Part shown: piece by piece, positions 1-64,000 of the stretch
Numbering within the stretch: the first letter of the stretch is position 1
Layout of the letters: each line of letters opens with the position of its first letter
Source: Longimicrobiales bacterium
Lineage (GTDB): Bacteria; Gemmatimonadota; Gemmatimonadetes; Longimicrobiales; Gaopeijiaceae
Assembly (NCBI GenBank): GCA_965203485.1
Contig: OZ241892.1
Location: 2,656,001 to 2,720,000, forward strand
Direction of reading: 5' to 3'
Length of the DNA stretch: 64,000 bases
The notes under the pieces: generated by a model
The model's input: only the letters and a program-made list of their open reading frames with translations
What the model was told of the DNA's origin: nothing
The model's database searches: none
Translations under genes and position numbers: made by a program

Positions 1-810
1 GCGCTTCTCCACGCCGCTTCTGCAAATCGCCTGTGCGTCCGTAAGCAAAAAGAACGCCGCCAGTCGGCCCGCCGCATCGAGCAGGCGCTCGGCGCCCAAC
101 TCGCTTGCGTCGCGATCCCATGCCGCGTCCAGGTGCTCGGGATTCTCCTCCTGCACGAGTCGGAGGCAGGCCTTCTCGAACACTTCGGTTCGGCTCGTCG
201 GCCAGCTCCCGTTCGCCACAATGCCCGCCAACAGCTCGAGAGACTGGGGGCTGTCCAGCAGTCCGCCGAGACCCCGGTCCACGGCCTGCCGAACAAAGTC
301 GGCTACGTCCATTTTCTGGGCCGCAGGCAACCCAGCCAGAACGTGGCGAACGTCGTCGCCGCCGAGGGGGTCGAGTTGCAGAAGCCGAAGCCGTCCGCCG
401 TCGAGTAGGGACTGGAGCGCGTTCGTGTCCGTGAGTCCCCAGTCGGCCGGCCGGCACGAGAGCCTGAACCGGGGACGCCCCAGCTTCCTCAACCGGGCGA
501 CGATCTTGTCCAGTGGAGAACGGGGGTCGCCGCCGCCCGCTCGCACTTCGTCCAGGCCGTCGATGAAGAGCACGGCGTTTTTGGCGTCCAGCGCGCCGTC
601 CAGGTCGCCCCGGACGAACTCGCGGGCGGTCACGTATCTTGCCCCGCCCGCCTGGGCTTCGCGCTTGAAGGCGGTCGTCTTGCCTGCCCCGGGGTCGCCC
701 AGTAGCACGTAGGCCCATTCGCACCGGAAGGCCGAGATCGGGCGAGAGGGTTGGACGGATGAACCGTCTTGGTCGTCGTACTCGGTCGCGGTTCGGTCTA
801 CGTACGTCAT
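1..810 (-). CDS. NACHT/STAND-type P-loop NTPase (N-terminal part; runs off the window)
   Basis: Not in the ORF track. Reading the minus strand from ATG 810 gives MTYVDRTATEY...YVLLGDPGAGKTTAF (Walker A)...VLFIDGLDEVR (Walker B)...RLSCRPADW. ATGA overlap with the stop of the upstream ATPase at 807-810. Confidence 0.8.
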   Translation of the reverse strand, partial: MTYVDRTATEYDDQDGSSVQPSRPISAFRCEWAYVLLGDPGAGKTTAFKREAQAGGARYVTAREFVRGDLDGALDAKNAVLFIDGLDEVRAGGGDPRSPLDKIVARLRKLGRPRFRLSCRPADWGLTDTNALQSLLDGGRLRLLQLDPLGGDDVRHVLAGLPAAQKMDVADFVRQAVDRGLGGLLDSPQSLELLAGIVANGSWPTSRTEVFEKACLRLVQEENPEHLDAAWDRDASELGAERLLDAAGRLAAFFLLTDAQAICRSGVEKR

Positions 811-2051
811 GGAGCACGGGGACGATGCTCGTCCAGCCAGTAGCTCGCCGGAGAAGAGAGGAACTCGTTCAGGGGCACGCCGCCGGCTCCCACCAGGAGG
901 GTGCGGGCGTTGGGAAAGCGCTTCCGAAAGTCGTCCATGCCGGCCAGCCGCGTACGTCGAGGGCCGCTCTTCACTTCGATACCCAGGACGTTGGGCCCCC
1001 GCGACAGCACGAAGTCCACTTCGCGGGACTGGCGACGCCAGTAGTGCAGCTTCGTGGCCGTCCGCAGCGAGTTGTGCAGATGCGCCCCGATCGCGCTCTC
1101 GACGATTCGGCCCCAGAAGCCCCGGTCGGCCCGGGCCTCGTCGAACGTGTAGCCCGTCGGCGCGGTCATCACCGCCGTGTTGAGGACGTTCAGCTTGGGA
1201 CTCGACGCCTTGCCCAAATGCGGCTTGGCGGAGTAGTTGCCGAGTCCCGTCACGAGTCCCGCGTCCGACAGGAGGTCGAGGTAGCGAGCCAGGGTCGTCG
1301 TGTTGCCGGCGTCTTGGAGCTGTCCGACCATCTTGTTGTACGACAGCACCTGCCCCGAGTAGTGGGGCGCCAGGTCCATCAACCGACGCATCAAGGCAGG
1401 CTTGTCCACGCGGGTCAGAGCGACGATGTCGCGGTCGATGGTGGGAGCGACGATGGTGTTCTGCACGTAGCTGCGCCATGCGCCAAGGTTGTTCTTGAAG
1501 CCCGCTGCGCCCGGATAGCCTCCGAAGAACAGATGCTCGTCCATGCTGTAGTCGAACGCCTCGGCCATCTCCGGAAGGGACCAGTGGCGAACCGGCACCG
1601 GAAAGAAGCGACCCACCATGCTCTCGTGCAGGCCGGTGAGCATCGACCACGGAGCCGATCCCGACACGATCGCCCGCACAGGGCATCCGGTGGCTTGGTC
1701 CTCGTCCCACAGTCCTTTCACGACCCCCGACCAACCCTTGATGGACTGGACTTCGTCGAGGGCGAGCACGAAGCCCCGCTCGATCTTCTCGGCTTCCCGC
1801 CGAGCGTGCTCCCAGAGTCCGACCAACCACCCGAGGTCGTCCCGTGAAGGCGGCGCCAGCGGGTCGCCCGGCCGATCCACGGCGACGTACCGGCTGGGCA
1901 GGCCAACCCGCTCCAGAGCTTGGCGGATGATCGTGGTCTTGCCCGTCTGGCGCGGACCCGTCACGGCCACCACGAGCCGCTTGGAGTCTTCGGCCAAAAG
2001 GCGGACGACGGTCTCGACTTGCAGGCGCTCAAAGCTGATCATACGGAACAA
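807..2051 (-). CDS. AAA_14 ATPase with C-terminal DUF4143 (PD-(D/E)XK-like) domain
   Basis: GPRQTGKTT, LDEVQ, SGSA, GGYP, and C-terminal EVDFV...IEVKSG. Confidence 0.85.
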   Translation of the reverse strand: MFRMISFERLQVETVVRLLAEDSKRLVVAVTGPRQTGKTTIIRQALERVGLPSRYVAVDRPGDPLAPPSRDDLGWLVGLWEHARREAEKIERGFVLALDEVQSIKGWSGVVKGLWDEDQATGCPVRAIVSGSAPWSMLTGLHESMVGRFFPVPVRHWSLPEMAEAFDYSMDEHLFFGGYPGAAGFKNNLGAWRSYVQNTIVAPTIDRDIVALTRVDKPALMRRLMDLAPHYSGQVLSYNKMVGQLQDAGNTTTLARYLDLLSDAGLVTGLGNYSAKPHLGKASSPKLNVLNTAVMTAPTGYTFDEARADRGFWGRIVESAIGAHLHNSLRTATKLHYWRRQSREVDFVLSRGPNVLGIEVKSGPRRTRLAGMDDFRKRFPNARTLLVGAGGVPLNEFLSSPASYWLDEHRPRAP

Positions 2052-2314
2052 TAAGCCATTGAGTGAAAATACTCAACAGCTTGGCGACGACGGTTTCCCC
2101 GCGAATCGAGGACAACGGCAAAAGACCGGCTACTCAAGCCCGTGGACGACTCGCGCGCGCCGGCTTGCGCGGACCGAGCCCATGCGGCATATTTTCGCCA
2201 GCGGTCCCTGTCCATCCGCCGGGCCGACCCCCTTAGACCATTCGCTCGCGCCCCGGAAGCGACGCCCGTGAGTCTACCCGTCGGCAAAAACGACCTTCCC
2301 GGCACCGTCGTCGA

Positions 2315-3931
2315 ATGAGCGTGCCGGCCAAGGTCCCATCCTCCGCCGCCACGACCGGCTACGAGGCCGAGCTGTGGAAGATGGCGGACGCGCTTCGCGG
2401 CTCCATGGACGCCGCCGAGTACAAGCACGTCGTCCTGGGGCTGATCTTCCTCAAGTACGTCTCCGACGCCTTCGAGGAAATGCACGCGAAGCTCGGCGAG
2501 GACGAGCACGCCGACCCGGAGGACCCGGACGAGTACCTGGCCGAGAGCATCTTCTGGGTGCCGCCCGAGGCCCGCTGGGGGCGGCTCAAGGCCGCCGCCA
2601 AGCAACCCGGAATCGGCCGGCTCGTGGACGACTCGATGACCGCCGTCGAGCGCGACAACCCCATGCTGAAGGACGTCCTGCCGAAGGACTACGCCCGCCA
2701 GTCCCTCGACCAGACGCGCCTGGGCCAGCTCATCGACATGGTGAGCAACATCAAGGTCGGCGACGAGGCCGCCCGCTCGAAGGACGTGCTCGGCAGGGTC
2801 TACGAGTATTTCCTGTCGCGCTTCGCGGACGCCGAAGGCAAGCGGGGCGGCGAGTTCTACACCCCCCGTTGCGTCGTCAAGCTGCTGGTCGAGATGATCG
2901 AACCGTTCAAGGGGCGCGTCTACGACCCGTGCTGCGGCTCGTCGGGCATGTTCGTGCAGTCGCTGGAGTTCATCCGGGCGCACCGAAAGCCCAACGGCGG
3001 CGGAGACGCGGCGCCCGGCGGCGACGGCCTGCCGTCGACTGCCCCGGACCCCATCTCCGTCTACGGCCAAGAGTCCAACTACACGACCTGGCGCCTCGCC
3101 AAGATGAACCTCGCCATCCGCGGAATCGAAGGCCAGATCGCCCACGGAGACACCTTCCACAACGACCGCCACCCCGCCCTCAAGGCCGACTACATCCTCG
3201 CCAACCCGCCCTTCAACGTGAGCGACTGGGGCGCGGAGCGGCTGAAGGACGACCAGCGCTGGCGCTTCGGCACGCCGCCCAAGGGCAACGCCAACTTTGC
3301 CTGGGTCCAGCACATGGTGCACCACCTGTCGCCCACCGGAGTCGCCGGCTTCGTGCTGGCCAACGGCTCGATGAGCTCCCGCCAAAAGGCCGAGGCCGCC
3401 GTCCGCCAAGGGCTGGTGGACGCCGAGATGCTGGACTGCATGGTCGCCCTGCCCACGCAACTCTTCTACTCGACCCAGATACCCGCCTGCCTGTGGTTCT
3501 TGGCCCGCGACCGAAGCAACGGCCCGTACCGCGACCGCCGAGGCCAAGTCCTCTTCGTCGACGCCCGCCAGCTGGGGCGCATGGTGGATCGCACCCACCG
3601 CGAGCTCACCGACGAGGACGTGTCCCGAATCGCCGGCACCTATCACGCTTGGCGCAGCCCCGAGGCCGCCGACGCCTACCAGGACGTCCCCGGCTTCTGC
3701 AAGAGCGCCCCGCTGGAAGAGATCCGCCGCTACGACTACGTGCTCACGCCCGGCCGCTACGTCGGCGTCGAGCCCCAGGAAGAAGACGACGAACCCTTCG
3801 AGGACAAGATGCGACGTCTCGCGGCCGAGTGGCGCGAGCAGGTGGCGGAGGCGCGGCGGCTGGACGCGAAGATCGAAGCGAACTTGAGGTCCCTCGGCTT
3901 TCCGCCTCCGGAAGACCGCCCATCGGAATGA
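2315..3931 (+). CDS. hsdM: Type I restriction-modification methyltransferase subunit M
   Basis: [19 protein letters not shown]-terminus, GEFYTP, motif I DPCCGSSG, motif IV ANPPF. Confidence 0.95.
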
Positions 3932-4344
3932 TCGACTACGGCAAGTTCCGCCTCTCGCTGGAGCGGCTCCAAGAGCAGTACGAAAACTACAGCCAGCCCG
4001 ACCTTTCGTTGCCCGAGGTCACGCGCGAGGCCGTCGCCGAGTCGGTCGTCCACCGCTTCGAGACGTGCTACGACTCCCTGTGGAAGGCCCTCAAGCGGTA
4101 CTTGGCGGAAGAGCTGGGCGTCGCCGACCTTCCCAACAGCCCCAAGCCGATCTTCCGACTTGCCTCCGAGAACCACCTGTTTGACAGCCCTCTGGAGCGT
4201 TGGCTAGGATATGCCGAACACCGCGTGGGCACGGCCCACGACTACAGCCTGTCGAAGGCCGAGGACTGCTTGGCGGCGACGGGCGACTTCATCGTGGACG
4301 CCACCGCGCTTTACGAGACGATGACCGGGGAACGATGGAAATGA
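3928..4344 (+). CDS. HEPN-domain protein (HI0074-like nucleotidyltransferase substrate-binding family), putative RNase toxin
   Basis: [14 protein letters not shown]...[20 protein letters not shown]...SPKPIFR; RX4HXY motif [12 protein letters not shown] overlaps with both neighbours. Confidence 0.85.
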
Positions 4345-5876
4345 AGGGCGAGATCGATCTGACGGAGGAGCAGCGGCAACTGGTGGTAGGGTTGATCAAA
4401 CGGCACCTGCCCGACACGGATGTGTGGGCTTATGGGTCGAGGGTGACGTGGACTGCGCGGCCCGGGTCTGACTTGGACTTGGTTGTGTTTTCCGATACTG
4501 ACCACAGTCGTGAGGTGTCCGACTTTCGGGAGGCATTGGACGACAGCAACTTGCCGTTTCGCGTAGATGTGTCGGTTTGGGGCGAATTGCCGGAGTCGTT
4601 TCGACAAGAAATTGACCAGGCACACTTTCCTGTTGTCGAGGACACGTCCCACGTGATGCATCTGACTTTCGGCGAGTGTGCGACATTGGTACGTGACACC
4701 GTTGATCCCGAGGATATGCCTAGCGATATGCCATACGTCGGTCTCGGCCATATCCCCCGCAACGGTCTTGCCATAATCAATCCTGGCGTAGCAAGTGACG
4801 TGACGAGTGCGAAGACTCGTTTCCGACGCGGTGATATATTGTTTGGACGACTACGGCCATATTTCCGTAAGGTGGCACGTGCTCAGTACGATGGCATATG
4901 TTCGACGGACATTTGGGTAGTGCGCGCTCGTTCAGGTATAGAACAAGAATACTTATTCTACCAGATGGCTCACCGCCAATTTGTTGATTATGCTTCCTCT
5001 GCCTCCGAGGGCACAAGAATGCCGAGAGCAAAATGGGATCACGTCGCGCAATATAATATTGCTCTTCCATGCATAAGCATCCAACAGCGTATCGCTCATC
5101 TTCTTCGTACCATGGACGAGAAGATCAATCTGATTCAGAGAAAAATGGGAACTCTTGATTCGATACTCCGCACTGTTTTTTATGGTTGGTTCGTGACCTA
5201 TGATCCGGTTTATGCCAAGGCAGAGGGCCGAGATGCAAAACTACCGGCGACGATTGCCGATGCTTTTGTCGATTCCACAACTACTTCGTCACTAGGATCC
5301 ATACCATCTGGATGGACAGTGAAATCGTTAGGTGACCTTCTCACACTCGCCTACGGCAGAGCACTCCCTTCTCGGAACAGACGGCACAATGGAAGCATAC
5401 CAGTTTATGGTTCAAATGGTCAAATCGGATGGCATGACACGGCACTTGTCGACGGACCCGGCATCGTAGTTGGGCGAAAAGGAACACCAGGTACGGTCAA
5501 TTGGATTTCCACCGATTTCTTTCCCATAGATACAGCATATTATGTTGTACCAAGACATCATTGCATTTCTTTGTTTTTTTTGTTTTTTGCATTACAAGAT
5601 CAACGTCTTTCCTTGCTCGTCGCCGATTCCGCTGTACCCGGATTGAATCGTGATATTGCGTATGCTCAACAACAAGTTTTTCCCACTGCTCGTGTTCTTA
5701 GGCTTTTCGACGAATGTGTGAAGCCATTCTTTGCCACCATTGGACACTTGACAGACGAACGCCAACTCATCATTTCGGTACGCAATCTTCTGCTGGATCA
5801 GTTTATGAGTCGTGGGAATGCGAATCATCAATCAAGCCATAACACCGGATCGCCCGTGAGTCCAGAACCTGTGTGA
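4341..5876 (+). CDS. hsdS: Fusion of a minimal nucleotidyltransferase (MNT) with a type I R-M specificity subunit
   Basis: The first ~100 aa carry GSX10DXD (GSRVTWTARPGSDLD) and LPFRVDV. Two TRDs and a conserved region follow (GDILFGRLRPYFRK, QQRIAHLLRTMDEKI, SSLGSIPSGW, IVVGRKGT). One continuous reading frame. Confidence 0.88.
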   Translation: MKGEIDLTEEQRQLVVGLIKRHLPDTDVWAYGSRVTWTARPGSDLDLVVFSDTDHSREVSDFREALDDSNLPFRVDVSVWGELPESFRQEIDQAHFPVVEDTSHVMHLTFGECATLVRDTVDPEDMPSDMPYVGLGHIPRNGLAIINPGVASDVTSAKTRFRRGDILFGRLRPYFRKVARAQYDGICSTDIWVVRARSGIEQEYLFYQMAHRQFVDYASSASEGTRMPRAKWDHVAQYNIALPCISIQQRIAHLLRTMDEKINLIQRKMGTLDSILRTVFYGWFVTYDPVYAKAEGRDAKLPATIADAFVDSTTTSSLGSIPSGWTVKSLGDLLTLAYGRALPSRNRRHNGSIPVYGSNGQIGWHDTALVDGPGIVVGRKGTPGTVNWISTDFFPIDTAYYVVPRHHCISLFFLFFALQDQRLSLLVADSAVPGLNRDIAYAQQQVFPTARVLRLFDECVKPFFATIGHLTDERQLIISVRNLLLDQFMSRGNANHQSSHNTGSPVSPEPV

Positions 5877-5923
5877 TCAGATGGTCGCAAGAACCGCTTG
5901 TCGTTCCACCATGAAGGCTCCAG

Positions 5924-6075
5924 TTAGAACTTGAAGAGGGGCAGGAGCGGACGGTCCCGGACCCGCACCCTCCAAAACGCCATGTCCACCAGCCGGACCA
6001 TCTCGCGCTCCGCGTCCGCGAACTCCGTGCGTACTGGATCGAGAGTGTCGAAGTCGAGGTCGCCCCCCCAGTCGC
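5924..6075 (-). pseudogene. Fragmentary duplicate of the 5' part of the neighbouring Rpn gene
   Basis: GDWGGDLDFDTLDPVRTEFADAEREMVRLVDMAFWRVRVRDRP closely matches GDWVDALDFRTLEPAPTEFVDAERETVRLVDMAWRVRFRDRP encoded at ~6895-7020. Confidence 0.75.
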
Positions 6076-6148
6076 CGCTCCACGGCCTCTTGCCGACTGG
6101 GGTGTCCAGCAACACCAAGTAGTCTGAGCCAGCCTCGCCGTCCGTTCG

Positions 6149-7129
6149 CTAGTCGCCACCCGCCTTGGCGATCAGCTCCTCGCCCGTCTCGCACTCCGCC
6201 AACAGCCGCCCCAACCGCGCCAGCCGAGAGCGGTCCGTCACGCCGGCAAGCATGTCGGCCAGCCGCTCCGCCGCATCCGCGCCGAACTTCCACTTCGCCG
6301 TCTCCACGTACGCCCGAGCCTCCCCGAGCGTCTGGGCCTCCTGCGCCACTTTCGAGATGTGGTTCGCGTACACCTTGGTTGCCTCCTTCAGCGTGTCCAA
6401 CTGTCCGATTGTCTCCTCCGACCCCTTCCAATCTATCATCTGAACGCGAATCCACGCGACGTACGCCTCCCGCAACGCCGACGTGACCAAGCGCTCCTCC
6501 AGAACCGCCAACGCTTGCGCGACCCGTTCTGGGTCCCGCTCGAAGCGTAGCGCCAAGCCTGCACGCAGGCGGCCCGCCTTGCGCAGATCGAGAGACGCGC
6601 CCTTCGCCGCTTCCGCCTCCTCGTCCAGCAGCACCACTCGCTGGCCGTACACGAACGGCCTCAGTTCTTCGGGCGCGAGCTTCTCTAGCTCGCACGCCTT
6701 GCTCAGCGGCCCCCTCCACCTGCCCTCGAAGCTCTTGACCACCACAAACAACACCGCGCTCGCTTCCACGTCGGCCCCGGCACGCCGGCCTTCAGCCAAG
6801 CTCTGGTAGCACAGCGCCGTCTCGAGCAACGCGCGGGTCGCCATCCTCTTGTCCGCCTTCGACTGGAACTCGAACAGGAGCACGAGCCAGAGCGGGCGGT
6901 CCCGGAACCGCACCCTCCACGCCATGTCCACCAGCCGGACCGTCTCGCGCTCCGCGTCCACGAACTCCGTCGGCGCCGGCTCGAGGGTTCTGAAGTCGAG
7001 CGCGTCCACCCAGTCGCCGCCCACGGACTCGCCGACGATCTCGACGACGACTTCCTCCACAACCTCCGCGAACGAGTAGAACTGCTTGTACACTCGGTCC
7101 TTCTCGCCGTGCTTCGGCTGGTCGGGCAT
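6149..7129 (-). CDS. Rpn family recombination-promoting nuclease / PD-(D/E)XK putative transposase
   Basis: DRVYKQFYS, LDFRTLE..PTEFV, DMAWRV, LLFEFQSKADKRMATR; C-terminal KFG...AERL helical tail. Confidence 0.85.
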   Translation of the reverse strand: MPDQPKHGEKDRVYKQFYSFAEVVEEVVVEIVGESVGGDWVDALDFRTLEPAPTEFVDAERETVRLVDMAWRVRFRDRPLWLVLLFEFQSKADKRMATRALLETALCYQSLAEGRRAGADVEASAVLFVVVKSFEGRWRGPLSKACELEKLAPEELRPFVYGQRVVLLDEEAEAAKGASLDLRKAGRLRAGLALRFERDPERVAQALAVLEERLVTSALREAYVAWIRVQMIDWKGSEETIGQLDTLKEATKVYANHISKVAQEAQTLGEARAYVETAKWKFGADAAERLADMLAGVTDRSRLARLGRLLAECETGEELIAKAGGD

Positions 7130-7409
7130 GAGCAGCCCCTCCGTTCCTGGCCGAGTGCGGGTTCGCTGTTGCGTCTGGAACTGGACGCCGGGAGGCCCGC
7201 CCGGAACGTCCGGGAGGCACGGCAGGCGGGTGCGTCCCTGAGAAGATGGGGCCGCAGAACGGGCGTTTGGATGGCTGGATCGGCCACGCGTGAAATTGGC
7301 TTGCGGGCTGGAAGGCCCCGCCGCCCTGCTTGCCGCGTCCTTGACTCGCGGCCATCTTGCGGAATCCAGGCAGTTCGGCCTCTTCGCGCCACACGTGGTG
7401 GCTCTTCCG

Positions 7410-10400
7410 GTGTCTCGCATCCTCGAATCCGCAGTTGAGCAGGCCGCGCTCGAGTGGCTCAGCCAATCCGGCTGGACGACCGCGCACGGCCCCGACCTCG
7501 GCGCGGACAGCCCCGCCGGCCGGGCGTCCGAGCGGTCAGCCTACTCCGACGTCACCCTCGCCTCCCGCCTCCGCAAGGCCCTCTCGCGCCTCAATCCCGA
7601 TCTCCCCGGCACCACTCTCGACGACGCCCTCCGCAAGCTGACCCGCCCCGCCGGCTCCACCCTCGACGCCCGCAACCGCTCCTTCCACCGAATGCTGGTG
7701 GACGGCGTCCCCGTCGAGTACCGGACGCCCGACGGAAGCATCCGCGGCGCCAACCCCCGAGTCCTCGACTTCGACCAGACCGACGCCAACGACTGGCTGG
7801 CCGTCAACCAGTTCACCGTCGTCGAGGGCAAGCGCACGCGCCGCCTGGACGTCGTGCTGTTCGTCAACGGGCTCCCGCTGGGCGTGGTGGAGCTCAAGGA
7901 CCCGAGCAACCCGGACGCCACCATCCACACCGCATGGCGGCAGCTTCAGACCTACAAGGCGGAGTTGCCCACGCTCTTCGCCATGAACGAGATCATGGGC
8001 GTCTCGGACGGCGTGGATGCCCGGTTCGGCACGCTCACCGGCGGCTGGGAGTGGTTCAAGCCGTGGCGCACCATCGACGGCGACGAGAGGGCGGGAGCGT
8101 CGGCGTCCCAGCTGCAGGTCGCCGTCGAGGGGCTGTGCGCGCCGCGACGGTTGCTCGACATGATCCGCGACTTCATCGTCTTCGAGGACGACGGCGGAGG
8201 CGAGCTGGCCAAGAAGATGGCGGGCTACCACCAGTACCACGCGGTGCGGGTGGCCGTGGGCCAGACCCTGCGGGCGACCCGGATGCAGGACGAGAAGGAA
8301 GCCGCTCCGGTTCGGCCCTTCCGGCCGGTCGTCGTCCCGCCGGACCCGCGAACCCGGTACGTCACCACTGCGCCGCTGGTCCCGCTCAAGGCCGCGGCTG
8401 GCGCGTTCGGCGATCCGCGGCGCTTCCCGGCGGACGACTTCGAGTGGACCAGGATTCGCCCGAAACGCCCGCTGCGGCGCGGGATGTTCGTCGCCCAGGT
8501 CGTCGGCCCATCGATGGAACCGGCGATACCCGACGGCGCCTGGTGCCTCTTCTCCGCGCCGGTCGAAGGCACGCGCCAGGGCAAGACCGTGCTCGTGGAG
8601 CTTCGCGACGAGATCGATCCCGAGACCGGCGAGCGCTACACCGTCAAGCGGTACGAGAGCGAGAAGGCCGCCCAGAACGAAGACGGCGACCGCTGGCGCC
8701 ACGCCCGCGTCACCCTCAAGCCCCGCAATCCGCGCTTCCAGCCCATCGTGCTCGCGCCCCAGGACGAAGGCCAAGTACACGTCGTCGCCGAACTGGTGGA
8801 GGTGCTGGACCGCCACGCTCTCGACACCGGTCCGAAGCCCGCGCTACCGGGCGACCGCCGCGTCGGCGTGGTGTGGCACACGCAGGGCTCCGGCAAGAGC
8901 CTCACGATGGCGTTCTACGCGGGGCGCATCGTTCGCGAGCCGGCCATGGCGAACCCCACGCTGGTGGTCCTCACCGACCGCAACGACCTGGACGAGCAAC
9001 TCTTCGCCACGTTCTCCCGTTGCCGGGACCTGTTGCGCCAGCCGCCCGAGCAAGCCGAGGACCGGGCCGACTTGCGCCGGCGGCTGGACCGCGAAGCGGG
9101 CGGCGTCGTCTTCACCACGATCCAGAAGTTCTTCCCGGATCAGAAGGGCGATCGGCATCCGTTGCTGTCGGCGCGGCGCAATATCGTGGTCGTCGCCGAC
9201 GAGGCCCACCGCAGCCAGTACGACTTCGTCGACGGCTTCGCCGCTCACATGCGCGACGCCCTGCCCGCCGCCTCGTTCATCGGCTTCACCGGCACGCCCA
9301 TCGAGCACACGGACCGCAACACGCGCAGCGTCTTCGGCGACCACATCAGCATCTACGACATCCAGCGCGCGGTGGACGACGGCGCCACGGTGCCGATCCA
9401 CTACGAGGGCCGGCTGGCCAAGCTCGCGCTGGACGAAGACGAGCGGCCCCGGATCGATTCGCAGTTCGAGGAAGCCACGGAGGGCGAGGAGGTCGCCCGC
9501 AAAGAAGGACTGAAGACGCGCTGGGCGCAACTGGAGGCGATAGTCGGGGCCGACAAGCGCCTGGAGTTGGTGGCCGGCGACTTGGTGCGCCACTACGAGC
9601 AGCGGTGCGACGCGCTGGAAGGCAAGGCGATGATCGTGTGCATGAGCCGCCGCATCTGCGTGGCCCTGCACGACAAGATCGTGTCGAAGCGCTCCGGCTG
9701 GCACGGCGAAGAAGACGAGCAGGGCGCGATCAAGGTCGTCATGACCGGCTCGGCCTCCGATCCGCCGGAGTGGCAACGCCACATCCGCAGCAAGGGACAA
9801 AGGGAGGCGCTCGCCAAGCGGTTCCGAGACCCGGACGACCCGTTTCGAATCGTGATCGTGCGCGACATGTGGCTGACCGGCTTCGACGCGCCGGCGCTGC
9901 ACACCATGTACGTGGACAAGCCCATGCGCGGCCACGGCTTGATGCAGGCCATCGCCCGCGTGAACCGTGTCTTCCGCGACAAGCCGGGCGGGCTGGTCGT
10001 GGACTATCTGGGACTGGCGAACGACCTGAAGGAGGCTCTGACCACCTACACGAACAGCGGCGGCAGGGGCAGGCCCACCGTCGACCAGGACCAAGCCGTG
10101 CAGGAGATGCGCAAGCGCTTCGAGATATGCCGCGATCTCTTCCACGGCTTCGACCGGTCGCGCTGGACCGCCGGCGCCCCCGCCGAGCGCTTGGCGCTGT
10201 TGCCCGCCGCGCAAGAGCACGTCCTGGCCCAGGAGAACGGCAAGGACCGGTTGCTCGAAGCCGTGGACGCCCTGTCCAAGGCGTTCGCGCTCGCCGTCCC
10301 CCACGACGAAGCCCTCGGCATCCGAGACGACGTGGGCTTCTTCCAGACCGTGCGCAACTCCCTGGCCAAGCGGGCGCCCGGCGCCGCCCAGCCCGCCGAG

Positions 10401-11063
10401 GAACTCGACCACGCCGTGCGGCAGATCATCGCCGGAGCCGTCGTGCCCAAGGGCGTGATCGACATCTTCGCGGCCGCCGGACTGCCGAAGCCCGACATCT
10501 CCATCCTGTCCGACGAGTTCCTGGCCGAAGTGCGGGACCTGCCGCAACGCAACCTGGCCGTCGACCTGCTGCGCAAGCTTCTGGACGGCGAAGTGCGCGC
10601 CCGCCGCCGCAAGAATGTGGTGCAGAGCCGCTCCTTCGCCGAGATGTTGGAGCGCACGCTGGCCCGCTACAGGAACCGAGCCGTCGAGACCGCCCAGGTG
10701 ATCGAGGAGCTGATCGGCTTGGCGAAGGAGATGCGCGAGGCCGACCGCCGCGGCGAAGACCTTGGCCTGTCCGAGGACGAGCTCGCGTTCTACGACGCGC
10801 TGGAGACCAACGACAGCGCCGTCAAAGTGCTCGGCGACGAGACATTGCGCACAATCGCTCGCGAGCTGGTCGCGACCGTGCGCAACAACACCACGATCGA
10901 CTGGACGATCCGCGACAACATCCGCGCCCGCCTCCGCGTCTACGTCAAAAAGGTCCTCCGCAAGCACGGCTACCCGCCCGACAAGGAGGAGGCGGCAACC
11001 AAGACGGTCTTGCAACAGGCCGAGGTGTTCTCGGCGGACTGGCTGGCCTCGGCGCCACGGTGA
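7410..11063 (+). CDS. hsdR: Type I restriction endonuclease subunit R with an inserted S24 (LexA-like) peptidase domain
   Basis: Nuclease motif [19 protein letters not shown], Walker [34 protein letters not shown]-terminal [13 protein letters not shown]. Probable GTG start at 7410 (ORF is open from 7290). Confidence 0.93.
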
Positions 11064-11357
11064 CCAGGAGTTGCGTGCGCATGGAGGTCGCCGTCCGCCG
11101 AACGGGCCGAGGTGCTGGACATCGGCGCAAACGGCAAGTTGCTGGCTGCCCAGAGGCACTTTTCCCGTGGCTATTTGCGATTCGGTCAGGGAGTCGTTTA
11201 TCTTCCGGGTACACGGGAACCGTGGGGGCCTCAGATCGTCCATTTTCTTCATCCGCCCGGTCAGGGTACCGCTGGCCCCCGGGCAGGCGGGTCCGAGCCA
11301 GGCCGCGCACCGACCAGCAACCGGCGGTACAGCCCGAGGGGCCATCAGAACGGATCG

Positions 11358-11864
11358 ATGAGCATGAAGCTAAAGAAGCTACTGTCCCAGTTTCGCCTAG
11401 AGGGTGTGCGTCTCAACGTCAAGTTCGCCACCTTCGACGTCGACCTGACAGACCACGACAAGAACGCGGCGTGGGATCTGTACGTAGAGATGTTGACCAG
11501 GATCGCCACCCAGCCGCTCCCCACCATCCATGGCAGTGAGGATCAAGCTTTGGCGAGCGTCTACTCTCTGTTTCCTACTACCCGCGAAATCCTCCGACGT
11601 CGAGGTCCCAGCACTATTGAATTCTCCAAAATCGCGATCCCTGTACTCAATCAAGTTGTACGTCCATTTACGGCCAAATGGCATCGCGAATCACTGGTGG
11701 GCGCATTTGACGACCCCGCCCGCTGTATCGAATTTCGTCAAGAACTCGCGTCACTGCAGGTTCATCTAAGGAACTACAATCGCCTGTTGGCGAGCATTGC
11801 CGATGTAGAAGACCTTACTGACCCAGAACCTCATGACCAAACAATGGGAGAAAACCATGGCTGA
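11358..11864 (+). CDS. Hypothetical helical protein, first gene of the TIR operon
   Basis: Globular-looking ORF ([18 protein letters not shown]...VRPFTAKWH) that overlaps the TIR start. Confidence 0.7.
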
Positions 11865-12336
11865 CAAACTGCACAATGTCTTCATTAGTCACAAGCATGA
11901 AGACGACGCTGGCCTACAGTCGCTCAAGGCCCTGCTTGAACGGCACGGCATGAAATACAGGGATTATTCCGTGACATCTGACAAGCCTAATCGCGCCGTT
12001 AGTGAAGATTACATAAAATCCAGCATCCTTGCGCCTAGAATCCAACGCGCTAGCTGTTTAGTCGTATACGTGTCGGCAGCGACCAAGAACAGTGACTGGG
12101 TAGATTGGGAAATCGAATATGCCCACGGAAAGGGGAAGCGAATAGTCGGCGTTTGGCAACGCGGAGAACTGGGTTGTGATGTACCTCGTGCTTTGACTCT
12201 ATACGCTGACGCAGTGGTGGGATGGAATGGCGAAAGCATAGTTGATGCCATTACTGGCAAGTCCAACACGTGGTACAACCAGAATGGGACCTCATGGGAG
12301 TACCGGTCAGACATCCAACGACACACTTGCGGTTAG
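11857..12336 (+). CDS. TIR domain protein (ThsB/DUF1863-like)
   Basis: HNVFISHKHED, ILAPRIQRASCLVVYV, SDWVDWEIEYA (catalytic Glu), GKRIVGV; GGGAG RBS. Confidence 0.88.
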   Translation: MADKLHNVFISHKHEDDAGLQSLKALLERHGMKYRDYSVTSDKPNRAVSEDYIKSSILAPRIQRASCLVVYVSAATKNSDWVDWEIEYAHGKGKRIVGVWQRGELGCDVPRALTLYADAVVGWNGESIVDAITGKSNTWYNQNGTSWEYRSDIQRHTCG

Positions 12337-12834
12337 GAGGACAGTTCATGTTTCTCTATTCGTACATCGTCGCCAGGGACTATGGCTTCGCCCCTAATCC
12401 CTTCTTTGGCTGCTGTACCCTTGCTACGTGCAAGCCCGTAATTCGCCGATGTGCTAGCGTCGGCGATTGGGTCGTTGGCACTGGGCCCAAGAAGAAGCAA
12501 AGGAACGGTTACCTGGTTTTCGCTATGCGGATTGATGACGCAATGTCGTACAACAAGTATTGGTCTGATCCCCGCTTTGCGGCCAAAAAGCCGAACATGC
12601 GATCTAGCGTTCGGAATGCATATGGCGACAATATCTATCGCACAGACGATGCAGGAGGCTGGATACAGCAAGATTCACACCATAGTATGCCACATGGCAA
12701 ATCTTGTGGAGTTGCCCCGGTATGGTGGACGGGCAAGGATCTTGGGTTCAGATGGTGCAATGTGAAACATGACTTTAGGAAGGACGGAGGCGCAAGGGCG
12801 CCGAACGGTCTCGTGTCGAGGGGGTCGGTGCACT

Positions 12835-13683
12835 TTACGCGACCGCACGCTTGCGCTCGAAGCCGGCGGGGGATTCGTAGCCGAGCGCCGAGTGTCGGCG
12901 CCGCGAGTTGTAGAAGCCTTCGATGAAGGCGAAGACGGCGCGCCGGGCTTCGGCCGGACTTGTGAACTGGCAACGGTCCAGCAACTCGCATTCCAACGTG
13001 GCGAAGAAGCTCTCGCACATCGCGTTGTCGTAGGCGTCGCCCACCGAGCCCGTCGAGCGACGCACGCCGGCCTTCCTGCACCGCTCGCCGAACGCCCAGG
13101 ACGTGTACTGCGACCCCTGGTCCGAGTGATGGATCACGGTCTCTGGACTGCGGTTCTCGACGGCCATGGCGAGCGCGCGCTCGACGAGTTCGCCGCGCAG
13201 GTGCGTCTCCATGGCCCAGCCGACGACGCGGCGGCTCCAGGCGTCGACGACGACCGCCAGGTAGAGCCATCCGGCCCCGGCCGGCACGTACGTGATGTCG
13301 GCGACCCAGAGCTGGTCGGGGCCTTCGGCGCTGAAGTCGCGCTCGACCAAGTCCGGAGCCGGGCGCGCGTGGGCGTCGCGCACCGTCAGCGCCACCTTGC
13401 GGCGCCTGCGGCTCGCGCCTTCGATGCCCTCCTCGCGCATGAGGCGGGCGACGCGCTTCGGACCGACGCGCTCGCCCCAGGCCGCGAGATCGGCGTGGAT
13501 GCGCGGTCGCCCGTACGTCCGCCGGCTCGCTTCCCAGCTGCGGCGCACCAAGACGCGCAACGCGTCGTCGCGCAACGCGCTCGCCGATCGGGGACGCTTC
13601 AGCCATGCATAGAAGCCGCTCGGGGAGAGACCGAGGACGCGGCACATCGCGCGCACGGGAAACACGGCCCGGTGCGCTTTCAC
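12835..13683 (-). CDS. IS3 transposase OrfB (DDE/rve)
   Basis: YGRPRI, LWVADITYV, HHSDQGSQYTS, DNAMCESFFATLECE, YNSRRRHSALGY. Confidence 0.93.
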   Translation of the reverse strand: MKAHRAVFPVRAMCRVLGLSPSGFYAWLKRPRSASALRDDALRVLVRRSWEASRRTYGRPRIHADLAAWGERVGPKRVARLMREEGIEGASRRRRKVALTVRDAHARPAPDLVERDFSAEGPDQLWVADITYVPAGAGWLYLAVVVDAWSRRVVGWAMETHLRGELVERALAMAVENRSPETVIHHSDQGSQYTSWAFGERCRKAGVRRSTGSVGDAYDNAMCESFFATLECELLDRCQFTSPAEARRAVFAFIEGFYNSRRRHSALGYESPAGFERKRAVA

Positions 13684-13994
13684 GAACTCGAACCCTCTCC
13701 GGGAATCGAGCCGCTCTCCCGAGCGAACCAGGCCGCGGCTTTTTTTAGAATGTCGCGCTCGAGGCGCAACTGCTTGTTCTCCCGCTTCAGGCGGCGCAAC
13801 TCGTCCCGCTCGCGCGTCGTCGTCCCGTCGTCGCGACGGCCCTCGTCGAGATCGGCCTGCTCGACCCAGTTGCGGATCGTCGGCGCCGACGGCTCGAACT
13901 CACGCGCCAGCGCCTCCGGCGACCGGCCCGAACGCGCCAGATCCACCATTCGCCGCCGGTACTCCAGCGGGTACTGCTTGCGTTTCTTCGGCAT
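13680..13994 (-). CDS. IS3 transposase OrfA (HTH)
   Basis: MPKKRKQYPLEYRR...ELRRLKRENKQLRLERDILKKAAAWFA; A7G -1 frameshift motif at 13739-13746. Confidence 0.9.
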   Translation of the reverse strand: MPKKRKQYPLEYRRRMVDLARSGRSPEALAREFEPSAPTIRNWVEQADLDEGRRDDGTTTRERDELRRLKRENKQLRLERDILKKAAAWFARESGSIPGEGSSS

Positions 13995-14287
13995 CGTGGA
14001 CTCCTCCTCGTCCCGAAAGATTGAACGTGTCCACCATGCCGGGGCAACTCCACTTGTGACGCCAACATCCACAACGACACCAAGACTGACAGAGTGTTGA
14101 TTAGTTGGTACTTCACCTACTGGGGTGGAACCGGGCCCGAAATACCGTATGCAAGCCGGACGGACATTTGCTCTCGCGGTCGATCCCATAAGAAGATCCT
14201 TCTCCGAGATATACAAACAACCGTCGCTTGGCTTAAGGATTTGAAGCGAGGCTATTGTGGTGAACCCCTGGAATGGGCAGCTATGTG

Positions 14288-15391
14288 ATGTTGGCTGCGA
14301 TGTCTTTTTCACTGGAAACTCTGTCGCTGTACGCAAGAACGACCGCCGAAACCGATCGCCTTCCTCCAAGCGACATCCAACCGGTTCTTTTTGGTCTGTA
14401 TGGAGAGGTTGGCGGCATCATGACGTTGATCAAGAAATGCCACCGTGAGGAAGTTGATATGGACAGAGCGATTCTACGAGAGGAGCTTGGCGACGTACTG
14501 TGGTACTTCGTTACGCTATGCCGTCGATTGGGCGTTTCCCTCACTGATGTTGTAGTCAGTACCTACAGCAAACCTGATGTGAAACCGATCCAAGAAAACA
14601 TGATGGGGATTGACCAGCTTCGTCCGCTATCAAGAACGGTGGAAAGACTAGGGGTTAGGGCGGCAATGCTGCTGTCCGTTACGAACTCGGATGCGTCAGT
14701 TGCGGAGGGGTTGCGTGGATTTTGGCAGGACTTTTGGCAGTGCCTTGCCGCCGCTCGGGTGGATATTGGAATAGTAATTGCCGAAAACATTGCAAAAATT
14801 CGTGGCAGATTCACGATTCCGACGTCTACCGAACTCCCTACTTTCGACGACACATATCCCGAGGGTGAGAAATTGCCGATGTCGTTCCGAATTGAATTTA
14901 TTGAAACCCACGAAGGGGCCATTACCCTTCGATGGAACGGGAACATTCTCGGGGACGAACTCGACGATAGTATAATGCGGTCCGACGATTATCGCTTTCA
15001 CGATGTGTTTCATCTTGCGAATGCCGCTGTTCTTCATTGGTCTCCGACATTTCGGAAACTAACGGGACGAAAGCGCAGAAGTAATCCTTCTGTTGATCGA
15101 GGACAAGATGGCGGTCGAGCAATCGCAATTGAGGAAGGCCTGACAGCATGGATGTTTGCCTATGCAAAGGAGCGTGCGTTTCTCGAGGGAAGCAGACGTC
15201 TTCCATTTGACCTACTGAAGGGAGTCAGTCGATTTGTAACCGGCTATGAGGTGCATGCATGTCCGCTGGGCCTGTGGGAACAGGGAATTCTAGAGGGCTT
15301 CAAGGCGTTTCGTGCTTTGGCGAACAACCGAGGTGGCGTGGTTGTAGGAGAGCGAGCTGATCGCATGATCGGTTATGAGTGTCGGTCATGA
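14288..15391 (+). CDS. MazG-like nucleotide pyrophosphohydrolase with a MazG_C domain
   Basis: GLYGEVGG...REELGDVLWY (MazG) and DDYRFHDVFH (DxYRxHDxxH), HWSP, AIAIEEG; TGATG overlap with the Nmad2 stop. Confidence 0.85.
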   Translation: MLAAMSFSLETLSLYARTTAETDRLPPSDIQPVLFGLYGEVGGIMTLIKKCHREEVDMDRAILREELGDVLWYFVTLCRRLGVSLTDVVVSTYSKPDVKPIQENMMGIDQLRPLSRTVERLGVRAAMLLSVTNSDASVAEGLRGFWQDFWQCLAAARVDIGIVIAENIAKIRGRFTIPTSTELPTFDDTYPEGEKLPMSFRIEFIETHEGAITLRWNGNILGDELDDSIMRSDDYRFHDVFHLANAAVLHWSPTFRKLTGRKRRSNPSVDRGQDGGRAIAIEEGLTAWMFAYAKERAFLEGSRRLPFDLLKGVSRFVTGYEVHACPLGLWEQGILEGFKAFRALANNRGGVVVGERADRMIGYECRS

Positions 15392-16026
15392 CAGCCGACG
15401 CGTTTGTCGACATGCTCACCGACCAAAGGTTTCGCAATGCATTTGATCCGTACTCTCAACGATGCACTGCCCACGACTTGGCTGACGCCCCGGAAATGAG
15501 ATGCCGGATGGTGCTGTCAATGATTGGTAACGCCGTCGAGCACGGAACCGATTCGTTGTGGGTCGGGAGAGACCTCGGATATCGTGGCGGGCGCCGTACG
15601 GGCCTTGCGATGACTGACGACTTTAGCCTTCAGGTCCACGCACGCCGATGGAGCATAGTCGGCGAGCGGCCGACCAGAGGAACGATGATCAAAGAGCGCA
15701 CAGCAACGGCGGTTTGGAACCTGCTCGGGAAGATCGAAATTAGCGTGTTTTTGTGGAATGTGTTTCCATTTCATCCGCATATACACGACACTCCGTTTTC
15801 GAATCGACCACATAATAGAACGGAGAGACAGGTCGGCCGGAAAATACTTGGTGAGCTGATTCGTATGTTGAGGCCTAGGCGGATAGTTGCTGTCGGTGGA
15901 CTGGCGGCGAGCGTGATTGGGGCTATGACAAATGGCGAACAATGTGTTCGTGTACGTCACCCGAGCTATGGCGGTCAAAGAGAGTTTGTCGAGGGAATGC
16001 TGGGTGTCTACGGGAATCGAGGGTAA
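15388..16026 (+). CDS. Uracil-DNA glycosylase superfamily protein
   Basis: LWVGRDLGYRGGRRTGLAMTD, ERTATAVW, LWNVFPFHPH, NRPH, VRHPSYGG; ATGA overlap with MazG. Confidence 0.85.
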   Translation: MTADAFVDMLTDQRFRNAFDPYSQRCTAHDLADAPEMRCRMVLSMIGNAVEHGTDSLWVGRDLGYRGGRRTGLAMTDDFSLQVHARRWSIVGERPTRGTMIKERTATAVWNLLGKIEISVFLWNVFPFHPHIHDTPFSNRPHNRTERQVGRKILGELIRMLRPRRIVAVGGLAASVIGAMTNGEQCVRVRHPSYGGQREFVEGMLGVYGNRG

Positions 16027-16056
16027 ACGATCATGAATGGGTAAACGGTCATGAAT
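16021..16056 (+). repeat. Tandem 18-bp direct repeat GGGTAAACG(A/G)TCATGAAT spanning the UDG stop codon
   Basis: Two adjacent copies with one mismatch. Confidence 0.7.
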
Positions 16057-16081
16057 GGAAGTGGAGACGGAGTGTTTCTTG

Positions 16082-16143
16082 ACGAGGCAGAGCAGTGGAA
16101 GATGGCCGACGCCCTTCGCGGCTCGATGGACGTTGCTGAGTAC
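16082..16143 (+). repeat. 62-bp degenerate copy of the hsdM 5' region (2361-2422)
   Basis: 54/62 identical by manual alignment; encodes [20 protein letters not shown]. Confidence 0.85.
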
Positions 16144-16310
16144 TTTCCCCGCATTCACGCTGTCGGGACCCACTGAACACCCGTCTCAACCTTGTATTCC
16201 CGCGCTCCGCGCAAAGCCTTTTTGCCACGGACTGCTAAGGACGGCTCCCATCGACCCTGGCGCGACGACGAGGCGGACCACGACCCGTTCTTGGTCCGTC
16301 ATGCCTTCAT

Positions 16311-17150
16311 TCAGCCACGTCGTGCGCGCCGCAGGTGGTCGCGTGCAACGCGCTCGGGTATGTGGAGCTTCATCAAGGCGGCCACCCTGTCGTCCTCGCT
16401 CGCGTCAGGCATCTCGTCCAGTATCTCCCGCGCCCGGCACGCTCGCCATGACCAGATGGCGCCGTCAACAGTCTTGCGGTTCAGCCCATTGGCTTCCGCG
16501 ATGGCGCGGATCTCCTTCGGCGGGTGTCTGCCCTCATCGCACAGGTCCCAGATAATGCGAGTCTTGGCCGTCTTCTTTGCGGGTCGCTTCGGCACCCGCC
16601 TCTTGTCGTCCCGATTCGGCGGAGGCTGCAACGTCGGCGCCGACGCTAGCTTGTTCAGCCGACGTTCCCACCATGTGGCATCGAACTCGTACACCGGAAG
16701 CTTGACTTCGCGCACTCCGAATCTGTTCTCGATCATCGTGTCCGCGATGTCGTTGCCGTCGTACAGCTTGACTTCAATCCGAGCCTCCTGTGCCTTGTCC
16801 GCCGCTTCCCGCGCCTGCCGCGTGTAGCCGCTGGACGTGAAGAAGTAGCCGCTGGTGAGCCCGCGACTGGTCAGTGCGCCCACGAAGTTGACGACCTCCT
16901 TCGGCGGCACGTCTCGGTCCCACCGCTTCGCCTGGAACGCGAACCGGAAGTCGAGCATGTTGCCGATCCCATCGATGCCGCCGTCGCCCGCGCCACCGGT
17001 CCGCTCCACGCGACTTGCTCCCCTGAGCGTCAGAAGCTGGACCACGAACTCCTCGAACTCCTGGCCCGACATCTTGCGAAGCCATCCGTGGATCGCGTTC
17101 CGCGCCGACTCAATCGGATCGTGGAGAACACTTCCGTTCTGGTACGCCAC
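16311..17150 (-). CDS. Mrr-like (type IV) restriction endonuclease domain protein
   Basis: MSGQEFEEFVVQLL, TGGAGDGGIDG, FQAKRW, GYFFTSSGYTRQA, LYDG; extra basic/helical C-terminus. Confidence 0.85.
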   Translation of the reverse strand: MAYQNGSVLHDPIESARNAIHGWLRKMSGQEFEEFVVQLLTLRGASRVERTGGAGDGGIDGIGNMLDFRFAFQAKRWDRDVPPKEVVNFVGALTSRGLTSGYFFTSSGYTRQAREAADKAQEARIEVKLYDGNDIADTMIENRFGVREVKLPVYEFDATWWERRLNKLASAPTLQPPPNRDDKRRVPKRPAKKTAKTRIIWDLCDEGRHPPKEIRAIAEANGLNRKTVDGAIWSWRACRAREILDEMPDASEDDRVAALMKLHIPERVARDHLRRARRG

Positions 17151-17280
17151 TTGCTCGTTCCCTTCTCTTGGATGGTTTCGTCTCTTGGATGGTTTGTGAA
17201 CCCGTGGGGACGCAGGAAGATAGGCGCATCAGTAAAAGCGCCGCAACCAAGAGCGGAGAGGCGGGGGGACGCCTTCGAGC

Positions 17281-17820
17281 GGCTCTTCCCCCTGTTTCGG
17301 TGGGCGTCGTAGGATGGACGGAAGGGAGGAACGGCATGACTCTTCGAGCGAGGAGAGCGAATGGAGATGCGGGAGTGGGTAGAGCGGTTGATGGGCCTGG
17401 GGCCGGAGTGGCGGATCAAGCGCGTGGACGAGGATTCTGAGCACCAGGAAGCGCGGGTGGCGCTGGCGCGCAAGGCTGGTTCGGCGTTGCGGTGCCCGCA
17501 ATGCGGCGGACATGTCCGGGCTACGACGTGCGGCACCGACGTTCGAGTCGCTGGTGATCGGCTGGCTACGCGAGGCGAGCGTGCTTGCGGTGTCGCGGCG
17601 ACTACGCTTGAGCTGGACGGCGGTCGCCGGGATCATGGAGCGCGCGCGGTGCGCCGGCGGCTGAGCGTGGACCGGACGTTCAGCGCGGCCACAAGTACGT
17701 GACGGTGGTGTCGGACTCGGAGACGCAGGATTGCTGCACGTGGCGCCGGGCCGCGGACGCGAAGCGCTGGAGGCGTTCTACCGGCGCATGGGCGAGCGGC
17801 CGCTGGCCGTAGCGGTCCGC
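17281..17820 (+). mobile_element. Degenerate ISL3-family element (frameshifted, internally deleted transposase)
   Basis: GGCTCTT end at 17281; MREWVERLMGLGPEWRI...CPQCG zinc ribbon; other frames give FESLVIGWLREASVLAVSRRLRLSW and RGHKYVTVVSD. Right boundary is approximate. Confidence 0.7.
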
Positions 17821-17921
17821 ACATTCGGGATGCCCCGGCCCGCCGGGGCACTAGCTTCAACGTCGGCACCAAACGGCGCTTGCGCGTAGACTACGCTCGG
17901 CCAGAAGACGATGCCGCGACG

Positions 17922-19130
17922 ATGCAACCCTACTCGGAATCCACATTGAGGACGATGGCGTCGGCCTTGGAGTCCGAGTTGGTCGAACGCAAGGAGTCGT
18001 TGCAAGGCGATGCGCCCAAGGCGATTCGTCAGGCAGTTTGCGCCTTTGCCAACGATCTGCCCGGCCACCGGCAGGCCGGCGTGGTCTACGTCGGCCTGAA
18101 GGACGACGGCCGACCGACTGGACTAGCGGTCACCGACGACTTGCTGAGGCAACTGGCCGACATCAAGACGGACGGCAACATCGTGCCCTTGCCGACGCTT
18201 TCGGTGGGCCGGCTGACAATATCCGGAAACGATGTGGCCGTCGTCACCGTTCAGCCGTCGCATTCGCCGCCCGTGCGGTTCCGCGGCGCCATCTGGATCC
18301 GCACTGGGCCGCGCCGCGCGATTGCGTCCGCCCAGGACGAGCAAATCCTCAACGAGAAGCGGCGTCATGGCGACGCTCCCTTCGACGTGTATCCCGTGTC
18401 CACAGCCCGTCTTGCCGACCTCGATGCCCGCAGGTTCGAGGAGGAGTATCTTCCAGGCGCGGTCGAACGCTCGGTCCTGGCGGCCAACGACCGAAGCCTG
18501 AAGGAGCGTTTCGCCGCAGCAAAGATGACGGTCTCGACGGACGACCCGAGGCCGACCGTGCTGGGTTGCCTCGTATTGGGCATCCGCCCGCAAGACTTCA
18601 TTCCGGGAGCGTATGTCCAGTTTCTCCGTATCGCCGGTACCGAACTGAGCGATTCGGTCGTGGACGAGACTCGTTGCGACGGGCCGGTCTCGCAAATGAT
18701 CCGTTGCCTGATGGACAAGCTCGCCGCACACAATCGCACCTGCGTGGACATTACGTCCGCGTGGACAGAACGGCGGAAACCGGCGTATCCGATGCCGGCG
18801 TTGCAGCAACTCGCGCTCAATGCCGTCATGCATCGCGCCTACGAGAACACGAATGCTCCCGTGCGAATCTGCTGGTTCGACGACAGAATCGAGTTCAACA
18901 GTCCAGGCGGCCCTTACGGCGTCGTGACGGCGGAAACCTTCGGACAGCCTGGCGCGGTCGACTATCGCAATCCGAATTTGGCCGAAGCCATGGGCGTGAT
19001 GGGTTGGGTGCAACGGTACGGCGTCGGCCTCGGAATCGCTCGTCGGAGCTTGGCCGACAACGGACAGTCGGCACCGATTTTTCGCGTTGACCGCAACTGG
19101 GTGTTCTGCACGGTGAGGGCGAAATCATGA
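17922..19130 (+). CDS. Schlafen/AlbA_2 domain protein with a RecG-C/HATPase_c_4-like domain
   Basis: ESELVERKES, VCAFAN, GVVYVGLKDDG; LALNAVMHRAY, FDDRIEFNSPGG, YRNPNLAE, RYGVG. Confidence 0.85.
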   Translation: MQPYSESTLRTMASALESELVERKESLQGDAPKAIRQAVCAFANDLPGHRQAGVVYVGLKDDGRPTGLAVTDDLLRQLADIKTDGNIVPLPTLSVGRLTISGNDVAVVTVQPSHSPPVRFRGAIWIRTGPRRAIASAQDEQILNEKRRHGDAPFDVYPVSTARLADLDARRFEEEYLPGAVERSVLAANDRSLKERFAAAKMTVSTDDPRPTVLGCLVLGIRPQDFIPGAYVQFLRIAGTELSDSVVDETRCDGPVSQMIRCLMDKLAAHNRTCVDITSAWTERRKPAYPMPALQQLALNAVMHRAYENTNAPVRICWFDDRIEFNSPGGPYGVVTAETFGQPGAVDYRNPNLAEAMGVMGWVQRYGVGLGIARRSLADNGQSAPIFRVDRNWVFCTVRAKS

Positions 19131-20164
19131 ACGCCAAGACAATCACGTTCTTCAACAACAAGAGCGGAGTCGGCAAGACGTCCTTGATTTACCACGTCGC
19201 ATGGATGCTGGCCGAACTGAACCACGATGTCCTCGCGGTCGACTTGGATCCGCAGGCCAACCTAACGGCCGCATTCTTGACTGCGGACATCCTTGAGCGT
19301 TTGTGGCAAGAAACAGAACCACCCAAAGCCGACACCATGTACGAGTGCGTGTCGCCATTGATGAAAGTCGGCGATATCCAGTCGCCCACGGTTCGCAAGA
19401 TTGCCGATCACCTTTACTTGCTTCCGGGGGACTTGGCGCTCTCCAGCTTTGAAGACCTATTGTCGAATGAATGGCCCAACTGCCTAGCCAGCGATCCGCG
19501 CTCCCAGTACCGAGCGTTTCGCGTTACGACGGCGTTTTGGCAAGTGATCAGGACGAGTCTGAGTCAATGTCACGCTGATACTGTGCTGATCGACGTGGGG
19601 CCAAGCCTCGGTGCCATCAACCGGTCCGCGTTGATTGCCACCGACTGCGTAGTGGTCCCCCTCGGAGCCGATCTCTTCTCGAGGCAGGGACTGAGGAACC
19701 TTGGGCCCACTCTGCGCCGGTGGCGACGGGACTGGCAAACCAGACTGGAACACTGCGACAGCCCGGATTTTGCATTGCCGGACGGGCGCATGAAGCCCAT
19801 TGGCTACCTCGTCCAACAGCATGGAGTGCGGCTCAGTCGCCCGGTCAAAGCCTACGACCGTTGGGCGAACCAGATGCCGGCCGAATACGCCCGTCATGTG
19901 ATGGACGAGAAGACGACGGCGGCCGACGCCCCGGCGGCCGACGAGCACTGCATCGCGACCATCAAGCACTACCGCAGCCTCGTGCCGTTGAGCCAGGACG
20001 CCAGAAAGCCGATCTTCTTGCTGCGGCCTGCGGACGGCGCCATCGGAAGCCACGCCGTGGCCGCCAACCAGGCATACGACGACTTTAGGGTGCTGGCGAA
20101 AGCGTTGTTGCGGCGCAGTGATCTTGTGCGTGACTTGGGGGAGCCGCACGGAGACATGACATGA
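19127..20164 (+). CDS. ParA/Soj-family ATPase
   Basis: FFNNKSGVGKTS, VDLDPQANLT, IDVGPSLGAINRSALIA; ATGA overlap with the upstream gene. Confidence 0.85.
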   Translation: MNAKTITFFNNKSGVGKTSLIYHVAWMLAELNHDVLAVDLDPQANLTAAFLTADILERLWQETEPPKADTMYECVSPLMKVGDIQSPTVRKIADHLYLLPGDLALSSFEDLLSNEWPNCLASDPRSQYRAFRVTTAFWQVIRTSLSQCHADTVLIDVGPSLGAINRSALIATDCVVVPLGADLFSRQGLRNLGPTLRRWRRDWQTRLEHCDSPDFALPDGRMKPIGYLVQQHGVRLSRPVKAYDRWANQMPAEYARHVMDEKTTAADAPAADEHCIATIKHYRSLVPLSQDARKPIFLLRPADGAIGSHAVAANQAYDDFRVLAKALLRRSDLVRDLGEPHGDMT

Positions 20165-20257
20165 CGAGCACATCCCGGATGACGGCCTTGCTGGCCTCCT
20201 TGTTCGCGTTGCATCCCGATCTCCGATCCCGAACACGTGGGCCGTCGCCAAACTCCG

Positions 20258-23215
20258 CTAACGCGCGGCGGCCCCGCTCTCCCCGTCGGCTTGGCGGCGT
20301 AGGGCCGCCAGTGCCGCCTTGTTGTTTCCGTGGACGGACGGTTCCCTGCACCAGAGATCGCGCAGGTTGGCCACCATGTCGTCGGCCCATGGCGGCAGAG
20401 CCAACATTCGCACCACCGCTCGATCGATCTCCGCACGGACCGGATCGGCATGGGCTTGGCACAGAGGCCGCAACAACTTCGTCTTGATCTTGTCGAACTC
20501 TCCCGCGGCACCGTCCAGCGTCGGGGCGTCCAAGCGATCAAGCAAGGGCACGGGTATCCGTCTGAGCGCACGGACTTGCGTCGTGGATCGCCCCGCGTGA
20601 GTCCTCTGGCCCACGGACCAGTGAAGCAGACTGCCCAGCGTGGAGTTCGCCCAAAGCGCGAACGCCTTGAGAACCCGCTCGTCGTCATGCCTCAACGCTG
20701 TCCACGAGCGCCCGCCCATCACCGGCATCTGGGTCGTGGCCGCCACCAAGGACTGCGACGTCCATCTCAGGTTGCGGGCGTAGAACAGCGTGCCGGCCCG
20801 GCCGCGCATTCGGTCCTGGTCCCTGCCCGTCAACGCCTTCGGCACGATTCCCTTGTGCGTGGGTCGCACTTCCATCCGCCGTTGCTTCTTCGAGTCGGCC
20901 ATCCACAACGCTCGATCGCCGACGAGCGACGCTCCCGGCGGCAACGGATGGAACTCGAAGGCGCCGCGTCCGTCTCCGCCGACGGGATATCCGATCAAGT
21001 CGTGCGTCGGCCCGATCTCGAACAGGTCCCCCAAGCGTCCAAAGGCCACGCTCGAGGCCACGCTCTCCGGGGCGCCGAATTGGCCGAAGCGACCGTGGCT
21101 CAGAGCATTCGAGAACTCGGCCAAGGCCGCCGACATGGCGCCGACCGGAGTCCATGGCTTGCCCGATCCGTCGGCTTCGAACGCGACTACTCTGCCGACT
21201 TCTTCGTCGCCTACGCGGACGGGAATGTGGCCGGTGCCCATATCCTCGACGGCACGGCCCACGGCCCGAGCGATCTCGTGGGCCTGTCCGGCATCGCGCA
21301 ACGGTTCGTACAAGGTGACGCACCGAACGACGGCAACCCCCGATGCCGCCGACGCCCGCTTCGTGGCCACAAGCATCATTTCTTCCATGCCCGTGTCCGC
21401 CGAGACAGCCTCTCTTCGCAGCGCGCGACCGGCCGAAAAAGCAATCGCCACAACATCGCTGTACCGGGTCTCGACAAGCTTCCGCGTCATGGTCCAGCTG
21501 TCGGCAAAGGCCGCCGTCAGCGGAAGCACGAAACCCAGGCGTCCACCGGGCCTGAGCTTTTGGTCGGCCAGCGCCAGGAAGGAAGCGGCCATCCCTGCCT
21601 GATTGTTCGACTTGCCGCGTGTCAGCGCTTGCCACCGGCGCTGGCACGCTTTCCGCTCCTCGTCGCTCATGCCGGCAACGTCGAAGGCGCTCTGGCCGCC
21701 TCGGGTACGCGAATACGGCGGATTCATGAGCGCCCAGCAAAGAGAGTCGTCGCCGACGTAGACCGAGCTCGGGCGCTCTTCCTCGATTCCGGCCGACTTC
21801 TCTCCCGCCGTGCCGAAGAGGTCGTCCATCTCCTCCGCCTCGAAGTACTCCAACGCACCGGCCTTGGCAGGCGTTCCGCCAACCCTGACCCATCCGACGT
21901 GAGTCGCGCCGTAGGGATTGCCGTCGCCCAGCGCGGCCAGCGAAGAGGCCGTCAGGTGGGCGGCGATGGGGCTGATGTCGGTACCGTAGATGCCAGTCTC
22001 CATGGCCGCCTTGTGAAGTCGCACCACGGAATCGGGCGTCGCGTCGCCCGAACGCTGGTGAAACGCCGCGATCCTTCTGTAACCGGCCCGCAGAAGCGTG
22101 CCCGTGCCGCAGGCCAAGTCGGCGAGCTTCGCGCGGTTCCACAGTTCGGGATCGCCCCAAGAGACACCGGACGGCAACGAGTCCTTCGCCACGGTCATGG
22201 CCGCCAGGAATTCGGCGGCGGGAGGTTGCGTGTAGTAGGCAGCCGCGGTCTTCCGGTCGTCGCTCAGCTTTGGAAAGAGCTCCGCGCCGACGTTGATGTG
22301 CGCTCCTAGCCTGCGGGCCTTGATTCTCTGAACAGCCTCCAACAAGCAACGGAGCGCCTGCGACGTCGCTCGAGAATTGACCGCTTCGGCCCTTGTCATG
22401 ACCTTCTTCGCGGGTTCGAATACCGATCGCCAGTTCCGACTCAATATGCCCCGCCATGCCTCGACGAAATCGTAGGGCAAAGGATACCCTGCTTCGTCGC
22501 AGCAATCGATTGGCGCGGGCACGTCTCCGTGGCGCTCGTGAAGCCTGGCTTGCGTCAACAATGCATTGAGCCAGAGCACCATGGTCGTGGCAAAGCCGGT
22601 CAGCACCGTTCGCTGGTCCACTTCGGCAACCAGTCGTTCTCTTTGCGACGGCTCGCTGAGGCGATGGAGCCGGGCCGCCGCCCATTGCACCCGTTGCGCG
22701 ACGTAGTCCGCTGTTTCGTCGACGACCTCTTTCGGCGAGGCCACCAGCGGCAGGAGGTCGACGAGATCGACGCCGGCGCCCGTCGCGAATCCACGCTTCG
22801 GCCATCGTCGCGACGTGCCTTCGCCCGTTCGCTGGTGCACGGCGTAAGCAAGTTCCGTCCCTTCTTCAAGCTCTCGCGCAATGCGCGACCTCGACCATTT
22901 TCGGCAGGACTCGGGAATGCGAACTGCGACCGCGGTTTCGATCTGCATTCCATCGGACGCCGTCTCCAAACCGAGGCGGGCCGAGGCGTCCCGGTCCGCG
23001 TCCCGACCGTCGAACGAGGCTTCGATCGCTACCGGCCACATTTCCGGGTCCGCAACAAGAATGTCGGGATGCTTGCCCGGCGCCCCTGCTATCGTCCGCG
23101 TCCGCTCCACCTGAACGCAGTCCGGCGATTCGCGCCACCTCACGACGGACCGTCGCAACGCCGTGCCGAGCGCTTCGTTGAAGGAGGGCTCGGTGGTCAA
23201 CCCCCGGTGCGACAT
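20258..23215 (-). CDS. Type IIG-like fused restriction/N6-adenine methyltransferase
   Basis: AAYYTQP, motif I DLACGTGTLL, motif IV MNPPY, GGRLGFVLP; N-terminal HPDILV...VAIEAS; C-terminal TRD-like WANSTLG. Confidence 0.75.
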   Translation of the reverse strand: MSHRGLTTEPSFNEALGTALRRSVVRWRESPDCVQVERTRTIAGAPGKHPDILVADPEMWPVAIEASFDGRDADRDASARLGLETASDGMQIETAVAVRIPESCRKWSRSRIARELEEGTELAYAVHQRTGEGTSRRWPKRGFATGAGVDLVDLLPLVASPKEVVDETADYVAQRVQWAAARLHRLSEPSQRERLVAEVDQRTVLTGFATTMVLWLNALLTQARLHERHGDVPAPIDCCDEAGYPLPYDFVEAWRGILSRNWRSVFEPAKKVMTRAEAVNSRATSQALRCLLEAVQRIKARRLGAHINVGAELFPKLSDDRKTAAAYYTQPPAAEFLAAMTVAKDSLPSGVSWGDPELWNRAKLADLACGTGTLLRAGYRRIAAFHQRSGDATPDSVVRLHKAAMETGIYGTDISPIAAHLTASSLAALGDGNPYGATHVGWVRVGGTPAKAGALEYFEAEEMDDLFGTAGEKSAGIEEERPSSVYVGDDSLCWALMNPPYSRTRGGQSAFDVAGMSDEERKACQRRWQALTRGKSNNQAGMAASFLALADQKLRPGGRLGFVLPLTAAFADSWTMTRKLVETRYSDVVAIAFSAGRALRREAVSADTGMEEMMLVATKRASAASGVAVVRCVTLYEPLRDAGQAHEIARAVGRAVEDMGTGHIPVRVGDEEVGRVVAFEADGSGKPWTPVGAMSAALAEFSNALSHGRFGQFGAPESVASSVAFGRLGDLFEIGPTHDLIGYPVGGDGRGAFEFHPLPPGASLVGDRALWMADSKKQRRMEVRPTHKGIVPKALTGRDQDRMRGRAGTLFYARNLRWTSQSLVAATTQMPVMGGRSWTALRHDDERVLKAFALWANSTLGSLLHWSVGQRTHAGRSTTQVRALRRIPVPLLDRLDAPTLDGAAGEFDKIKTKLLRPLCQAHADPVRAEIDRAVVRMLALPPWADDMVANLRDLWCREPSVHGNNKAALAALRRQADGESGAAAR

Positions 23216-23324
23216 GGCCTGCCGTTCCTCCGAGCGACGGCATCGCTCGCGATGTGGGCGATGGACGAGCCAACGGACGCCGGCTGGCTCGCAGAGAGGT
23301 GAACGTCGGATGTCCGGCCTGGCT

Positions 23325-26300
23325 TCACCCGCCCCTCCGCACCCTGCGGCCCGGCGTCCAGGGCGCTCCCACGTCGTCCAGCGCCTGCCGGAAGTCCGCC
23401 ATCGCGGCCAGCAACGCGTCAAGCGTCTCAAGATGCTCGTCCAAGAGAGGCGCCGTCCGCTCCAGCACGGCACGTTCGTGCTGGGTGGCAGGCGCGAACG
23501 CTTGGTGCAGTCCGTTGGCCTCCGAGAGTTGCCGCAATAGTGGGACGGGACCGTCGTCGCCGCCTCCGCCGCCGCCGAAGCCGCCCTGTCCGCTGCGACC
23601 CCGCAAGGCTTCGAGCAGGCTGTCGACGCGTTCCGCCAAGGAATCGGCGCGCGCTTCCAAGCCGGACCGGTCCCCAACATCCCCGCGATCGCTTCTGGCC
23701 GCGCGTTCCAGGGCTCGGCCCACGCCCTCCAGCTCCTCCTCGATCTCCTCCGCCTGCCGCACCGCGATCCGGGCCGTCGCCGACAAGTCCCGGTGCGTCG
23801 CGCGCAACCGCTGCAGCTCGGCCAGGTCTACCGCCGTCATCTCGATCAGATCGTCCTGCTCAACGGCGAACGAGCGCTCCACGACGACCGGATCCCCCTC
23901 GCCGTCCGAGGGCTCGATCATCAGACGCGCCGTGTACCGCCCAGGCAACGTCGGCACGCCCGCGCCGAACCCGAAGCCTCCGCCGGCACCGCCAAAGCCA
24001 CCGCCCCCTTGGCCACTTCCGCTTCGCCGGGGCGGGCCGGACCATGGCGCGTCAAGCCGCAGGTCCCATCGCGCGCTCCGCAGCCCCGCGGCCGCCGTCG
24101 CCCTGAGCACGCGCACCACGTCGCCGTGCTCGTCCACGATCTCGATCGACGCGTCGCCCTCCATCCTCTCCGGCAAGTAGTACCACACCGTCGCCCCGTA
24201 GGGAGGATTGTCCGCCGCATAGTTGCGGTCCGCGTGCGTGCCGGTCGTGGGCGCGGTGTTCACGACGTAGGCAAGCGCGTCCCGCACTGGAAACACATAG
24301 GGCCCGCCCGCGGCCTTGGCCTCGGCCAGCATGACGAGCGGCGTCAGGTCGTCGATCACGAAGAAGCCGCGTCCGTGCGTGGCCACGACCAAGGCGTTGT
24401 CGCGGGGATGTACCTTGATGTCGTGCACCGGCGACGGCGGGATGCCGTTCTTCAGAGGCGTCCAGGACTCGCCGCCGTCGAGCGACACGAAGGGGCGTAT
24501 TTCGGTGCCCACGAAGAGCACGTCGGGGTTCTCGTGGTGCTCGGCGAACGCGCGCACGTTGCCGAACTCGGGCAGGTCGCCCGCTATGGAACGCCATGTT
24601 CGCCCTTCGTCCTCGCTCTTCAGCACGTAGGGCCGAAAGTCGTTGCTGCGGTGGCCGTCCAGCGTCGCGTACAAGGTCGTCTCGTCGTGCAGCGACCAGC
24701 GCACCTTGCTCACGTAAGTGGTGTCGGGGACGCCGGGGAAGTCGGTCTGCTTGCGCCATGTCCGGCCGTCGTCGGCGCTGACCGCGATCATGCCGTCGTC
24801 GGAACCGGTGGCGATGACGCCGGGCCGGAGGCTGGACACGTGCATGGTCGAGATGTTGGAGAACACGGCCGTGCCTTGGTGGCGCGACACTGCGTTGTCG
24901 GCGGGAACGGAGCCCATCATGGGCAGGCTGTCGCGATCGATCTCGCGCGTCAGGTCGTCGCCCAGCGCTTCCCAGCTGTTGCCCTGGTCCGTGCTCTTGA
25001 ACACGTGGTTGCCGGCGAAGTACACGGTGGACGGGTCGTGAGGCGAAATCTGGATCGGCGAACTCCAGTTGAAGCGGTACGCGTCCTCGCCGGGCGCGGG
25101 CCGCGGCCGGATCGACTTGCGCTCGCCCGTTCGGCCGTTGAAGCGCAACAGGTTTCCGTTCTGGGATTCGACGTAGGCCACGTTGTGGTCGCGGGGATCG
25201 ATGGCCGCGAAGAAGCCGTCGCCGCCCGCCATGCGGTACCAGTCGGCGTTGCCGATGCCCATGGAGTTGCGGGTGCGGCTCGGCCCGCCCCACGTCGAGT
25301 TGTCCTGCAGGCCGCCGTAGATGCCGAAGAACGGCTCCTGCATGTCCATGCCCACCGCGTAGAACTGGCTGATGGGCAGGTTCGGCGAGAAGTCCCAGGT
25401 CTCGCCCCGGTCGTGCGACACGTAGAAGCCGCCGTCGTTGCCCAGCAGGATATGCGAGGAATTGTCCGGGTTGATCCACATCGAGTGATGGTCCACGTGC
25501 ACGGAACGGGCGATCCGCGTCCAGGTCTCGCCACCGTCCTCGGAACGCTGCAGCGGCACGCCGAGGTGATACACCACTTCGGGATCGTTGGGATCGACTC
25601 GGATCTGGCCGAAATACCAGGGAATCGAGGCGATGTCGCTCGTCTTGCGCCAATTGGCGCCGCTGTCGTCGGTGCGGTAGACGCCCTGCTCGGAGCCTTC
25701 GACCACCGCGTACAGCGTGGCCGGCCTGACGTGGCTGATGTCCAATCCAATCCGTCCCATGTCGGACGTTGGCAGGCCATTGGACAGCTTCGTCCAAGTG
25801 GCGCCCGCGTCAGTGGTCTTGTAAATGCCGCTGCCGGGGCCTCCGCCGACATAGCTGTAGGCCCGGCGCTCCCGTTGCAACGCCGAGGCGTAGAGCACCT
25901 TGGAATTTCTGGGATGCATCACGAGATCGGTCACGCCCGTGTGCTGGTCGATGGTCAGGACGGCCTCCCAGGTCTCGCCGCCGTCGGTGGTCTTGAAGAC
26001 GCCCCGCTCGCCTCCGGCGCCCCAGAGAGGACCAACGGCCGCGACGTACACCGTGTTCGGGTCGTCGGGGCTGACGACGATCCGTCCGACGTGCTGCGAC
26101 GTTCGAAGCCCCATGTGGCGGAATGTGGCGCCGCCGTCCTCCGACTTGTACACGCCGTCCCCGTAGGACGAGCTGCGCATGTTGTTCGGCTCGCCGGTCC
26201 CGACCCAGACGATGTTCGGATCGGACGGCGCCAACGTCACGTCGCCGATGGACCCGACGCCGGCGTCGTCGAAGACCGGCTCCCAGGCGACGCCCCCGCT

Positions 26301-26672
26301 CGTGGACTTCCACACCCCGCCGGTCGCGGCTGCGATGTAGACGATCTGCCCGGGCTGGATTTCCTCGGCAAGCAGGCGCCTCTGGCTGAAGTCGTATGCG
26401 GACCAGTTGGGCATGGCGACCGCGATGTCCACCACGCGGCCGCTCATGACGGCGGGCCCAAGGGAACGGGCCGCGACCCGGCCCACGAGGGCTTCTTCCG
26501 ATGCGTTGGAAGCGGCCGAGCCCTGCGCGGATGCGCCGCTTCGTTGGGCGTCGAGGGATGCGGTCGTGGCGACGACCGATGCGACTGCAAGGGCAAGCGC
26601 ACCGGAAGGCCGGCGGGAGAGGGCTGTGGCGAAGAACGAACGGAAGCGAATGCGCATGGCGTGCTCGGGCAT
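23325..26672 (-). CDS. Secreted VPS10/sortilin-like BNR (Asp-box) repeat protein, glycosyl hydrolase-like
   Basis: Signal peptide, GPAVMSGRV, repeated S/TxDGGxTW, HVDHH, GGLQDN, THGRG. Start is approximate. Confidence 0.88.
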   Translation of the reverse strand: MPEHAMRIRFRSFFATALSRRPSGALALAVASVVATTASLDAQRSGASAQGSAASNASEEALVGRVAARSLGPAVMSGRVVDIAVAMPNWSAYDFSQRRLLAEEIQPGQIVYIAAATGGVWKSTSGGVAWEPVFDDAGVGSIGDVTLAPSDPNIVWVGTGEPNNMRSSSYGDGVYKSEDGGATFRHMGLRTSQHVGRIVVSPDDPNTVYVAAVGPLWGAGGERGVFKTTDGGETWEAVLTIDQHTGVTDLVMHPRNSKVLYASALQRERRAYSYVGGGPGSGIYKTTDAGATWTKLSNGLPTSDMGRIGLDISHVRPATLYAVVEGSEQGVYRTDDSGANWRKTSDIASIPWYFGQIRVDPNDPEVVYHLGVPLQRSEDGGETWTRIARSVHVDHHSMWINPDNSSHILLGNDGGFYVSHDRGETWDFSPNLPISQFYAVGMDMQEPFFGIYGGLQDNSTWGGPSRTRNSMGIGNADWYRMAGGDGFFAAIDPRDHNVAYVESQNGNLLRFNGRTGERKSIRPRPAPGEDAYRFNWSSPIQISPHDPSTVYFAGNHVFKSTDQGNSWEALGDDLTREIDRDSLPMMGSVPADNAVSRHQGTAVFSNISTMHVSSLRPGVIATGSDDGMIAVSADDGRTWRKQTDFPGVPDTTYVSKVRWSLHDETTLYATLDGHRSNDFRPYVLKSEDEGRTWRSIAGDLPEFGNVRAFAEHHENPDVLFVGTEIRPFVSLDGGESWTPLKNGIPPSPVHDIKVHPRDNALVVATHGRGFFVIDDLTPLVMLAEAKAAGGPYVFPVRDALAYVVNTAPTTGTHADRNYAADNPPYGATVWYYLPERMEGDASIEIVDEHGDVVRVLRATAAAGLRSARWDLRLDAPWSGPPRRSGSGQGGGGFGGAGGGFGFGAGVPTLPGRYTARLMIEPSDGEGDPVVVERSFAVEQDDLIEMTAVDLAELQRLRATHRDLSATARIAVRQAEEIEEELEGVGRALERAARSDRGDVGDRSGLEARADSLAERVDSLLEALRGRSGQGGFGGGGGGDDGPVPLLRQLSEANGLHQAFAPATQHERAVLERTAPLLDEHLETLDALLAAMADFRQALDDVGAPWTPGRRVRRGG

Positions 26673-26770
26673 GGAAATGGCCTGTTGGGTCGGGTCTTCG
26701 GAGGGAGATGGATGCCGGCGCGACGGAGAGTGCGTTCGCAGAATCGGCAGGGGCATTGGGAGTCGCTTCC

Positions 26771-29700
26771 CTATTGGGAGGAGGACGGCGGCGGACGACG
26801 GCTCGGGAGGGCGACCGGCTCGCCCGCCTTGGGCCGCACGCCCGCTTCGTTCATGCGCCGGTGGAACTCGGGAACGCGTTCCTCGACGTACTCGTTGACC
26901 TGTTCCACGAGAGCCGGCACCTGCTCCCACGCATGGGCGACCGCCAGAAGCTGGCCCTTGGACGGCGGCCCGGCGTTGCGCTCGATGCCGGAGGCGGCGC
27001 GTCCGGGCCTTGCGCGCTGCAGTCGGCGCTGGAGCGAGTCCACTTCGGCGGCGAGGGTCTCGGCTTGCTCCTTGAGAGCCGCGATATGCCCGGCATCTTC
27101 CGTCGCGTCCTCGGCTGCTTCCGCCCCCTCGCCTGTTCCGGCCCCCTCGCCGGGATCGGCCCCTTCGCCTGCGCCCGCTGCTTCGCCCGCGGCTTCCGTC
27201 TCGCCGGCGCCTTCCACGCCGCCGACGTCCGCCCGTCCGGCGTCGCCGTCATCGCCCCCGGCGACCCGTAGCAGATCTTCGGCGGCCTCCAGCTGCTCCG
27301 ACAAACGCCGCAACGCCCGCGCCGCCAAGGCAATCGTCCCGTTCAGCGTGGCCACGTCGCGCGCGGCTTCCTGGCGCGCCTGCAACGCTTCCATGTCGGC
27401 GCTCGCCCGCGGGTCGAGCCGCACGGCCACGTCTTCCTGCATCGTCTGGCCGCCCGCCTCCAGCTGCACCACGTATGCGCCCGGCAACACCAGGGGGCCT
27501 CGCGGCGCCCCCCCAAAGCCGCCGCCGCCCGGCCCGCCGTCCTGTCCTTCCGGCATTTCCACCGGCGCGTCCTCCCGCAGGTCCCAGACCACTTGGTTGA
27601 CGCCCGGCCCGGCCGTCGCCTCCAGCGTCCGCACCGGCCCGCCGTCCTCGCTCGTCACGGACAACGTCGCCGAGTCGACTCCCTCGGCCAGCCAGTAGCG
27701 GATCACCGCCCCGTCCGGCGGATTCGCGGCCTCGTAGACATCGCCGCGGAACGGCCAGCCGCCCATGCGGAACCATTGCGTCGCCCCGGCAACCGGAAAC
27801 AGATGTGCGTTCTTGTCGAACACCGAGCCCGTCGCCAAGTCCTCCAGCGGCGCCAAGTCGTCCAGAATCCAGATGCTGCGGCCGTGCGTGCCCACGACCA
27901 AGTCGTTTTCGCGAGGGTGCACGACCATGTCGTCCACCGGCACCGTCGGCAGACCCTTCATCCGGCGCCACGAGCCGCCGCGGTCCAGCGAGACGAACAC
28001 GCCGATCTCGTTGCCCGCGAAGAGCAGGTTCTCGCTGCGAGGATGCTCGCGGATCACGTTCACCGACCAGTCGGGAAGACCGTCCGTCATGCGGCGCCAG
28101 GACTCGCCGTAGTCGTCGCTGCCGTACACGTACGGCGCATAGTCGTCGTCCCAGTGGCGGTCGAACGTCGCGTAGACGCGCCCGGCGGCATGATGCGAGG
28201 CGTCGATGCGGCTCACGTAGGAGCGCTCGGGCAGTCCGGGCACCTTGTCCGCCACGTTCGTCCACGAACTTCCGCCGTCGCGGGTGACCTGCACGTTGCC
28301 GTCGTCCGTGCCCACGTAGATCACGTCCGGGGACAAGGGCGACTCGTCGATCGTGGTGATGTTGCCGTAGGTTGCGATGCCGTCGTGCCGCGACAGGGTG
28401 GAGTCGGTGACGAGCGCGCCCATGATCGGCAGCGAGTCGCGGTCGATCGCCTTGGTCAGGTCGGGGCTCGCCTCCTCCCACGACATGCCCTTGTCGCGGG
28501 AGCGCATGAGGTGATTGGCGCCGACGTACACGGTGCTCGAATTGTGCGCCGACACCACGATGGGCGCGTTCCAGTTGTAGCGGTACCTTCGCTCCTCGTC
28601 GCCTTGCGCGGACTCGTCCTCGCTCGGCCGCGATTCCCCGGGCGGGGGCACGGGACGCATGTTGAGCGCTTCGCCCGTGGCCAAGTTGACGCGCCCCGAG
28701 TTGCCGCCCTGCGATTCCGTGTACAGGATGTTGGGATCGTTGGGATCGAACTGGTTGTAGAAGCCGTCGCCGCCCCAGACGTCTCGCCAGTCGCGGTTGC
28801 GCAGCCCGTATCCCGTGATCGTTTCGTTCGGCGCGCACCAGGAGCTGTTGTCCTGCAGGCCTCCGCACACGCGGTACGGGTCGCTCATGTCCACGCCGAT
28901 CTCGTAGAACTGCCCGATGGCGATGTTGTTGTGGTGGCGCCAAGTACGCCCGCCGTCGAAGCTCGTGGCCACGCCGCCGTCGTTGCCCAGCACCAGATGA
29001 TCCGAGTCGGCGGGATCGATCCACAGCGCGTGATGATCGACGTGAATGCCCTGGGCCGCGTCGCCCTCCCACCACGTCCGCCCGCCGTCGTCCGAAGCGG
29101 AGAAGCGCACGCCGCCCAAGTAGACGCGCTCCGGATTGTTGGGATCGACGCGCACCATGCTGAAGTACATCGGCCGGGGATTTCGGCTCGATACCTTCTG
29201 CCAGCTGTCGCCCCTGTCCGTGGACCGGTAGAGGCCGCGCCCGTCGCCCCGCGATTCCACCAGCGCGTACACCAGAGCGCCGTCGCGCCGGTGCACGTCC
29301 ACGCCGATGCGTCCCTTGTCGCCGCCGGGCAGGCCGCGCGTCAGCTCCGTCCACGTGTCGCCGCCGTCGGTCGTGCGGTACAGGCCGCTTCCCGGCCCCG
29401 CGGCGCTGAACCCGAACGCCGTGCGCCGCCGCTGGTACATGGCCGCGAACAGCGTGCGCGGATCGGACGGATCCATGACCAGATCGATCGCGCCCGTGTC
29501 CTCGTCCACCCACAGCGCGCGTTCCCACGTCGCGCCGCCGTCGGTCGTGCGGAAGACGCCCCGCTCCTCGTTCGGCCCGAAGAGGTGGCCCACGGCGGCC
29601 ACGTAGGCCACGTCCGGGTCGCGGGGATGCAGCGCGATGCGGGCGACGTGCCGGGTGTCCTCCAGGCCCACTCCGTCCCAAGTGCGGCCGCCGTCGGTGG

Positions 29701-30100
29701 ACTTGAAGACGCCGCACCCCCAAGGCGTGCTCTGCCGGTTCTGCGGCTCGCCCGTCCCGGCCCAAACCACGTTGGGGTTGGCCTGGAAGACGGTGACGTC
29801 GCCGATCGACGCGCACGGCTGCTCGTCGAAGAGCGGCGTCCACGACATGCCATTGTTCTCCGTCAGCCACACCCCGCCCGAAGCCAGCCCCACGTAGAAC
29901 TTGACCGGATTGGACTCGACGGGCGCCACATCCGACACCCGCCCGCCCATGATCGCCGGGCCGACTTCGCGGAACTCCAGGGCGTCGAGAGCTTCTTGGA
30001 GAGGGGAGGCGACGGAGTTCGGCTGGCTGATCGTCGCAGCCCCGACGGTGGCCGGGGCGGTCGCCGCGAGAGCGGCTAGCAACAGCGAAGGTGCGGACAT
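26771..30100 (-). CDS. Second secreted VPS10/BNR repeat protein
   Basis: Signal peptide, GPAIMGGRV, Asp boxes, HVDHH, GGLQDN, THGRS; G/E/A-rich low-complexity insert near the C-terminus. Confidence 0.88.
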   Translation of the reverse strand: MSAPSLLLAALAATAPATVGAATISQPNSVASPLQEALDALEFREVGPAIMGGRVSDVAPVESNPVKFYVGLASGGVWLTENNGMSWTPLFDEQPCASIGDVTVFQANPNVVWAGTGEPQNRQSTPWGCGVFKSTDGGRTWDGVGLEDTRHVARIALHPRDPDVAYVAAVGHLFGPNEERGVFRTTDGGATWERALWVDEDTGAIDLVMDPSDPRTLFAAMYQRRRTAFGFSAAGPGSGLYRTTDGGDTWTELTRGLPGGDKGRIGVDVHRRDGALVYALVESRGDGRGLYRSTDRGDSWQKVSSRNPRPMYFSMVRVDPNNPERVYLGGVRFSASDDGGRTWWEGDAAQGIHVDHHALWIDPADSDHLVLGNDGGVATSFDGGRTWRHHNNIAIGQFYEIGVDMSDPYRVCGGLQDNSSWCAPNETITGYGLRNRDWRDVWGGDGFYNQFDPNDPNILYTESQGGNSGRVNLATGEALNMRPVPPPGESRPSEDESAQGDEERRYRYNWNAPIVVSAHNSSTVYVGANHLMRSRDKGMSWEEASPDLTKAIDRDSLPIMGALVTDSTLSRHDGIATYGNITTIDESPLSPDVIYVGTDDGNVQVTRDGGSSWTNVADKVPGLPERSYVSRIDASHHAAGRVYATFDRHWDDDYAPYVYGSDDYGESWRRMTDGLPDWSVNVIREHPRSENLLFAGNEIGVFVSLDRGGSWRRMKGLPTVPVDDMVVHPRENDLVVGTHGRSIWILDDLAPLEDLATGSVFDKNAHLFPVAGATQWFRMGGWPFRGDVYEAANPPDGAVIRYWLAEGVDSATLSVTSEDGGPVRTLEATAGPGVNQVVWDLREDAPVEMPEGQDGGPGGGGFGGAPRGPLVLPGAYVVQLEAGGQTMQEDVAVRLDPRASADMEALQARQEAARDVATLNGTIALAARALRRLSEQLEAAEDLLRVAGGDDGDAGRADVGGVEGAGETEAAGEAAGAGEGADPGEGAGTGEGAEAAEDATEDAGHIAALKEQAETLAAEVDSLQRRLQRARPGRAASGIERNAGPPSKGQLLAVAHAWEQVPALVEQVNEYVEERVPEFHRRMNEAGVRPKAGEPVALPSRRPPPSSSQ

Positions 30101-30585
30101 CACGGCTCTCTTGGCGGCTGTGGATGGGATGCGAGCGCGGGGCGTTCGCCGTTGCAACTTATTCGCCTTCCGGTTGCTCGCCAAGCACGTGCCTCGGGCT
30201 CCGCCCCGACGGACGAGCTCGATCACGAGCGGGCGCTCGCTCCAAGGCGTGGAGCGGCCGGGCCGGCGCACTGGTCCCGTCTCGTCCTGAACAGTCCGCC
30301 CGAAGTCCGCCGACTGCCACCCCACCCGGACACTGGAGACGACGCCCAACGAGCGCCAGGTTGCCGAAGACCGGCCGGACTGCTATCAGTTGTATGTTGT
30401 GACCGACTGCGCCAACCAGCCGAAGTTGCGAGAGCCCAGGCTCGACCCGGCCCAGCTCCCCTGGCGGAGGGCCGCATGGTCCAGCGCTGGCGACGCTCGG
30501 AGAACACCATGACGCAACCGACGACCGGGCGAGAGAGCGGAGCAGGGCCGAGGAGACGACGCAACGAAGGAGCCGACGGGTGACG

Positions 30586-31990
30586 ATGGATTTGGCGGAC
30601 GTTCGGCGGTTGGTTGCTACCGGAGAGTCGGAAACCGTCGAACTCAAGGGCAGCACGGCCGAGCGCGATCCAGCCGCAAAGGCGTTGTGCGCAATGCTGA
30701 ATCACCGCCGGTGGCAAGGTCATCTTCGGCGTGAGCCCTGAGGGTGGGATTGTCGGCCAGGAAGTCAGTGGCCGCACGCTCGAACGGCTGGTCCAGCAGT
30801 TTGCGAAGATCGACCCACCGGTCTTTCCAAGCGTCGAGCGTGTTCCAGTCAGAGATAGTTTGGACGTCGTCGTGGTAACGGTCCTGGAGGGCCCGAATCG
30901 TCCTTATACCTACAACGGCCGAGCGTGGCGCCGGGTTGGCAACACCAATCGATCCCTGTCAAGTGACGAGCACAATCAAATGGTGCTGCAATTCATGCAT
31001 GCCCGGCGCAGATGGGAAAACGAAGTTGAATCGGATTGGGATATCGGCGATCTCGACACGAAGGAAATCGTTCGCACCGCCGAGAAGGCAATAAGCATTG
31101 GACGACTGGACGATCCGGACACACGAGACCCACTCGCGTTGTTGCGCGGCCTCGGCTTAACGCGGGATGACGTCCTTCTGCGTGCGGCGGTCGTGCTGTT
31201 CGGCAAGAAGGATCGCTTGTCGGCAGAGTATACGCAGTGCACAGTCAGGGCGGCAAGGTTTCCTGGGACGGACAAGTCGGAGTTCCTGGACAATCGGCAG
31301 TTTCATGGCCATGCATTCGAACTGTTGTCCAGCAGTCAACGCTTTGTTCGAGAGCACCTCCGCATCGCCGGCCGGTTCGAGCCTGACAATTTTCTTAGAA
31401 TCGACGAACCATCGTATCCGCCCCTTGCGGTGCGCGAAGCCTTGGCGAATGCGATTTGTCATCGGGACTACTCGGCAGGTGGCGGTGCCATACACGTCGC
31501 AATGTACGATGATCGATTGGAGATATCGTCTCCCGGCACCTTGCCGTTTGGCCTGACGCCAGAATCGTTGTTTGCGCCTCACGACTCCAAGCCCTGGAAC
31601 CCTCTCGTCGCGCACGTCTTTTTCCGGCGTGGAGTGGTGGAGATGTGGGGGCAGGGCACGCTGAAGATGCTCAAGCTGGCAACCGACGGAGGGTTGCCCA
31701 GGCCAGAGATCGAAGACGAACGGGGGTCGGTGACCGTTCGCTTTCGACCGAATGGCCGCATTGCTCGCTACGCCCACGTCAAGCTCTCCCGGCGGCACCG
31801 AGCCATCCTGGCGGCGCTTTCCGCCCAAGGGCCTCTTTCCCTCAGGGAAATCGTCGCCAGGATGCCCGCTGACGCGAGCGCCTCGAGGGAAGGCCGGAGG
31901 ATAAGAGAGGAATTGCGCGAGTTGCGCGCATTTCGCCTGGTTGAACACCGGGGAACCGGATCTGACAGACGCTGGGAGCGCGCTCGGTAG
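30586..31990 (+). pseudogene. Schlafen/AlbA_2 + HATPase_c_4 + wHTH protein with a +1 frameshift near 30709
   Basis: ATG 30586 gives MDLADVRRLVATGESETVELKGST...LCAMLNHR. One extra base follows, then GGKVIFGVSPEG continues in the 30731 ORF frame (REALANAICHRDY, YDDRLEISSPG, WNPLVA, C-terminal HTH). Confidence 0.8.
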
Positions 31991-32002
31991 AGCCAGTCGC
32001 CG

Positions 32003-33328
32003 GTGGACCGCGGCTCGCCGACATCAGGGCCGCTGGCGTCCCAGCCCTCAAAGTCGTATGTTGCAGTGTTGCCGGACGTCGGCATCCCCCAACCCGTTCG
32101 GATGCAGGAAGAAATGGATGCGCGGCGCGGCTCCGCCTCGACCAATCGCCGCTTCGGAGCGGCTGTCGCCGCCTCAACCCCCAACCACGACTTCGGCGCA
32201 AGAGCACGTACCTTGGCAACCTCCCGGAGATTCACCATCTACCTCGCCGGCCCCATCAACGGCTGCAACGAGGGACAGAAGCACAACTGGCGCAGAATGG
32301 TCAGGAAGAAGTACGCCGGCGACTTCGACTTCATCGATCCCAGCACCGACGACATGGCCTCCGCAGGCGCTAGCCCACGCGACTTGGTGGAGGCCGACGT
32401 CAAGAACATCGAGCGCTCGGACGGCATCCTGGCCAACATGTGGCGCGAGTCCATCGGCACGACGCTCGGCATCGTGCACGCCTCGCGCAAGGACCGCCCC
32501 GTCGTGGTCGCCGACCCGAACGGGTTGCGCCACCGAATGCTGGAGTTCTACGCCGACGCGACGGCGGACAACCCGCTTCGGGCCGCAAAGAGACTGCGCG
32601 AAATCCTGCGGGCGGAAACGAGCTGGCACGTGCTCAAGTCCGGGGGACGCAGGGAACCGTTCACGCGGCGCAAGATCAGGTTGTCCGTCCAGCAGCTCTG
32701 CCGGCAAGCCAACGCCGACGACCTCGGCGTCCCCGTCGTCGTCTTGTCTCAGGTCATGGAGATCCTGGCCAAGGGAGACCGCCGCATCGAGAACACGATC
32801 GCCACGACGGACATCGGCGACGCCGTGCTAAGGGTCCTCAAGAGAATGGAGCGCAAGCGAGACCCCGACTTCTTGGGCCTCTCCAATCAATGGCGGCAGC
32901 ATTCCCAGGACCGCCGCGTCGCCCATCCGCGCCGCCCGCAACCTCCCGCGCCCGGCCGGATTCGCGTCCGGATCATCTCTCGGAAGGCGCACAGCACAAT
33001 CTGGGGCAAGGCGATTCGCCGCATCGAAGACATTCCGTCCCCCGCCGCCCGGCGGGTACTGGACACCGTTCAGTCCGCCCCCGACGTGGCCGAGATCACT
33101 TTCGGCCCGTTCAGCAACAAGATGTCAAAGGTCTCATGCTGCGCCTCCGTCGCCGAGTCGGACACCCCATTCGTGATCGAGGGACGGCTGTTCGACCGAG
33201 GCGAAAAGGGCACGTTGCAGACGTTCCAGGTGCGGGTCCGGGACGCCGACGCGAAGGCGCAGGTCATGCACCACATCGCCAACGCCCTGAAACGAGGCGG
33301 GCTGTGGACCGGCCACGACGACATCTGA
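32003..33328 (+). CDS. Multidomain protein: nucleoside 2-deoxyribosyltransferase-like + ATP-cone + DUF2103-like domain
   Basis: IYLAGPI...DVKNIERSDGILA...SIGT; VLKSGGRREPFTRRKIRLSV; KAHSTI...VAEITFGPF. The real start may be later (32102 or 32213). Confidence 0.65.
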   Translation: MDRGSPTSGPLASQPSKSYVAVLPDVGIPQPVRMQEEMDARRGSASTNRRFGAAVAASTPNHDFGARARTLATSRRFTIYLAGPINGCNEGQKHNWRRMVRKKYAGDFDFIDPSTDDMASAGASPRDLVEADVKNIERSDGILANMWRESIGTTLGIVHASRKDRPVVVADPNGLRHRMLEFYADATADNPLRAAKRLREILRAETSWHVLKSGGRREPFTRRKIRLSVQQLCRQANADDLGVPVVVLSQVMEILAKGDRRIENTIATTDIGDAVLRVLKRMERKRDPDFLGLSNQWRQHSQDRRVAHPRRPQPPAPGRIRVRIISRKAHSTIWGKAIRRIEDIPSPAARRVLDTVQSAPDVAEITFGPFSNKMSKVSCCASVAESDTPFVIEGRLFDRGEKGTLQTFQVRVRDADAKAQVMHHIANALKRGGLWTGHDDI

Positions 33329-33485
33329 TTGCCGGGACCCCGTGCTACTCGTCCGACGTTCCGCCTTCAACTCCCCTTCCCCCTTGCTCCTGGCTTGACC
33401 GACCCTCCCCCGTCGCGTTATGATTCCCCTCCCTCAGCGTCCTTGCTGACGGTGCCCGGCCAGCCATGCAACACCCTAGCCGTTC

Positions 33486-34877
33486 ATGATCTTTCGCTTC
33501 GAGAACATCGGCCCGATCACACGCGCTGATCTTGCGCTCGGCGATTTCACGATTATTGCAGGGCGCAACAACACGGGCAAGACCTACGCCGTCTACGCGC
33601 TCTACGGCTTTCTGAAGAACTGGCGTGCCCTCCGGACGTCCCGCACGCTCATTGCCCAACTCCCTCATCTTCGCCTGACGTCCTCCAAGCTCCATTCGCT
33701 CGCAAACGACCTGGCGACGTCGGGCACCGGTCGCATTTCCGTATCCGACAACGCGCTCATGAATGCACGATTCGTTCTCGTCGATCGACTGGCCTCGCAT
33801 TTCTCCGATGCCGGTCTCCCCGCCGTCTTTAGTTCTACTTCCGACGCCTTCGAGAACGCGAAGTTGCATATCGCGTTGAACGACGATCTCCCCGGCCATG
33901 GCTTTACGCCCGTAGACATTGAGACTCCCGGAAAGAATCGCCTGATCGCAGAATACAAGGACGGCCATATCGTCGTTTCGTTCGTGCTCGAGGGAAACAA
34001 TCACTACGGACCCCATGCCGTCGCACGAATGCTTTCACCGTTGCTATTCATATTCTTGTGTCCGCGATTTCCGCAACCGTTCATTCTTTCAGCCGAGCGC
34101 TTCGGAATATCGTTGTTCTACAAGGAACTTGATTTCACCAAGAATCAACTGCTTGACTTGCTCCAGAACATCGACGACCGAAGCAGATCTCCGTATCTAA
34201 TAATCGACAAGACGTTGAGCAGGTATTCGCAACCGATAAAAGACAACATCGAGTACACCAGAGGCTTGTCCGATCTCAAGCGCATGAAGAATTCACTGGC
34301 GGATCGCGAAGTGTTCAACGACGTCAGAGACATGATGGGCGGCGACTATCGCGCTACGGACGACGCCATCCGCTTTCGTTCGAAGACGAGAGGCAAGCGC
34401 AGATTCGACGTTCCGCTTCATCTTGCGTCCTCGTCTGTTCGCGGGCTGTCCGACCTGTACTTCTACCTTCGTCACAAGGCAACGGACAACGATCTTCTGA
34501 TTATTGACGAACCCGAAAGTCATTTGGATACTCGTAATCAGATTGCCGTTGCACGGCTGCTGTCTCGACTAGTGCGAATGGGCATAAGAATTCTTGTGAC
34601 TACGCACAGTGACTATCTTCTCAAGGAAATAAACAACCTCGTGATGCTTCATCAAGTCGCATCTGTCAATGGAGACGCAATTCGAGAATTCGGGTACACG
34701 GAGCAGGATGCCTTGGACCCCACGCGTGTGCTCGCGTACGTTGCGGACCGACATACACTGAAGAGAGCCACTGTGGATGAATACGGCGTCGATATGCCAT
34801 TGTTCGACGATGCTATTGATGACATAAATCATATATCCAATTCTTTGTCGGCGTTCATCGACACCAGCAAATCATAA
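33486..34877 (+). CDS. ABC-type (AAA_15/AAA_21, AbiEii-like) ATPase
   Basis: FENIGPI, GRNNTGKT, ASSSVRG, IIDEPESHLD, TTHSDY. Confidence 0.88.
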   Translation: MIFRFENIGPITRADLALGDFTIIAGRNNTGKTYAVYALYGFLKNWRALRTSRTLIAQLPHLRLTSSKLHSLANDLATSGTGRISVSDNALMNARFVLVDRLASHFSDAGLPAVFSSTSDAFENAKLHIALNDDLPGHGFTPVDIETPGKNRLIAEYKDGHIVVSFVLEGNNHYGPHAVARMLSPLLFIFLCPRFPQPFILSAERFGISLFYKELDFTKNQLLDLLQNIDDRSRSPYLIIDKTLSRYSQPIKDNIEYTRGLSDLKRMKNSLADREVFNDVRDMMGGDYRATDDAIRFRSKTRGKRRFDVPLHLASSSVRGLSDLYFYLRHKATDNDLLIIDEPESHLDTRNQIAVARLLSRLVRMGIRILVTTHSDYLLKEINNLVMLHQVASVNGDAIREFGYTEQDALDPTRVLAYVADRHTLKRATVDEYGVDMPLFDDAIDDINHISNSLSAFIDTSKS

Positions 34878-34878
34878 T

Positions 34879-35454
34879 ATGGCCATGTCTTTCACCGATC
34901 AATTGCGTGATGTCCTGGAACCGAGGCGCCTGCTGATGCTCGAGCAAGGTGACGAAGACGGTTTAGCAAGGCTAGTCTTGAGGGACAGGCAATCCGAAGC
35001 GGTATTTGCGATTACCGCAATGCCGACTTCTGCGACTATTGTAAATTTTGATTCGATGAAGCACTTGGCGGGTATAAGGGAGACCAAGGGAAGCCAACTC
35101 AAGAAAATATGCGATTGCTTGATCGTCCTGCGCAACGACGAACGATATGAGGCCGTGCTGGTTGAGATGAAGAAGACGATGCGACATGGTGACGAGACCG
35201 CGAAAGAACAACTTCGTCGATCGTTGCCGCTATTGAAGTACTTGAAGAGCGTATGCGCGATCGAATATCGGAGCAAGCCGAGCGTGCGCGTGCACTACGC
35301 CGTCGTGGCCTACCAACGCAGCGACCGCTTTCCGAAGCAAGGGATTCGGAATTCGTTGGGGAGCCGGAGCGCCGACGAGGACTACGAAGGTATTCGGGTC
35401 AGGACGATCGTGGGATCTCCGACGACGGCGGCATCGTTGTGGACTGCGGACTGA
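34879..35454 (+). CDS. Putative PD-(D/E)XK-fold nuclease, partner of the ATPase
   Basis: KKICDCLIV...VLVEMKKT...AKEQL; starts 1 nt after the ATPase stop. Confidence 0.6.
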   Translation: MAMSFTDQLRDVLEPRRLLMLEQGDEDGLARLVLRDRQSEAVFAITAMPTSATIVNFDSMKHLAGIRETKGSQLKKICDCLIVLRNDERYEAVLVEMKKTMRHGDETAKEQLRRSLPLLKYLKSVCAIEYRSKPSVRVHYAVVAYQRSDRFPKQGIRNSLGSRSADEDYEGIRVRTIVGSPTTAASLWTAD

Positions 35455-35456
35455 TC

Positions 35457-38400
35457 GTGTCCGTGCGCACGGTGTGCGGGAAGACCGGCGGGACGTGGAC
35501 CGTTTGCCGGACAGTTCTTGTCGTCCTGGGCCTGCACTTGTCGTCCAGCGCCGCGGCCGCCCAGGGAGTGACCACCGGCGCCGTCGCCGGCTTCGTGCGG
35601 GACGCCGGCCAGCGGCCGATCGCGGGCGCGAGCATAACCGCAGTGCATGTGGAGTCGGGCACTCGCTACGTGGCGTCCAGCCGGTCTGGCGGCGCCTTTT
35701 CGTTGCCGAACATGCGCATTGGGGGGCCGTACCTGTTGTCGGCGGAGATGGTCGGGCACGCGACCGACGCCGAGGAGGAGGTGTTCGTGCTTCTTGGCCA
35801 AACCGTGCACGTCGACTTCATCCTGGAAGCCGAGGCCATTCGCTTGGCTGGCGTCGAGGTGACCGTGACGGCGGAGGAGCGTCGGCTCGCGGACCGCACC
35901 GGAGCCGCCACGTGGATCAGCCCTGACGAAGTGGCCGCCTTGCCGTCGGTCAAGCGCACGACGCGCGACTTGGTGCGCACCGACCCGCGCAACGACGGCA
36001 ACTTGTCGTTCGGCGGACGCAACTGGCTCTTCAACAACGTATCCCTGGACGGCTCCTACTTCAGCAACCCGTTCGGGCTGGACGATCCGGCGCCGGGCGG
36101 CCAGGCGAACGCCGAGCCCGTGCCCTTCGACGCGGTCGAGCAGGTGCACGTCTCAATCGCTCCGTTCGACGTGCGCGAAGGAGGCTTCACGGGCGCCAAC
36201 GTCAACACGGTGACCAAGAGCGGCACCAACGACTGGCGCGCGTCTGCCTACACGTTCGTGCGCAACGAGTCGCTGCTCGGCAACCGCGTCGACGGCAACA
36301 TCGTCTCGGCGCGCCCGGATCTGGCCTTCAACCAGTCGGGCGTCACGTTCTCGGGGCCGCTCGTGCGCAACAAGGTGCTGTTCTTCGTGAACGGCGAGAT
36401 CGAGCGGCGCGACGACCCAGGGACGGACTTCCTCGCCGACAGGGACGGCGTGGTGGACTTCGGCGAATCGCGGGTGCGCGCTTCGGTCATGGATTCGATT
36501 CGCGCCCGAATGATCTCCGAGTACGGCTACGATCCCGGCCCGTACGAAGGTTACGTGCACGAAACGGACAACGACAAGATGCTGGCCAAGCTGGACTGGA
36601 ACATCACCGGACGCCATCACCTTGTCTTCCGGTACAGCTACCTGAACGCTAGGCGAGAGCAAGGGCCGCATCCGTGGGCCATCGCGTTCAACAACACGGG
36701 CCGGGGCCCGAACGCGGCCTCGTTGCCCTTCCGCGACGCAGGCTACGAGATCAACAATCAGCTTAATTCGTTCGCGCTGGAACTCAACAGCCGGGGCGCT
36801 TCCTTCGCCAACCGCTTCTTCGCGAGCTGGAACCGCTTTCGCGACTTCCGCGTCCCCTTCAGCGCAGACTATCCGACGATCGAGATCGGCGAGGGCGGCA
36901 TCAGCTACACGACCTTGGGTCACGAACCCTTCTCGATTCGCAACATCGTGAACCAAGACGTCATTCAGTTGACGAACAACTTCACCCTGTATGCGGGCAT
37001 GCACGAGTTGACGGCGGGAGCCAACTTCGAGACGTTCGGTTTCGGCAACTCGTTCAACCTGTTCCGCCACGGGCTGTTCTTTCTGCCGTACTCGCTGTCC
37101 GTCGGCTCCACGTTCTCGTCGGTCGAGGAGTTCTTCGCCGGGACGGAGGGAGGCGCAAAGGACTTCGAGTCGATGATCGGCCGGGGACCCTACAAGGGCG
37201 AGAACACGGACGCGGGCCAGCTGTCGTTCTATGCGCAGGACAAGTTCGTCCTGGGCGGCCGCGTGACAGTGACCGCCGGGCTTCGCGTGGACATGCCGAT
37301 GTACTTCACCGATCCGGTGGACAATCCTTTCTCCAGAGGGCTCGCGGCCCGCGACCGCGACGGCAACCCCGAGATCGTCGACCAGAGCGCGTTGCCGGGG
37401 GCGACGCCGGTCCTCTCGCCGCGCGTCGGCTTCAACTGGGACGTCGCCGGAGACGGCTCGACCCGCGTGCGCGGCGGAACGGGCTTGTTCACCGGGCGGA
37501 TTCCGTTCGTCTGGCTGGGCAATGTGATCTCGAACCCCGGGGCCAACCCGAACATCTGGGCGCCCGGCACGAACGAGGACGTCCCGCAAGTCCGCACGGC
37601 CGAGAACACCGTCCTTCAGCAGTCGTTCGACCTGAACGCGCTGGACTCCGACTTCCGCTGGCCGCAGGTCTGGGTGACCGACGTGGCCGTCGACCAGCGC
37701 TTGGCGAAGGGTCTCGTCGGCACCGTCGAACTCGTCTATGGAAACGACGTCGCCGCCATCGTGGCGAGGAACGCCGACCTAGGCCCGCCGGTGCGGACCC
37801 TGCGCGACGGCCGTCCCTACTACGGCGGCGCGGGCGCGAACGAGCTGAACCCCGACGGCGGCGCCGGCATCTACGTGATGGACAACATCGACGACGGCTA
37901 CAACGCGAGCCTGTCGGCTCAGTTGCGCAAGTCGTTCGAGAACGGCGCCGGCGCGTCGCTGTCGTACGCCTTCACGCAGGCCAAGAACGCCCTCAAGTCG
38001 ACCGAGATCGCGTCGGTTCTCTGGCAGAACCTGCCGGTCCAGGGCGATCCCAACAACCCGCGTCTGTCGTGGTCCGAGTTCGGCCCAAGGCACCGGCTCG
38101 TGGCGACGGCCACGTACACGCACCGGTGGTCGGAGCGCTTCGCGACCCGCTTCGGCCTATTCGGCGAAGTTGCGCGGGGCGGACGCTTCACGGCGGCGGG
38201 CGGCAACCGCTTCTCGTTCGTCTACGCCGGGGACGTCAACGGGGACGGACAGGCCGGCAACGACCTCATCTACGTTCCGCGCAACCAAAGCGACATCAAC
38301 CTGGCCGACCCGGCCGACTGGCCGCTCCTCGACGCCTTCATCGAGCAGGACGAGTACCTGCGGGGACGCCGCGGCCAAATCGCCGAGCGCATGGGCGCGC

Positions 38401-38693
38401 TGGCCCCGTGGTTCGCCAACCTGGACATCCGCGTGCTTCAGGACATCGCCCTTGCGGGCCAGACTCTCCAGCTCAGCATGGACGCGCTGAACGTGGGCAA
38501 TCTCCTCAACAGCGGCTGGGGAGTGCGCAAGGTCGCCGACCCCAGCGCCACGTCGCCGCTGCGCCTGGTCGAGTTCGACGCGGCGGGCGAGCCCGTGCTG
38601 GACTTCGTCGGCCCCGCCAAGACCTTCGTCGCCGATCCCGGCATCTTCTCGCGCTGGCGCATCCAGCTGGGAGCGCGCGTGATCGTGGGATGA
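35457..38693 (+). CDS. TonB-dependent receptor (Oar-like) with an N-terminal carboxypeptidase-regulatory-like domain
   Basis: Signal peptide ending AAAQ, GGPY, NNVSLDG, GGFTGANVNTVTKSGTN, SPRVGFNWD, C-terminal RIQLGARV. Start is approximate. Confidence 0.9.
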   Translation: MSVRTVCGKTGGTWTVCRTVLVVLGLHLSSSAAAAQGVTTGAVAGFVRDAGQRPIAGASITAVHVESGTRYVASSRSGGAFSLPNMRIGGPYLLSAEMVGHATDAEEEVFVLLGQTVHVDFILEAEAIRLAGVEVTVTAEERRLADRTGAATWISPDEVAALPSVKRTTRDLVRTDPRNDGNLSFGGRNWLFNNVSLDGSYFSNPFGLDDPAPGGQANAEPVPFDAVEQVHVSIAPFDVREGGFTGANVNTVTKSGTNDWRASAYTFVRNESLLGNRVDGNIVSARPDLAFNQSGVTFSGPLVRNKVLFFVNGEIERRDDPGTDFLADRDGVVDFGESRVRASVMDSIRARMISEYGYDPGPYEGYVHETDNDKMLAKLDWNITGRHHLVFRYSYLNARREQGPHPWAIAFNNTGRGPNAASLPFRDAGYEINNQLNSFALELNSRGASFANRFFASWNRFRDFRVPFSADYPTIEIGEGGISYTTLGHEPFSIRNIVNQDVIQLTNNFTLYAGMHELTAGANFETFGFGNSFNLFRHGLFFLPYSLSVGSTFSSVEEFFAGTEGGAKDFESMIGRGPYKGENTDAGQLSFYAQDKFVLGGRVTVTAGLRVDMPMYFTDPVDNPFSRGLAARDRDGNPEIVDQSALPGATPVLSPRVGFNWDVAGDGSTRVRGGTGLFTGRIPFVWLGNVISNPGANPNIWAPGTNEDVPQVRTAENTVLQQSFDLNALDSDFRWPQVWVTDVAVDQRLAKGLVGTVELVYGNDVAAIVARNADLGPPVRTLRDGRPYYGGAGANELNPDGGAGIYVMDNIDDGYNASLSAQLRKSFENGAGASLSYAFTQAKNALKSTEIASVLWQNLPVQGDPNNPRLSWSEFGPRHRLVATATYTHRWSERFATRFGLFGEVARGGRFTAAGGNRFSFVYAGDVNGDGQAGNDLIYVPRNQSDINLADPADWPLLDAFIEQDEYLRGRRGQIAERMGALAPWFANLDIRVLQDIALAGQTLQLSMDALNVGNLLNSGWGVRKVADPSATSPLRLVEFDAAGEPVLDFVGPAKTFVADPGIFSRWRIQLGARVIVG

Positions 38694-38732
38694 CGACGAC
38701 GACGCGCGGCCCATCGCCCCGGCAACAAGAAA

Positions 38733-38762
38733 AAAGCCTGCCCGCGCAAGGCGAACAGGCTT
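38733..38762. terminator. Possible hairpin terminator between the convergent TonB receptor gene and tRNA array
   Basis: AAGCCTG...CAGGCTT stem preceded by an A-run (a U-run on the minus strand); the loop is long. Confidence 0.35.
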
Positions 38763-38800
38763 GGGCGGGGGGTTTTGGGCCCCACTGAAGAAGCAGAGAG

Positions 38801-38884
38801 CGGAGGCGGAGGGACTCGAACCCCCAAGTGCTCGCGCACGCCGCATTTCGAGTGCGGTGCCTTACCAGTTAGGACTACGCCTCC
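38801..38884 (-). tRNA. tRNA-Ser(CGA)
   Basis: Anticodon arm CCGCA-CT CGA AA-TGCGG, long variable arm, GTTCGAG T-loop. Confidence 0.93.
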
Positions 38885-38918
38885 AAGTGGTGCGGCCGGA
38901 TGGGTGTGCCGACCGAAA

Positions 38919-38992
38919 TCGGGGCGCCCGGATTTGAACCGGGGACCTCTGCGACCCGAACGCAGCGCTCTACCGGGCTGAGCCACGCCCCG
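38919..38992 (-). tRNA. tRNA-Pro(CGG)
   Basis: CTGCG-TT CGG GT-CGCAG; GTTCAAATC. Confidence 0.95.
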
Positions 38993-39125
38993 TGGTTTTT
39001 GGATGATTGCGGCATCGGTCTCGCGGAACCGCCGAGAACGCCCCGGACGTCGCCGCAAACGCCGCGGCGCTGTCCTTGTGGCAACCCGGCAACCCAGCGA
39101 TCCGGCGATCCCAGGAACACGAGAG

Positions 39126-39209
39126 CGGACGGGGTGGGATTCGAACCCACGCGGGCGGATGCCCACACGATTTCCAGTCGTGCGCCTTAAGCCACTCGGC
39201 CACCCGTCC
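39126..39209 (-). tRNA. tRNA-Ser(GGA)
   Basis: CACGA-CT GGA AA-TCGTG; long variable arm. Confidence 0.95.
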
Positions 39210-39273
39210 TCGGGACGCCCCCGGACCACGGCGCCGCCTGCGCGCCCAGCCCGGCGTCCTTCGGAACAGAAAG

Positions 39274-39358
39274 CGGAGGGAGTGGGATTCGAACCCACGT
39301 GGCCACATGGACCAACGCCTTAGCAGGGCGCCGCTTTTAGCCGCTCAGCCATCCCTCC
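39274..39358 (-). tRNA. tRNA-Ser(GCT)
   Basis: GCGCC-CT GCT AA-GGCGT; long variable arm. Confidence 0.93.
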
Positions 39359-39362
39359 CGAA

Positions 39363-39435
39363 TAGCCCCGCCTGGGCTCGAACCAGGACTCTTCTGATCC
39401 AGAGTCAGACGTGTTGCCAATTACACCACGGGGCT
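39363..39435 (-). tRNA. tRNA-Gln(CTG)
   Basis: TCTGA-CT CTG GA-TCAGA. Confidence 0.93.
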
Positions 39436-39458
39436 GTTGCCGGCGCCGAGGCGCCGAG

Positions 39459-39531
39459 AGCCACCGGTCGGACTTGAACCGACGACCCCGTCATTACGAG
39501 TGACGTGCTCTACCAGCTGAGCTACGGTGGC
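39459..39531 (-). tRNA. tRNA-Thr(CGT)
   Basis: CGTCA-CT CGT AA-TGACG. Confidence 0.95.
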
Positions 39532-39567
39532 GTGCCCGGCCCCCGCCGCGCTGGGCGAGGCCGGAAG

Positions 39568-39640
39568 TGGAGCCGAGGGGAGTCGAACCCCTGACCTCAG
39601 CATTGCGAACGCTGCGCTCTCCCAACTGAGCTACGGCCCC
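39568..39640 (-). tRNA. tRNA-Ala(CGC)
   Basis: CAGCG-TT CGC AA-TGCTG; G3-U70 pair. Confidence 0.95.
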
Positions 39641-39653
39641 TGTTTCCACGAAA

Positions 39654-39727
39654 TGGGCGCGACAGGACTCGAACCTGTGACCTCCACGATGTCAACGTGG
39701 CACTCTAACCAGCTGAGCTACGCGCCC
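39654..39727 (-). tRNA. tRNA-Val(GAC)
   Basis: CCACG-TT GAC AT-CGTGG. Confidence 0.95.
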
Positions 39728-39750
39728 TTCTTCCGGCGGAGCCCGCGAAG

Positions 39751-39824
39751 TGCGCCCGGGAGGACTCGAACCCCCAACCCCCTGATCCGTAGTCAGGTAC
39801 TCTATCCAATTGAGCTACGGGCGC
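39751..39824 (-). tRNA. tRNA-Arg(ACG)
   Basis: CCTGA-CT ACG GA-TCAGG. Confidence 0.95.
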
Positions 39825-39886
39825 GCCCGTCCGGAGCAAAACGAGCGCCACAGCCGCTCGGCGCCGCCCTCCGTCTCTGCGTTCCA

Positions 39887-39970
39887 TGCCCACGACAGGA
39901 CTCGAACCTGTACGTCCTCTCGAACACTGGTCCCTCAAACCAGCCTGTCTACCAATTCCAGCACGTGGGC
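39887..39970 (-). tRNA. tRNA-Leu(GAG)
   Basis: CTGGT-TT GAG GG-ACCAG; long variable arm. Confidence 0.95.
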
Positions 39971-40028
39971 GGTCATCGCGGCCCCGCGCGAGAGGCCACG
40001 AGGCGCTCGCCGCCGGGAACCCGCGAAG

Positions 40029-40113
40029 TGCTCGGGGAGGGATTCGAACCCTCACGGGGTTAGCCCCCACAGGATCCTGAATCCTGCGCGTCTACCAATT
40101 CCGCCACCCGAGC
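40029..40113 (-). tRNA. tRNA-Leu(CAG)
   Basis: CAGGA-TT CAG GA-TCCTG; long variable arm. Confidence 0.95.
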
Positions 40114-40143
40114 TTGGCCGGGCCGCGACCCGGCGGCCGGCAG

Positions 40144-40216
40144 TGGAGCCGAGGGGAGTCGAACCCCTGACCTCCTGAATGCCATTCAGGCGCTCTCCCA
40201 ACTGAGCTACGGCCCC
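40144..40216 (-). tRNA. tRNA-Ala(GGC)
   Basis: CCTGA-AT GGC AT-TCAGG; G3-U70 pair. Confidence 0.95.
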
Positions 40217-40296
40217 AGCATTGCCGGAAGCGACGCGAACTGGGAAGCCCGGTCCGCGATCGCTCTTGCGACCCTTGTTTTCAAACACCGCCTCAG

Positions 40297-40371
40297 CGGG
40301 GCTGACGGGACTCGAACCCGCGGCCTCCGGTGTGACAGACCGGCACTCTAACCGAACTGAGCTACAGCCCC
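40297..40371 (-). tRNA. tRNA-Asp(GTC)
   Basis: CCGGT-CT GTC AC-ACCGG. Confidence 0.95.
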
Positions 40372-40471
40372 CCGATCCCGTTTTGTCCGTGGAACTTCCC
40401 GGTCCGGCACGGCCGTTGCGCCGGCCCCCTTCCCCGGCTTGCACTGGCCGCCCCAGCCCCGGAAGCCCCGA

Positions 40472-40543
40472 TACCCTCACGGGGAATCGAACCCCGATCT
40501 CCACCTTGAAAGAGTGGTGTCCTAACCGTTAGACGATGAGGGC
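40472..40543 (-). tRNA. tRNA-Glu(TTC)
   Basis: CCACT-CT TTC AA-GGTGG. Confidence 0.95.
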
Positions 40544-40554
40544 GCCGCTCGAGG

Positions 40555-40628
40555 CAGGCCCGGAGGGACTCGAACCCCCAACCGCCGGTTTTGGAGACCG
40601 GTGCTCTACCAAGTTGAGCTACGGACCT
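40555..40628 (-). tRNA. tRNA-Trp(CCA)
   Basis: CCGGT-CT CCA AA-ACCGG. Confidence 0.95.
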
Positions 40629-40647
40629 GTCTTTCCCGCCTTCTCCA

Positions 40648-40720
40648 TGGCCAGGGGCGGAATCGAACCGCCGACACCGCGATTTTCAGTCGCGTGCTCT
40701 ACCAACTGAGCTACCTGGCC
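40648..40720 (-). tRNA. tRNA-Phe(GAA)
   Basis: CGCGA-CT GAA AA-TCGCG. Confidence 0.95.
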
Positions 40721-40858
40721 ATCCCCACGCCCGCCGACAAAAAACCGACCGGGCTGGTTCCGGCCACGGCCTCGCCGCCGCGCCCGTCCCAGAACCCTGG
40801 CCGGCCTGCCGTCCGAAGACCGGCGCCAACTCCGTGCGCCGTCGCCGAACGTGTCGAG

Positions 40859-40932
<74 letters not shown>

Positions 40933-40943
40933 GGAAGTCTCGA

Positions 40944-40973
40944 ATCGTAACACAAACGCCCGACGGCCGTCAA
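40944..40973 (-). promoter_or_regulatory. Sigma70-type promoter of the tRNA array
   Basis: Minus strand TTGACG-N18-TACGAT with an extended TGn element, 11 nt upstream of tRNA-fMet. Confidence 0.75.
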
Positions 40974-41106
40974 CTCCCCCCACGCAGGCGCGGGCGCGGA
41001 CCGGTCTGGGAGCCCCGGCCGCGCCGGCGGGCGGCCGCCGAACCGGTTATCTTGGATGATGTGGGCGCCGCCGCAACCCGCCGAAGCGCGCGAAAGGAGG
41101 GCCGGA

Positions 41107-41397
41107 ATGACCGCCAAGCTGTCCGCGAAGGAAGTCAACGGCTGGACGGAGTCGCACTCGGGGTGGAAGTTCCGGGACAATGCGCTTCGCAAGACGTACC
41201 GGCTGCCGGGCTTTCGGGACTCGATCGTCTTCGTGAACCGGATCGCGACGATCGCCGACGAGCTGGACCATCACCCGGACATCCGCGTGCGGTTCGACCG
41301 GGTCACGCTGAAGCTGTGGTCGCACGATGCGGGCGGCGTCACCAAACGGGACACGGCGCTAGCCGAGCGCATCGACTTCGCGACTTCGGCGCGCTGA
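41107..41397 (+). CDS. phhB: Pterin-4-alpha-carbinolamine dehydratase
   Basis: FVNRIATIADELDHHPDI...LWSHDAGGVTKRD; AGGAGG RBS. Confidence 0.9.
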   Translation: MTAKLSAKEVNGWTESHSGWKFRDNALRKTYRLPGFRDSIVFVNRIATIADELDHHPDIRVRFDRVTLKLWSHDAGGVTKRDTALAERIDFATSAR

Positions 41398-42697
41398 GCG
41401 GACGGCCGCGACTAGAATCTCCAGGCCTCGCCGCATCTCGCCGGACTCGACGACGGCGGGCGGAGTGATCTGAACCACGTCGGCCGAGGCGCCGGCGGGA
41501 AGGACGATCAGCCCTTCGTCCAGCGCCAGCGCGGCCACCGCTGCGGCAGGCACGGGACCCACCCCGATCATCAAGCCGCGACCTCTGGCCCAGACGCCCT
41601 GCGGCAGCGCGCCGCGCAAGTAGGCCAGCGATTCCCGGCCCAACGCATCGGCTCTCTCCGCCAAGCTCTCGGTCCGAAGGGCGTCGAGAAAGCCGAGGCC
41701 CGCGGCGCACGCCAGCGGATGGCCCAGGAAGGTGGACGTGTGGACGGCTTCGCCCGACGAAGGCGCCCAGGCATCCATGACGCGCGCCGGGCCGCAGCAA
41801 GCCGAGAGCGGCAGGCCGCCGCCGAGCGGCTTGCCCAGGCAGACCAGATCGGGCACGACGCCGTCGTGCGAGCAGGCGAGGAGCGCGCCGGTGCGTCCGA
41901 GTCCGGTGAAGATCTCGTCGGCGATCAGGAGCGCCCCACGCGCCCGGGCCTCGGCGGCCAAGTCTTCGACGAAGCCGGGCGGCGGGAGGCGCACGCCGGC
42001 CCGGCCCTGGATCGGCTCGACGATCACGGCGCCGGCCCGGAGATCGCGAATCGCCCGCGCGGCCGCGTCCAGGCTGGTGGCCGCCTCGCTCGGCCTCCCG
42101 GGAAAAGGCGCAAAAGCGACGTGGTCCGCGAGGCGGCGGGTGAAGGGGCGGCGAAAGTGGTCGCGATGGGTGGCCGCGAGCGCGCCCAAGGCGAGGCCGT
42201 GGTACGCGCCCTCGAAGGCGACGACGCCCATGCGCCCCGTCGCGAGCTGGGCCGTCTTGAGCGCCGCCTCCACGGCGTCCGAGCCGCTCAAGCCGAGAAT
42301 CGCGCGGGCGTCCGGCCAAGGCATGAGAGCGGCGAGAGCCTCCAGGAACTCCACCTTCGATGCCGGCGGGTGCAGGTCGCCCATCCCGTGGACCAAGCGG
42401 CCTGCCTGGCAGGCGATGCGGCGGGCGACGAGCGGGTGCCTGTGGCCCGCGAGCGCGACCCCGAAGGCGCCGGAGAAGTCCAGGCGGCGGCGCCCGTCGG
42501 CGTCCACGACCGTGCAGCCCTCGGCCTCGGTCCAGAAGGGAGGAACCGGCTCCAGGCTGGTGATTCCCCGAGACTCGACGCGGGCAAGGCGGCGGGCCAA
42601 CTCGGCGCGGGCGCTGGTCTGCTTCGGGTCGCCGGGGACGCCCTGGCTACGGACCGGTCCTACGGAGCCGGCCGGTCTCCGCCCCCCGCAACGGTCG

Positions 42698-42705
<8 letters not shown>
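41359..42705 (-). CDS. Class III PLP-dependent aminotransferase
   Basis: SGSDAVEAALK, FEGAYHG, EPIQGRAG, LIADEIFTGLGRTG, GKPLGGG, HTSTFLGHP. Confidence 0.9.
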
Positions 42706-45909
<3,204 letters not shown>

Positions 45910-46479
45910 TTAGGATTGGATATTGTCCTCGATCCTCCTCGCCAACCTGTCGAAGTCCTCCGGGCACTTCTGGCGAATCGCTTGGACGTTGTGCGCCGCC
46001 TCCTCACCCAGGACCCTTCGGCCGCCACCAGGTCCCCTTTCCAAGCTACGTCGCCGGGCCAGCTCGTCAAAGTACTGTTCCTTGACGTCCAACTCCGCGC
46101 GAACCGTGGACCAACGCCAATCTCTCGGCAACTCCAACCCCGCGAGAACCCAAGTCTCCAGCTCTTCCCACGCGTTTTCCGCGAGGAACGTGGGCTTGGG
46201 TCCAAACTCCGCTTCAATAGCGGCCAAGCGTTGGCGGCGACCCTGTTTGCCGTCTCGGTCCACACAGAGAACGAACATGTCAACCATGCCGCGGTATCGT
46301 GCAACAATCTCGGCAATGCGGCTTGCCTTCAGCGCCTCGTTGACGCCTCCGAGTCGTGGATCCTGACACACGGCGATTTTCGCAGACCGGCGGCCCAAGG
46401 CATGCAACAAACGCGCCAGGATCGGTTTCAGAATGTACTGGTCCTTGCGAAAGTCTTCGGGAATGACAAGAATCTTCAC
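45910..46479 (-). CDS. Hypothetical TOPRIM-like (DUF4276/RloB-like) protein
   Basis: ILVIPED, LCVDRDG (DxD), EELETWVLAG; GTGA overlap with the ATPase stop. Confidence 0.6.
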   Translation of the reverse strand: MKILVIPEDFRKDQYILKPILARLLHALGRRSAKIAVCQDPRLGGVNEALKASRIAEIVARYRGMVDMFVLCVDRDGKQGRRQRLAAIEAEFGPKPTFLAENAWEELETWVLAGLELPRDWRWSTVRAELDVKEQYFDELARRRSLERGPGGGRRVLGEEAAHNVQAIRQKCPEDFDRLARRIEDNIQS

Positions 46480-47843
46480 TCGCCTGCCTCCGATCCCGCC
46501 TTCGGTTCGTCCGTCGATGAGCTCAAGAAGACCGCGTCTTCCAGCCATCCAGCAGAATGCAAGGTGCCCAACCCTTGAGATTGTCGCAGTTCGCCAGCAT
46601 TGGGAAGATCGGCGACTTGCCGGACCAGCGCATCGTCCGTGTTCGGTCGCCTACATACTACGGCCGTATTCCCGAATCCACCGTCCCCGACCATGGCAAG
46701 CAACTCCGGAGAGTGTGTCGTCGTTACGACTTGTATCATGCCGTCGGCCGTTCGTTGTTCGATGAGTTCCAACAGCAGACGCAGGCGTGACGGATGAATG
46801 CCGTTGTCGATCTCCTCGAAGAAGTAGAGTCGCGTTCGATCCCTTCCAAAGAGTGCGGCTAGAACAGCCAGAAAGCGGAGCGTGCCGTCCGACGCGGAAT
46901 ACGCAGAAATCTTGCGACCGTTGGTTTCTTCTATAAGCAACTGGACCTTTCCGCTCACGGGATCGGTGGAAAATTCGAAGTCCTCCACGTCCATGGGCGT
47001 GAGCTCCCGCGTCCACTCTATCAATGCTTTTCTAGTATCGGCATCTTGGCAAATTGCTTTCAATGCCGTGGACAAGTTGTTGCCTTGATCTCCAAGAATC
47101 GTCTGTCCCGGAGGAGATGGTTCACGCATACGGTCCGGCGATGGATCCAGGAAACGCATTTCGGACAACGTACTAGCCACGGCATCGGCGCATTTCTTGT
47201 GAAGCCGTAGCACATGCTTGTGTTCGCGAAGTTGATTCAGGGCTGGTTGATCCGGCCTCACGGCTACCCTGTGTCCATATTTCTTCTGTCTTGCAGTCTT
47301 CCCCATTCGCAGGAGCAAGTGCGTCTCATCCTCCTGCCTTGCCACCGGATCGGGAGGCGCCGGATGACTCGTGTATATGCTCTCATCCCTGCCATCCGCT
47401 TCGACTCCTAGTGACGGAGGCCCGTGCCGCCCAAGGCGCTCCCGGGTGACGCGCAACTGCCCGGAAGACCATCGTCCCTCCACCGCGTTCACGGCCACTT
47501 CGTAGGTTGCCTCGCTCGGCCCATCGCTTCGCGGGTCCGCCAATCCCGCGACGTCCTTGATTCTCATTCCTGCTTCGACCGCGAACCCCGCCGTTCCCAG
47601 CCGCGCGATCTCGCTCGGCGCCCCGCGGACGCCACCCCACTGGGCTTCGCCCCCGGGCCCATACCTCCCGCCGAGGATCTCCGCCAACGTGTAGCCTCGT
47701 CCAACCCCGTGGAGGAACCGCAGGGCGTCGCGGACATTGCTCTTGCCGCTGGCGTTGGCGCCCGCAATAATCGTGAACGGCCCCATGCGCACGCGCTCAT
47801 CGACGAAGTTCTTGAAGTCGCGCAATCGAAGGGAGGTGATCAC
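46476..47843 (-). CDS. ABC-type (AAA_21/AbiEii-like) ATPase
   Basis: LRDFKNF, GANASGKSN, ASDGTLRFL, FEEIDNGIHP, TTHSPELL. Confidence 0.88.
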   Translation of the reverse strand: MITSLRLRDFKNFVDERVRMGPFTIIAGANASGKSNVRDALRFLHGVGRGYTLAEILGGRYGPGGEAQWGGVRGAPSEIARLGTAGFAVEAGMRIKDVAGLADPRSDGPSEATYEVAVNAVEGRWSSGQLRVTRERLGRHGPPSLGVEADGRDESIYTSHPAPPDPVARQEDETHLLLRMGKTARQKKYGHRVAVRPDQPALNQLREHKHVLRLHKKCADAVASTLSEMRFLDPSPDRMREPSPPGQTILGDQGNNLSTALKAICQDADTRKALIEWTRELTPMDVEDFEFSTDPVSGKVQLLIEETNGRKISAYSASDGTLRFLAVLAALFGRDRTRLYFFEEIDNGIHPSRLRLLLELIEQRTADGMIQVVTTTHSPELLAMVGDGGFGNTAVVCRRPNTDDALVRQVADLPNAGELRQSQGLGTLHSAGWLEDAVFLSSSTDEPKAGSEAGE

Positions 47844-48271
47844 GTCTTCAGGGGGCCGGATCGTTCGTTTGCATGCTCATTCGCGGACGGGCGCCGCCTT
47901 TCTTGCTGAGCTCCAGCCATATCGTTCTCCGGGCTGTGCGGGGACGAATCGCCGTCGAAGAGGAGGCGTGCGAAGGTGGCCTGGCACGTTCACTGAGAAA
48001 ATAGCGACCATTGGCGCGGCGCGCGCATTCGCTTGTGGCGGAAGCTGACCATGGAACGGCCCGAACCCGCCGTGACGGACGGACCGTCCCACGGTGTACA
48101 ACGCTCGTGGATCGTGCTCCGCCGGACCACCGGGCCCCATCCCCACTCCCCCTCCACGAGCGGGGCATGGGCACGCTCCGACGTGGTTCGGGCATGTCCG
48201 ATTCCAAGCCGGCGGCCTACATTGGCCCTTCGTCCGTACTCGTCCTCGCAACCAGCTAGGAGCTTCTCCGC

Positions 48272-49873
48272 ATGGAACGTTCGCTGACACTTCCGCTGGC
48301 CCTCGCGGCCGCCCTGGCCGTTCCCGCGGCCTCCGCCGCCCAAATGGAACCCACGACTCCGCGCGGAGCGGAGGAGGGCGACGGCCCTCACGAGCGGCTC
48401 GTTCTGCGCGGCGCCACGATCATCGACGGCACGGGGGCCCCGCCGATGGGACCGGTGGACATCGTCGTGGAAGGCGACCGCATCGTCCAGATCCGCACCG
48501 TGGGCTTCCCTGGCGTGCCCATCGACGAAGACCGCCGGCCGTCGGGAGGAACGCGGGAGATCGACTTGACCGGCATGTACGTCATGCCCGGCTTCGTGGA
48601 CATGCACGCGCACACGGGCGGTTCCGGCAAGGCGCCCCAGCCGGAGTACACCTACAAGCTCTGGATGGGGCACGGGATCACCACGTCGCGCGGCGTGGGG
48701 CACGGGCCCATGATGTGGGCGCTCGGGGAGAAGGCCGCGGCCGCCCGCAACGAGATCGTGGCGCCGCGCATGTTCACGTACGCCCGTCCCGGCGAGGCGT
48801 GGGACGAGGGCCCGGTGGATTCCCCCGAGAAGGCGCGCGAGTGGGTGCGGTGGGCGGCCGAAGTCGATGTCGAGGGCGCCAAGATCGACGGCCTCAAGCT
48901 GACGGCGATGGATCCCGAGATCATGGCCGCCGCGATCGACGAGGCGCACGCGCACGGCCTGGGCTCGGTCGCGCACTTGGCGCAGACCGGCGTGGCCCGG
49001 ATGACGGCGCTGGACGCCGCCGAAGTCGGCCTCGACATGATGACGCACTACTACGGGCTCATGGAGTCGATGCTCACGGACTACAGCATCCAAGACTGGC
49101 CGCTCGACTACAACTACCAGAACGAGCAGCACCGCTTCGCCAACGTCGGCCGCCTGTGGTACCAAGCGGCGGAACCGGGCTCGGAGCAGTGGAACGCGCT
49201 GATCGACCGCTTTCTGGAGCTGGGCTTCGGCCTGGACCCGACGATGTCGATCTACGAGGCCAGCCGCGACGTGATGCGCGCCCGCGAGGCCGACTTCCAC
49301 GAGGAGTACACGCTGCCCAGCCAGTGGGAGTTCTACCAGCCGTCTCGGCGCGCCCACGGCTCCTACTGGTTCTACTGGACCAGCGAGGACGAGTATCACT
49401 GGAAGAGGTTCTTTCAGAAGTGGATGCATTTCCTGAACGATTACAAGAACGCGGGCGGGCGCGTCACGACCGGGTCTGATTCCGGCTTCATCTACAAGCT
49501 CTACGGCTTCGACTACATCCGGGAGCTGGAACTCCTGCGGGAAGCGGGATTCCACCCCGTCGAGGTCATCCGTTCGGCCACGTTGCACGGCGCCGAGGAG
49601 CTGCACGACCCGAAGGGCTTGCCCGTAGACTTCGGCATTCTGCGCCCGGGGCTCAAGGCCGACATGGTCGTGGTGGACGAGAATCCGTTGCAGAACCTGA
49701 AGGTGCTCTACGGCAACGGAGCGGTGAAGCTCAACGACGAGACCGGCGAAGTGGAACGGGTAGGCGGCATCAAGTACACGATCAAGGACGGAATCGTGTA
49801 CGACGCGAAGCGGTTGCTGGCCGACGTGCGGGAGATGGTCAGGAAGGCGAAGGAGGCGGCCGCGGTGTCGTAG
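48272..49873 (+). CDS. Secreted amidohydrolase family protein
   Basis: Signal peptide, IIDGTGAP, MPGFVDMHAH, TGSDSG, GLKADMVVVDENPL. Confidence 0.88.
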   Translation: MERSLTLPLALAAALAVPAASAAQMEPTTPRGAEEGDGPHERLVLRGATIIDGTGAPPMGPVDIVVEGDRIVQIRTVGFPGVPIDEDRRPSGGTREIDLTGMYVMPGFVDMHAHTGGSGKAPQPEYTYKLWMGHGITTSRGVGHGPMMWALGEKAAAARNEIVAPRMFTYARPGEAWDEGPVDSPEKAREWVRWAAEVDVEGAKIDGLKLTAMDPEIMAAAIDEAHAHGLGSVAHLAQTGVARMTALDAAEVGLDMMTHYYGLMESMLTDYSIQDWPLDYNYQNEQHRFANVGRLWYQAAEPGSEQWNALIDRFLELGFGLDPTMSIYEASRDVMRAREADFHEEYTLPSQWEFYQPSRRAHGSYWFYWTSEDEYHWKRFFQKWMHFLNDYKNAGGRVTTGSDSGFIYKLYGFDYIRELELLREAGFHPVEVIRSATLHGAEELHDPKGLPVDFGILRPGLKADMVVVDENPLQNLKVLYGNGAVKLNDETGEVERVGGIKYTIKDGIVYDAKRLLADVREMVRKAKEAAAVS

Positions 49874-50065
49874 CGGGACGGCGGGGCGCCCTCGAAGGGG
49901 GCTCCGGCGGCTTGGGGACCGCCGATTCCCGCCGCCGGAGGAAGACGCGCACGCTGCTCGCGAGGTCGCGGCGACCCCCGGAGGGCCGCGTCCGCACGGC
50001 AGGACCTGCGCTCCGGCGACCACTGCGCGCGCCTCGAGAAAGGTCGCGCCGACGCGAGTGGGCCG

Positions 50066-50389
50066 TCAGCCTCCGACGCGGACTTGCACGGCCGTGCCGT
50101 AGCACAGCATTTCGGCCGCGCCACGGCTGACTTGGGCGGACTGGAAGCGCACGCCGATCACCGCGTTCGCGCCGAGCGCCTTGGCCTCGTCGACCATGCG
50201 GTCGATGGCCTGCTCGCGGGCCTCGGCGAGCAACTTGGTGTACTCGTAGAGTTCGCCGCCGGCGATGTTGCGCAACGAAGCCATGAAGTCCCGCCCCAGG
50301 TGTCGCGCTCGTATCGAGCTGCCGCGAACCATCCCGTGCGTGCGCACGACAAAGTGACCGGCGATGCTCTCGGTCGTGGCGACGATCAC
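50066..50389 (-). CDS. YbjQ family (UPF0145) protein
   Basis: GMVRGSSIRARHLGRD, GGELYEYT, GANAVIGVRF, YGTAV. Confidence 0.9.
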   Translation of the reverse strand: MIVATTESIAGHFVVRTHGMVRGSSIRARHLGRDFMASLRNIAGGELYEYTKLLAEAREQAIDRMVDEAKALGANAVIGVRFQSAQVSRGAAEMLCYGTAVQVRVGG

Positions 50390-50847
50390 CGGTGCACGTC
50401 CTTGTATGGATCGGTCTTGTAGTCCTGGAAGCGCGCGAACACGACCCCGGCCAGCAGGACGAGGACGCCGATGGCCACCGCGCTGGTCGCCAGCTTGGCG
50501 ACGATGGCCGTGGGCGACTTCGCGAACACCCACGCGCCGTAGCCCAGCCACGCCACGGCGCCGGAGACGACGAGCGTCCAGCCGAGCGGCTGCGTGATCC
50601 GCGTGCGGATCCGGTCCCAAGCCGATCCGCTGGTTCGGGGAGGGGCGAAGGAGAGGTCCTGCAACTGGGCCTTCATGCCCTTGAAGATAGCGATCTCGCG
50701 ACGCAGCTCGCTGGACTGGTCCAGCTTGCGCTGAACGGCCTTCCTCTCCTCGGGCGAGGCCTCGCCGTCCAGAAAGCGCATCAGCTCTTCGCGGCCCATG
50801 CCGCCGGGCCGGGCTACGTTCATTGCTCCAGTTGGTTCACGGTTCAT
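50386..50847 (-). CDS. Putative membrane anti-sigma factor
   Basis: LMRFLDGEASPEER N-terminus, two TM segments, DPYKDV; coupled to the sigma gene by ATGA. Confidence 0.7.
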   Translation of the reverse strand: MNREPTGAMNVARPGGMGREELMRFLDGEASPEERKAVQRKLDQSSELRREIAIFKGMKAQLQDLSFAPPRTSGSAWDRIRTRITQPLGWTLVVSGAVAWLGYGAWVFAKSPTAIVAKLATSAVAIGVLVLLAGVVFARFQDYKTDPYKDVHR

Positions 50848-51413
50848 GGATAGGTCACTCCGGCTTCGTGGAGCACGGCGGCGAACGCGCGCCGGGCGTG
50901 AAACAGCCGACTGGCCACCGTTCCCTCCGGGACATCCAGGATGGCCGCGATCTCCCCGTAGCGAAACCCCTCGATCTCCTTGAGCACGAGCACCTCTCGG
51001 TGATCTTCGTCGAGCTTCTCCAGAGCCCGCCACACGATTTCCTTCGCTTCCTTTCGTTCCAGCCTCCGCTCCGGACCGTCCTCCGGGTCGGCGGCCACCT
51101 CGGCGAGCGCTCCGTCGCCGAGGACTTCTACGCGGAACTGGGCTTGGCGGCGGCGCAACAGGTCGCGGCACTGGTTTCGCAGTATCTGGAAGAACCACGG
51201 TCCGAAGGGCCGCCTGAGGTCGAAGCGGGGGAGGGACCGCCACGCCTTGACGAAGGCGTCCTGCAGGGCGTCGCCGGCATCGTCGGCGTTGCCCGTCATG
51301 CCAAGCGCGATGCGCATGCCCCGCGGCTCGTAGGCCCTCACGATCGGTTCGAAGAAGCGAGCGTCGCCCGCCTTGCACTTGCGCAACAGCTCCCGCTCCG
51401 CGTCCGCGATCAA
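50844..51413 (-). CDS. ECF RNA polymerase sigma factor
   Basis: DALQDAFVKAW, FGPWFFQILRNQCRD, FRYGEIAAILDVPEGTVASRLFHAR. Confidence 0.92.
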   Translation of the reverse strand: MIADAERELLRKCKAGDARFFEPIVRAYEPRGMRIALGMTGNADDAGDALQDAFVKAWRSLPRFDLRRPFGPWFFQILRNQCRDLLRRRQAQFRVEVLGDGALAEVAADPEDGPERRLERKEAKEIVWRALEKLDEDHREVLVLKEIEGFRYGEIAAILDVPEGTVASRLFHARRAFAAVLHEAGVTYP

Positions 51414-51616
51414 GCGTCCTCCGTGTAGTCGGCTCGTCCTGGCAAATCTACGCTAGCGCGCACGGGACCCTTCATCGCAAGGGCGGCGCGACGGCTTGAT
51501 CTTTCTGGCGGATTCTCGCGGGCGGCGCAATGGCTGGATGTGGCGCGGCCAGGCTCCGGAGCCCATCTTGCCCCGGTTCTTTGCTACTGGACGACGGCGG
51601 AGCGCGGAGGCGCCAC

Positions 51617-53263
51617 ATGAAGGGACGGAACTGGAAGGGGATCGCCTTGACGACGGGCGGCCGTAGGCTGACTTGGGCAACCGCCGGACTGGCGGCGCTC
51701 GTTTGGCCCCACGTGCTGGCGGCCCAGAACGGGACCGGGATCGACTACCCGGCCGGCTTCGACGAGGACGCGAAGTACTACTCCGAGGCCGTGGGCCCGC
51801 TTCACCGCCCCATCGCCACCGCGTCGGCGGAGGCCCAGAAGTTCTTCGACCAGGGCCTGCAGATGCTCTACGCGTTCACGCCCTTGCGCGCCGCGCGCTC
51901 GTTTCGCCAAGCCCAGCGCGAGGACCCCGACTGCGCCATCTGCTACTGGGGCGAGGCTCTGGCCTGGGGCCCTTACCTGAACGGCCCGATGGGAGCCGAC
52001 GACGCCCCGCGCGCCCGCGAGCGCATCGACATGGCCCTGGAGCGCATCGATCACGCCAGCGACGTCGAAAGGGCGCTTATCGAGGCGCTGGATGTCCGCT
52101 ATGTGAAGGAACACGACGACGCCCAGCGAAAGTCCCTTGATTCGGCCTACGCCGACGCAATGGGCCGCGTGTACGCGCGCTTTCCGCACGACATGGAGGC
52201 GGGCACGCTGTACGGCGAGGCGTTGATGCTGCTGGAGCCGCGCCGGGGACGTTGGGACATCGACAAGCCCGCGGTCCGGCGGATCCACCGCGTGCTGGAG
52301 GCGGCGCTGGCCCGCGACGTCACGCACCCCGGCGCATGCCACCTCTATGTGCACGCCACGGAGCCGACGGTACGGCCCGACAAGGCGGAGTCGTGCGCGG
52401 CGCACCTGGGCCAGTCGATCCCAGGCGCGAGCCACATCCAGCACATGCCGTCTCACACCTACAACCGAGTGGGCCGCTGGGGCGACGCCGTGCGGGCCAA
52501 CTTGGCGGCTTGGCACACCGACCTGCGGGCGGACGCGGACCGGGCGTGGGCCATCTATCCGTCGCACAACCTCCACATGCTGCTCTTCGCGGCGTCGATG
52601 GACGGCCAGGGCGCCATAGCCGCGCGGGCCGGCAAGGACTACGGCAAGATCGTCCCGAACGGCGGCTTCTATCAGGCCATGACGCTGCTTCGGTTCGGAC
52701 GCTTCGACGACATCCTGGAACTCGATGCGCCGCCGGAAGGCGTCCTCCAGAGGGGGCTCTGGGACTTCTGCCGGGGATACGCCTACCTGCGCATGGGCGA
52801 GGCCGCGCGGGCGTCGGTCTACCTGGAGAGGGTCCAGCTCGCCGCAGAAGCCGATCCGGACGCGAGGTTCCGCGGACACCGCGCGGGCGACCTTCTGGAC
52901 ATCGTGGCGGCAATTCTGGAGGGAGAAATCCTGCGCGCCGAGGGACGGGACGGCGAAGCGATATCAGCGCTGGAAGGCGTCGTGGCGATCGAAGACGGAC
53001 TGCGCTACGACGAGCCGGAACCGCTCAACTTCTCGGTGCGCCACTGGCTGGGACATGCGTTGCTGGAGGCGGACCGGGCGGCCGAAGCCGAGGACGTGTT
53101 CCGGGCCGCGCTCGCGGATCACCCGCACAACGGCTGGTCGCTGCTGGGGCTTGAAGCCGCATTTCGCGCACAGGGGAAGGACGCGGAGGCGGCCGGTGCT
53201 CACGCCGAGTTCGAAGAGGCATGGGCCCGCGCCGACACCTGGATCACGGCGCCGGTCTTCTAG
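51617..53263 (+). CDS. Secreted TPR-repeat protein
   Basis: Signal peptide, AQKFFDQG, CYWGEALAWGP, HPGACHLYVH, HMPSH, YDEP, NGWSLLG. Confidence 0.8.
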   Translation: MKGRNWKGIALTTGGRRLTWATAGLAALVWPHVLAAQNGTGIDYPAGFDEDAKYYSEAVGPLHRPIATASAEAQKFFDQGLQMLYAFTPLRAARSFRQAQREDPDCAICYWGEALAWGPYLNGPMGADDAPRARERIDMALERIDHASDVERALIEALDVRYVKEHDDAQRKSLDSAYADAMGRVYARFPHDMEAGTLYGEALMLLEPRRGRWDIDKPAVRRIHRVLEAALARDVTHPGACHLYVHATEPTVRPDKAESCAAHLGQSIPGASHIQHMPSHTYNRVGRWGDAVRANLAAWHTDLRADADRAWAIYPSHNLHMLLFAASMDGQGAIAARAGKDYGKIVPNGGFYQAMTLLRFGRFDDILELDAPPEGVLQRGLWDFCRGYAYLRMGEAARASVYLERVQLAAEADPDARFRGHRAGDLLDIVAAILEGEILRAEGRDGEAISALEGVVAIEDGLRYDEPEPLNFSVRHWLGHALLEADRAAEAEDVFRAALADHPHNGWSLLGLEAAFRAQGKDAEAAGAHAEFEEAWARADTWITAPVF

Positions 53264-53355
53264 CGGAATTCGAAGACGCACCACCGGCTCGCGGGGCTTC
53301 CACGCGCGAACGGGCGCGGCCCCGGCCAGGTCGGCGGTGGGTCCGCCGCGCCCAG

Positions 53356-54723
53356 CTAAGGGCGCGTGCCCGGCACAACCACCGGGTTGCCGTCCTTCAC
53401 CAAGCCGACAAGCGGGGTTCGCCCGGGAACCCAGTAGCAGAGTTCGGCCAGGTCGCGCACCCCCCACAGGGCGAGGTCCGCGCGCTTCCCGACGGCCAGG
53501 ACGCCGGCGTCCGCGTCGACGCCCAGCGCCTTTGCCGCCGCCGAGGTCATGCCCAGCAACGCTTCCTCCGGCGTCAGCCCGAACAGCGTGCACGCCATGT
53601 TCAGAATCATGCCGACGTTCGTGAAGGGCGAAGAACCTGGGTTGGCGTCTGTCGCCACGGCCATGGGGACGCCCGCGTCCCGCAATGCCTGCACGGGCGG
53701 AACCCGGCGGGCGCGCAACGCGTGGGCCGCACCGGGAAGGAGAACGGCCGAGACGTCCGCTTCGGCCATGGCCTCGACGCCCTGCGGCGAGAGATGTTCC
53801 AGGTGGTCGGCCGAGTTCGCGCCGACCTCGGCGGCCAGCGCCCCGCCCCCGCCGTCGGAGAGCTGGTCGGCATGGACGTGGCCGCGCAGGCCCGCCGCGA
53901 TGCCTGCGCCCAGCACTGCACGGGCATCTTCCACCGAGAACGCGATTTTCTCGCAGAAGACGTCGACCCCCGTGGCAAGGCCGCGCTCGAGAGCCGCCGG
54001 CAGGACTTCGCCGATCACGAGATCGACATAGGCGGACCGCCGCCCCTCGTACTCCGGCGGAACCGCGTGCGCGGCGAGCAACGTGGGCGCGACGTCCACG
54101 GGCAACCCGCGGCCCGCCTCGGCCGCCGCTTCGAGCATCTTGAGCTCGGTGTCGACGTCGAGCCCGTAGCCCGACTTGATCTCGACCGTGGTCACGCCCC
54201 ACGCCCCCAGGTCGCCGAGCCGCGTCGCCGCGCCGTCGGCCAGCTCGCGCTGACTCGCCGCCCGAGTGGCGCGCACGGTGGACCGGATACCTCCCCCGGC
54301 CCGGGCGATCTCCTCGTACGACGCGCCGCGAAGCCTGCGCCGGAACTCGTCGGCGCGGCTGCCTGCGAAGACGAGGTGCGTGTGGCAGTCGATGAACCCC
54401 GGCGTAAGCCAGCCGCCCTGCAATTCGACAACTTGGACGCCGACGAGAAGATGCTCGGGCGGCAAGCACGCCGCCGGACCAATCCAGGCGATGCGGCCGT
54501 TCCGGGCAGCGACGGCCCCGTCTTCGACGATCCCCAGCAGCGGATCCGTCATGCACGCCAAGTCGGCGCCGACCCACACGCGGTCCCATTCGGGGGGACC
54601 CGCGCCGTCCCAAGACGCAGCCTCGTCGCCGCCGGCAGCGCCGCCGTTGCCGACGTTCCGTTCAGGGGGACCGGCGCCGTCGCCGGGCGCCGGCCGGCCA
54701 CCGCGTCCCGATGCGATATTCAT
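53356..54723 (-). CDS. hutI: Imidazolonepropionase
   Basis: TPGFIDCHTHLVFAGSRADEF, EIKSGYGL, DVFCE, HADQL, ADHLE, ATDANPGSS. Start is approximate. Confidence 0.93.
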   Translation of the reverse strand: MNIASGRGGRPAPGDGAGPPERNVGNGGAAGGDEAASWDGAGPPEWDRVWVGADLACMTDPLLGIVEDGAVAARNGRIAWIGPAACLPPEHLLVGVQVVELQGGWLTPGFIDCHTHLVFAGSRADEFRRRLRGASYEEIARAGGGIRSTVRATRAASQRELADGAATRLGDLGAWGVTTVEIKSGYGLDVDTELKMLEAAAEAGRGLPVDVAPTLLAAHAVPPEYEGRRSAYVDLVIGEVLPAALERGLATGVDVFCEKIAFSVEDARAVLGAGIAAGLRGHVHADQLSDGGGGALAAEVGANSADHLEHLSPQGVEAMAEADVSAVLLPGAAHALRARRVPPVQALRDAGVPMAVATDANPGSSPFTNVGMILNMACTLFGLTPEEALLGMTSAAAKALGVDADAGVLAVGKRADLALWGVRDLAELCYWVPGRTPLVGLVKDGNPVVVPGTRP

Positions 54724-54891
54724 GCGTCCCGTTGCACGCGCCGCCACGGCCGTGCTCTCGCGGCGCGGCGCCGCGTCGCTTGGCCGCCGTCGGCCGACCC
54801 GCGCGTCGCCGCTCCAGGGGACGGCCGACGCAAGGCTCGCCATCTCCGTTCGCGTTCTCCGCGCCGGCGGCGTACGGGATGCGAGGCTCTC

Positions 54892-56415
54892 ATGACCGTT
54901 CAGCGCACACTCCGCTTCGACCGCCTCCTGGTCGCGGACCGGTGGGTCCACGACGCGCGAGTTCGGGTTGGGAGCGCCGGCTTGGTCGAAGCGGTCGAAG
55001 GCGACGGCACGGCCGCAGGGGCCGGCGGCGAAGACGGAGAGGCGGCAACGGGGCGTGGCGAGGGCGAGGGCTTGGGCTCGGGAAAGCGATTGCCGGTCGA
55101 ACACGCAAGGGGCTGGGCGGTCCCCGGCGTCCCCAACGTACACAGCCACGCGTTCCAACGCGCCATGGCGGGCTTGGCCGAAGGGCCGGCGAGGCGTTCG
55201 TTTTGGACGTGGCGCAACACGATGTACCGCTTTCTCGAGCGGCTGACGCCCGATCACGTCGAGGCGGTGGCCGCCCAGTTGTACGTCGAGCTGCTGAAGG
55301 CCGGCTTCACGTGCGTCGGCGAGTTCCACTACCTCCAGCACGGCCCGGGGGGGAGGCCCTACGCCGACCCGGGCGAAATGAGCCTAAGGATCCTCGTGGC
55401 GGCGTGCACCGCGGGCATCGGGCTGGTGCACATGCCGGCGGTGTACGAAGCGGGCGGCTTCGGCGGCGCGCCGATGGAGCCGGGCCAACGGCGGTTCCGT
55501 CTGGACTTGGACTCGGCGGTCCGGCTGCACGAGGACCTTTCCCAGGCGTTCTCGCGGTCGGGGTCCGGCCAGCGGCTCGGCTGGGCCGTCCACAGCTTGC
55601 GCGCCGTCTCGTCGGCGTCCTTTCGGCGGGCCGCGGCCCTCCTCGACGAGACCGGCGCCGCCCCCGTCCACATTCACGTCGCCGAGCAGAAGCGCGAGGT
55701 GGAGGAATGCGTTCGCGTCCGGGGCGCGAGCCCGGTCGCGTGGCTCCTTGCGAACGCGCCCGTGGACGACCGCTGGTGCTTGGTTCACGCTACGCACATG
55801 ACCAGTGGCGAAGCGACGGCCGTCGCGGACCGCAGAGCGACGGTCGGCCTCTGTCCCGCGACGGAGGCCAACCTGGGCGACGGACTCTTTCCGCTGGGCG
55901 AGTTCGCCGGTTGCGGCGGACGCTTCGCCGTGGGCACCGACAGCCACGTCTCCCGCTGCCCCGCCGAGGAACTCCGCTTGCTGGAGTACGGCCAGCGCCT
56001 GGTCCGGCGGCGGCGATTCGTCCTGCCGTCGCCGTCGCCGGAGGGCGTTCCGGGCAAAGCTGGCGCCCGGCGCCGCGCGACGGGCCGCTCCCCGCTGGAC
56101 GGCGCAGGCGGCACGCTTCTCTCCCACGCGTGGCAAGGCGGCGCGCAGGCCCTGTCCTGGAACGGAGGACACGTCGGCGCCGGCGCCCGGGCCGACTTCG
56201 TCGTCCTCGACGCGGAGCATCCCGCCCTGGCGGGGCGAGACGGACGCCAAGTCCTCGACTCCTGGCTCTTCTCGGGGACGGACAGCCCGGTCAAGGACGT
56301 GTTCGTCGGCGGCGAAGGGGTCGTGCGCGACGGACGCCACTTGCGCGAGGAAGAGGTCGCGCGCGCCTACCGGGAAGCCGTTGCATCGCTGGGACGGCCG
56401 CTCGGCAACGGTTGA
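54892..56415 (+). CDS. hutF: Formimidoylglutamate deiminase
   Basis: NVHSHAFQRAMAGLAE, SFWTWR, GEFHYL, HSLRAV, HIHVAEQ, CPATEANLGDG, EELRLLEYGQRL. Confidence 0.93.
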   Translation: MTVQRTLRFDRLLVADRWVHDARVRVGSAGLVEAVEGDGTAAGAGGEDGEAATGRGEGEGLGSGKRLPVEHARGWAVPGVPNVHSHAFQRAMAGLAEGPARRSFWTWRNTMYRFLERLTPDHVEAVAAQLYVELLKAGFTCVGEFHYLQHGPGGRPYADPGEMSLRILVAACTAGIGLVHMPAVYEAGGFGGAPMEPGQRRFRLDLDSAVRLHEDLSQAFSRSGSGQRLGWAVHSLRAVSSASFRRAAALLDETGAAPVHIHVAEQKREVEECVRVRGASPVAWLLANAPVDDRWCLVHATHMTSGEATAVADRRATVGLCPATEANLGDGLFPLGEFAGCGGRFAVGTDSHVSRCPAEELRLLEYGQRLVRRRRFVLPSPSPEGVPGKAGARRRATGRSPLDGAGGTLLSHAWQGGAQALSWNGGHVGAGARADFVVLDAEHPALAGRDGRQVLDSWLFSGTDSPVKDVFVGGEGVVRDGRHLREEEVARAYREAVASLGRPLGNG

Positions 56416-56484
56416 AGGATCAGGGGCGACCCGCGCGTCGCCCGAGACGGCAGGCGGATCGGCGGCGGCAAGCGGCGTCCCCGG

Positions 56485-58161
56485 TCAGTCCTCCCGGTGG
56501 TCCGGCGACCCGGCGGCGGGAATCTTGATCCCCGCCTCGCGGGCGGTCTCGGCAGCTTCGTCGTAGCCGGCATCGGCGTGGCGGACGACGCCCAAGCCTG
56601 GATCGTTCGTCAGCACGCGCTCGATCCTCGCGCGCATTTCGGGCGTGCCGTCGGCCACGAGGACCTGTCCGGCGTGCAGCGAGTTGCCGATCCCCACGCC
56701 GCCGCCGTGGTGGAACGACACCCAGCTCGCGCCGGACGCCGTGTTGAGCAGCGCGTTGAGGACCGGCCAGTCCGCCACCGCGTCCGATCCGTCCTTCATG
56801 CGCTCGGTCTCGCGATAGGGCGACGCCACGGACCCAGTGTCCAGGTGGTCGCGCCCGATGACGATCGGCGCTCCGACCTTGCCTCGGGCGACCAACTCGT
56901 TCATTGCGACGCCGAAGCGCGCCCGCTCCCCCTGGCCCAGCCAGCAAATGCGCGCGGGCAGGCCCTGAAAGGCCACTTGCTCGCGCGCCATGCGGATCCA
57001 CCTGCACAGGTGCTCGTCGCGCGGAAACATCTCCAGGACCAAGTCGTCCGTGCGGTGAATGTCGGCAGGCTCCCCGGAGAGGGCTACCCATCGAAACGGC
57101 CCCCGCCCTCGGCAGAACAAGGGCCGCACATAGGCCGGCACGAATCCGGGGTACGCGAAAGCGTCCTCGAATCCGGCATCCCGGGCGTAGCCGCGCAGGT
57201 TGTTGCCGTAGTCCAGGGCCACGGCGCCGCGCCGCTGCATCTCCACGATGGCTTCGCAATGGACGCGGATCGAAGCCATTGAACGCCGGCGGTACTCGGC
57301 GGGGTCGCGCTCGCGCAGCTCGGCCGCCTGCCCGACCGCCAGCCCGGCCGGTATGTAGCCGTTCAGCGGATCGTGGGCCGACGTCTGGTCGGTGACGACA
57401 TCGGGAACGATGCCCTCGTCCAGGAACGCCGGCAGTACCTCGGCGCAGTTGCCGACCAGCCCGACCGACAACGCCTTCTTCGCCCGCACTGCTTCGAGCG
57501 TCCAAGCAACCGCATCCGCGCGGTCGTGCGTCATCTTGTCGCAGTACCCCGTGGCGATCCTCCGTTCGATCCGGCAGGGATCGGCCTCCACCACCAGAAC
57601 GGCGCCCCCGTGCATCGTGGCGGCCAGCGGTTGCGCGCCGCCCATGCCGCCCATGCCGCCCGTGAGGATCCAGCGCCCGGCCAGTCGTCCCTCGAAGTGA
57701 GCCCGCGCCACGGCGCCGAAAGTCTCGTAGGTGCCCTGGAGGATGCCCTGCGTGCCGATGTATATCCACGAACCGGCGGTCATCTGGCCGTACATCGTGA
57801 GGCCCGCGCGCTCCAGCTCGCGAAAGCGCTCCCAGTCGGCCCAGCGTCCCACGAGGTTGGCGTTGGCGATGAGGACGCGCGGCGCGTGGGCGTGGGTGCG
57901 AAACACGCCGACGGGCTTCCCCGACTGAACGATCAGGGTCTCGTCGCCGTCCAGGACCTCGAGCGCGGCGACGATGGCGTCGAACGCCTCCCAGTTGCGC
58001 GCCGCCTTGCCCGTCCCCCCGTAGACGACCAGGCGGGCGGGGTCTTCGGCCACTTCCGGGTCCAAGTTGTTCATCAACATGCGGAGCGCGGCTTCCTGGG
58101 TCCACCCTCGGCACCGCAGGGCCGTTCCTCGCGGCGCCCGTACCACGCGTCCCCCGCTCAC
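56485..58161 (-). CDS. hutU: Urocanate hydratase
   Basis: [59 protein letters not shown] start at 58161 is probable. Confidence 0.95.
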
Positions 58162-58366
58162 CGATTCCCTCGCGGCCGACCCGCAGGCGCCGGGGCGCGG
58201 CGGCGCGGGTCCGTCAGTCCTCTCACCGCCGGCGCCGCACAGCCGAGCGCCTGGTCCCCGGCGCGAGGGAATCGCGGGGCGCGTCCGCCTGTCCTCCGCT
58301 CGCCAAGCCTCGCTTCCCAAGCCCGCCGGCGCCCGGCCCGCGGCGCCGCCTCCCGCGTTCTCCCAT

Positions 58367-59890
58367 TCATGGATTCCCTCCGTCGTCTTCGTGGAGCCGG
58401 GCCAACGCGCCGGCCCGCAACATCGAGGCCGCCACGTCGATGTCCGGACTCAAGCTGCGGTCCTCGTCCAGCGCCGCAATCCGGCTCCGCAACGTCCCCA
58501 CCGCGCGCTCGACCCCGCGCCCGGCCCGCAACGGCCGGTGGAACTCGACGGCCTGCGCCGCGCACAACAGCTCGACCGCCAGAACGACCTCCAGCATGCC
58601 GACGCTCCTGCGCAGCTTGCGCGCGGCCGCGAACCCCATCGAGACGTGATCTTCCTGGCCCGCGCTCGTCGGCACGGAGTCGATGCTGGCGGGCGCGGCC
58701 AGGACGCGCATCTCGGCCAGCGCGTCGGCCGCCGTGATCTGCGCCATCATGAAGCCGGAGCGCACGCCGGGGCGGGGCGTCAGGAAGGCGGGCAACCCCG
58801 AGAGCGCGGGATTGAGCAGGCGGTCGGTGCGCCGCTCGGAGATGGAAGCCAGGTCGGTGGCCGCGATGGCGGCCAGGTCCAGGCCCTGCGCGACGATTTG
58901 GGCGTGGAAGTTGCCGCCGCTCAGCACGGCGCCGTGGTTCGGCAGCACCAGCGGGTTGTCGGTCGTGGAGTTGGCCTCCACCTCGAGGACGCGGCGGACG
59001 TATGCGGCGGCTTCGCGGGCGGCGCCATGGACCTGCGGGATGCAGCGCAGCGAATAGGCGTCCTGGACGCGCGGGTCGCCGGCGCGGTGCGATTCGCGGA
59101 TCTCGGAGGCCGCCAGGAGGGCGCGCATCCGCCGGGCTGTCGCGATCTGCCCGGCATGCGGGCGCGCTTCGTGTATCTCGGCGCGAAAGGCGGCGGGCGT
59201 TCCCTTCAGCCCCTCCAAGGACGAGGCGCCCGCCACGTCCGCGGCGTCGATCGCCCGTTCCAGCCGCAAGAGCGCCAGGATGCCGACCGCCGTGGACGCC
59301 TGCGTCCCGTTGAGCAACGCCATTCCCTCCTTCTCGGCGAATTCCACGGCCTCGATCCCAACCTCGCCGAGCAGCTCGGCCGCCGGGGCGGTCCGTCCGT
59401 CCCGTTGCGCCGTTCCCTCGCCAGCCAGGACCAGCGCGGCGTGCGCAAGCGGCACCAGATCGCCGCTGGCCCCGAGCGAGCCGATCTCGGGAACGACCGG
59501 ATGCACCCGCCCGTTCAGCAGGTCCAGCAGACGTTCCACGACGACCGGGCGACACCCGGAATGGCCTCGCGCCAGGGTGTTGGCGCGCAACAGGAGCATG
59601 GCTCGGACTTCCGCTTCCGGCAAAGGCCTTCCGCTCCCGGCGGCGTGGCTGCGAACCAAGTTCCTCTGCAGCGCCCGGCGCTCGGACGGGGGCACCGGCT
59701 CGCTCGCGAGGGCTCCGAAGCCCGTGGTCACTCCGTAGACCGGCGCTCCGGTGGCCAGGATCGACTTCAGTTGCTCGTGCGACCGGCGCACCTTGGCCAG
59801 CGCGTCCGCTCCCAGGCGGACGGATTCGCCCGCTTCCGCCACCGCGGCGACCTGCTCGAGGGCCAGCCCGTGTCCTCGGATAGTGATCAA
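58367..59890 (-). CDS. hutH: Histidine ammonia-lyase
   Basis: [20 protein letters not shown]-forming [27 protein letters not shown]. Start is approximate (ORF is open from 60034). Confidence 0.95.
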
Positions 59891-60411
59891 GGCGCGTCGT
59901 TCCGTTGCGGAGGCGGCTCTCGCCGGCCCGACGAAGCTCTCGACGGCCCCGAGCGTTGGGCCGGAGCCGCGCGCTCGTGGGCTCGGCATCGGCGACCGCG
60001 CCGAAATAGGGATCGGAACGGAGACGTGCCGCATCGGCGGAGGCGCACTAACTTACGGTTGCGCGCTCAAGCATGCCGTGCGCGGGCGGACGCAACAACA
60101 GGCGGGCCGCGGCGGACCTGGACGCCGAAGGGCATGCCGCACCGCGCTCGGACGCACCCGTCGGCGGCCGAACGTGCACATGGAGACGCGAGACACCTTC
60201 GGACAGACCATTGACCGTCCTCTCCAGACAGTACGCGGGGTTGCCCGCCGCGCGCCGACGCCGACGGCCTTGCGGCCACGCTCTCGCCACGAGGCAGGGT
60301 CCGGCCGCAACTGCGAAGCGCGGATCAAGGGCGGCCGCCGTTCTTCCTGCCCGGCGCGAGTCTGCCCGCGCGGTCGGGCGGGCGAGCTCCGCCGGGGCTT
60401 CTCAAATCCGC

Positions 60412-61359
60412 ATGGGGCCGTCCCGCGCGACGCCGGCGCCACGGCCCCGCCGACTGCCGTGGGTCTCGGTCGGCGGCGCGTGCCTTGCCTTCGGATGCTC
60501 GGGGCATGCCGGCGCCGCATCCGAAATCGAGAGCTTGCTGGCCGGCTACCGGGCGGAGATGGCCGCGGAGCTCGCGGAAGTGGTTGGATACGCGACCGGC
60601 CCGTTCGCAAAGGCGGATCCAGAGGGCGCGCTGGACAACTTGGTGGCCGACGCCGTCCTGCACGCGGCCCGGCAGGAGGTGGACGACACGGTGCATGCCG
60701 CATTGCTCAACGACGGCGGACTTCGCGTGCCCCTCCTGGCGTCCGGCCCCCTTCTGATGACCCACGCGTTCGAGCTGCTGCCCTTCAGGAACTACCTCAC
60801 GGTGCTCACGCTCTCGGGCGAGGAGATGGAGCGGCTTGCGGACGAGATCGCCGCCAGCCGGGGTGAGCCCGTGGCCGGCTGGACGATGATGCTGGACGGC
60901 GACGACGCCGTCGACGTGCGCGTTGGCGGCGAGCCGGTCGATCCCGCCCGCGACTACAAATTGGTGACGGTCGACTATCTCGTGGACGGCGGAGGCGCCC
61001 GGAGCCTCCTCTGGGACATCGACCCCAGCAAGCGCCGGGACGTGGGACTCTTGATTCGAGACGCCTTCGTACGCTATGTGAGCGAAATGCACGAAGTGAG
61101 CCCGGTCCTGGACGGGCGCATACGTTTCGTGGAAGCGCCCCGGGGATCCCGGAGCGCGCCACCTCGGGACGCGACGGAGTCCTCCACCACGATGCATCGG
61201 GACGGGCCGCCCGCAGTGCGGCCGCGTCCGGGAGCCCGCCATGCACGGCGTCGTCGAAGCACGGCGCACCGGCGGCGCACCGCGAATGGCCCGCGAACGG
61301 CCGGTCTCTCGGCGGCGCCTGGCGACTCGGACGCGGCGCCGGGACCAGCCGCGAGATGA
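60412..61359 (+). CDS. 5'-nucleotidase C-terminal domain protein
   Basis: LDNLVADAV, NDGGLRVPL, ELLPFRNYL, TVDYLVDGG. Start is approximate. Confidence 0.82.
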   Translation: MGPSRATPAPRPRRLPWVSVGGACLAFGCSGHAGAASEIESLLAGYRAEMAAELAEVVGYATGPFAKADPEGALDNLVADAVLHAARQEVDDTVHAALLNDGGLRVPLLASGPLLMTHAFELLPFRNYLTVLTLSGEEMERLADEIAASRGEPVAGWTMMLDGDDAVDVRVGGEPVDPARDYKLVTVDYLVDGGGARSLLWDIDPSKRRDVGLLIRDAFVRYVSEMHEVSPVLDGRIRFVEAPRGSRSAPPRDATESSTTMHRDGPPAVRPRPGARHARRRRSTAHRRRTANGPRTAGLSAAPGDSDAAPGPAAR

Positions 61360-62378
61360 ACCGCCGGCGCTTCGTCCGCCATGGGGGCATCGCCTGCGCA
61401 GGGGGCATTGTCGGCGCGGCCGGCCCCTCCGGCTTGGCCGCGGGCACGCTGCTTGGCCGACCGGCCGACGCCCGCATCCACGCCGGAGCGCGCGACGGGC
61501 CCGCGGACGCGTACGGGCGCAGGATCGCCGCTCCCGTTCGGCTCGTCGTCCTGCACACGAACGACACCCACTCCCGGCTGGATCCGTTTCCGCGCGACCG
61601 AGGCCCGTTCGCGGGACGCGGCGGCGCCGCCCGCCGACACACCCTGGTGCGGCGCGTTCGCGACGCCAACGAGCACGTCCTGCTGCTCGACTCGGGCGAC
61701 ATCTTCCAAGGCACGCCGTACTTCAACTACTTCGGCGGCGAGCCCGAGTTTCTCGTGATGTCGAAGATGGGCTACGACGTCGCGACGCTGGGCAACCACG
61801 ACTTCGATGCCGGCGTGGACGGCTTGGTGAAGGTGCTGCCCAAGGCGGCCTTCCAGTTCGTGTCCGCCAACTACGACTTCACGGGGTCGGCGCTCGACGA
61901 GTGGGTGGAGCCGTACGTGACTCGCAACTTCGGCGGCGTGAAGGTCGGCATCTTCGGACTGGGCATCGCCTTTGCGGGACTGGTGCTGGCGCGTCTCCAC
62001 GAGGGAGTGACGTATCGCGACCCGGTCGAGACGGCCCGGACAACGGCTCGCAAGCTGAAGGAACAGGGTTGCGCGTTCGTCATTTGCCTGTCGCACCTGG
62101 GCTACAGGTACAGCGACGTGTCGCGGCCGAGCGACCAAACGATCGCGGCCGCGGCGCCGGACATCGACCTTGTCCTGGGCGGACACACGCACACGTTCTT
62201 GGACCGCCCCGAGGTGTTCCCGAACGAATCCGGCCACGGAACCATGGTCGCCCAGGTGGGCTGGGGCGGCATGCGCCTGGGCCGCATCGACGCCGGGTTC
62301 GACCAAACGGGACGCTTCACCGGCTGGGCCGCCGACTCCGCCGACTGGGGGTACGACATCGACGAACGCCTGGACTGA
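61356..62378 (+). CDS. 5'-nucleotidase N-terminal metallophosphoesterase with a Tat signal
   Basis: MNRRRFV, LHTNDTHS, DSGDIFQGT, GNHDFD, SHLG, GGHTH. Confidence 0.88.
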   Translation: MNRRRFVRHGGIACAGGIVGAAGPSGLAAGTLLGRPADARIHAGARDGPADAYGRRIAAPVRLVVLHTNDTHSRLDPFPRDRGPFAGRGGAARRHTLVRRVRDANEHVLLLDSGDIFQGTPYFNYFGGEPEFLVMSKMGYDVATLGNHDFDAGVDGLVKVLPKAAFQFVSANYDFTGSALDEWVEPYVTRNFGGVKVGIFGLGIAFAGLVLARLHEGVTYRDPVETARTTARKLKEQGCAFVICLSHLGYRYSDVSRPSDQTIAAAAPDIDLVLGGHTHTFLDRPEVFPNESGHGTMVAQVGWGGMRLGRIDAGFDQTGRFTGWAADSADWGYDIDERLD

Positions 62379-62402
62379 GCGAAGCGCGGCGCCGGACCGT
62401 CT

Positions 62403-63917
62403 CTACTTCGCCCCGTAGACGAAATCCTCCACTTCTCCGTGAATGCGGGCCACGGTCTCTTCCGACGGCGGCCGCGTGAACCGGGACACGCCCAGCGTCA
62501 CCACGAAGTTTGCAGCGACCGACCACAGCGCCTCGTGCACGCCCAGCGGCCGCACGAGAGCCCCGCCAGCCTCGACCAGGGGCAGTCCGAAGCCCGTCAC
62601 GTACAGAGTCGCGAGTCCCGTCGCCAGTCCCGCCACCACTCCCGTCCTCGTAGTGAGCCGCTTGCTCGGGAAGCAGACGCCGCAAACCGCGGGAAGCAGT
62701 TGCAGCGTGCCCGTCGCCGAAAGCGTCACCAGCCGCACCAGGAAGTCGAAGCTGTTCACCGTCAGCAAGTAGCTCACGACGAGCAGCCCGACGACGACGC
62801 AGCGGCCGAACGCCACGTAGTGGGCTTGGTTGCGGCGGGGGGCAACGTAGCGTTGGTACACGTCCCTCGTGAGGACGGTCATGTTGGAGTGCAGGATGGA
62901 GTCCAGCGTGGACATCGCCGCCGCCGTGGCCCCCGCAAGGATCAGGCCGGTGAGCCACGGGGAAGCGTGCTGAAACAGCAACTCGGGAAAGATGCGGTCC
63001 GGCCGTTCTAGTCCGGGCATCACCAGGGCGCCGCCGAGTCCCACGAATGCCGCCGGTATGAACAGCGTCATCAGATAGATGGGCGTGGTGGCGCCGAGGA
63101 TCTTGAGCGTGCGTCCCGAGGCCGCCGTGAAGTAGCGGATCATGATGTGCGGCTGAAAAACGACGCCGAACGACAGCGCAATCGTCATCCCCGCCCAAAC
63201 GCCGGGAGTGAACAGTCCCTCCGGCCCCGGCAAGCTGAGCAAGTCGGGCCTTTCGGCGGCCACTCGCCGCCAAAGCTCGACGGGTCCACCGAAAAGCTTG
63301 TACGTCAAGACGAGGGCGCCGGTCCAGACGGCTACGTACATCCACACTCCTTGGATGACGTCGGTCCAGTACACGGCGCGCAAGCCGCCGGCCATGAGGT
63401 ACGCCGCTGACACGAACAGCAGAATGGGCACCGCCAGCTCGAAGCTGATCCGATCTCCCGTGGACACCGAGAGGATGTACCCCAGCCCCGTCGCCTGGGC
63501 CTGGATGTACAGGATAGTGAAGAGCACCGACACGACCGCGACGATGACCCGGACGACTTCGCTCTCGTAGAAGTCGGCGAGCAGGTCGGCCGGAGTGACG
63601 TAGCCGAACTTCTTGCCCAGCGCCCAGATGCGCGTGCCCAGCACGTAGGTGACCGCACCCACGAGAACGGTCCACGTGCCCGCCGCCCAGAAGCCGATGC
63701 CGTGCTGGTAGAAGTAGCCGCCGGAGCCGAGGAACGCGAACGCGGAGTGATACGTTGCCACGACCGTCAGGTAGAGGACGACGATCCCGGCCTTCCTGCC
63801 GTAGAGCAGAAAGTCCTCGATCGTCTTGGACGTGCGCCTGCGGGCGATCTCGCCGATGATCAGGACCGCGACCAAGTAGGCGGCGACAAGCGTCGTCGCG
63901 ACGACCCAGGCTTGCAT
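62403..63917 (-). CDS. Sodium:solute symporter family protein
   Basis: SAFAFLG, GGLRAVYWTDVIQG, AAAMSTLDS; many TM segments. Confidence 0.92.
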   Translation of the reverse strand: MQAWVVATTLVAAYLVAVLIIGEIARRRTSKTIEDFLLYGRKAGIVVLYLTVVATYHSAFAFLGSGGYFYQHGIGFWAAGTWTVLVGAVTYVLGTRIWALGKKFGYVTPADLLADFYESEVVRVIVAVVSVLFTILYIQAQATGLGYILSVSTGDRISFELAVPILLFVSAAYLMAGGLRAVYWTDVIQGVWMYVAVWTGALVLTYKLFGGPVELWRRVAAERPDLLSLPGPEGLFTPGVWAGMTIALSFGVVFQPHIMIRYFTAASGRTLKILGATTPIYLMTLFIPAAFVGLGGALVMPGLERPDRIFPELLFQHASPWLTGLILAGATAAAMSTLDSILHSNMTVLTRDVYQRYVAPRRNQAHYVAFGRCVVVGLLVVSYLLTVNSFDFLVRLVTLSATGTLQLLPAVCGVCFPSKRLTTRTGVVAGLATGLATLYVTGFGLPLVEAGGALVRPLGVHEALWSVAANFVVTLGVSRFTRPPSEETVARIHGEVEDFVYGAK

Positions 63918-64000
63918 CAGAGTCCCTTGCGCAGAGCCCAGAGCAGCACGCCGATCGCGGCCGCGTAGACTGCGAGCAGGTAGACGAACAGGAACGGCGC
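63917..64000 (-). CDS. Small membrane protein preceding the symporter (3' end only)
   Basis: APFLFVYLLAVYAAAIGVLLWALRKGL* with a TGATG overlap into the symporter. Confidence 0.6.
   Translation of the reverse strand, partial: APFLFVYLLAVYAAAIGVLLWALRKGL

Follow-up and report, generated by a model that had tools for sequence, protein, structure and literature searches.

The 64,000-nucleotide stretch of a Longimicrobiales genome analyzed here (the window) carries a type I restriction-modification (R-M) operon in which a predicted HEPN RNase toxin gene lies between hsdM and hsdS and the MNT antitoxin domain forms the N-terminus of HsdS. HEPN genes followed by MNT::HsdS fusions occur inside type I operons in several phyla and are not a one-off. 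The explanation that we favor, to which we give an even chance, is a class I HepT/MntA toxin-antitoxin pair whose antitoxin supply would be tied to HsdS, with the R-M locus thereby locked in.

RESULTS

Organization of the operon

The type I R-M set of the window comprises hsdM, a two-TRD hsdS and hsdR, all with intact frames (Table 1). A preliminary description of this DNA had reported two ATGA overlaps joining hsdM, hepn and mnt-hsdS, an RX4HXY motif in the HEPN and an MNT with GSX10DXD running without a stop into a two-TRD HsdS, and each of these features was recovered. The first overlap (3928-3931) is shared by the end of hsdM and the start of the HEPN gene, and the second (4341-4344) by the end of the HEPN gene and the start of the MNT::HsdS frame (4341-5876). 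hsdR lies 1.5 kb downstream, beyond a YhgA-like gene on the opposite strand, and has an inserted LexA-like S24 peptidase domain (PF00717). The G+C content of the HsdS body is ~0.49-0.52, against 0.68 in hsdM. A sigma-70-like site is present within the HEPN gene (4181-4210); three such sites were found, compared with 1.0 expected.

Table 1. Features of the operon, in window positions
Feature	Position	Strand	Support
hsdM (538-aa type I methyltransferase with an NPPF motif)	2315..3931	+	PF02384 E 5e-105; PF12161; PADLOC MTase_I E 1e-213
HEPN gene of the HI0074/NTase_sub_bind family (138 aa), encoding a predicted RNase toxin	3928..4344	+	PF08780 E 4e-17
RX4HXY motif, R99 to Y106	4222..4245	+	Y106 is the predicted AMP acceptor, by analogy with PMC7641770
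MNT domain, residues 1-100, fusion N-terminus, predicted adenylyltransferase antitoxin	4341..4640	+	PF01909; PF18765; HI0073 E 4e-14
Linker and possible internal start: GAGGA, GTG at 4653, ATG at 4656	4638..4658	+	
HsdS body (TRD1 and TRD2, each followed by a conserved helix)	4656..5876	+	PF01420; PADLOC; AlphaFold; Foldseek
hsdR, start uncertain (open frame from 7290)	7410..11063	+	PF04313; PF18766; PF11867; PF00717; TIGR00348 above cut-off

The HEPN protein scores 62.7 bits against PF08780 (cut-off, 31.8), and its match to TIGR01987 falls below the cut-off of that model; its relatives in the PDB are TTHA0636 and HI0074. The sequence RVGTAHDY at residues 99-106 is the RX4HXY motif, whose R99, H104 and Y106 are invariant across 8 aligned HEPNs and which is kept in 46 of the 48 HEPNs that adjoin distinct fused MNTs. 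No PADLOC model matched the single-domain window HEPN, and a profile search of HEPN and MNT::HsdS returned no ABC-ATPase, NTPase or other sensor domain.

The MNT::HsdS protein is 511 aa long, uninterrupted by a stop. PF01909 and PF18765 match residues 19-97, with GSX10DXD at residues 32-46 (4434-4478), while PF01420 and the PADLOC type I specificity models cover the protein C-terminal of the MNT. The match to the MntA model NF047752 is below cut-off (27 versus 60 bits). G32, S33, D44, D46 and a third Asp, D76, are invariant in 48 aligned fusions, and the GSX10DXD motif is found in 52/52 distinct fused MNTs. In the AlphaFold model (mean pLDDT, 86) a small MNT domain is followed by TRD-helix-TRD-helix, with a low-confidence linker at residues 100-102 between MNT and HsdS. 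Foldseek matched the fusion both to HsdS chains (7vs4_C, E 7e-22) and to HI0073 (1no5_B, E 2e-5), and the MNT fold matches 1no5, 8xeo, 8xeh and 6m6v. Both HEPN and MNT show purifying selection, with median dN/dS values of 0.11 for HEPN (25 fused-locus pairs) and 0.16 for MNT (24 pairs), compared with 0.12 for HsdM; the sequence pairs behind these values, like the related genomes behind the counts below, are not independent. The dN/dS of HEPN between the window and locus L001 is 0.61, with few changes.

The fusion junction (~4640) was the point at which an assembly artefact had been a concern. One contig from run X1 covers 3700-6100 and one from run X3 covers 4319-6100, both with zero differences from the window; the two runs belong to one study, which may be the window's own source. 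These junction-spanning, read-derived contigs and the independent fused homologues rule out an assembly artefact as the cause of the fusion. An HsdS match is the rule among homologues of the MNT region: PF01420 is present in 113 of the best 120 hits of 281-895 aa, and an HsdS domain in 117 of the best 150 hits when no length limit was set.

Some of the HsdS might also be produced without MNT in the window, where an in-frame GTG/ATG (4653/4656) stands behind GAGGA (4638-4642). The Met at this possible start is missing in close homologues with the same TRD1, e.g., P0004, P0010, P0014 and P0039. Across 75 junctions, a start codon behind a Shine-Dalgarno (SD)-like site downstream of the MNT was found in 10, the window included, versus 4 in control windows; an in-frame ATG was found in 25 (control, 29), and ATG plus SD in 4 (control, 2). 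GTG or TTG plus SD was found 31 times versus 4 in the control, mostly in the last MNT codons, and this combination at the MNT end occurs in free MNT genes as well (4/20, versus 18/53 fused). A conserved internal HsdS start is not supported as a general rule.

Distribution of the fusion

Surveys for hsdM-hepn-mnt:hsdS synteny, a step that the preliminary description had suggested, were strongly positive. Among 34 loci of the host's class selected by hsdM alone, 23 encode MNT::HsdS, 22 of them behind HEPN, and 9 have a plain hsdS with hsdM of the same family; none of the 34 has HEPN with MNT and hsdS as unfused genes. Every pair of this class that occupies the slot between hsdM and a downstream hsdS is fused (23/23). 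Loci with PF08780 in two other classes are fused in 8/30 and 10/30 cases, and in-slot pairs in 8/8 and 10/11, the exception being one split case. HEPN lies directly upstream in 55 of 60 fused metagenome loci; the other five lack HEPN but keep the MNT motif, and of these one lies at a contig edge, two reflect recent deletions and two a replacement by another pair. The same gene order is found on plasmid pZMOB01 of Zymomonas mobilis ATCC 10988. A deletion of hsdSp in Z. mobilis ZM4 (PMC8432527) was considered as a natural test and set aside, as the gene order differs and ZM4 plasmids are absent among the MNT hits.

Unfused forms are also common. MNT and hsdS are separate genes in 4/4 Acetobacter plasmid loci from several species, 38 of 62 PF08780 matches in a sample of the host's phylum lack a MNT::HsdS directly downstream, and fused pairs number 0/14 in a Desulfobacterota sample. 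A plasmid DNA search with the window HEPN-MNT pair gave no match, and a search of phage records for the Zymomonas fusion yielded one weak match, to the HsdS part only.

Repeated origin, replacement and stacking

At least seven HEPN/MNT subfamilies occupy the hsdM-hsdS slot, with HEPNs 20-38% identical. Antitoxins that are mostly 20-40% identical sit on hsdM genes 85-95% identical, and five of the subfamilies intermingle in the HsdM tree. A 59-row tree has 14 changes between fused and free states, 9 of them forced by strong branches, and a single clade of fused pairs was rejected (AU test, p=0.0007), which rules out a single origin of the fusion.

Thirteen proteins carry two MNTs, of which the first has an intact motif in 13/13 whereas the second is broken in 7/13 and intact in 6/13. 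Locus L275 has one HEPN, the matching intact MNT, a decayed MNT of another type and then HsdS; in L155, HEPN is lost and Asn stands in place of the second MNT Asp. Replacement of one pair by another appears to stack the incoming MNT on the existing MNT::HsdS, with frequent decay of the MNT that is orphaned in this way, which suggests that the job of an MNT tracks its own HEPN.

Exchange also seems to reach into the fusion, as identity to L001, 84-96% at first, drops within the MNT gene to 69-80% and is ~50% beyond it, and contigs of two other studies diverge from the window sequence at 4373-4378. Pairs with a free MNT persist beside hsdM remnants (L172, L179, L194, L201 and L208). Fusions are truncated or frameshifted with MNT intact in L057, L073, L157 and L278, so that the coupling is leaky and the toxin gives the TRDs themselves no protection. 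In L012, L082 and L157, hsdM is broken with the HEPN and MNT motifs intact, although assembly error is possible there. The HEPN His and Tyr are lost in three loci of the host's class, and HEPN is truncated in two more.

DISCUSSION

Pairs of PF08780 and PF01909 proteins with these motifs belong to class I, for tested members of which tyrosine adenylylation has been shown (PMC7641770). The HEPN of a class I pair is of either PF01934 or PF08780. The same pairing of RX4HXY with GSX10DXD is found in the type VII HepT/MntA of Shewanella (SO_3166/SO_3165, PMC7641770), and other class I relatives are the Legionella HEPN-MNT (PMC11586414) and HI0074/HI0073 (PDB 1jog/1no5). The HepT/MntA antitoxin, however, is typically small, free and encoded first, whereas in the window it is the HsdS N-terminus and lies downstream of a toxin gene that overlaps the hsdM stop; toxin-first order is also usual in free pairs of these HEPN/MNT subfamilies.

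In the operon, an HI0074/HI0073-family pair is set between hsdM and hsdS with its MNT joined in frame to HsdS. According to the reading that we favor, the MNT domain of the fusion would adenylylate the HEPN, a predicted RNase, at Tyr106. The cell would then be safe only while folded MNT::HsdS keeps being made. We infer growth arrest upon loss of the locus or failure of HsdS synthesis or stability, as we do the toxicity and the AMPylation. As for origin, the HEPN gene probably took the hsdM-coupled start used by hsdS in plain loci, and a small deletion probably next joined MNT to hsdS, keeping hsdS translated. Recombination within the MNT gene or shortly ahead of it appears later to have exchanged MNT::TRD1 alleles, and old pairs appear to have given way to new ones, with the incoming MNT stacked on the old fusion. 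Against this explanation stand the split Acetobacter loci, which occur in several species, and the 6/13 orphaned second MNTs that are intact.

The preliminary description had left the choice between an addiction module and a PrrC-like guard. The toxin-antitoxin assignment holds and the addiction branch is the better supported, whereas the guard branch is unsupported; we consider it a minority prospect that the pair guards the R-M complex in the manner of PrrC or Ronin with other parts, anti-restriction proteins that hit the HsdS complex freeing the RNase. Ocr, ArdA and Stp-like proteins would bind, disassemble or destabilize M2S/R2M2S, neutralization would cease and abortive infection would serve as a backup. 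The near-uniform fusion of in-slot pairs could reflect selection for such a tether, incoming MNTs fuse again onto old fusions, and neighboring slots hold defense genes (Kiwa, OLD/UvrD, RT, Piwi, GmrSD and AAA_13). Precedents exist in PrrC (PMC12707154, PMC3632139), Ronin (10.1101/2023.04.06.535777) and a general proposal on R-M-linked HEPNs (PMC3710099). However, neither protein has a sensor or NTPase domain, and the low-confidence linker and the interchangeability of the antitoxins argue against an evolved allosteric interface. Neutralization in the HepT/MntA family is, moreover, covalent and catalytic (PMC7641770), so that, if the MNT were blocked, only freshly synthesized toxin would be released unless AMP were removed. 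The slot pairs also belong to the same subfamilies as free pairs, and the split Acetobacter loci speak against the guard. In a widespread, modular version, which we likewise find doubtful, HsdS would be a docking post for swappable enzymatic antitoxins, and a jammed complex would silence the antitoxin and free the HEPN RNase. It is equally tentative that the toxin families, at least seven, were plugged in independently for this role, the stacked dead antitoxins recording past replacements.

The known guards and linked toxins differ from the window in their parts. PrrC in EcoprrI (type IC) is likewise a HEPN-family nuclease encoded within a type I operon (PMC12707154, PMC3632139, PMC3710099); it has an N-terminal ABC-ATPase, whereas the window HEPN has none and is accompanied by a separate, predicted enzymatic antitoxin. 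In Ronin (10.1101/2023.04.06.535777), a small toxin gene is likewise linked to hsdM/hsdS and, as would be the case here, neutralization hangs on an Hsd subunit. RonA, however, is a predicted membrane toxin of 61 aa that HsdMS itself restrains, and its locus has no hsdR, unlike the window, with its soluble HEPN family, its hsdR and a predicted dedicated enzyme domain as the antidote. DarTG2 in an enteropathogenic E. coli (EPEC) type I R-M island (PMC12255303) is likewise a toxin-antitoxin pair lodged within a type I operon, but its separate genes lie between hsdS and hsdR, unfused to an Hsd subunit. FhepTA, a fused MNT-HEPN (PMC13000451), likewise places an MNT in a larger polypeptide, and the fusion alters its stability; the fusion partner in that case is the MNT's own toxin, whereas the window MNT is fused to another system's DNA-specificity subunit.

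Somewhat less probable still is that a working selfish pair sits in a known insertion hotspot and that the fusion is tolerated, does no more than keep hsdS translated and brings no coupling beyond linkage. The hsdM-hsdS gap also houses Phd/PIN, HicB, DUF4258, MqsA-like, Fic, RhuM and YhcG genes; the HEPN start site in fused loci is the hsdS start site of plain loci, within or adjoining the hsdM end; and split as well as free forms occur often. Extra DUF559-like domains on another of the type I S proteins in the set indicate that HsdS tolerates additions. Yet fusion is near universal for in-slot pairs in three classes and was reached from at least seven subfamilies, and it ties the antitoxin level to HsdS, whether selected for or not. 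That the fused MNT instead acts on a second substrate (HsdM, HsdR or DNA) to regulate restriction, with HEPN merely its substrate-binding subunit, is very improbable: the PDB entries call HI0073/HI0074 a two-protein nucleotidyltransferase, where this role was first proposed, and three loci pair an intact MNT with a HEPN lacking His and Tyr, but orphaned MNTs often decay, plain hsdS serves 9 hsdM loci of the same family and the RNase motif is kept in nearly all HEPNs.

We found no description of an MNT-HsdS fusion in the full-text literature and the part of its supplements that was covered; PMC3710099 mentions an RM_TRD domain in connection with its Figure 5. Such proteins are already present, without comment, in R-M collections, since PADLOC model PDLC03138 spans the MNT region, and annotation hides the fusion, as RefSeq names the Zymomonas protein "restriction endonuclease subunit S." A cluster look-up of 10 fusion proteins returned no names.

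HEPN/MNT pairs of type VII abound, and their trigger was stated as open in PMC7641770. An antitoxin physically built into a restriction enzyme offers a concrete candidate trigger, namely, loss, depletion or inhibition of HsdS. In practical terms, deletion of hsdS for better transformation could take away the antitoxin and leave the toxin. A host that is harmless and in culture is available in Z. mobilis ATCC 10988, and the Acetobacter plasmids are natural split controls. Type I R-M systems are not known to confer addiction. Should the coupling prove real, it would account for how such a system could acquire addiction or, alternatively, a backup against anti-restriction proteins.

Results

The preliminary description had placed a predicted HEPN RNase toxin, together with its MNT adenylyltransferase antitoxin fused to HsdS (MNT::HsdS), inside the type I R-M operon of the window, and its sequence-level claims were borne out. 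Two ATGA overlaps link hsdM, the HEPN gene and MNT::hsdS; RX4HXY lies at HEPN residues 99-106 and GSX10DXD at residues 32-46 of the 511-aa protein, with no stop between its MNT and HsdS parts. Domain matches agree with this continuation, as does a structure model that predicts a normal HsdS preceded by the MNT on a low-confidence linker. The proposed read check also held, in that contigs from two runs of one study, possibly the window's own source, cross the junction without difference. By its motifs the pair is a predicted class I HepT/MntA; PMC7641770 defines class I as PF08780/PF01909 pairs with RX4HXY and GSX10DXD. Identity with PrrC was ruled out by the missing ATPase, and identity with Ronin was ruled out as well. 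A sigma-70-like site (10 of 12) within the HEPN gene (4181-4210, + strand) is directed at MNT::hsdS. The host RecA is 95% and 92% identical to those of two Longimicrobiales MAGs, and partial matches to the window sequence occur in marine and sponge metagenomes.

Features of the R-M locus and its neighbors in the window
Feature	Position	Strand	Remarks
AAA_14/DUF4143 gene	807-2051	-	upstream of hsdM
hsdM	2315-3931	+	open frame
HEPN gene (138 aa)	3928-4344	+	PF08780 match; resembles HI0074 and TTHA0636 structures
MNT::hsdS (511 aa)	4341-5876	+	HI0073-like MNT, then two-TRD HsdS
Partial repeat of YhgA-like gene	about 5977-6100
YhgA-like (Transposase_31) gene	6149-7420	-	between hsdS and hsdR
hsdR	about 7410-11063	+	3' of MNT::hsdS
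Unassigned ORF	about 11397-11864		just upstream of ThsB-like TIR gene
ThsB-like TIR gene, then Nmad2 gene	11833-12926	+	Nmad2 gene interrupted by IS3-like element

An inserted LexA-like S24 peptidase domain (residues about 300-475) separates the nuclease part of the window's HsdR from the motor part and bears an Ala-Gly site (AAAG) at 328, a Ser motif at 366 and a Lys motif at 411. This region matches 1755 long proteins, the best 120 of which are HsdR and type ISP enzymes; all 120 have GxSM and AAAG, and 114 have the Lys motif. The motifs would suit RecA-triggered self-cleavage, a built-in restriction-alleviation switch. Our literature search returned nothing on an S24 domain within HsdR.

The MNT::HsdS fusion is real, widespread and repeatedly evolved. 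A search with the MNT region gave 632 candidates, including 550 proteins of 281-895 aa, and PF01420 was present in 113 of the best 120; without a length limit, the best 150 comprised 117 with HsdS, 12 short free MNTs and 21 longer, mostly truncated proteins without an HsdS match. Fifteen of the best 120 are shorter than 350 aa and amount to the MNT with roughly one TRD, as half-size or truncated forms, and several homologues, including P0066, P0074, P0076, P0083 and P0084, additionally carry DUF559/MTES_1575-like domains. The best 80 metagenome loci, a sample biased because the fusion itself was the query, held 60 fused, 19 free and 2 open-ended MNTs (81 in total); HEPN lay immediately upstream of 55 fused MNTs, and hsdM was on the same contig for 46. 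To get round this bias, hsdM was made the sole criterion for picking loci in 201 genomes from the host's class; 34 of the 35 further matches were read (one contig-end match was omitted). MNT::hsdS lay downstream in 23, including two within-genome near-duplicate pairs, and HEPN was present in 22; the remainder were plain hsdS (9), a fusion upstream of hsdR-hsdM (1) and a fragment (1). When loci were picked by PF08780, MNT::HsdS came next at 24 of the 62 matches from the host's phylum (301 genomes). In the class to which a Dehalococcoidia MAG belongs, 30 of 32 matching loci were examined and 8 had the fusion next; in that of a Rhodothermales MAG there were 82 matches, and the best 30 included 10 fused loci plus one split case between hsdM and hsdS. 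The fusion was found at 0 of 14 loci in a sample from the phylum of Geomonas. The synteny for which a survey had been suggested also occurs on Zymomonas mobilis ATCC 10988 pZMOB01, and Acetobacter plasmids have the same order but a separate MNT in 4 of 4 loci read.

All 52 distinct fused MNTs keep GSX10DXD, and 46 of the 48 HEPNs adjoining them keep RX4HXY. Median dN/dS, from overlapping and hence not independent pairs, was 0.11 for HEPN (25 pairs, maximum 0.61), 0.16 for MNT (24) and 0.12 for HsdM (27). Pairs situated between hsdM and hsdS fall into seven or more subfamilies, with identities of 20-38% among their HEPNs and 20-40% among most of their MNTs; a closely related MNT is common to two subfamilies. 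Five subfamilies are interleaved on HsdM proteins of 85-95% mutual identity. Trees gave 12 (72 rows) and 14 (59 rows) fused/free changes, and a single clade of fused pairs was rejected (p-AU 0.0007), all with long-branch warnings. In the window's genome, a second HEPN/MNT pair, which is free and belongs to a different subfamily (L089, G000:C1:2636606-2637400), lies roughly 23 kb upstream of the fused one.

Two MNTs of different types are stacked in 13 proteins (P0003, P0006, P0008, P0018, P0027, P0030, P0129, P0134, P0137, P0138, P0169, P0221 and P0247); in every case the first motif is intact, and the second is broken in 7. Such proteins, with their often decayed inner MNT, are a probable record of successive toxin-antitoxin replacements. 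At locus L275, hsdM is followed by a single HEPN, the intact MNT that matches it, a second MNT that is of a different type and has decayed, and HsdS; locus L155 has lost both HEPN and the second catalytic Asp of the MNT; together with the stacked motifs, these loci suggest that MNT is kept for the sake of its HEPN. Tandem pairs at locus L036, with the fusion in the second pair only, are a possible precursor of stacking. Of three PF08780 matches in 4 kb around one hsdM locus (G1000:C1:1983353-1987179), L275 is the one in the slot between hsdM and hsdS and the one that was read. Identity between the window and locus L001 falls within the MNT gene, and contigs from two other studies diverge from the window at 4373-4378; MNT therefore appears to move together with the hsdS allele. 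At L055:6400-7000 and L081:1-400, an apparent DUF4258 and zinc-finger pair, named in part by resemblance to locus L059, takes the HEPN's place before an orphan MNT::HsdS.

Discussion

Toxin-antitoxin pairs within type I operons are already known (PMC12255303), and HEPN-R-M links have been proposed as backups (PMC3710099). Our full-text literature searches turned up no description of an MNT-HsdS fusion, although a figure in PMC3710099 could show one; a PADLOC specificity model already extends across MNT. In class I, those MntA proteins that have been tested transfer AMP to the RX4HXY Tyr (PMC7641770), and by analogy the fused MNT would do so to its HEPN.

Between the PrrC-like guard and the addiction module put forward in the preliminary description, the latter fared better: the most likely role of the system, at about even confidence, is a lock that ties the cell to its R-M locus. 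The antitoxin is part of HsdS, so its level would follow HsdS translation and stability. HsdS has low solubility when HsdM is absent, and type I R-M systems are not known to show post-segregational killing. Against a lock, truncated fusions still keep MNT, the Acetobacter loci are split, hsdM is broken at three loci while both HEPN and MNT motifs are intact, HEPN is inactivated or lost at several loci, and a possible internal HsdS start is kept at 10 of 75 junctions, the window's included.

A guard, in which the RNase would be freed when the R-M complex is blocked, is a less likely role; it has the precedents of PrrC (PMC12707154, PMC3632139) and Ronin (10.1101/2023.04.06.535777), and fusion is near-universal among pairs between hsdM and hsdS, with MNT fused anew after pair replacement; however, there is no sensor domain or conserved interface, and covalent neutralization is reversed only slowly. 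That the pair is a mere tolerated passenger we consider unlikely, even though the hsdM-side slot is a general hotspot for varied genes (36 frames scanned there gave matches including Phd, PIN, HicB, DUF4258, MqsA-like, Fic, RhuM and YhcG). Matches in the hsdS-hsdR gap (46 of 76 frames scanned) included Kiwa, OLD, RT, Piwi and GmrSD. At plain loci hsdS starts at the hsdM end, the same place where HEPN starts in fused loci, and thus the fusion may initially have been a means of keeping hsdS translated.

Follow-up and report, generated by a model that had tools for sequence, protein, structure and literature searches.

The locus described here raises the question of what a LexA-like autoprotease domain is doing inside the motor of a type I restriction enzyme. 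It lies in a window of 64,000 nucleotides from a Longimicrobiales genome, and a preliminary description of this window had proposed its hsdR gene as a candidate for a RecA-triggered, self-cleaving restriction enzyme.

An intact type I HsdR with an in-frame insert

The genes of the system and the main features of HsdR are arranged as follows.

2315–3931, + strand: hsdM, type I N6-adenine methyltransferase, 538 residues (Pfam N6_Mtase and HsdM_N; PADLOC MTase_I, E 1e-213)
3931–4344, + strand: nucleotidyltransferase substrate-binding gene within the operon (Pfam NTase_sub_bind, E 4e-17)
4341–5876, + strand: hsdS, two specificity domains with an N-terminal fusion to a minimal nucleotidyltransferase domain (Pfam Methylase_S in two stretches and NTP_transf_2/Polbeta; PADLOC Specificity_I)
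7410–11063, + strand: hsdR, 1217 residues with an in-frame S24 insert (GTG start at 7410; PADLOC REase_I)
7422–8051, + strand: HSDR_N nuclease domain (Pfam E 5.5e-42; D147, E161, K163, Q178 and Y182 intact)
8226–8234, + strand: YHQ (Q-motif), start of the motor, which a cut at Ala330-Gly331 would leave on the N-terminal part
8310–8807, + strand: S24 autoprotease module of the LexA/cI type, residues about 301–466 (Pfam PF00717, model and fold matches)
8877–8900, + strand: Walker A (HTQGSGKS), by motif position
9198–9209, + strand: DEAH (Walker B), by motif position
10056–11033, + strand: HindI-like HsdR C-terminal region (Pfam T1RH-like_C, E 2.4e-132)

The product of the small gene at 3931–4344 we take to be HEPN-like. 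HsdR is encoded by a single open frame on the forward strand (7290/7410–11063). An alternative upstream GTG at 7290 would give 1257 residues; the start at 7410 was chosen because the resulting length agrees with those of the homologues, and residues are numbered from this GTG. The protein scores 566.7 bits, in two stretches, against the TIGR00348 hsdR profile (cut-off 284.55), and Pfam finds HSDR_N (residues 5–214), Peptidase_S24 (357–461), SWI2_SNF2/ResIII, T1R_D3-like and T1RH-like_C. The nuclease is of the PD-(D/E)xK type with a QxxxY motif, and the motifs of an SF2 motor (Q, Walker A, DEAH and later motifs) are all present; in an alignment of 57 internal-insert proteins, the motor motifs as well as the nuclease residues D147, E161, K163, Q178 and Y182 are invariant. 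The closest solved structure is EcoR124I HsdR (E 5e-33). Both hsdM and hsdS of the window are intact and lie upstream of hsdR, as judged by Pfam and PADLOC; among seven other internal-insert loci with at least 5 kb of upstream sequence, five have both genes, one has hsdS alone and one has neither. Profiles, motifs and gene context together confirm the host protein as an intact type I HsdR with hsdM and hsdS in its locus. The preliminary description had called this HsdR otherwise complete, and the motifs it quoted are indeed all present in one open frame.

Misassembly of the gene was ruled out, since contigs from another study bridge each of the two insert junctions and homologues share the insertion. 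A contig from another sample covers positions 8206–9222 with zero differences from the window. Two of the four sequencing runs compared with the locus were sponge metagenomes.

The distance between YHQ and Walker A is 217 residues in the window HsdR and 204–217 in six insert-bearing loci, against 48–56 in the closest insert-less relatives. The insertion site is a naturally length-variable loop of the motor, spanning 28–65 residues in relatives without the insert. From these spacings, the net insert is estimated at about 160–170 residues, beginning near 8310; its earlier placement in frame between YHQ and Walker A holds, but the size of about 150 residues and the start at 8361 do not.

Identity and fold of the insert

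The Peptidase_S24 profile (PF00717) matches residues 357–461 with 24.8 bits in the whole protein and 30.5 bits in the insert alone, at a curated cut-off of 23.3. An AlphaFold model of the insert, based on a 98-row alignment, has a pLDDT of 88.8. All 21 Foldseek matches listed for this model at E ≤ 0.001 are LexA, lambda cI or UmuD, and the top ten VIA-align rows are LexA, cI, UmuD or 186-cI. The best VIA-align match is T. maritima LexA (Z 11.4, rmsd 2.7 over 118 residues; Foldseek probability 1.0), and the structural alignments to LexA begin at the cleavage-site region. When compared with the host's own LexA by hhalign, the insert aligns with a probability of 91.7, with G-x-S-M and T-V-K in register. 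The insert sequence itself found just one chance aquaporin match in the PDB, and a fold search was needed. In a model of 900 residues, the insert forms a separate beta domain (pLDDT mostly 70–82) with low-confidence linkers on either side; this larger model (pLDDT 62.9, pTM 0.39) is too poor to judge domain packing or reach.

A Pfam scan of HsdR found no HTH family, unlike in LexA/cI repressors, and neither Pfam nor the fold search revealed a second domain for mobility inside the insert. An intein-like splicing element was ruled out, as no such Pfam family or fold was present. Profile, modelled fold and catalytic residues thus confirm the insert as an S24 member that is not a repressor, which bears out the identity first proposed for it.

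Active-site residues and their conservation

The predicted functional elements of the insert are listed with their conservation in 121 aligned proteins, comprising the window protein and the best 120 homologues of the 1787 matches that a search with residues 270–490 gave among 7163 candidates.

8385–8402, + strand: L-K-A-A-A/G with the predicted scissile bond Ala330-Gly331 (L, A329, A330 and G331 in 121/121)
8487–8489, + strand: Phe360, at the position of LexA F111 in the pocket for the RecA L2 loop (121/121; register from the alignment with host LexA)
8508–8513, + strand: Pro367 (rare, strain-specific) and catalytic Ser368 (Ser in 121/121)
8607–8648, + strand: acidic loop with D400, D403 and E405, Tyr410 (position of LexA V153 and UmuD F94) and catalytic Lys413, by alignment (of 121, D400 in 118; D403, E/D405, Y/F410 and K413 in 121 each)
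8721–8738, + strand: P-x-N-x-x-F 'Omega' element with P438, N440 and F443 (P in 117, N in 120 and F/Y in 121 of 121)

The codons of Ala330 (8397–8399), Gly331 (8400–8402), Ser368 (8511–8513) and Lys413 (8646–8648) lie exactly where the preliminary description had placed them. Residues A329, A330, G331, F333, F360, G366, S368, M369, D403, T411 and K413 are invariant in all 121 proteins, a figure somewhat inflated because the sets consist of top-scoring matches. Among representatives at 50% identity (1776 matches in all), 147 further ones were examined, 109 of which cover the domain; Ala-Gly, Ser and Lys occur together in 97 of these, and the other 12 deviate at one or more of these positions. 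Conservation of the cleavage site and the dyad, to which the original proposal was tied, thus extends from the best homologues to most of the more distant complete representatives. A single internal insert out of 15 carries Ala-Thr where the cut would fall.

The 'Omega' element is a feature of LexA-family peptidases (PMC12984324, in part), in which, moreover, the second residue after the cut has a large side chain (same source, in part). Such a side chain is absent here: the position is taken by Ala332 (106/121), and an invariant Phe follows one residue later. Median dN/dS values (Nei-Gojobori) for 15 genes, a set with one duplicate pair and one frameshifted gene, are 0.146 for the insert, 0.198 for the nuclease and 0.114 for the motor; by this measure, the insert is under purifying selection equal to that on the catalytic domains.

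Residue 367 of the window protein is Pro, whereas it is Gln in each of the 11 other proteins that were compared from its 90% cluster and include the region; of 268 aligned proteins, only 2 have Pro there. The contig of another sample carries the same letters, which shows the allele to be real. With Pro367 beside the nucleophile, the window copy may cut poorly. Neither PMC10020695 nor the available portions of PMC11787620 and PMC12984324 were found to assign the residue before the Ser a role in the oxyanion hole.

Possible RecA contacts and a candidate degron

The host genome has recA, lexA, clpP and clpX. In LexA, the RecA L2 loop binds a pocket of F111, L113 and V153, beside an acidic patch that precedes K156 (PMC9926225, in part). 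At the sequence level, F111 corresponds to F360 of the insert (121/121), V153 to Y410 (Y/F in 121/121) and L113 to Ala362 (118/121), a departure from the LexA pattern; the acidic patch before the Lys is matched by D400, D403 and E405.

The predicted cut would leave LKAAA at the C-terminus of the N-terminal fragment, a candidate degron for ClpX that resembles ssrA. The strongest C-terminal ClpXP tags in E. coli follow the pattern [LFYW]-[LAR]-L-A-A, with a terminal Ala-Ala and an upstream Leu (PMC10862746, in part), and LexA-like proteins bury ClpXP C-degrons next to their cut (PMC5742171, in part). The tag frame of the host tmRNA, which was detected by Rfam and not by ARAGORN, ends in LALAA. 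Ala-Ala precedes the cut in 121/121 best homologues, 101/109 representatives and 104/120 members of the EcoAI-like family described below. However, the host's own LexA also carries Ala-Ala at its site (TVAAG), so that this feature is not independent evidence for a degron, and its conservation (101/109 versus 104/120) may reflect the needs of the active site and not selection for a degron.

Distribution of internally inserted HsdRs

Other HsdR-S24 fusions, which the preliminary description had considered worth seeking, were found: the best 120 of the 1787 matches include 61 HsdRs with the same internal insert and 3 with the module at the tail, the other 56 being Type_ISP_C proteins in which the module follows this domain. 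In a tree of HsdRs built without the insert, the carriers fall in one subfamily, interspersed with insert-less genes; the placement of P0114, a long branch from another family, is unreliable. On the S24 tree, a quick tree with many weak branches, the 62 internal inserts need 2 changes, which is compatible with one origin and no proof of it, and all 12 passenger groups together need 25 label changes.

The module is rare, being found in 11 of 201 genomes of the order (one of them weak) and in 10 of 401 genomes of the phylum. A genome scan with exact patterns met mostly insert-less HsdRs, with the module in 3 of 80 loci, and served as comparison set. Broken carriers of the module also exist (L015, L104).

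A second HsdR family with the module inside the nuclease domain

In an EcoAI-like HsdR from a genome of the same class, the module lies near the N-terminus and is 46% identical to that of the window. All 120 homologues listed for this protein cover 96–100% of its first 290 residues, which puts the family at 120 members or more. Ser and Lys are present in 120/120 of them, Ala-Gly together with both in 113/120, and the D-E-K residues of the nuclease in 119/120. Invariant E, R, W and E residues occur in the 40-residue stretch that precedes the insert and that, in 11 insert-less relatives, leads straight into the D and E-x-K motifs; the solved HsdR structure 3H1T aligns from its residue 70–74, immediately after the insert. 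The cut in this family would therefore lie within the nuclease domain, between its first helix/strand and its D and E-x-K residues. By these alignments, at least 120 EcoAI-like HsdRs represent a second internal S24 insertion, and the internal placements are new.

The same module on other defence proteins

The S24 clade also caps type ISP/IIG, type III, McrC, DruE-like, Schlafen and HNH proteins at their C-termini. We scanned 78 representatives of at least 230 residues for partner domains and found a recognisable partner in 44 and none in 34. The partners are Type_ISP_C (9), HsdR (7), MrfA/DruE-like proteins (5), Schlafen helicases (5), HNH (4) and HTH (4), and, with two each, AlbA, McrC/LlaJI, type III nuclease, PLD and N6-methyltransferase; 40 of the 44 are proteins of DNA-defence type and the other 4 are the HTH proteins. 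PADLOC labels on module-bearing proteins include DruE, DrmC, DrmMI and IIG, and the module-bearing passengers of 2000 residues are DruE-like. At most 25 residues follow the module in 169 of the 249 proteins that reach the domain end. Judged by the 25 label changes among 12 groups, the module is repeatedly gained on unrelated defence proteins. The HsdR-S24 architecture had been put forward as one for which no characterised example was known; the literature searched describes none, but it is not unique: the module is portable, many defence enzymes carry it, and the HsdR insert is one of its placements.

An apparent third insertion site, in P0136 and P0223, turned out to be tail fusions with an internal deletion. 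Viral contigs gave just three module loci, two of which look like type III Res proteins carrying the module at their tail, so we see no sign of the module as a phage element.

Proposed function and its alternatives

We regard the insert as a complete copy of the self-cutting module by which bacteria sense DNA damage. Most likely it serves as a fuse, shutting down restriction for as long as the cell is mending its own DNA. In the intact enzyme, it would fold as a separate LexA/cI-type domain on a surface loop of the motor and leave normal restriction in place. Chromosome damage, stalled forks or recombination would give rise to RecA-ssDNA filaments; the domain, as in LexA, would dock in the filament groove and cut itself at Ala330-Gly331 by means of Ser368 and Lys413. 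The cut would part the nuclease and the Q-motif helix (residues 1–330) from the translocase and expose LKAAA-COOH, and ClpXP, if it acts as it does on LexA's latent degron, would remove and degrade the part with this end. Restriction would then cease for the duration of repair, a time at which self sites lacking methylation appear, and methylation by the M and S subunits would continue. By analogy with LexA, we judge it probable that self-cleavage stimulated by RecA-ssDNA inactivates HsdR in this way, through an ssrA-like LKAAA end offered to ClpXP.

In the tail placement, the whole enzyme would gain the degron, and in the nuclease-internal placement of the second family, the cut itself would split the active site; inactivation thus works for all three placements. 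An off-switch fits best because a single cut is unable to rid the enzyme of an internal module and because it would divide the nuclease of the second family. We lean, by a little more than even chances, towards a general form of this proposal, in which a portable, LexA-derived 'SOS fuse' has been grafted repeatedly on defence enzymes (at two internal HsdR sites and at the tails of HsdR, ISP/IIG, type III, McrC, DISARM/Druantia-like, Schlafen and HNH proteins), which a RecA-triggered self-cut and then ClpXP would disarm.

The trigger of such an off-switch could be something other than RecA, namely ssDNA directly, a stalled or long-lived translocation state of HsdR's own motor, or another co-protease. 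Most passengers are SF2 helicase-like motors or nucleases, the clade has an N-terminal extension and a long acidic loop that are absent from host LexA, a RecA-independent LexA-like protein, IrvR, has been reported (PMC7101444, in part), and EcoKI is targeted in its translocating state (PMC4231737, in part). We nevertheless consider this unlikely, as candidate RecA-contact positions are conserved, and the clade is also present on HTH repressors as well as on HNH, PLD and AlbA proteins, which lack a motor; this speaks for a trigger that comes from the cell.

The direction of the switch could also be reversed, with cleavage lifting auto-inhibition or freeing a killing nuclease fragment, akin to the activation of UmuD or to abortive defence. 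The C-terminal position in most placements (at most 25 residues after the module in 169/249) suits this idea, since a cut would remove the module, and DruE-type effectors act on ssDNA-containing intermediates (PMC13192584, in part). Relief of auto-inhibition fails for both internal families, however, because one cut cannot remove an internal S24 domain: in the window HsdR it would stay attached to the motor. Nor would the second family release a functional nuclease, because the cut lies inside that domain, separating the first helix/strand from D and E-x-K in at least 120 EcoAI-like HsdRs, and a freed fragment would bear a degron-like Ala-Ala end. An on-switch therefore seems quite improbable; of the two outcomes that the preliminary description had left side by side, SOS-coupled alleviation is favoured, and release of an active fragment is disfavoured by the split in the second family and the LKAAA end.

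We give an equally low chance to a domain that mainly binds (to RecA filaments or to itself as a dimer) or acts in trans, with self-cleavage secondary. Type I enzymes contain two HsdR subunits, which would suit such a role. Dimer formation is known for LexA and UmuD domains, as is cleavage in trans for UmuD (PMC9926225, in part); furthermore, 12/109 representatives deviate at Ala-Gly, Ser or Lys and 1/15 inserts has Ala-Thr. Binding alone, however, needs neither the scissile site nor the two catalytic residues, all of which are retained together in the large majority. Finally, a neutral or selfish passenger in permissive loops, suggested by the variable loop length (28–65 residues), the patchy occurrence on the HsdR tree, the 10/401 phylum genomes and the broken carriers, is very improbable in view of purifying selection equal to that on the catalytic domains, the invariant active site, the repeated gain on unrelated defence proteins and the lack of a mobility domain in the insert.

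Several points weigh against the RecA-triggered off-switch: Ala332 and Ala362 depart from the LexA pattern, the window copy has Pro367 beside its nucleophile, the domain must reach the filament groove from within a large complex, and invaders that induce SOS could exploit the inactivation. In fusions to DrmMI-like methyltransferases and DruE-like helicases the direction is ambiguous, as destruction need not mean 'off'.

How restriction enzymes distinguish the cell's damaged, undermethylated chromosome from invading DNA is only partly understood, and in EcoKI the cue by which ClpXP recognises its target is indirect. If an HsdR carried a protease of its own for sensing damage, this would solve the problem directly and could be tested by changing one residue; S24 self-cleavage, known from repressors and UmuD, would then also operate in defence enzymes. 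With two internal insertions to compare, the direction of the switch can be argued from anatomy, which tail fusions alone do not permit. If correct, the 'SOS fuse' would be a general post-translational link from the SOS signal to anti-phage defence, and damaged cells would pass through a window in which gene transfer can occur; a working drop-in module would amount to a natural RecA-responsive degradation tag.

Comparison with known systems

A search of full-text literature, with most subscription papers and supplements outside its scope, found no S24 domain in restriction or defence nucleases. The available portions of a YprA/ARMADA preprint (PMC12458937), a reappraisal of Dnd (PMC10853773) and a Druantia III preprint (PMC13192584) contain no S24-type fusion, and those of a 2025 review of restriction-modification (PMC12707154) mention neither LexA nor S24. 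Supplementary domain-architecture tables could list such fusions. We class the S24-bearing HsdR as a novel regulatory variation on type I restriction, one case within a broader pattern that the papers searched do not describe.

Like typical type I HsdRs (TIGR00348, EcoR124I), the window protein has the nuclease motifs, the Q-motif, Walker A and B, and accompanying hsdM and hsdS; unlike them, it has about 165 extra residues that form an S24 domain in motor domain 1. Type IA and IB HsdRs are degraded by ClpXP, which protects undermethylated self DNA, and restriction alleviation in type IC involves no proteolysis (PMC4231737 and PMC12707154, both in part); Pseudomonas HsdR is degraded by Lon-like proteases to the same effect (bioRxiv 2024.10.21.619520, in part). 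The proteolytic loss of HsdR proposed here resembles alleviation in EcoKI and Pseudomonas, but those HsdRs lack the built-in protease of the window HsdR, and the signal in EcoKI is long-lived translocation. Plasmid-induced alleviation of EcoKI persists in a non-cleavable lexA1 strain (PMC11109961, in part); since it needs no LexA cleavage, EcoKI is a functional analogy only.

With LexA and lambda cI (MEROPS S24, PF00717), the insert shares the fold, the Ala-Gly site, the Ser-Lys dyad, the P-x-N-x-x-aromatic element, conserved residues at some of the positions by which LexA contacts RecA, and the Ala-Ala that a cut would expose. It differs from them in having no HTH, in being embedded in an enzyme, in its longer acidic loop and N-terminal extension and in the Ala two residues after the cut, to which the window copy adds the Pro before the Ser. 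UmuD, which the modelled fold matches with a Z of 9.6, is likewise an S24 domain that controls an enzyme and not transcription. In contrast to UmuD, however, which is a separate subunit activated by the loss of its N-terminal arm, the insert shares one chain with the nuclease and the motor, and its cleavage would likely be inactivating.

Genomic surroundings of the window hsdR

Between hsdM and hsdR, the window carries the following features.

3931–5876: a nucleotidyltransferase substrate-binding gene, then a nucleotidyltransferase domain joined in frame to HsdS
5803–7123, minus strand: a YhgA/Rpn-like gene, matching Pfam Transposase_31, together with what appears to be a fragment of a second one

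The first of these looks like a HEPN-MNT pair that has been taken up into the restriction-modification operon. The YhgA/Rpn-like gene and the fragment lie between hsdS and hsdR, on the strand opposite to both. A further trace of hsdR is found about 5 kb before the window, with about 73–79% identity to the window hsdR.

G000:C1:2651010–2651555 (locus L225 of the same genome): 5′ fragment of a second hsdR, broken and frameshifted

Defence genes follow on the 3′ side of the window hsdR.

11364–16026: defence-island genes
16311–17150, minus strand: type IV (Mrr-like) restriction gene (PADLOC mREase_IV)

The first stretch holds, in order, a 166-aa ORF of unknown function, a ThsB-like TIR gene, an Nmad2 gene truncated at the start of an insertion-sequence-like element (about 12700–14100), this element, and two ORFs. 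By eye, the latter look MazG-like and uracil-glycosylase-like; neither has a PADLOC match.

Variation at the active site of the S24 module

Directly N-terminal to the catalytic Ser, the window HsdR has Pro (8508–8510), whereas every close relative compared has Gln, and the Pro is possibly a weakening allele. At locus L012 and in proteins P0168, P0172, P0246, and P0263, the predicted Ala-Gly cut site has Thr or Ser in place of the Gly, and the catalytic Ser and Lys are retained; P0192 and P0255 have Cys-Gly at this site.

Other carriers of the module

In a second family, comprising EcoAI-like HsdRs (P0270–P0389; at least 120 clusters, about 906–915 aa), an S24 module of the same clade interrupts the nuclease domain. 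One example comes from a genome of the same class.

L223:1513–4128 (G280:C123): second-family hsdR

Immediately 5′ of it lies a gene labelled by eye as a sigma-54-type activator (L223:57–1493).

In P0115, P0121, P0142, and P0143, the module is followed by a conserved C-terminal domain of about 200 aa, which had no Pfam match in the two proteins scanned (P0142 and P0143). At loci L013, L014, and L016, from three genomes of the family to which the host belongs, the module lies at the end of DruE-like helicases of about 2000 aa, not in HsdR. In P0160 and P0167, it is fused to DrmMI-like methyltransferases, whose loss by destruction could strip protection rather than restriction.
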